This document shows, piece by piece, positions 1 to 517 of a DNA stretch of 517 nucleotides. The translations under genes were made by a program, and so were the position numbers. Within the stretch, counting starts at the first letter, position 1; the number at the start of each line of letters is the position of its first letter. This stretch comes from Escherichia coli (GTDB lineage Bacteria > Pseudomonadota > Gammaproteobacteria > Enterobacterales > Enterobacteriaceae). The stretch is taken from NCBI RefSeq assembly GCF_003334335.1, contig NZ_QOWQ01000177.1; one strand, 5' to 3'. The notes under the pieces were generated by a model. It did no database searches, was not told the origin of the DNA, and saw only the letters and a list, made by a program, of their open reading frames with translations.

Positions 1-93
1 ATGCTGGTTGGCTCCCGCCGTATATCCCAGGACATCAGTACCCGTGATGAAGGCGGGGGCGGAAAGGTCGTGGTTATCGGGCGGCAGGGGTAA
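1..93 (+). CDS. I: Tail (tip) assembly protein I, C-terminal end; 5'-truncated by the window edge
   Basis: Frame +1 from position 1 reads MLVGSRRISQDISTRDEGGGGKVVVIGRQG followed by TAA at 91-93. This closely resembles the C-terminus of phage lambda gpI as I recall it (...GSRVVSQEISTADEGDGGQVVVIGR). Its position directly upstream of J matches lambdoid tail-gene order. The ATG at 1-3 is most likely an internal Met codon, not the start. GC content is about 63% by hand count, typical of the coding flanks. Confidence 0.8.
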   Translation: MLVGSRRISQDISTRDEGGGGKVVVIGRQG

Positions 94-139
94 AAAGAAT
101 AAAAAAATCCCGCAGTGATCGCGGACAGGAACTGCGGGA
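94..139 (-). terminator. Predicted intrinsic (rho-independent) terminator for a leftward transcript
   Basis: Perfect 9-bp inverted repeat: TCCCGCAGT at 108-116 pairs with ACTGCGGGA at 131-139, with a 14-nt loop (117-130). On the minus strand the stem is followed immediately by UUUUUUUAUUCUUUUU (complement of the A-run at 92-107). On the + strand no U-tract follows the stem (GAGAGTTACG), so it is oriented for the minus strand. The loop is larger than in typical terminators, which lowers confidence. Confidence 0.5.
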
Positions 140-198
140 GAGTTACGAAGATTAAGTGTAAGGAATTATTCTTATGTCACGACAAAAAAAATTAACGC
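100..198 (-). ncRNA. Candidate small non-coding RNA of about 100 nt (promoter-to-terminator unit without an ORF)
   Basis: The interval between the predicted start (about 198) and the end of the terminator U-tract (about 100) has no ATG-initiated ORF on the minus strand; the only coding-like string is GTG ACA TAA. The predicted transcript is 5'-GCGUUAAUUUUUUUUGUCGUGACAUAAGAAUAAUUCCUUACACUUAAUCUUCGUAACUC-[hairpin]-UUUUUUUAUUCUUUU. It has a U-rich 5' region and a terminator hairpin with U-tail, the usual layout of Hfq-type small RNAs. The boundaries are predictions. Confidence 0.3.
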
Positions 199-204
199 AG
201 CGAA

Positions 205-232
205 ATTATACGCGCCACAGTCAGTTTGTGAA
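205..232 (-). promoter_or_regulatory. Predicted sigma70 promoter on the minus strand (leftward)
   Basis: Read on the minus strand: -35 TTCACA (complement of 227-232, 5/6 match to TTGACA), a 16-bp spacer, then -10 TATAAT (complement of 205-210, 6/6). The predicted start is a G about 7 nt downstream, near + coordinate 198. It lies in the AT-rich spacer and fires away from J toward the terminator at 94-139. Confidence 0.4.
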
Positions 233-256
233 AATGTGAAGATATTCAGAATTTTT
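231..256. promoter_or_regulatory. CRP-like palindromic site (TGTGA-N6-TCAGA) with AT-rich flanks
   Basis: AAAATGTGAagatatTCAGAATTTTT compared with the CRP consensus AAATGTGAtctagaTCACATTT: the core at 235-250 matches 9 of 10 half-site positions, and the AAA/TTT flanks are present. The centre (about 242.5) lies roughly 44 bp upstream of the predicted minus-strand start, overlapping or just upstream of the -35. A second TGTGA at 227-231 gives a tandem TGTGAAAATGTGAA. Confidence 0.3.
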
Positions 257-272
257 ATTCAGTCATGATACA

Positions 273-300
273 GGCATCCTCCGGGGTGCCTGTTGTTTTT
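273..300 (+). terminator. Terminator-like GC hairpin with U-rich tail on the + strand, 36 nt upstream of the J start
   Basis: GGCATCC at 273-279 pairs with GGGTGCC at 284-290, giving 7 bp including one G-U pair, with a 4-nt loop TCCG. It is followed by TGTTGTTTTT at 291-300. An AU-rich stretch (AAUUUUUAUU, 250-259) precedes the hairpin. The A-run would precede the stem on the minus strand, so the orientation is +. It could be an attenuator or stability element of the late transcript, or the 3' end of a + strand small RNA. Confidence 0.35.
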
Positions 301-322
301 GTGAGTGAACAATTATCACGGT

Positions 323-330
323 AAGAGGTG
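323..330 (+). promoter_or_regulatory. Ribosome-binding site (Shine-Dalgarno) of J
   Basis: AAGAGGTG at 323-330 is complementary to the 16S 3' end, with a 5-nt spacer (ATGTA) before the ATG at 336. The ATG at 331-333 is followed immediately by TAA, so it is not a productive start. Confidence 0.6.
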
Positions 331-335
331 ATGTA

Positions 336-517
336 ATGGGCAAAGGCGGCGGCAGGGCGCACACACCGCGCGAGGCGAAGGATAATCTCAAATCCACGCA
401 GATGATGAGTGTGATTGATGCGATTGGTGAGGGACCGATAGAAGGTCCGGTGAAGGGACTGCAGAGTATCCTGGTGAACAAAACCCCGCTGACGGACACG
501 GACGGTAATCCCGTGAT
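336..517 (+). CDS. J: Host specificity protein J / central tail fibre (tip attachment protein J), N-terminal 60 codons; 3'-truncated by the window edge
   Basis: ATG at 336-338 opens a frame that stays open to the window end: MGKGGGRAHTPREAKDNLKSTQMMSVIDAIGEGPIEGPVKGLQSILVNKTPLTDTDGNPV. It matches the lambda gpJ N-terminus as I recall it (MGKGSSKGHTPREAKDNLKSTQLLSVIDAISEGPIEGPVDGLKSVLLNSTPVLDTEGN) at most positions. A strong Shine-Dalgarno sequence lies 5 nt upstream. GC content is about 62% by hand count. Confidence 0.9.
   Translation, partial: MGKGGGRAHTPREAKDNLKSTQMMSVIDAIGEGPIEGPVKGLQSILVNKTPLTDTDGNPV

Follow-up and report, generated by a model that had tools for sequence, protein, structure and literature searches.

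In phage lambda the tail genes I and J are adjacent, and the locus considered here raises the question of what the long, AT-rich stretch that separates the same two genes in an Escherichia coli tail operon may be. The window, by which we mean the whole stretch of 517 nucleotides that was analysed (assembly GCF_003334335.1, contig NZ_QOWQ01000177.1), had been suggested from its letters alone to hold a moron-type insertion, in other words extra DNA of deviating base composition that brings its own transcription signals. The moron concept is that of Juhala et al. (2000), as cited in PMC4104026.

The I–J junction and the leader of gene J

The 3′ end of the tail tip assembly gene I occupies positions 1..93 on the plus strand, as assigned from the list of open reading frames and from the annotation of Escherichia phage PhiR5_1, and it comprises the last 30 codons of the gene, which end in VVVIGRQG with the TAA stop codon at 91-93. 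The 5′ end of J, the host-specificity or central tail fibre gene, lies at 336..517 (+); it starts with the ATG at 336, beginning MGKGGGRAHTPREAKDNLKST, and its DNA is 75% identical to that of lambda J. The window as a whole is 99.6% identical to PhiR5_1, in which the flanks are annotated 'tail tip assembly protein I' and 'tail tip host specificity protein J' at the same positions, and in which the gene order around the junction is the usual V-G-T-H-M-L-K-I-J-lom.

With I ending at 93 and J beginning at 336, the intergenic spacer (94..335) measures 242 bp, as the original prediction had stated, and the lambda gap, which had been given as about 60 bp, is exactly 60 bp. The base composition was likewise close to the estimate, since the ~32% GC counted by hand at 141-260 becomes 31.7% on exact computation (39.3% over the whole spacer, 94-335) and the contrast with the flanks persists. 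The value of 62-63% attributed to both flanks, however, is near the mark for the end of I (1-93; 61.3%) and overstated for the start of J (336-517; 57.1%).

The last ~75 bp of the spacer, consisting of a hairpin and a ribosome-binding region, are the ordinary 5′ leader of J, with a layout as in the spacer of lambda. A scanner reported the terminator-like hairpin at 270..303 (+), ACAGGCATCC-TCCG-GGGTGCCTGT followed by TGTTTTTGTG, of which the 10-bp stem (270-293) lies 40 nt upstream of J; the fold z-score for 259-340 is −4.2, and the stem is kept in EPEC strain E2348/69 despite base changes. The ribosome-binding region (321..335, +), TAAGAGGTGATGTA before the ATG, is identical in E2348/69. The same scanner found no plus-strand promoter able to use the terminator at 270-293.

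Could the spacer as a whole be just an enlarged cis-regulatory leader of J, that is, a plus-strand terminator or attenuator with a structured ribosome-binding site and no independent gene? The strength of the hairpin and its T-run at 270-303 would fit such a leader, as would the 60-bp spacer of lambda (locus L087, 542-601), in which a GC hairpin (ACCGCC-TGCG-GGCGGT) followed by the T-rich tract TTTTG can be recognized by eye. Yet the leader covers only ~259-335, the scanner did not report the lambda hairpin, and the remaining 94-258 carries signals on the minus strand, from which RNAs have been documented in homologues. A leader without a gene of its own is thus very unlikely to account for the spacer.

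An alternative right-hand module of ~150 nt, which we call 'R3', replaces the plus-strand hairpin in loci L008, L090 and L091, where the spacers are 342-343 bp long. On its minus strand R3 carries AAACCCCGGTATC-AGCA-GATACCGGGGTTT with a T-run behind it, and it may constitute another small antisense transcription unit beside J.

A predicted minus-strand sRNA gene and its homologues

Upstream of the J leader, the spacer has the appearance of a transcription unit directed against the tail operon. A predicted sigma-70 promoter at 205..232 (−), with a −35 element TTCACA (232..227), a 16-nt spacer and a −10 element TATAAT (210..205), matches the consensus at 11 of 12 positions in a consensus scan. 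On the same strand and ~100 nt away, a predicted intrinsic terminator occupies 101..139 (−), its stem being formed by UCCCGCAG (139..132) and CUGCGGGA (115..108) and followed by U7 (107..101); the scanner reports an inner variant of this terminator at 125..109. Promoter-like sites in the window number 2 against 0.7 expected, and terminator-like sites 3 against 0.4 expected. The sRNA gene predicted between these signals would extend over 101..198 (−), ~98 nt from G198 to the end of the U-run, and would be a window-type allele of the PasB/EcOnc22-24 family described below. The claim that the spacer has transcription signals of its own is therefore upheld in the form of a predicted minus-strand promoter and terminator, which recur across more than 15 alleles in a sampling that partly selected for them.

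When the minus-strand RNA is folded, stable structure is found only in the terminator (139..108), and the first ~58 nt are AU-rich and unstructured. Conserved single-stranded motifs, which constitute a candidate seed, are located at 147..166 (−) and comprise the anti-Shine-Dalgarno-like AUUCCUUA (166..159) and UUAAUCUUC (155..147), with an A-rich AAG-AAU-AAU stretch just upstream (~175..167, −). The UCCUU motif of the sRNA is complementary to a Shine-Dalgarno sequence. The sequence hallmarks of an Hfq sRNA are present in the U7 tail, the ~58-nt unstructured body and the AAG-AAU-AAU (A-R-N) repeats. A scan of the window against Rfam with E values up to 10 returned no family at threshold; a match to MicX was dismissed, as it reached 21 bits against a gathering score of 75 and was driven by the two hairpins, and matches to archaeal snoRNAs inside J were dismissed as sub-threshold noise.

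A counterpart of this gene has been described in EPEC E2348/69, where PasB (pathogenicity-associated sRNA B) is encoded by prophage PP6 (Pearl Mizrahi et al., 2021; PMC8550237) at NC_011601.1, minus strand, 1466343..1466261, 83 nt (Table S6, PMC8550237). It lies inside a 240-bp gap between genes annotated "tail assembly protein" and "gpJ", from 6 nt beyond the stop codon of I and antisense to both genes, and the spacers of E2348/69 and of the window align end to end. The northern probe used for PasB (AATCCCGCAGTGATCGCGGAGCT; Table S6, PMC8550237) is identical in the first 20 of its 23 bases to the plus strand of the window at 106-125, which places the RNA on the minus strand of the window. PasB was verified by northern blot and found in uninduced EPEC culture, its level drops in an hfq mutant by 6.8 log2 units in the activating and 2.4 in the non-activating condition, and RIL-seq identified 37 partners (PMC8550237); none of the common target motif files names PasB. 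The published ends, which were set from read coverage, map to ~181..99 of the window, which puts the 5′ end ~15 nt further downstream than the −10 element would predict and points either to processing of the RNA or to a wrongly predicted start. According to Zhu, Shabalina and Storz (2026; bioRxiv 10.64898/2026.05.13.724894), the PasB seed lies immediately 5′ of its terminator.

Further counterparts exist in EHEC. EcOnc22, EcOnc23 and EcOnc24, from the O157:H7 Sakai prophages Sp15, Sp14 and Sp11, respectively, are ~85 nt long on northern blots, "destabilised" without hfq and detected in uninduced cultures (Tree et al., 2014; PMC4104026). Their probe, beginning GGGAGAGAACGATGAAGATTAAC, corresponds to the sense strand of three identical 240-bp Sakai I–J spacers, and the probe site is directly upstream of the shared terminator, at the same position as the sRNA gene of the window. 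It should be noted that the coordinates of Tree et al. refer to NC_002695.1 and that AgvB1 shows an offset of ~+138 bp to NC_002695.2; with this offset corrected, the Hfq peaks fall on the sRNA body of EcOnc22/23/24. A location of EcOnc22 near the start of J, which is apparent from uncorrected coordinates in NC_002695.2, was rejected on the basis of the offset and the probe sequence. The offset was seen at 1.94 Mb (L096, NC_002695.2 1941919-1941978) and is relevant to the mapping of any EcOnc sRNA.

The three Sakai loci (L092, L093 and L094) have the junction, the strand and the terminator in common with the E2348/69 locus (L002). PasB and EcOnc22-24, which are documented Hfq-dependent sRNAs in EPEC and EHEC, thus appear to be one family, by position as well as by sequence. 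The link between them is absent from both Pas papers, as the Note field for PasB in Table S6 is empty and "EcOnc" occurs nowhere in Zhu et al.

Taken together, we consider it probable that the I–J spacer is an autonomous non-coding moron, namely an sRNA gene of ~85-98 nt that lies antisense to the tail operon. Like its homologues, the window allele would be expressed as an Hfq-dependent RNA, and we infer the same properties for it because PasB has an almost identical promoter block and terminator. Transcription would proceed from the sigma-70 promoter of the spacer and end at the intrinsic terminator, 6-8 nt beyond the stop codon of I, as has been shown for the homologues. Having its own promoter and terminator, the RNA would be made in the lysogen while the late operon is silent, and expression from a repressed prophage, which holds for the homologues in uninduced EPEC and EHEC cultures, may be expected here too. 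The RNA would then bind Hfq, as suggested by the PasB and EcOnc22 data and by the long unstructured AU-rich body, the A-R-N repeats and the terminator with U7, and it would pair in trans with host and prophage mRNAs via the conserved single-stranded UCCUU and UUAAUCUUC motifs, probably at ribosome-binding sites.

An RNA so arranged might instead act mainly in cis on the late I–J mRNA, by RNase III cleavage or some other tuning of J during lytic growth, in the manner for which lambda OOP acting against cII is the precedent. As a consequence of the antisense arrangement, it is fully complementary to the I–J intercistronic mRNA, and the unit is always found at the I–J junction, in 0-3 copies. We nevertheless regard a principal role in cis as unlikely. 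Uninduced lysogens contain PasB and EcOnc22, and many partners in trans are on record for PasB; the gene body is ~75% identical between alleles while short motifs are fixed, which fits seeds that act in trans; and head-on late transcription would probably silence the sRNA promoter in lytic growth.

Control of the predicted sRNA may lie in a CRP-like palindrome upstream of its promoter (232..253), AAATGTGA-AGATAT-TCAGAATT. This 22-mer (AAATGTGAAGATATTCAGAATT) departs from the CRP consensus at 2 positions, and 200 shuffles gave 0 matches. Among 42 distinct upstream sequences, for whose selection the TGTGA half-site was required, the TCAGA half-site is invariant, in contrast to a freely varying 6-nt centre and −35 region. 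The centre of the site lies at about −44.5 from the predicted start, outside the canonical CRP positions of −41.5, −61.5 and so on, and this speaks against CRP control. Spot 42 (Spf) is repressed by CRP-cAMP, and PasB, which is higher in overnight LB than in DMEM, behaves in the opposite way to Spf. We can only speculate that the sRNA promoter might be under catabolite control by CRP-cAMP.

Alleles of the family and the junction in other phages

Comparison of the junction with relatives refines the proposal of an insertion. Most of the window is carried by 143 of 257 phage-collection records with related I or J sequence, while lambda, phage 21, cdtI and others match it from position 335 onward only, from which it follows that the I–J junction exists without the sRNA unit. 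The unit is common to most Stx-type and related lambdoid prophages and is not a recent insertion; because these prophages share it, the expected comparison with close relatives reveals no indel, and the lambda-type junction alone lacks the unit. Similarly, the extra DNA relative to lambda is real, but it amounts to ~165-170 bp (94 to ~260) and not to the ~180 bp that had been estimated. The case for a moron stands, in that genes adjacent in lambda are here separated by DNA that has a predicted promoter and terminator of its own and a GC content of 31.7-39.3% against 57-61% in the flanks. What has to be corrected is the cargo, which would be an sRNA and not a protein, and the orientation, which is antisense to the tail operon.

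The alleles of the window, of PasB and of EcOnc22 are alignable over the whole gene and retain conserved motifs, at an identity of 74-76%. The version found in the window is best regarded as a separate allele of a prophage sRNA family that is already known, and not as a new kind of element. PasB variants have been reported to differ by only a few nucleotides (Zhu et al., bioRxiv 10.64898/2026.05.13.724894), and the window allele appears to fall outside the BLAST-defined PasB set of that study. It is by no means rare: the window-type gene (99-200) is the best match, with at least 90% identity, in ~1,240 records of 5,426 complete E. coli genomes (~23%), and none of the matching records listed has an annotation at that place; in E. 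coli 2013C-3033 (NZ_CP027323.1) the match over 99-200 is 100% identical. Canonical PasB is present in 956 of the 5,426 genomes.

A broader set of 163 units was assembled from two scans of IMG/VR, one with the promoter motif and one with the terminator motif, and from other fetched loci, units being selected for the stem of the terminator and for TCACA, one half of the upstream element (searched as AATGTGAA). At 92% identity these units form 15 allele clusters, the three largest of which are the PasB type (F00; 83 units), the window type (F01; 27 units) and the EcOnc22 type (F02; 16 units). All 15 clusters have the upstream element TCTGA-N6-TCACA (RNA orientation), the TCACA half of which was selected for, a −10-like hexamer at a fixed position, and GCGUUA at the predicted start, with a U-run and then a variable A-rich stretch behind it. 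They also have in common the order AA(C/U)UCCUU, then GUUAAUCUUC, then the terminator, and there is hardly any variation among them in UCCUU and UUAAUCUUC. The terminator stem (CCCGCAG...CUGCGGG with U7) is identical in the window, PasB and EcOnc22 and invariant in the set, for which it was, however, selected; the upstream TGTGAA element is equally constant there and was likewise a selection criterion.

In the consensus structure the terminator alone folds, and the UCCUU and UUAAUCUUC motifs are unpaired; no support from covariation was obtainable for the terminator stem, which never varies and belonged to the search pattern. Such a layout is what one would look for in an Hfq sRNA that acts in trans and whose seed is single-stranded and adjoins the terminator. 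All family units that were checked for context are located between I and J.

The alleles also bear on the possibility that the spacer encodes a small protein. An open reading frame at 174-239 (+) would specify 21 aa (MSRQKKLTQRNYTRHSQFVKM) and is preceded by the Shine-Dalgarno-like AAGGA 9 nt upstream, and a 'hypothetical protein' is annotated between I and J in some phage records. In the commonest version of the window allele, however, the ATG of this frame is changed to ATA, and the frame is missing from spacers of the PasB and EcOnc22 types, which makes a protein product extremely improbable. The small open reading frames of the spacer were accordingly rejected as genes for their lack of conservation.

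Two side observations concern units that depart from the common form. In some IMG/VR phages, two or three tandem and mutually diverged sRNA units are located between I and J (L139 12175-13082, L099, L185, L121, L163, L040 and L107), with spacers of up to ~910 bp; Pas genes are typically single per prophage (Zhu et al., bioRxiv 10.64898/2026.05.13.724894). In addition, the terminator motif AAAAAATCCCGCAG...CTGCGGG occurs with loops of 41-48 nt in L110, L111, L122, L123, L098 and L181; these contigs have unrelated flanks with no I or J match nearby, and they may represent an unrelated element that shares the terminator.

A sRNA gene at this junction invites a wider reading, which we offer tentatively and hold to be possible though somewhat doubtful. 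The I–J junction could be a cassette site for hypervariable, possibly CRP-controlled Hfq sRNAs, with the window allele as a functionally distinct regulator that has its own targets. There would then be at least 15 alleles with a common upstream site, −10 position, terminator and two seed motifs, among which the bodies would have been exchanged; PasB and EcOnc22-24 would be two of these alleles, and the junction would hold 0, 1, 2 or 3 tandem copies, the sRNA sometimes being coupled to sodC.

Beyond the locus itself, the analysis extends a documented class of prophage sRNAs by an allele that is common yet unannotated, and it ties PasB of EPEC and EcOnc22-24 of EHEC, which were named in separate studies, into one family. 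As leads for future work, the CRP-like site may provide an entry to regulation, and allele swapping might retarget a prophage sRNA.

Comparison with known morons and prophage sRNAs

The spacer resembles protein-encoding morons such as sodC in being extra DNA between genes that are adjacent in relatives, with a promoter and terminator of its own and a deviant GC content, and it differs from them in that its predicted cargo is a non-coding RNA. sodC is itself found antisense between I and J, in Stx2_EH2201 (L088 393-1245) and in Sakai Sp10 (L187 7484-8336). The Stx2_EH2201 junction has, directly after sodC and on the same (minus) strand, a window-type sRNA body (92% identical) that lacks the TATAAT promoter; this sodC-linked copy may be a remnant or an sRNA of the 3′-UTR type. 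For the tail region of Sakai Sp10, where sodC lies between I and J, the published list contains no Hfq-CRAC peak (PMC4104026), and we counted this against the sRNA reading.

With AgvB and AsxR of EHEC, the predicted sRNA shares several features, as these too are short, prophage-borne and Hfq-binding RNAs at a moron site, with a conserved 3′ part and a variable 5′ part. They differ in being located downstream of PR′, in their length of 51-60 nt and in a sequence that is unrelated to the window, in which their Rfam families (RF02702 and RF02703) give no match even at E = 10. AgvB had been considered as a candidate for the I–J junction and was rejected, since it lies downstream of PR′ (Tree et al., PMC4104026).

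The resemblance to EcOnc22-24 extends to the junction, the strand and the terminator stem, and the RNA there is ~85 nt long and Hfq-dependent. In contrast, identity between the window and EcOnc22 is 74% in the gene, 75% in the promoter block and 73% in the right part, the promoter of EcOnc22, unlike that of the window, has a poor −35 element and AATAAT as its −10 element, and the right-hand modules of the two spacers differ. PasB and EcOnc22 are about equally distant from each other (gene 75%, promoter block 77%, right part 71%).

PasB agrees with the window allele in the I–J junction, the strand and the spacing to the stop codon of I. The terminator stem and the U7 tail are identical, and the two are 95% identical in the promoter block (201-258) and ~90% identical in the remaining, right-hand part of the spacer. 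The gene itself, by contrast, is only 76% identical, the terminator loop and the A-rich body being different. The UCCUU and AAUCUUC motifs are common to PasB and the window allele, while their surroundings differ.

Follow-up and report, generated by a model that had tools for sequence, protein, structure and literature searches.

A predicted PasB/EcOnc22-24-family small RNA gene in the spacer between tail genes I and J of an Escherichia coli lambdoid prophage

PasB (pathogenicity-associated sRNA B) is an 83-nt small RNA encoded in prophage PP6 of EPEC E2348/69, on the minus strand at 1466343..1466261 (Table S6, PMC8550237). It was verified by Northern blot with the probe AATCCCGCAGTGATCGCGGAGCT (Table S6, Pearl Mizrahi et al. 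2021, PMC8550237). PasB is strongly reduced in the hfq mutant of E2348/69: in the DESeq2 table of wild type versus hfq mutant, the log2 fold changes of pasB are -6.8 and -2.4 in two growth conditions. The RIL-seq data contain 37 interactions of PasB with partners elsewhere in the genome. PasB is nearly always the second RNA in the chimeras, as sRNAs are, and its U-tract is 7. The flanking genes, E2348C_1436 and E2348C_1437, correspond to I and J of the tail operon. The base means in the E2348/69 lysogen are about 5 for I and about 15 for J, while those of pasB are 482-1082. The high level of pasB next to nearly silent I and J genes supports expression independent of the late genes. Overnight static cultures in LB contain more PasB than exponential cultures in DMEM. 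The literature yielded no functional follow-up of PasB.

The other described RNAs at this position are EcOnc22, EcOnc23, and EcOnc24 of the O157:H7 (EHEC) strain Sakai. They are encoded in the prophages Sp15, Sp14, and Sp11, respectively, and are approximately 85 nt in length (Tree et al. 2014, PMC4104026, supplementary tables). All three are listed as "destabilised" in the EHEC hfq mutant (PMC4104026), and their targets are listed as "unknown" in a 2021 review. The common Northern probe for EcOnc22/23/24, GGGAGAGAACGATGAAGATTAAC..., corresponds to the I-J spacer of Sp15 in the orientation of the tail genes. The published coordinates of EcOnc22 refer to an older Sakai record, with an inferred offset of approximately 128-135 nt to NC_002695.2; the link between EcOnc22 and the I-J spacer is thus based on the probe sequence, not on the coordinates. 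The three EcOnc22-24 entries examined are all on the strand opposite to the tail genes. PasB (L012, E2348/69) and EcOnc22-24 (L133, Sakai NC_002695.2 2902300-3200) are one sRNA family, which was found twice. This link is absent from the searchable text of the PasB papers: Table S6 contains no note of it, and the term "EcOnc" is not seen in the preprint on Pas sRNAs (doi 10.64898/2026.05.13.724894).

The stretch of DNA analyzed here (hereafter, the window; 517 nt) is the junction of two lambdoid tail genes. The 3' end of the tail assembly gene I is at 1..93 on the plus strand (ORF 1..93, with the stop codon TAA at 91-93), and the tail tip host-specificity gene J starts with the ATG at 337 (MGKGGGRAHTPREAKDNLKST...; 337..517, plus strand). 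The names of both genes are taken from the annotation of phage PhiR5_1, which is 99.6% identical across the window; its "tail tip assembly protein I" ends at the same place. A 243-nt non-coding spacer separates I from J. Inside this spacer, on the minus strand and thus opposite to the tail genes, there is a unit consisting of a promoter and a terminator. A sequence-only reading proposed this unit as a small RNA gene antisense to the late tail operon. The description holds for one part of the polycistronic late transcript, its I-J spacer; of the coding sequences, the RNA overlaps no more than the final two bases of the stop codon of I, which are within the U-run.

The sigma-70 promoter is located at 232..205 on the minus strand. 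It is composed, as the sequence-only reading had stated, of the -35 element TTCACA (232..227), a 16-nt spacer, and the -10 element TATAAT (210..205), and it matches 11 of the 12 consensus positions. The predicted start is near G198. When the window was shuffled 3,000 times with the dinucleotide composition preserved, a promoter match of at least 11/12 anywhere on either strand was obtained in 0.8% of the shuffles. Of 139 family instances, about 115 have TATAAT or AATAAT as the -10 element, and about 18 have TATCAT. Promoters of the family differ in strength, with a poor -35 element in other allele types and a poor -10 element (GTGCAT) in one type. The promoter in the window is equal to or better than those of two allele types that are experimentally expressed.

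Directly upstream of the -35 element, a candidate CRP-type box, TGTGA-AGATAT-TCAGA, is present at 235..250 (plus strand), centered approximately 44.5 nt upstream of the predicted start. One match was found against 0.01 expected. Two spacer bases vary among 12 homologues obtained by BLAST, whereas the half-sites are the same in all 12 and across allele types. A sample of 63 junctions drawn through the J protein contains the box in every case, at a constant distance of 24 nt from the -10 element. In a canonical class II CRP site this distance is usually 21 nt, and the identification with such a site was rejected. The center of the box is placed near -44.5 by this distance, not at the canonical -41.5. 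DMEM contains glucose, and the higher level of PasB in LB fits catabolite control without being specific to it.

The terminator is an intrinsic hairpin at 139..108 (minus strand) with a 9-bp stem and a 14-nt loop, in which UCCCGCAGU (139..131) is paired with ACUGCGGGA (116..108). Eight of the nine base pairs form the CCCGCAGU/ACUGCGGG core. The automatic terminator scan gave only a shorter inner alternative at 125..109. The hairpin is followed by the U-run UUUUUUUAUUCUUUUU (107..92, read from the sequence). The annotated 3' end of PasB in E2348/69 is after the seventh U, and the first seven U of the window (107..101) are likely to be the 3' end and the tail for the proximal face of Hfq. The GC hairpin and U-run between 139 and 92, about 60 nt downstream of the promoter, thus exist as proposed at the outset. 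A stem followed by a U-tract is stated in the preprint as a common feature of Pas sRNAs; here, it is represented by the 9-bp stem at 139..108 and the U7 at 107..101. As for the plus strand, the A-run after the I stop codon (94-108) is TAAAAAGAATAAAAAAA in the window and TAAAAAATAAAAAAA in PhiR5_1. This difference in length alters the distal part of the sRNA U-run and leaves the first seven U untouched.

The predicted primary transcript of approximately 98 nt corresponds to 198..101 on the minus strand. No minus-strand ORF of at least 20 aa is present between the promoter and the terminator, consistent with the initial view that nothing there is translatable. In the centroid fold by RNAfold, the terminator hairpin is the sole structure, and the body of the sRNA is predicted to be single-stranded and A/U-rich. 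The 5' arm of the terminator reads CCCGCAG in each of 18 diverse alleles, whose loops vary. The only helix common to these 18 alleles in RNAalifold is the invariant 7-bp terminator stem. Because the stem does not vary among alleles, covariation neither supports nor opposes it.

Several motifs are conserved in the body. The first transcribed bases, GCGUUA, are followed by a 5'-proximal tract of eight U (184..191, minus strand). In PasB, the annotated 5' end falls where the equivalent tract ends, about 15 nt downstream of where the shared TATAAT would place the start. This mismatch could be caused by RNA processing, by an imprecise coverage-based end, or by a misjudged start. The form of the window RNA equivalent to the annotated PasB is 184..101, which is 84 nt in length. 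Further downstream, the tract AAG-AAU-AAU (173..165) is followed by UUCC (165..162); together, they occupy 162..173 of the minus strand as a putative motif for the distal face of Hfq and an anti-Shine-Dalgarno-like element. In Tree et al. 2014 (PMC4104026), A-R-N repeats are given as the Hfq-binding motif. Although the alleles have diverged in sequence, 44 of the 46 distinct ones keep at least three consecutive ARN triplets in an equivalent position; among shuffles, such a run occurs in 3.8%.

The best conserved single-stranded segment is UUAAUCUUC, located just upstream of the terminator at 147..155 (minus strand) and kept in all allele types. Among the 46 distinct alleles, 34 contain UAAUCUUC, and 44 contain either AAUCUU or GAUCUU. 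Based on this conservation, UUAAUCUUC (155..147) is likely to be the pairing seed. The seed proposed for PasB in the 2026 preprint (doi 10.64898/2026.05.13.724894) lies in the region of the same segment.

The relationship to PasB was recognized through the published Northern probe. Of the 23 nt of the PasB probe, the first 20 are identical to the window, and the probe corresponds to the plus strand of the terminator hairpin. The two RNAs share the I-J slot, the strand, and the TTCACA-16-TATAAT promoter at the same spacing. They also share the CCCGCAG/CUGCGGG terminator with U7, a few nucleotides from the I stop codon, as well as the UU(A/G)AUCUUC segment, the ARN tract, the first six transcribed bases GCGUUA, and the U-tract. 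In contrast, the global identity over the 83-nt RNA is 72.5%, and the longest shared word is 24 nt. The difference is seen in the 5' two-thirds (GUCGUGACAUAAGAAUAAUUCCUUACAC in the window and GCCCGAGUAACAAAAACAACUCCUUCACA in PasB) and in the terminator loop, which is 5 nt longer in the window. The published survey of Pas sRNAs in bacteria used BLAST with a word size of 28 and reported PasB variants differing by "a few nucleotides" (Zhu, Shabalina and Storz 2026, doi 10.64898/2026.05.13.724894). As 28 exceeds the longest shared word, a survey with PasB as the query cannot seed on the allele type of the window. EcOnc22-24 are similar to the window RNA in the I-J slot, the strand, and the scaffold, but they have AATAAT as the -10 element, a poor -35 element, a shorter body, and a different 5' half.

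A covariance model, R1, was built from 11 sequences of the allele types B, C, D, and E (the PasB type, the Stx2a-phage type, the Sakai EcOnc22 type, and one further type), with the window type and its near relatives left out. Searched with the filters off, R1 matches 198..101 on the minus strand of the window over the full length of the model (1-96 of 96) with 61 bits and an E value of 1.7e-11. The span of the match is exactly the unit from the predicted start to the terminator. The unit also lies in the I-J spacer on the strand opposite to the tail genes, as in E2348/69 and Sakai Sp15. Judged from its sequence, the window RNA is a diverged, unnamed allele of the PasB/EcOnc22-24 family. The unit is real, a new but ordinary member of an already described family. 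The suggestion in the sequence-only reading that the RNA may be undescribed is therefore not sustained, as the family is known as PasB in EPEC and as EcOnc22-24 in EHEC at the same position. The other part of that reading, an autonomous, lysogen-active, phage-encoded small RNA of the Hfq type, is supported by these experimentally characterized homologues.

Other known sRNAs were also compared. AgvB and AsxR, mentioned as comparators in the sequence-only reading, are similarly prophage-encoded, Hfq-bound, short, and expressed in lysogens. However, they belong to a different family (EcOnc01-03; RF02702 and RF02703) with a conserved 3' module of about 42 nt, variable 5' ends, and a length of 51-60 nt. 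They occur downstream of Q, at the PR' moron site, and not in the tail operon. The window does not resemble them in sequence and is matched by neither of their Rfam models at E values up to 10. The search against Rfam 15 at E values up to 10 yielded only sub-threshold noise, with no AgvB, AsxR, or Esr41; Rfam contains no model for the PasB/EcOnc22-24 family. The best match, to MicX (RF01808), was rejected, as it has 21 bits and an E value of 0.02 against a gathering threshold of 75, and its alignment rests on two hairpins and the U-run. PasA/PasC and PasD were rejected by location, near the Q, lysis, and esterase genes.

A pattern search of viral contigs revealed 139 instances of the family, corresponding to 52 distinct sequences of at least five or six types, among which the window type is the most frequent. 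The cassette is present in all 63 scorable I-J junctions of a sample drawn through the J protein. The prevalence of four allele types was examined by megablast with at least 80% coverage in 5,426 complete E. coli genomes. The window type is the most widespread of the four, found at 1,749 places in 1,254 genomes, including ST131, O157:H7, O103, and O45 strains, among others. In NCTC9112, the match at 3342162-3342276 is 100% identical. The canonical PasB is found at 999 places in 956 genomes, the Sakai EcOnc22 type at 1,246 places in 542 genomes, and the Stx2a-phage type at 1,551 places in 464 genomes, with up to eight per genome. Shiga-toxin strains contain up to eight copies per genome. No annotated feature is seen under the matches of the window type or the other alleles among the RefSeq and phage matches listed. 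In the prophage contigs L017 (minus strand, approximately 6230-6780), L051, L058, L059, and L071, diverged PasB-like cassettes are arranged in tandem between I and J. There are two cassettes per slot, each with its own promoter and terminator, and L017 appears to contain a third.

Taken as a whole, 198..101 on the minus strand is very probably the gene for an Hfq-dependent, trans-pairing sRNA of the PasB/EcOnc22-24 family, autonomous in lysogens. This reading is based on homologues: the experimental properties come from alleles at most 72.5% identical to the window. The gene can be regarded as an autonomous insert in antisense orientation (a moron) in the lambdoid I-J spacer. In a lysogen, the host sigma-70 RNA polymerase would start around G198 from the promoter at 232..205. 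Transcription would stop at the intrinsic terminator (139..108 with U7), giving an RNA of approximately 98 nt, which may be trimmed to approximately 84 nt. The unstructured RNA would be bound by Hfq at two places, the 3' hairpin with its U-tail and the ARN tract AAG-AAU-AAU. UUCC and UUAAUCUUC, both conserved and single-stranded, would then pair with mRNAs in trans. By analogy with its homologues, the window allele would produce a transcript, depend on Hfq, have partners in trans, and be expressed with the tail genes silent. The expected Hfq contacts and seed have their sequence correlates in U7, the hairpin, and the (ARN)3 tract. As the 5' two-thirds are different from those of PasB, the window allele probably has an overlapping but different set of targets.

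The spacer contains one more structure. On the plus strand, between the sRNA promoter and J, a terminator-like hairpin of 10 bp (270-293) with the tail TGTTTTTG occupies 270..300, and its fold has a z-score of -4.1. It is more conserved than the body of the sRNA, with one stem pair varying among C-G, U.G, and U-A. In spacer variants of 342 nt (for example, L009), it is replaced by an unrelated hairpin, ACCCCGGTATC...GATACCGGGGT. The possibility that 270-300 is the end of a second sRNA was rejected, as no plus-strand promoter was found by the scan or by manual inspection. The supplementary tables for E2348/69 contain no plus-strand RNA in the I-J spacer. The 35-45 nt immediately upstream of J (301-336 of the window, plus strand, compared with L004-L008) are seen in two unrelated versions: GTGAGTGAACAATTATCACGGTAAGAGGTGATGTA followed by an ATG start, and GGGCATAAACAGATTCAGACATCAGACAGGAGAGGGGGACAGA followed by a GTG start. 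The two versions are combined freely with different sRNA allele types (for example, in L003), indicating recombination breakpoints at conserved blocks.

The position of the gene raises the alternative that the sRNA acts mainly in cis. By pairing with the I-J late mRNA or by colliding with late transcription, it would tune the expression of J or the processing of the mRNA at induction. The unit is wholly within the late operon on the opposite strand, fully complementary to the mRNA of the I-J spacer; its position at the I-J junction is fixed in every copy examined, and the conserved terminator-like hairpin is placed just before J. However, the complementarity ends approximately 140 nt upstream of the ribosome-binding site of J, and a direct block of translation is therefore not expected. 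PasB has 37 Hfq-mediated partners elsewhere in the genome, and its target in cis is essentially absent in lysogens. The ARN and seed-like motifs are kept in diverged alleles, although a pure antisense RNA would not need them. An action mainly in cis is thus considered unlikely, and it would be compatible with a role in trans.

It is highly improbable that the promoter and terminator are due to chance or are vestigial, with the spacer serving a structural role as a bidirectional terminator or insulator and no functional RNA produced from the window allele. The terminator on the plus strand of the same spacer would fit such a role. Against this, the chance of the 11/12 promoter is approximately 0.008, and the promoter, ARN tract, seed-like motif, and terminator are kept in alleles that are diverged elsewhere. 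Besides, two other allele types are experimentally expressed.

A type I toxin-antitoxin system with the sRNA as the antitoxin RNA, or a plus-strand small protein (MKINVKELF..., which PhiR12_5 annotates as a hypothetical protein of 32 aa), is scarcely credible: in about half of the distinct alleles, a plus-strand ORF that begins with an ATG and has 15 to more than 31 codons overlaps the sRNA, but this ATG is missing in 26 of the 52 distinct alleles, most of which, including the window, have ACG there; changes in homopolymer length shift the frame, generating ends such as KKH*, KNTNAAKL*, and KKLTQRNY...; the peptides have no hydrophobic helix; the commonest allele, v1, has no ATG for the second ORF in the window (174-239); and the scan gave no plus-strand promoter. 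The short plus-strand ORFs at 115-195 and 174-239 overlap the sRNA gene and are not conserved across alleles. As neither the start codon nor the frame is conserved, the 32-aa protein of PhiR12_5 (L005 660-758) is probably an annotation artefact.

With the trans-pairing sRNA as the preferred reading, a tentative model can be considered for the family. The I-J spacer could possibly be a dedicated "sRNA slot", where a fixed scaffold holds interchangeable bodies that are swapped by recombination, sometimes two or three in tandem. The scaffold in this speculation would consist of the CRP-type box, the promoter, GCGUUA with the U-tract, the ARN tract, UUAAUCUUC, the CCCGCAG terminator, and the plus-strand terminator before J. 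PasB and EcOnc22-24 would then be two alleles of one large family, and the window allele would be the most widespread, with its own set of targets and possibly under catabolite control.

Two points are new here. Of the four allele types tested, the one found in the most genomes has neither a name nor an annotation, and the family, which unites PasB with EcOnc22-24, extends beyond the published PasB survey. The practical value lies in annotation and classification. If the alleles differ in their targets, E. coli strains would differ in an Hfq-bound regulator that is missing from the current catalogues.

Follow-up and report, generated by a model that had tools for sequence, protein, structure and literature searches.

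A CRP-type operator predicted at the upstream end of the PasB small RNA cassette in lambdoid prophages of Escherichia coli

The window, meaning the whole 517-nt stretch of Escherichia coli DNA that was analysed, covers the junction between the lambdoid tail genes I and J, which are separated by an AT-rich insert of 243 bp (Table 1). Gene I is annotated as 'tail tip assembly protein I' in phage PhiR5_1, which is 99.6% identical to the window, and as 'tail assembly protein' in E2348/69. At about 90% identity, the window also matches many Stx1a- and Stx2c-converting phages. The insert, that is the I-J intergenic region, was matched in 1748 of 5426 complete E. coli genomes, about one third.

Table 1. 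Features of the window. Positions refer to the window; identities are means over pairs of the 8 representative alleles.
Feature	Position	Strand	Basis or remark	Mean pairwise identity
Lambdoid tail assembly gene I, 3′ end	1..93	+	ORF 1..93; stop codon 91-93	
sRNA intrinsic terminator	101..139	-	hairpin 139..108 and U7 tail 107..101; terminator scan, fold	
PasB-family sRNA	101..198	-	predicted primary transcript from G198; equivalent of the published 83-nt PasB, 101-183	
sRNA body	141-198			67%
P2, second -10-like hexamer TAATTT	189..194	-	predicted start 182/183	
-10-to-site segment	199-231			60% (minimum 30%)
P1 -10 hexamer TATAAT	205..210	-	promoter scan; predicted start G198	
P1 -35 hexamer TTCACA	227..232	-	16-bp spacer; in some alleles only	
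CRP-type operator (predicted), 22-mer AAATGTGA-AGATAT-TCAGAATT	232..253		matrix, shuffles, invariant cores	88%
Two core pentamers	235-239, 246-250			100%
T-tract at the upstream edge of the cassette	253..258		TTTT 253-256 and T258 invariant	
Terminator-like hairpin with T-run, between sRNA cassette and J	270..303	+	terminator scan; fold z-score -4.65	
Tail tip host-specificity gene J, start, MGKGGGRAHTPREAKDNLK...	337..517	+	annotation under database matches	

An earlier note on this DNA had placed a candidate RNA on the minus strand of the insert. On sequence grounds, this RNA represents a variant of the published Hfq-dependent sRNA PasB. The PasB northern probe (AATCCCGCAGTGATCGCGGAGCT) matches positions 107-126 of the window with 20 of its 23 bases, and the PasB locus of E2348/69 (NC_011601.1, 1466261-1466343, minus strand), which lies between gpJ and the tail assembly gene, aligns throughout with the window. 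The mean column identity of this pairwise alignment is 90%. The two loci share their location between I and J, the minus strand and the same terminator, and their promoter and CRP-like block are nearly identical, whereas the 5′ half of the RNA differs and is the more divergent part. As expected of the PasB family, the RNA is encoded between the two tail genes, runs antisense to the structural operon and ends at an intrinsic terminator of its own; the published 3′ end of PasB coincides with the end of the U run in the window. The sRNA folds into a 5′ stem followed by a single-stranded stretch, the terminator and the U7 tail. Immediately 5′ of the terminator, in a single-stranded position, GAAGAT at 147-152 (AUCUUC in the RNA, 152..147) is invariant. 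This hexamer is likely the seed of the window's sRNA, and it agrees with the seed position that Zhu et al. (bioRxiv 10.64898/2026.05.13.724894) proposed for PasB.

PasB (E2348CN_0006) was found by RIL-seq as an Hfq-dependent prophage sRNA of EPEC E2348/69 (PMC8550237, Pearl Mizrahi et al. 2021). Its Hfq dependence was seen by northern blot and 37 RIL-seq interactions were recorded (PMC8550237); these data on Hfq-dependent stability and pairing concern the E2348/69 copy only. Its distribution and its embedding within the phage structural gene operon have since been described (Zhu, Shabalina and Storz 2026, bioRxiv 10.64898/2026.05.13.724894). Neither of these two papers deals with the promoter of PasB, CRP, cAMP or catabolite control, and our literature search returned no report of CRP binding at PasB. 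Other identities for the RNA were tried and discarded. No Rfam family reached its gathering score in the window, and the alignment with MicX (21 bits against a required 75, E = 0.02) brings two hairpins together by chance. The anti-sRNAs AgvB and AsxR, our initial guess, are sited at the pR′ moron site and not between I and J, and svsR of prophage NC-SV, an unrelated RNA, is encoded at the cI 3′ end. A keyword search of the supplements of Tree et al. 2014 gave no EcOnc entry linked to tail genes.

Positions 231-256, upstream of the RNA, read AAAATGTGA-AGATAT-TCAGAATTTTT. The consensus CRP site is a 22-bp two-fold symmetric sequence with TGTGA-N6-TCACA cores and A/T-rich flanks. In the window the corresponding cores are TGTGA at 235-239 and TCAGA at 246-250, centred on 242.5 within the 22-mer listed in Table 1. 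The claim of the earlier note that TGTGA-N6-TCAGA agrees with nine of the ten CRP core positions was borne out, and agreement extends to 14 of the 16 non-spacer positions. This is the sole match to TGTGA-N6-TCACA with at most one mismatch in the window, and only one of 200 dinucleotide shuffles contains any such match; when two mismatches are tolerated, 42 of the 200 shuffles contain one. The scan against shuffled background that the earlier note proposed as a check was made with an approximate matrix, symmetrised from 20 classic sites (the Stormo-Hartzell set), on which the 22-mer scores 14.1 bits and exceeds 15 of the 20 training sites scored leave-one-out. The same score was reached by 19 to 25 of 5000 dinucleotide shuffles (0.4-0.5%), whether the window, the intergenic region or the AT-rich core was shuffled. 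Moreover, the non-redundant lambdoid phage DNA around PasB loci, about 260 kb in all, contains only three unrelated 22-mers with as high a score. These figures show the CRP-like match to be real, and uncommon even by the standard of AT-rich DNA. A second TGTGA half-site, also claimed previously, is indeed present at 227-231, but it only represents this allele's -35 hexamer and lacks conservation among the other alleles. With a score of 6.7 bits and no conservation, it was rejected as part of a composite site. Use of the operator by a plus-strand promoter was considered by eye, and no acceptable -10 was seen at 292-297 (class I) or 272-277 (class II).

Two -10 elements lie downstream of the CRP-like site. 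The first, P1, is a sigma-70-type promoter (TTCACA-16-TATAAT, 232..205) with 11 of 12 consensus matches in the window's allele. Its -10 reads TATAAT, TATCAT, AATAAT, CATAAT or GATAAT among the alleles, the exception being the rare L056 with GATAAA. The -35 is less constant: in the BP-4795, CP-1639 and L344 alleles its place is taken by TTCTGT, TCCGGC or TCCGCA. These alleles retain the CRP-like site, as expected for an activator-dependent promoter. The second element, P2, has the form TAnnnT, with its T, A and final T invariant in all alleles. It lies 16 bp downstream of TATAAT and is followed by a T-rich stretch and a G. The 5′ end of the published 83-nt PasB, which was taken from RNA-seq coverage with no start-site mapping, falls on G183 of the window and thus on the start predicted from P2. 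Either transcription starts at P1 and the 5′ end reflects processing or under-coverage, or P2 provides a genuine start. If P1 is the real promoter, the P2 hexamer occupies +5 to +10 and might instead act as a sigma-70-dependent pause signal, a type of element known at lambdoid late promoters. A further motif of the minus strand, CnGTnG at 215-220 (-22 to -17 from G198), has four invariant bases (C220, G218, T217 and G215) within a spacer, between TATAAT and the operator, that has otherwise diverged strongly; the motif fits neither an extended -10 nor a sigma-54 element.

The distance between the site and the two -10 elements is fixed. In 213 of 220 contigs, TCACA of the RNA-sense strand is 24 nt from the P1 -10, despite the divergence of the intervening sequence, and 40 nt from the TAnnnT of P2. 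A start at G198, a conserved base, would place the centre of the site at -44.5, which upholds the earlier estimate of about 44 bp upstream of the predicted start. The spacing had also been called non-canonical. This holds for P1, but the problem may be partly apparent: from the published 5′ end or from P2 the site lies close to the class I position, at -59.5 from G183 (the coverage-derived end) or -60.5 by the P2 -10, that is 1-2 bp off -61.5. Busby and Ebright are said to have assigned, in 1999, lac P1 to class I with its site at -61.5 and galP1 to class II with its site at -41.5. A class I site precedes a weak core promoter. At lac P1, which has the same type of operator (TGTGA-N6-TCACA), 41 nt separate the pentamer from the -10, against 40 nt at the candidate P2. 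At galP1 this distance is 21 nt against 24 nt at P1 of the window, a difference of 3 bp that puts P1 out of phase with class II; the class II arrangement (-41.5, 21 nt from pentamer to -10) was thus not found at TATAAT in these 213 contigs. Two points of geometry therefore weigh on the operator reading: the site at -44.5 from P1 is out of phase with class II, and the class I reading depends on the coverage-derived 5′ end of PasB. A literature search for CRP sites at -44.5 returned nothing useful.

Known sRNAs under CRP control offer a comparison. Like PasB as proposed here, CyaR is a small Hfq-binding RNA with its own transcription, an upstream CRP site and higher levels without glucose; it is a core-genome gene whose crp dependence has been demonstrated, whereas PasB belongs to a mobile prophage cassette and its CRP control is proposed from sequence. 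Spot 42 likewise has an sRNA promoter with a CRP site, predicted in the case of PasB, and its gene, spf, is repressed by CRP. In the EPEC study, the "activating" condition was mid-log growth in DMEM and the "non-activating" condition was overnight static growth in LB (PMC8550237). PasB was higher in overnight LB than in DMEM, and Spot 42, which reads out CRP activity in these data, behaved in the opposite way, being about 5-fold higher in DMEM than in LB (PMC8550237). By this analogy the behaviour of PasB fits activation by CRP, with growth phase also differing between the two conditions.

The promoter of the window's allele raises the alternative that CRP does bind the site but dampens or represses a strong P1. 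Such a near-consensus promoter (11/12) needs no activator and should fire without one, which also counts against activation. Moreover, the site extends from -55 to -34 and would abut the -35, where CRP could displace the alpha C-terminal domain or sigma region 4 as at spf; the 22-mer overlaps the first base of the -35 hexamer, and the P1 -10 is found at 24 nt and not at the 21 nt of class II. We nevertheless regard repression as unlikely: a repressed PasB would be hard to reconcile with its higher level in glucose-free overnight LB, given the opposite response of Spot 42 in the same data set, and the retention of the site in alleles without a recognisable -35 suits activation better.

Whether the match behaves as an operator over evolutionary time can be read from its variation. 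From 220 contigs, three IMG/VR scans together with six GenBank phage loci yielded 72 distinct cassette sequences, which group into at least six alleles. TCTGA-N6-TCACA is present on the RNA-sense strand of every cassette copy that has a promoter. Among the 72 sequences, none of the ten core positions of the 22-mer varies, against nine of the twelve non-core positions (232, 234, 240, 241, 243, 244, 245, 251 and 252). The exact probability that nine random variable columns out of 22 would all miss the cores is 220/497420 = 4.4e-4; since the alleles are related by descent, the columns of this test are not fully independent. Fixed pentamers flanking a free spacer are the pattern predicted for a CRP operator. 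The earlier note had conceded that the match could be a coincidence in AT-rich DNA. Together with a score far above background, the invariance of the pentamers in the face of a variable spacer and variable flanks argues against this concession.

Not all of the conservation is of the kind expected from CRP. G249 is invariant although it is non-consensus for CRP, and this invariance is unexplained by pure selection for CRP affinity. The adjoining T-tract at 253-256 is invariant as well, and further along only A257 varies, in 6 of the 72 sequences. These features, together with a position that fits neither CRP class exactly, leave some room for another host or phage protein, or for a structural element such as a UP-like A-tract or bent DNA, with the resemblance to a CRP site being incidental. 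UP elements are A/T tracts at -57 to -38 (AAAWWTWTTTT for the distal and AAAAAARNR for the proximal subsite). By eye, the minus-strand sequence AAAAATTCTGA matches 7 of the 11 positions of the distal subsite, and the proximal subsite is poor. However, an A-tract or UP element does not account for invariant G236, G238, C247 and G249 in two pentamers 6 bp apart, which is the pattern of CRP, and we give this explanation little probability. Named regulators were compared by eye, through their consensus sequences. The Cra (FruR) operator is a TGAA-N4-TTCA palindrome with a central CG; TGAA-GATA-TTCA is present in the window, but the central CG is found in no allele (GATA, GAAA, GAGT, GAAT or TAAA) and the L344 allele has CTCA for TTCA. 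FNR (3 of 5 matches per half-site), the RcsB box (wrong spacing) and sigma-54 (no GC at -12) all fit worse than CRP.

The site assigned here to CRP also marks a boundary. In the variants most frequent in IMG/VR, and in several more, homology between copies stops at 256-262, and at least four unrelated sequences lie beyond. Some alleles continue the conserved block rightwards into the hairpin upstream of J, and the stretch common to all arrangements is only about 230-258, that is the operator and the short T-tract. Since homology breaks just beyond the site in at least four right-hand contexts, the site belongs to the sRNA cassette. The hairpin at 270-303 lies outside the cassette and is missing in the alternative right-hand contexts. 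It would block non-antiterminated transcription into J, or shield the sRNA promoter. Its stem, on the sense strand of the late operon, is retained in other alleles; in E2348/69 it persists with a change of G-U to G-C. The arrangement seen most often, that of the PPompW-type prophages and the commonest IMG/VR variants (L127, 510-690), has about 180 bp of different DNA after the cassette in place of the hairpin and J, with a bidirectional terminator-like hairpin (AAAACCCCGGTATCTGCTGATACCGGGGTTT) and short ORFs only.

Copy number and loss can be followed in individual contigs. One IMG/VR contig (L327, 8160-8800) carries three tandem cassettes between I and J, each with its own TGTGA-N6-TCAGA. The third has a different terminator (ATCTCCCGTAATATCGCCGGATACTGACGGGAGA) and a different RNA body, with a homologous promoter and operator, which suggests a cassette family broader than the present definition of PasB. 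Only two PasB-like copies lack the site, L142 from E. albertii and L310, and both have lost the whole promoter: the sequence upstream of TTAAC, comprising the P1 -10, the -35 and the operator, is replaced by unrelated DNA. These truncated copies are probably dead remnants. L142 was the sole relevant match of a contig scan with the terminator pattern AAAAATCCCGCAG-N4-14-CTGCGGG, which is too generic and otherwise gave unrelated terminators spread over many phyla.

Lambdoid phages often have mosaic boundaries, every copy derives from a single cassette family, and several alleles continue the conserved block into the J-proximal hairpin region, so that a chance match in AT-rich DNA, kept by recent common ancestry and by the recombination breakpoints of a mosaic region, deserves mention; it is rendered improbable by the contexts in which homology breaks directly to the right of the site, leaving only 230-258 in common, by substitutions that fall on non-core and never on core positions, and by the small fraction of shuffles that reach the matrix score.

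On balance we favour, by a modest degree of confidence, the reading that 232-253 is a genuine cAMP-CRP operator at the upstream end of the PasB cassette, probably an activating one. The cassette would be a portable unit that lies between I and J and is encoded on the strand opposite that of the late operon, in the order terminator, PasB-family sRNA, promoter and operator. At high cAMP, in the absence of glucose, a CRP dimer would occupy both pentamers and help RNA polymerase to start PasB, and the level of an Hfq-dependent prophage sRNA would thereby be coupled to the carbon status of the host. The present analysis contributes to this reading the match, its rarity, its membership of the cassette, its base-by-base conservation and the fixed distances to the -10 elements; the published work contributes the existence of the RNA, its Hfq dependence and its higher level in overnight LB than in DMEM. 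From these we infer the identity of the protein as CRP, activation as its effect and the -10 that is served (P1 or P2).

What is new here is a predicted CRP-type regulatory feature on an sRNA, PasB, that was already known. More tentatively, and with considerable doubt on our part, the I-J region of lambdoid prophages may house a portable sRNA cassette under a CRP switch, with an RNA body and a seed that can be swapped or stacked, by which temperate phages would deploy variable Hfq sRNAs. PasB is among the most widespread accessory sRNAs of pathogenic E. coli and has dozens of Hfq-mediated partners; a conserved CRP operator, if confirmed, would give it an input, namely carbon availability. The cAMP signal of the host would then be used from within a silent structural operon, adding a catabolite-controlled layer of lysogenic conversion that has not been described for PasB. 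It would also extend the few CRP-controlled sRNAs (CyaR, Spot 42 and McaS) by one that is mobile and carried on a prophage, and would show how a moron-like cassette in a silent tail operon is expressed in the lysogen.

Follow-up and report, generated by a model that had tools for sequence, protein, structure and literature searches.

A terminator-like hairpin just upstream of tail gene J in a lambda-like Escherichia coli prophage shares its spacer with a homologue of the small RNA PasB

It is established lambda biology that Q-modified polymerase reads through terminators on lambdoid late operons, and that in lysogens the transcripts starting at pR' stop at tR' (PMC7547250). The hairpin considered here, found on the late-operon strand just before the tail gene J of an Escherichia coli prophage, resembles the tR'/6S RNA/StxS module in having the make-up of a late-strand intrinsic terminator that would work on polymerase lacking the modification and give way to Q. 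It differs, however, in its location, which is not beside pR' or a Q-utilisation site but ~20 kb into the operon, and in that no short RNA product is known from it. The intergenic spacer in which it lies is also that of PasB, an 83-nt RNA that loses stability when Hfq is missing and is found widely across E. coli (Pearl Mizrahi et al. 2021, PMC8550237; Zhu, Shabalina and Storz 2026 preprint), but the hairpin lies on the other strand and beyond the limits of the mapped 83-nt RNA, 5' of the PasB promoter, and PasB is also found without this hairpin in the type B and sodC spacer architectures described below. The stretch of DNA that carries pasB can be compared to a moron, i.e. a self-contained unit that brings along its promoter and terminator (Cumby et al. 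2012, PMC3594210; Juhala/Hendrix concept). Relative to lambda, the pasB cassette is inserted between two tail genes, has a GC content of 39% against 57-61%, possesses a promoter and a terminator of its own and is expressed from the prophage; as extra DNA with these properties it qualifies as a moron. It departs from other lambdoid morons in its cargo, which is a non-coding sRNA antisense to the operon, and the hairpin is not the moron's own terminator but a second, opposite-facing candidate at the other edge. Finally, lambda itself has a hairpin between I and J, with which the present one shares a GC-rich stem, a UNCG-type tetraloop (UCCG here, UGCG in lambda and UCCG in PhiR63_1), a U-rich tail on the late-operon strand and a position just 5' of the J ribosome-binding site. 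The two have no sequence homology, however, and the one studied here is set apart from I by an inserted 170-nt sRNA cassette. Neither is annotated (the lambda record has no annotation on its I-J hairpin), no experimental characterisation of either was found in the literature, and a search for publications on a terminator or stem-loop between lambda I and J found no relevant description.

The window, which is the whole 517-nt stretch of DNA that was analysed (GCF_003334335.1, contig NZ_QOWQ01000177.1, with the late-operon strand as plus), is the I-J junction of the lambdoid tail operon of a lambda-like E. coli prophage (Table 1). It is 99.6% identical to Escherichia phage PhiR5_1, in which tail tip assembly protein I and J are annotated, while many Stx-converting phages are ~90% identical. 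The 60 translated residues of J matched J proteins in 482 phage records (tblastn). The gap between I and J is 242 nt in the window versus 60 nt in lambda, and its GC content is 39% versus 61% (I) and 57% (J) in the flanking coding parts; the spacer is an AT-rich insertion relative to lambda. Around the J start, an inverted repeat on the plus strand, AUCAC (314-318)/GUGAU (327-331), could fold the Shine-Dalgarno sequence into a small hairpin, which is present (314-333) in the long-context fold; the spacer downstream of the terminator-like hairpin varies among variants. Further down, antisense within the J coding region (485-502, minus strand), there is a weak terminator-like match with five pairs and an 8-nt loop, which is probably due to chance.

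Table 1. Features of the window (positions from its first letter) and of the region before J in other phages
Feature	Position	Strand	Evidence
Tail assembly gene I, 3' end	1..93, stop TAA 91-93	+	ORF; PhiR5_1 annotation
PasB homologue	101..198; U-tail 107..101, terminator stem-loop 139..108	-	Probe match, alignment, fold, terminator scan
Predicted sigma-70 promoter of PasB homologue	205..232: TTCACA, 16-nt spacer, TATAAT	-	11/12 consensus
Conserved AT-rich block 5' of PasB promoter	229..259	.	80 IMG/VR loci; nearly invariant alignment columns
Hairpin	270..293: 10-bp stem 270-279/284-293, UCCG tetraloop 280-283	+	Terminator scan, RNA folding, 19-variant comparison
U-rich tail UGUUGUUUUUGUG	294..306	+	Read from sequence; 9 U/13
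J translation initiation region	320..338; Shine-Dalgarno AAGAGGUGA 322-330, ATG 336	+	Sequence; J start annotated equivalently in PhiR5_1, E2348/69
Tail tip/host specificity gene J, 5' part	336..517	+	tblastn, phage annotations
Lambda: AAACCGCC-UGCG-GGCGGUUUUGUCAUUU	NC_001416 about 15466-15495, C(UGCG)G tetraloop, end 20-27 nt before J ATG	Late-operon strand	
PhiR63_1: stem same as lambda's, UCCG loop	Just before J		
Serratia phage Ulliraptor: GCCCC-UGUCCU-GGGGCUUUUUUU	Just before J		
mEp043: GGUGC-UUCG-GCAC(U)7	U tract runs directly into J ATG		
MagusPhagus, SPN3UB, mEp044, Erwinia phage Midgardsormr38: no element	I-J gap 8-14 nt		

The initial annotation had pointed to a terminator-like hairpin with a U-rich tail on the plus strand at 250-303, preceded by an AU-rich stretch and lying immediately before the J ribosome-binding site. 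The sequence is as described, and both RNA folding and the terminator scan agree with it. The letters given for the stem, GGCAUCC-UCCG-GGGUGCC, were correct but its length was not, the real stem being three pairs longer: ACAGGCAUCC (270-279) pairs with GGGUGCCUGU (284-293) through 10 bp that include six G-C and one U.G and lead into a C(UCCG)G tetraloop. The 20 nt 5' of it (250-269) are indeed AU-rich, and the placement holds roughly, with the end of the stem ~28 nt 5' of the Shine-Dalgarno sequence and 42 nt 5' of the J ATG. The tail starts with UGUUGUUUUU, i.e. with 6 U in the first 8 nt and 8 U in the first 10, and its tail score is 3.87. As its U tract is broken by G at positions 2 and 5, termination efficiency could be modest. 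A folding energy too weak for a stable hairpin would have spoken against the proposal. The segment 250-303, however, folds at -19.1 kcal/mol (MFE; the centroid, which consists of the hairpin only, has -18.7 kcal/mol) against -9.0 +/- 2.4 kcal/mol for 200 dinucleotide shuffles, a z-score of -4.27 with none of the shuffles folding as well, and in a 252-nt plus-strand context the hairpin is kept in both the MFE and the centroid structures.

A terminator consensus scan recovered the hairpin as a plus-strand terminator-like site, with three sites in total in the window versus 0.4 expected. When the scan was extended to the 20-kb late operon of PhiR5_1, the hairpin came second in the list and had the most stem pairs (10) of any plus-strand site. 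Other strong plus-strand intergenic terminator-like hairpins of this operon are directly 3' of the head genes D and E and of J, the last one before lom (10751-10772, 11837-11857 and 23826-23845). On a d'Aubenton-Carafa-type score, the hairpin obtained +27 and the hairpin after J +45; the former is above the +1 of the PasB terminator, which demonstrably ends an RNA. The minus-strand version of the hairpin reaches -13.2 kcal/mol only; the U.G pairing of the plus strand turns into a C.A mismatch there, and it has no U tract, on which grounds a role as a minus-strand terminator was rejected. The hairpin is a good terminator candidate on the plus strand only, which is that of the late operon, and it combines a stable GC-rich stem-loop, an adjoining U-rich tract and strand specificity, as intrinsic terminators do. 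The view that an intrinsic terminator-like element sits within the late tail operon is thus borne out by the sequence and by the comparison presented below.

The other strand of the spacer had gone unnoticed in the initial annotation. What had been viewed as the 3'UTR of I is not one in the usual sense but an inserted AT-rich cassette, the minus strand of which specifies an sRNA homologous to the published, Hfq-dependent PasB and equipped with a predicted promoter and a terminator. The EPEC Northern probe for PasB, AATCCCGCAGTGATCGCGGAGCT (PMC8550237, Table S6), matches window positions 105-127 at 20 of 23 positions, the first 20 being identical. In E2348/69, PasB lies at NC_011601.1 1466343..1466261 (minus strand), between E2348C_1436 (I) and E2348C_1437 (J), which maps by homology to 183..101 (minus strand) of the window, and the E2348/69 spacer aligns with the window over its whole length, hairpin included. 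The 5' end of the homologue would be at ~183 if it corresponds to the one that coverage indicates in E2348/69, and at ~198 if the start is 7 nt past the predicted -10. The terminator scan found a minus-strand match at 125..109 within the PasB terminator, and no promoter-like match in the 20-kb PhiR5_1 late operon is better than the PasB promoter. Nothing is annotated in this region (101-232, minus strand) in RefSeq or GenBank records. An Rfam 15 scan of the window gave no match at the gathering threshold, the best being MicX at 21 bits versus 75, i.e. sub-threshold noise; this empty result is explained by the absence of PasB from Rfam 15. Since the PasB homologue is on the minus strand, plus-strand RNA running from I to the hairpin would be antisense to it.

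The hairpin is not part of PasB, as it is outside the transcript, on the opposite strand and 38-61 nt upstream of the PasB -35 element. The two terminators at the edges of the spacer, PasB's and the candidate studied here, face outwards, the former toward I and the latter toward J. Two further candidate roles for the cassette were discarded: base pairing in trans between PasB and the region where J translation starts, which gives a duplex energy no more favourable than shuffled targets do, and a small ORF (174-239, 21 aa) as the cargo ended by the hairpin, the ATG and frame of which are lost in E2348/69.

Could the hairpin instead be the 3' module of a separate short plus-strand RNA ending at ~300, be it an Hfq-binding sRNA or a transcript that diverges from PasB at its AT-rich promoter region? 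A hairpin with a U tail is the usual 3' end of an sRNA, and the hairpin and the PasB terminator bracket the spacer. The idea that it is a small-RNA 3' module, which had been raised from the start, nevertheless found no convincing plus-strand promoter to go with it. None is above the scan threshold in the spacer, and the best matches, TTGTGA-15 nt-CAGAAT (226-252) and ACGACA-19 nt-AATTAT (179-209), agree with 8/12 consensus positions each. There is no match to an Rfam family, and no plus-strand entry for the E2348C_1436/1437 spacer among the EPEC RIL-seq entries listed. Hfq-CRAC data from O157 Sakai, in which the prophages Sp11, Sp14 and Sp15 carry the same I-J spacer, might at first sight appear to be more favourable. 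EcOnc22/23/24, known from Hfq-CRAC (Tree et al. 2014), are candidate sRNAs of about 85 nt that depend on Hfq and run antisense to the tail operon, and their published coordinates, taken at face value, cover the hairpin on the minus strand. These coordinates refer to NC_002695.1, however, and AgvB1 is displaced by ~+140 nt in NC_002695.2, a calibration available at 1.94 Mb only. Such a shift puts the peaks on the body and strand of PasB and not on the hairpin, and EcOnc22-24 were rejected as evidence for an RNA over the hairpin. EcOnc22/23/24 are likely to be PasB homologues, a conclusion that rests on a shift calibrated at one other locus; this equivalence is not mentioned in PMC8550237 or in the Zhu, Shabalina and Storz 2026 preprint. 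HnrS (EcOnc10-12) was also considered, but it adjoins the Rz lysis gene and not the I-J spacer. Nor is there anything behind the suggestion that the G/U-rich tail resembles an sRNA seed region: the anti-sRNAs AgvB and AsxR, which this suggestion brought to mind, are both in Rfam and gave no match, and AgvB1 lies elsewhere in Sakai. Altogether, a separate plus-strand RNA ending at the hairpin appears improbable.

Conservation was assessed in IMG/VR on 80 loci retrieved via the J N-terminus and 120 retrieved via a flank-anchored pattern that left the stem unconstrained. Almost all plus-strand occurrences of the hairpin (133/137) are directly downstream of the PasB cassette, as recognized by its terminator motif, and 41-57 nt before J. 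Over the 19 distinct variants, 98.4% of cells are paired, and pairing falls to 33-50% when the 3' arm is slid by one to three columns. Pair 277:286 covaries (C-G in 10 variants, U-A in seven and U.G in two), pairs 270:293 and 278:285 vary through G.U only, and the loop is the most variable part of the hairpin (UCCG, UCAG, GGUG). Six of the 10 pairs are invariant across these 19 closely related variants, in which the flanks are also ~88% conserved. One covarying pair in such closely related sequences lends some support to maintained pairing without being decisive. The tail core TGTTGTTTT is present in every variant, though it is partly fixed by the search pattern. The 40-55 nt between the hairpin and the J start exist in at least four mutually unalignable versions, all of which keep the hairpin and tail; as seen from these alignments, the hairpin is retained through at least four replacements of the downstream spacer. 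A near-identical copy of the hairpin is found in at least 542 of 5,426 complete E. coli genomes, and no RefSeq feature is annotated over the hairpin itself among the matches listed, one partial match overlapping a tail-protein CDS.

These data also bear on the notion that the hairpin is a relic without current function, whether it was left behind as the terminator of a previous cassette or arose by chance and travels with a highly conserved spacer. The conservation of the stem alone is weak evidence when the whole spacer is ~88% conserved in close relatives, and some architectures do without the hairpin. Such a relic is nonetheless hard to reconcile with the shuffling result, with the persistence of the element across replacements of the adjacent downstream spacer, with the compensatory pair and the concentration of changes in the loop, and with the recurrence of analogous elements elsewhere. 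We regard it as very unlikely.

The spacer comes in other architectures as well. Type B (45 of the first 80 loci) retains PasB with the promoter block as far as ~259, where homology between the two main spacer architectures ends in the 80 IMG/VR loci, and then has a different, longer stretch before J. This contains a bidirectional, terminator-like hairpin of 12-13 bp, AACCCCGGUAUC-UGCU-GAUACCGGGGUU, ~104 nt before J (locus L025, about 1000-1120), which could end a further small transcript on either strand; an Rfam scan of the type B spacer found no family match. In type C (13 loci; L003, 380-1100), the PasB body is kept and is separated from J by a minus-strand sodC, which has a hairpin of its own and replaces both the PasB promoter and the plus-strand hairpin. 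The encoded protein is a Cu,Zn superoxide dismutase (NCBIfam, 218 bits versus a cutoff of 165). No plus-strand terminator-like site was found between I and J in type C, the nearest being 357 nt upstream of the J ATG. In these sodC loci, PasB would be made only by readthrough from sodC, if at all. In one more locus (L192, about 10250-10540), ahead of the usual hairpin and J, two copies of the block GCCGGAAATGTGAAGAATTTCAGAAATTTT flank a second minus-strand unit, made of a hairpin and a U tract and unrelated to the first. This tandem arrangement, in which an Rfam scan found nothing, suggests that sRNA-like cassettes may be interchangeable behind an upstream block that they have in common. Evidently, insertions are frequent at the I-J junction, which is a hotspot for them.

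The architectures help to weigh an explanation at the DNA level, in which the inverted repeat would be either a palindromic regulator site for the PasB promoter, with its centre ~84 bp 5' of the predicted start, or a boundary at which mosaic modules recombine. A palindrome of 10 bp, nearly perfect and placed ahead of a promoter, is compatible with an operator, the symmetric change from C-G to T-A fits a dimeric operator as well as an RNA stem, and the homology between spacer architectures breaks ~10 nt to the left of the repeat. Type B, however, keeps PasB and its promoter block with a different hairpin, so that the promoter can do without this repeat. A U tract on one side only, a loop of UNCG type and asymmetries that are G.U and not A.C point to a plus-strand RNA, and phages that lack PasB have unrelated terminator-like hairpins in this place. 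A function in DNA is, in our view, very unlikely.

The hairpin is most simply seen as a Rho-independent terminator, which would stop non-antiterminated rightward transcription before J in the lysogen and be read through by Q-modified polymerase during lytic growth. We hold this to be somewhat better than an even bet, and the attenuation or arrest of readthrough from I into J without Q, proposed in the initial annotation, is the best-supported reading of the hairpin on present sequence comparisons. In this model, a polymerase without the Q modification would transcribe rightward from I, through leakage along the operon, or start weakly in the AT-rich spacer. Formation of the 10-bp GC-rich hairpin would make it pause on the U-rich tract and release the RNA at about 297-302, i.e. 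before J, so that J and the genes beyond would be silent in the lysogen. With the PasB terminator facing the opposite direction at the left edge, transcription started in the cassette would be confined to the spacer both ways, in keeping with the moron concept. In lytic growth, Q-modified polymerase coming from pR' would read through and the hairpin would merely be part of the late mRNA. Termination, its override by Q and insulation in the lysogen as the selected function are what we infer from anatomy and position. As the hairpin is downstream of pasB and cannot shield it from rightward transcription, the benefit of insulating J in the lysogen is an assumption. In any event, the hairpin is an element of an ordinary kind that had not previously been annotated.

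The main rival is another role in RNA, that of a stability or processing element of the late transcript. The hairpin would block 3'-to-5' exonucleases after endonucleolytic cleavage, or mark a processing site, so that the upstream and J messages differ in half-life, and pairing with PasB across 101-198 could supply RNase III cleavage. This is in line with the maintenance of the hairpin in the long plus-strand fold, with the strong hairpins that follow the highly expressed D and E in the same operon and those that precede J in unrelated phages, and with the fact that the late transcript is necessarily and perfectly antisense to PasB just upstream. It would hold even with the terminator-resistant polymerase made by Q. 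An exonuclease barrier needs no conserved U tract, however, yet the tract is kept in every variant, and the upstream genes M, L, K and I do not encode high-abundance products with an obvious benefit. We consider stabilization or processing to be unlikely, while granting it a real chance.

Terminator-like hairpins before J are not confined to the family of the window. The hairpin-plus-U-tract elements found before J in lambda, PhiR63_1, Ulliraptor, mEp043 and type B (Table 1) are non-homologous to the window hairpin. Such an element is not a universal feature before J, as four of the eight more distant phages sampled have nothing but a short I-J gap. Terminator-like hairpins thus recur just before J, built from unrelated sequences, without being present everywhere. 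A more ambitious interpretation, which we find quite doubtful, is that lambda-like tail operons, that of lambda included, have repeatedly and independently acquired hairpin-plus-U-tract units before J as a control element, which sets J expression apart from that of the upstream tail-assembly genes. In phages with PasB, it could work together with this antisense RNA: PasB made from a resident prophage would pair with the I-J spacer of the late mRNA, whether this comes from the same prophage or from a relative that superinfects or is induced, leading to cleavage by which J synthesis would be uncoupled or reduced, the hairpin being the end of the surviving fragment.

If termination takes place as predicted, the hairpin would be one more internal terminator that silences prophage tail genes and that Q antitermination has to override, a reading that is useful for annotation and not surprising. 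The more informative result is the context, namely the identification of the spacer as a pasB locus and the analogous uncharacterised hairpins before J in unrelated phages. The hairpin flags the I-J spacer of many E. coli prophages as an unannotated sRNA locus, that of PasB, and raises the question of whether PasB acts in cis on the late transcript. Its counterparts at the same spot in unrelated phages, lambda included, raise the broader question of whether J expression is deliberately uncoupled from the rest of the tail operon.

What the first reader, a model, noticed from the sequence alone, without database searches (positions are those of the whole stretch)
336..517. J N-terminus is lambda-like but with local substitutions
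Compared with lambda gpJ as I recall it, residues 4-8 differ (GGGRA versus SSKGH region), as do several positions after residue 22 (QMM versus QLL, KGLQSILVNKTPLTDTDGNPV versus DGLKSVLLNSTPVLDTEGN). The N-terminal domain anchors J in the tail tip and is usually conserved. Receptor specificity lies in the C-terminus, outside this window, so this fragment says nothing about host range.
Basis: partly seen in the sequence, partly recalled or inferred. Interest (0 to 1): 0.2.

Follow-up and report, generated by a model that had tools for sequence, protein, structure and literature searches.

The report
Common prophage J tail-tip N-terminus
The last 182 bases of the window encode the first 60 residues of a lambda-type tail-tip protein J, in a version found unchanged in many E. 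coli prophages and Shiga-toxin phages, so its differences from lambda are ordinary lineage divergence.

Summary
Window 336-517 (+) encodes MGKGGGRAH...DGNPV, which is 43/58 identical to lambda gpJ residues 1-58 (E 2e-29). It follows a strong ribosome-binding site and the 3' end of tail gene I.

The differences are not special:
- The 60 residues are 100% identical to J of Escherichia phage PhiR5_1 (whole window 99.6% identical in DNA), to J of an Stx2a phage, and to 21 IMG/VR viral contigs.
- 149 phage records are at least 90% identical.
- Divergence from lambda is no higher here (72% identity) than across the whole protein (65.5%).
- dN/dS is 0.12.
- At G5 and G31 the window agrees with distant J-like proteins, and lambda is the odd one out.

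By homology to solved lambda tail tips, these residues begin the hub "HDII-insertion" domain, which packs against gpL and gpI. Host range cannot be read from them.

Verdict: already known, low interest.

The more interesting feature lies just upstream, outside the finding. The 242-nt I-J spacer carries, on the opposite strand, an unannotated allele of the Hfq-dependent sRNA family EcOnc22-24/PasB. It is only 66% identical to PasB and is present in about 1,250 of 5,426 complete E. coli genomes.

The parts
336..517 (+). First 60 codons (plus 2 nt) of tail-tip / host-specificity gene J, ATG start. This is the finding.
   Evidence: Translation. 43/58 identical to lambda J. 60/60 to PhiR5_1 J. Annotated as J in PhiR5_1, NCTC9112 and E2348/69. 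Matches PDB 8iyk_J residues 1-58.
323..332 (+). Shine-Dalgarno sequence AAGAGGTGAT for J
   Evidence: Read directly. The J leader (301-335) is 100% identical to E2348/69 PP6.
1..93 (+). 3' end of tail assembly gene I (30 codons, stop TAA at 91-93)
   Evidence: 21/28 identical to lambda gpI residues 196-223. Annotated as tail tip assembly protein I in PhiR5_1.
101..198 (-). Context, not part of the finding: an sRNA gene of the EcOnc22-24/PasB family. Terminator stem is 138-132 / 115-109, followed by U7 at 107-101. The invariant core UUAAUCUUC is at 155-147. The start is predicted near 198; the mature 5' end is near 184 by homology to PasB.
   Evidence: Terminator scan. Alignment and consensus fold of 18 alleles. 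PasB northern probe matches window 106-125 at 20/23. PasB coordinates fall in the I-J spacer of E2348/69. The EcOnc22/23/24 probe matches the Sakai Sp15/14/11 spacers.
205..232 (-). Sigma-70 promoter of the sRNA (TTCACA, 16 nt spacer, TATAAT; 11/12 match)
   Evidence: 95% identical to E2348/69.
270..303 (+). Terminator-like hairpin (270-293) with a U-rich tail, just upstream of the J ribosome-binding site
   Evidence: Fold of 262-305 gives -20.6 kcal/mol, z = -4.65. Lambda has a hairpin of unrelated sequence at the same position.

Best explanation
Window 336-517 is the start of an ordinary, functional-type gene J (tip attachment protein / baseplate hub plus central fibre) of a lambda-like siphovirus prophage. 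It belongs to the J lineage common in E. coli prophages and Stx-converting phages. Its 17 differences from lambda gpJ in 60 residues reflect old divergence of two J lineages under purifying selection, not a local or adaptive change. By homology to the solved lambda tail tip (inferred, not shown here), these residues form the first beta-strands of the HDII-insertion hub domain. That domain packs against the C-terminal Fe-S domain of gpL and is contacted by the gpI plug. The segment therefore helps build and close the trimeric tail-tip cone and has no role in receptor choice.
For: - Homology to lambda J: 74% identity, E 2e-29. PDB lambda tail-tip chains 8iyk/8iyl/8k35/8xcg/8xci/9e7m match residues 1-58.
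- Exact 60/60 matches: PhiR5_1 J, Stx2a phage Stx2_EH1846, and 21 IMG/VR contigs, which with PhiR5_1 make 22 of the 84 comparison sequences.
- 149 phage records are at least 90% identical over the 60 residues, whereas the lambda clade sits at 70-74%.
- The whole-window DNA matches places in 1,889 of 5,426 complete E. coli genomes.
- Purifying selection: versus lambda pN 0.139, pS 0.622, omega about 0.12. Versus E2348/69 PP6 there are 9 synonymous differences and 1 non-synonymous.
- No local anomaly: identity to lambda is 0.72 for residues 1-60, 0.75-0.90 for 61-360, and 0.655 overall.
- 51/58 positions are conservative.
- Distant J-like proteins keep GGG(K) at positions 4-7 and G at position 31, as the window does and lambda does not (23gd gp24 and the F2-pyocin fibre 25vf).
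- The 99.6%-identical phage PhiR5_1 has an intact 1157-aa J with the full gpJ domain set (FNIII-A_GpJ, Phage-tail_3, Ig_J, Ig_J_second, Phage_Tail_Tip, Ig_GpJ_C) in the gene order H-M-L-K-I-J-lom.
- Structural role taken from PMC10721106 and PMC11101478.
Against: Only 60 of roughly 1,157 codons are in the window, so whether this particular copy is intact is unknown. Some prophage copies, such as Sakai Sp15 and Sp14, have J split into two CDS. dS against lambda (1.33) is near saturation, so the omega value is rough. The structural role is transferred from lambda by homology. No structure of this allele was examined, and the substituted residues were not mapped onto coordinates.
Confidence: 0.93

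Rival explanations
1. The N-terminal differences are a short recombinant (mosaic) patch: a locally replaced segment inside an otherwise lambda-identical J.
For: Lambdoid tail genes are mosaic in general. A sharp mosaic boundary does exist at the J start codon: loci with an identical J N-terminus carry a completely different upstream sequence (sodC) right up to the ATG.
Against: Identity to lambda is flat or rising across the first 480 residues (0.72, 0.75, 0.78, 0.82, 0.87, 0.90, 0.70, 0.82) and is lower further on. Nucleotide identity to lambda is 75% with heavily diverged synonymous sites. The boundary lies at the ATG, not inside J.
Confidence: 0.03
2. The substitutions are co-adapted with the partner proteins gpI and gpL of the same tail module. 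They would then act as an assembly-compatibility determinant between lambda-type and Stx/EHEC-type tail tips.
For: [quoted passage not shown] The I C-terminus in the window has diverged from lambda to the same degree (75% identity). I and J alleles travel together in all loci examined.
Against: Most changes are conservative, and omega is low. No interface mapping or co-variation test was done. Linkage alone explains why the genes travel together.
Confidence: 0.12
3. The fragment is the start of a decayed, non-functional prophage J remnant.
For: Many E. coli prophages are defective. Sakai Sp15 and Sp14 J are annotated as two CDS.
Against: The 60 codons are intact, have a strong ribosome-binding site, and are identical to those of an isolated phage (PhiR5_1, host given as E. 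coli C) whose J is full length. Differences from close relatives are almost all synonymous (9 to 1).
Confidence: 0.05

Closest known systems
Lambda gpJ (tip attachment protein J, NP_040600; PDB 8IYK/8IYL/8K35/8XCG/8XCI/9E7M)
   Same: Same gene position after I. Residues 1-58 align without gaps at 74% identity. The close full-length relative has the same domain architecture.
   Different: 17 of 60 residues differ (positions 5-8, 23-24, 31, 40, 43, 45, 47, 49, 52, 53, 56, 59, 60). In the full-length relative the C-terminal receptor-binding part is only 35-48% identical. The lambda I-J spacer is 60 nt, against 242 nt here.
J of Escherichia phage PhiR5_1 (PV340545.1, XSB41336.1), of Stx2a phage Stx2_EH1846, and of 21 IMG/VR E. 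coli prophage contigs
   Same: 60/60 identical residues. For PhiR5_1 the whole 517-nt window is 99.6% identical, spacer included.
   Different: PhiR5_1 differs from the window only by a 2-nt indel in the A-rich run just after the I stop codon.
gpJ of E. coli O127:H6 E2348/69 prophage PP6 (WP_000514675.1)
   Same: 59/60 residues (R7K). The J leader is 100% identical, and I and J are in the same arrangement.
   Different: The sRNA body in the upstream spacer is only 61% identical.
PasB (EPEC E2348/69, PMC8550237) and EcOnc22/23/24 (EHEC Sakai Sp15/Sp14/Sp11, PMC4104026): Hfq-dependent sRNAs of about 83-85 nt. This applies to the spacer, not to J.
   Same: Same location (I-J spacer) and orientation (antisense to the tail genes). 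Same terminator stem CCCGCAG/CUGCGGG with U7, a homologous promoter, and the invariant core AAUCUU.
   Different: The window allele is 66% identical to PasB and 66% to the Sakai allele. Its longest shared exact word with PasB is 25 nt. Expression and Hfq binding of this allele have not been shown.

Membership tests
Lambda gpJ family (tip attachment protein J / siphovirus baseplate hub plus central fibre) | Significant sequence homology of the N-terminus to gpJ | tested here: met
   43/58 identical, E 2e-29. phmmer against PDB 8iyk_J gives E 9.4e-24.
Lambda gpJ family (tip attachment protein J / siphovirus baseplate hub plus central fibre) | Gene position directly downstream of tail assembly gene I in the H-M-L-K-I-J tail-tip cluster | tested here: met
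   Window 1-93 is the gpI C-terminus. The full order is seen in the near-identical loci PhiR5_1, NCTC9112 and E2348/69.
Lambda gpJ family (tip attachment protein J / siphovirus baseplate hub plus central fibre) | Full-length architecture: hub domains, FNIII/Ig domains, central fibre, C-terminal receptor-binding Ig domain | not testable with these tools
   The window ends at codon 60. The architecture is present in the 99.6%-identical PhiR5_1 J (Pfam FNIII-A_GpJ, Phage-tail_3, Ig_J, Ig_J_second, Phage_Tail_Tip, Ig_GpJ_C).
Lambda gpJ family (tip attachment protein J / siphovirus baseplate hub plus central fibre) | Assembles as a trimer with gpL, gpI and gpM into the tail tip | not testable with these tools
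   Known for lambda only (PMC10721106). Inferred here by homology.
EcOnc22-24 / PasB sRNA family (I-J spacer, minus strand) | Encoded in the I-J intergenic spacer of a lambdoid prophage, antisense to the tail operon | tested here: met
   PasB (NC_011601.1, 1466343 to 1466261, minus strand) lies between I (ends 1466255) and J (starts 1466496). Window 101-198 aligns to it.
EcOnc22-24 / PasB sRNA family (I-J spacer, minus strand) | Own sigma-70 promoter and a Rho-independent terminator with a long U tract | tested here: met
   TTCACA-16-TATAAT at 232 to 205, and a terminator with U7. The 7-bp stem is kept in 18 of 18 alleles, apart from one mismatch each in two alleles. No covariation was seen because the stem is invariant.
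EcOnc22-24 / PasB sRNA family (I-J spacer, minus strand) | Sequence similarity of the transcribed region to the named members | tested here: inconclusive
   66% identity to PasB and 66% to the Sakai allele. The promoter, terminator and core AAUCUU are shared, but the body has diverged (61% identity). There is no Rfam model for the family, and the window has no Rfam hit above threshold.
EcOnc22-24 / PasB sRNA family (I-J spacer, minus strand) | Expressed as an RNA of about 83-85 nt that binds and depends on Hfq | not testable with these tools
   Shown for PasB (northern, RIL-seq, loss in delta-hfq; PMC8550237) and for EcOnc22 (about 85 nt, destabilised in delta-hfq; PMC4104026). Not shown for this allele.

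The most novel reading that the evidence does not exclude
Nothing novel remains for J itself. The most novel reading the evidence leaves open concerns what abuts the J start codon. The I-J junction is a 'moron' slot, meaning a site where extra genes are inserted into a phage operon. In this window the slot carries an unnamed allele of the EcOnc22-24/PasB sRNA family. This allele was matched in more complete E. coli genomes than the other two alleles searched: 1,254 of 5,426, against 956 for the PasB type and 542 for the Sakai type. Its body has diverged (61-66% identity), so it could have a different target set from PasB. Because it is fully complementary to the late I-J transcript, it could also act in cis on tail-gene mRNA. 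The published PasB census (blastn, word size 28) would not have detected it, since the longest shared word is 25 nt.
Probability: 0.3. Interest if true: 0.35.

Novelty: already known. Interest (0 to 1): 0.08.

Why it matters
For J it matters little. The fragment is a standard allele of a well-studied structural protein, and it carries no host-range information. One practical point follows: lambda is not a good 'consensus' for J. At several N-terminal positions lambda is the outlier, and the prophage allele matches distant homologues.

The useful by-product is in the spacer upstream. It holds an unannotated sRNA allele present in about a quarter of complete E. coli genomes. This suggests that published counts of the PasB family understate its spread and diversity.

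Tried and rejected
- **Rfam scan of the window.** The only hits were MicX at 21 bits (gathering threshold 75) and two archaeal snoRNA models at about 15 bits. All were rejected as chance, and they show the spacer sRNA has no Rfam model.
- **AgvB/AsxR anti-sRNAs as the identity of the spacer sRNA.** Rejected. Those lie at the PR' moron site and have different sequences.
- **Mapping EcOnc22 by its published coordinates.** The coordinates fall about 120-150 nt from the sRNA in the current Sakai record (NC_002695.2). I attribute this to a genome version change, which is my inference. I relied on the northern probe instead: its first 23 nt match the Sp15/Sp14/Sp11 spacers exactly.
- **Small + strand ORFs in the spacer (for example the 21-aa ORF at 174-239).** Rejected. 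The E2348/69 allele lacks the ATG and has a 2-nt indel there.
- **The 78-aa antisense ORF at 263-499.** It has no support and overlaps the conserved J frame.
- **Trans pairing of the sRNA with the J translation-initiation region or the end of I.** Predicted duplex energies were no better than for shuffled sRNAs (93% and 84% of shuffles scored as well or better). Rejected.
- **Covariation support for the terminator stem.** None is possible because the stem is invariant.
- **A mosaic breakpoint inside the J N-terminus.** None was found.

Full report
**What is in the window.** The 517 bases contain three features on the + strand.
- The last 30 codons of a gene, ending at TAA 91-93. Its product is 21/28 identical to the C-terminus of lambda tail assembly protein gpI.
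- A 242-nt spacer at 94-335.
- An open frame from the ATG at 336 to the end of the window.

A Shine-Dalgarno sequence AAGAGGTGAT (323-332) precedes the ATG. The 60 translated residues are MGKGGGRAHTPREAKDNLKSTQMMSVIDAIGEGPIEGPVKGLQSILVNKTPLTDTDGNPV.

**Checking the observation.** BLASTP against lambda J gives 43/58 identities, 51/58 positives, no gaps and E 2e-29. Two details need correcting. Near the start only residues 5-8 differ (GGRA vs SSKG), because G4 and H9 are shared. The G31/S31 difference was missed. Over all 60 positions 17 differ.

**Is the allele unusual? No.**
- The whole window is 99.6% identical in DNA to Escherichia phage PhiR5_1 (PV340545.1) and matches places in 1,889 of 5,426 complete E. 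coli genomes.
- The 60 residues are 60/60 identical to PhiR5_1 J and to J of Stx2a phage Stx2_EH1846.
- They are also identical in 21 IMG/VR contigs. With PhiR5_1, that is 22 of the 84 comparison sequences I assembled.
- Among phage records the distribution is bimodal: 149 records at 90% identity or more (mostly Stx1a/Stx2a/Stx2c-converting phages), and the lambda group at 70-74%.
- The only common polymorphisms within the clade are R7/K7, R12/V12 and a GTG start codon.

**Is the divergence from lambda 'local'? No.** I aligned the full-length PhiR5_1 J (1157 aa) with lambda J (1132 aa).
- Identity per 60-residue bin is 0.72, 0.75, 0.78, 0.82, 0.87 and 0.90 for the first 360 residues.
- It falls to 0.20-0.70 in the fibre and receptor-binding parts, and is 0.655 overall.
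- Substitutions are dominated by synonymous change: pS 0.62 against pN 0.14, omega about 0.12 versus lambda. Versus E2348/69 PP6 there are 9 synonymous changes and 1 non-synonymous.
- At positions 5-6 and 31 the window (GG, G) agrees with distantly related J-like proteins of solved structure, and lambda does not (23gd gp24 'GGGKQHTP...ALGEGE' and the F2-pyocin fibre 25vf 'ALGEGE').

[quoted passage not shown] Strands beta1-beta4 lie within residues 1-71 and belong to the HDII-insertion domain. The FNIII-A domain (72-215) is inserted after beta4.

[quoted passage not shown] These hub domains rotate when the tip opens on LamB binding (PMC11101478).

Pfam places FNIII-A_GpJ at 86-207 of PhiR5_1 J and the receptor-binding Ig_GpJ_C at 1027-1157.

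**Rivals.**
- A recombinant patch inside J is contradicted by the flat identity profile.
- Co-adaptation with gpI and gpL cannot be excluded, because I did not map the substitutions onto coordinates. The low omega and the conservative nature of most changes make it a minor possibility.
- A decayed remnant cannot be excluded from 60 codons alone. It is unlikely, given identity with an isolated phage whose J is intact.

**The spacer upstream (outside the finding).** Lambda has only 60 nt between I and J. The window has 242 nt. On the minus strand there is a near-consensus sigma-70 promoter (TTCACA-16-TATAAT, 232 to 205). About 100 nt downstream there is a Rho-independent terminator: stem CCCGCAG/CUGCGGG at 138-132/115-109, followed by seven U at 107-101.

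This is a known sRNA locus. Three lines of evidence identify it.
- The northern probe for PasB, an 83-nt Hfq-dependent sRNA of EPEC E2348/69, matches window 106-125 at 20 of 23 positions (PMC8550237 Table S6).
- The PasB coordinates lie in the I-J spacer of prophage PP6, antisense to the tail genes.
- The first 23 nt of the probe for EcOnc22/23/24 match exactly the I-J spacers of Sakai Sp15, Sp14 and Sp11. These RNAs are about 85 nt and are destabilised in delta-hfq (PMC4104026 Table S2).

The window carries a different allele.
- Its flanks are 95-100% identical to E2348/69, but the sRNA body is 61% identical.
- Overall it is 66% identical to PasB and 66% to the Sakai allele.
- Its longest exact word shared with PasB is 25 nt.
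- Across 18 alleles the invariant parts are the terminator and a core AAUCUU just upstream of it, at 155-147 in the window. This is where Zhu et al. place the PasB seed.

Megablast counts in 5,426 complete E. coli genomes:

| Allele | Genomes | Places |
|---|---|---|
| Window type | 1,254 | 1,749 |
| PasB (EPEC) type | 956 | 999 |
| EcOnc22 (Sakai) type | 542 | 1,246 |

No feature is annotated under any of the matches listed. The 2026 census of Pas sRNAs used blastn with word size 28 and only the E2348/69 query. By my reasoning it would therefore not have detected the window-type allele.

In 17 IMG/VR loci with the same J N-terminus, a Cu,Zn superoxide dismutase gene (sodC; NF007628, 218 bits) sits on the minus strand between the sRNA and J. 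It replaces the sRNA promoter, and similarity to the window resumes exactly at the J ATG. The I-J junction is thus a moron insertion slot.

A stable + strand hairpin with a U-rich tail (270-303; -20.6 kcal/mol, z -4.65) lies just before the J ribosome-binding site. Lambda has a hairpin of unrelated sequence at the same place. I did not pursue its function.

**Verdict.** The finding is real, correctly interpreted and ordinary. It is an already known, very common allele of the conserved N-terminus of tail-tip protein J. The interest score for the finding is low. The adjacent sRNA allele is a new member of a known family and is recorded under things noticed in passing.

Noticed in passing
window 101-232, minus strand: An unannotated sRNA gene in the I-J spacer, with promoter at 232-205, terminator at 138-101 and invariant core UUAAUCUUC at 155-147. 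It belongs to the Hfq-dependent EcOnc22-24 (EHEC) / PasB (EPEC) family but is a distinct allele: 66% identical to PasB, with the body 61% identical while the flanks are 95-100%. It was matched in 1,254 of 5,426 complete E. coli genomes, more than the PasB type (956) or the Sakai type (542). A word-size-28 BLAST with PasB would miss it, because the longest shared word is 25 nt.
   Followed up: yes
window 270-303, plus strand: A stable GC-rich hairpin followed by a U-rich run, immediately 5' of the J ribosome-binding site (-20.6 kcal/mol, z -4.65). It is conserved in E2348/69 and Sakai. Lambda has a hairpin of unrelated sequence at the same position. It looks like an intrinsic terminator or an RNA-stability element inside the late tail operon. 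Its function was not examined.
   Followed up: partly
L005 about 340-870 minus strand (also L006-L008, L010, L027 and others; 17 IMG/VR loci): A Cu,Zn superoxide dismutase gene (sodC; NCBIfam NF007628, 218 bits) is inserted between the sRNA and J on the minus strand. It replaces the sRNA promoter, so the sRNA body lies 3' of sodC. Similarity to the window resumes exactly at the J ATG. The I-J junction is therefore a moron slot.
   Followed up: partly
J codon 1, 7 and 12 in L003-L084: 19 of the 84 comparison J genes start with GTG instead of ATG. R7/K7 and R12/V12 are the common polymorphisms within the clade.
   Followed up: no
L001 165-2737 (PhiR5_1); L085 719-4191 and L086 (Sakai Sp15, Sp14): The PhiR5_1 tape-measure gene H is annotated as two abutting CDS (165-2498 and 2498-2737), whereas NCTC9112 has a single CDS. 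Sakai Sp15 and Sp14 J are each annotated as two overlapping CDS. These may be frameshifts or pseudogenes and were not checked.
   Followed up: no
L001 7914-8807 (PhiR5_1 J residues 861-1157): The C-terminal fibre and receptor-binding part of the closest full-length relative matches PDB 9wca/9wcb 'A8 gpJ 713' (E 7.5e-161) much better than it matches lambda gpJ (35-48% identity in the last 140 residues). This suggests a receptor-binding type different from lambda's.
   Followed up: no
window 94-100: The only difference between the window and PhiR5_1 is a 2-nt indel in the A-rich run between the I stop codon and the sRNA U-tract (taaaaaGAat vs taaaa--aat).
   Followed up: no
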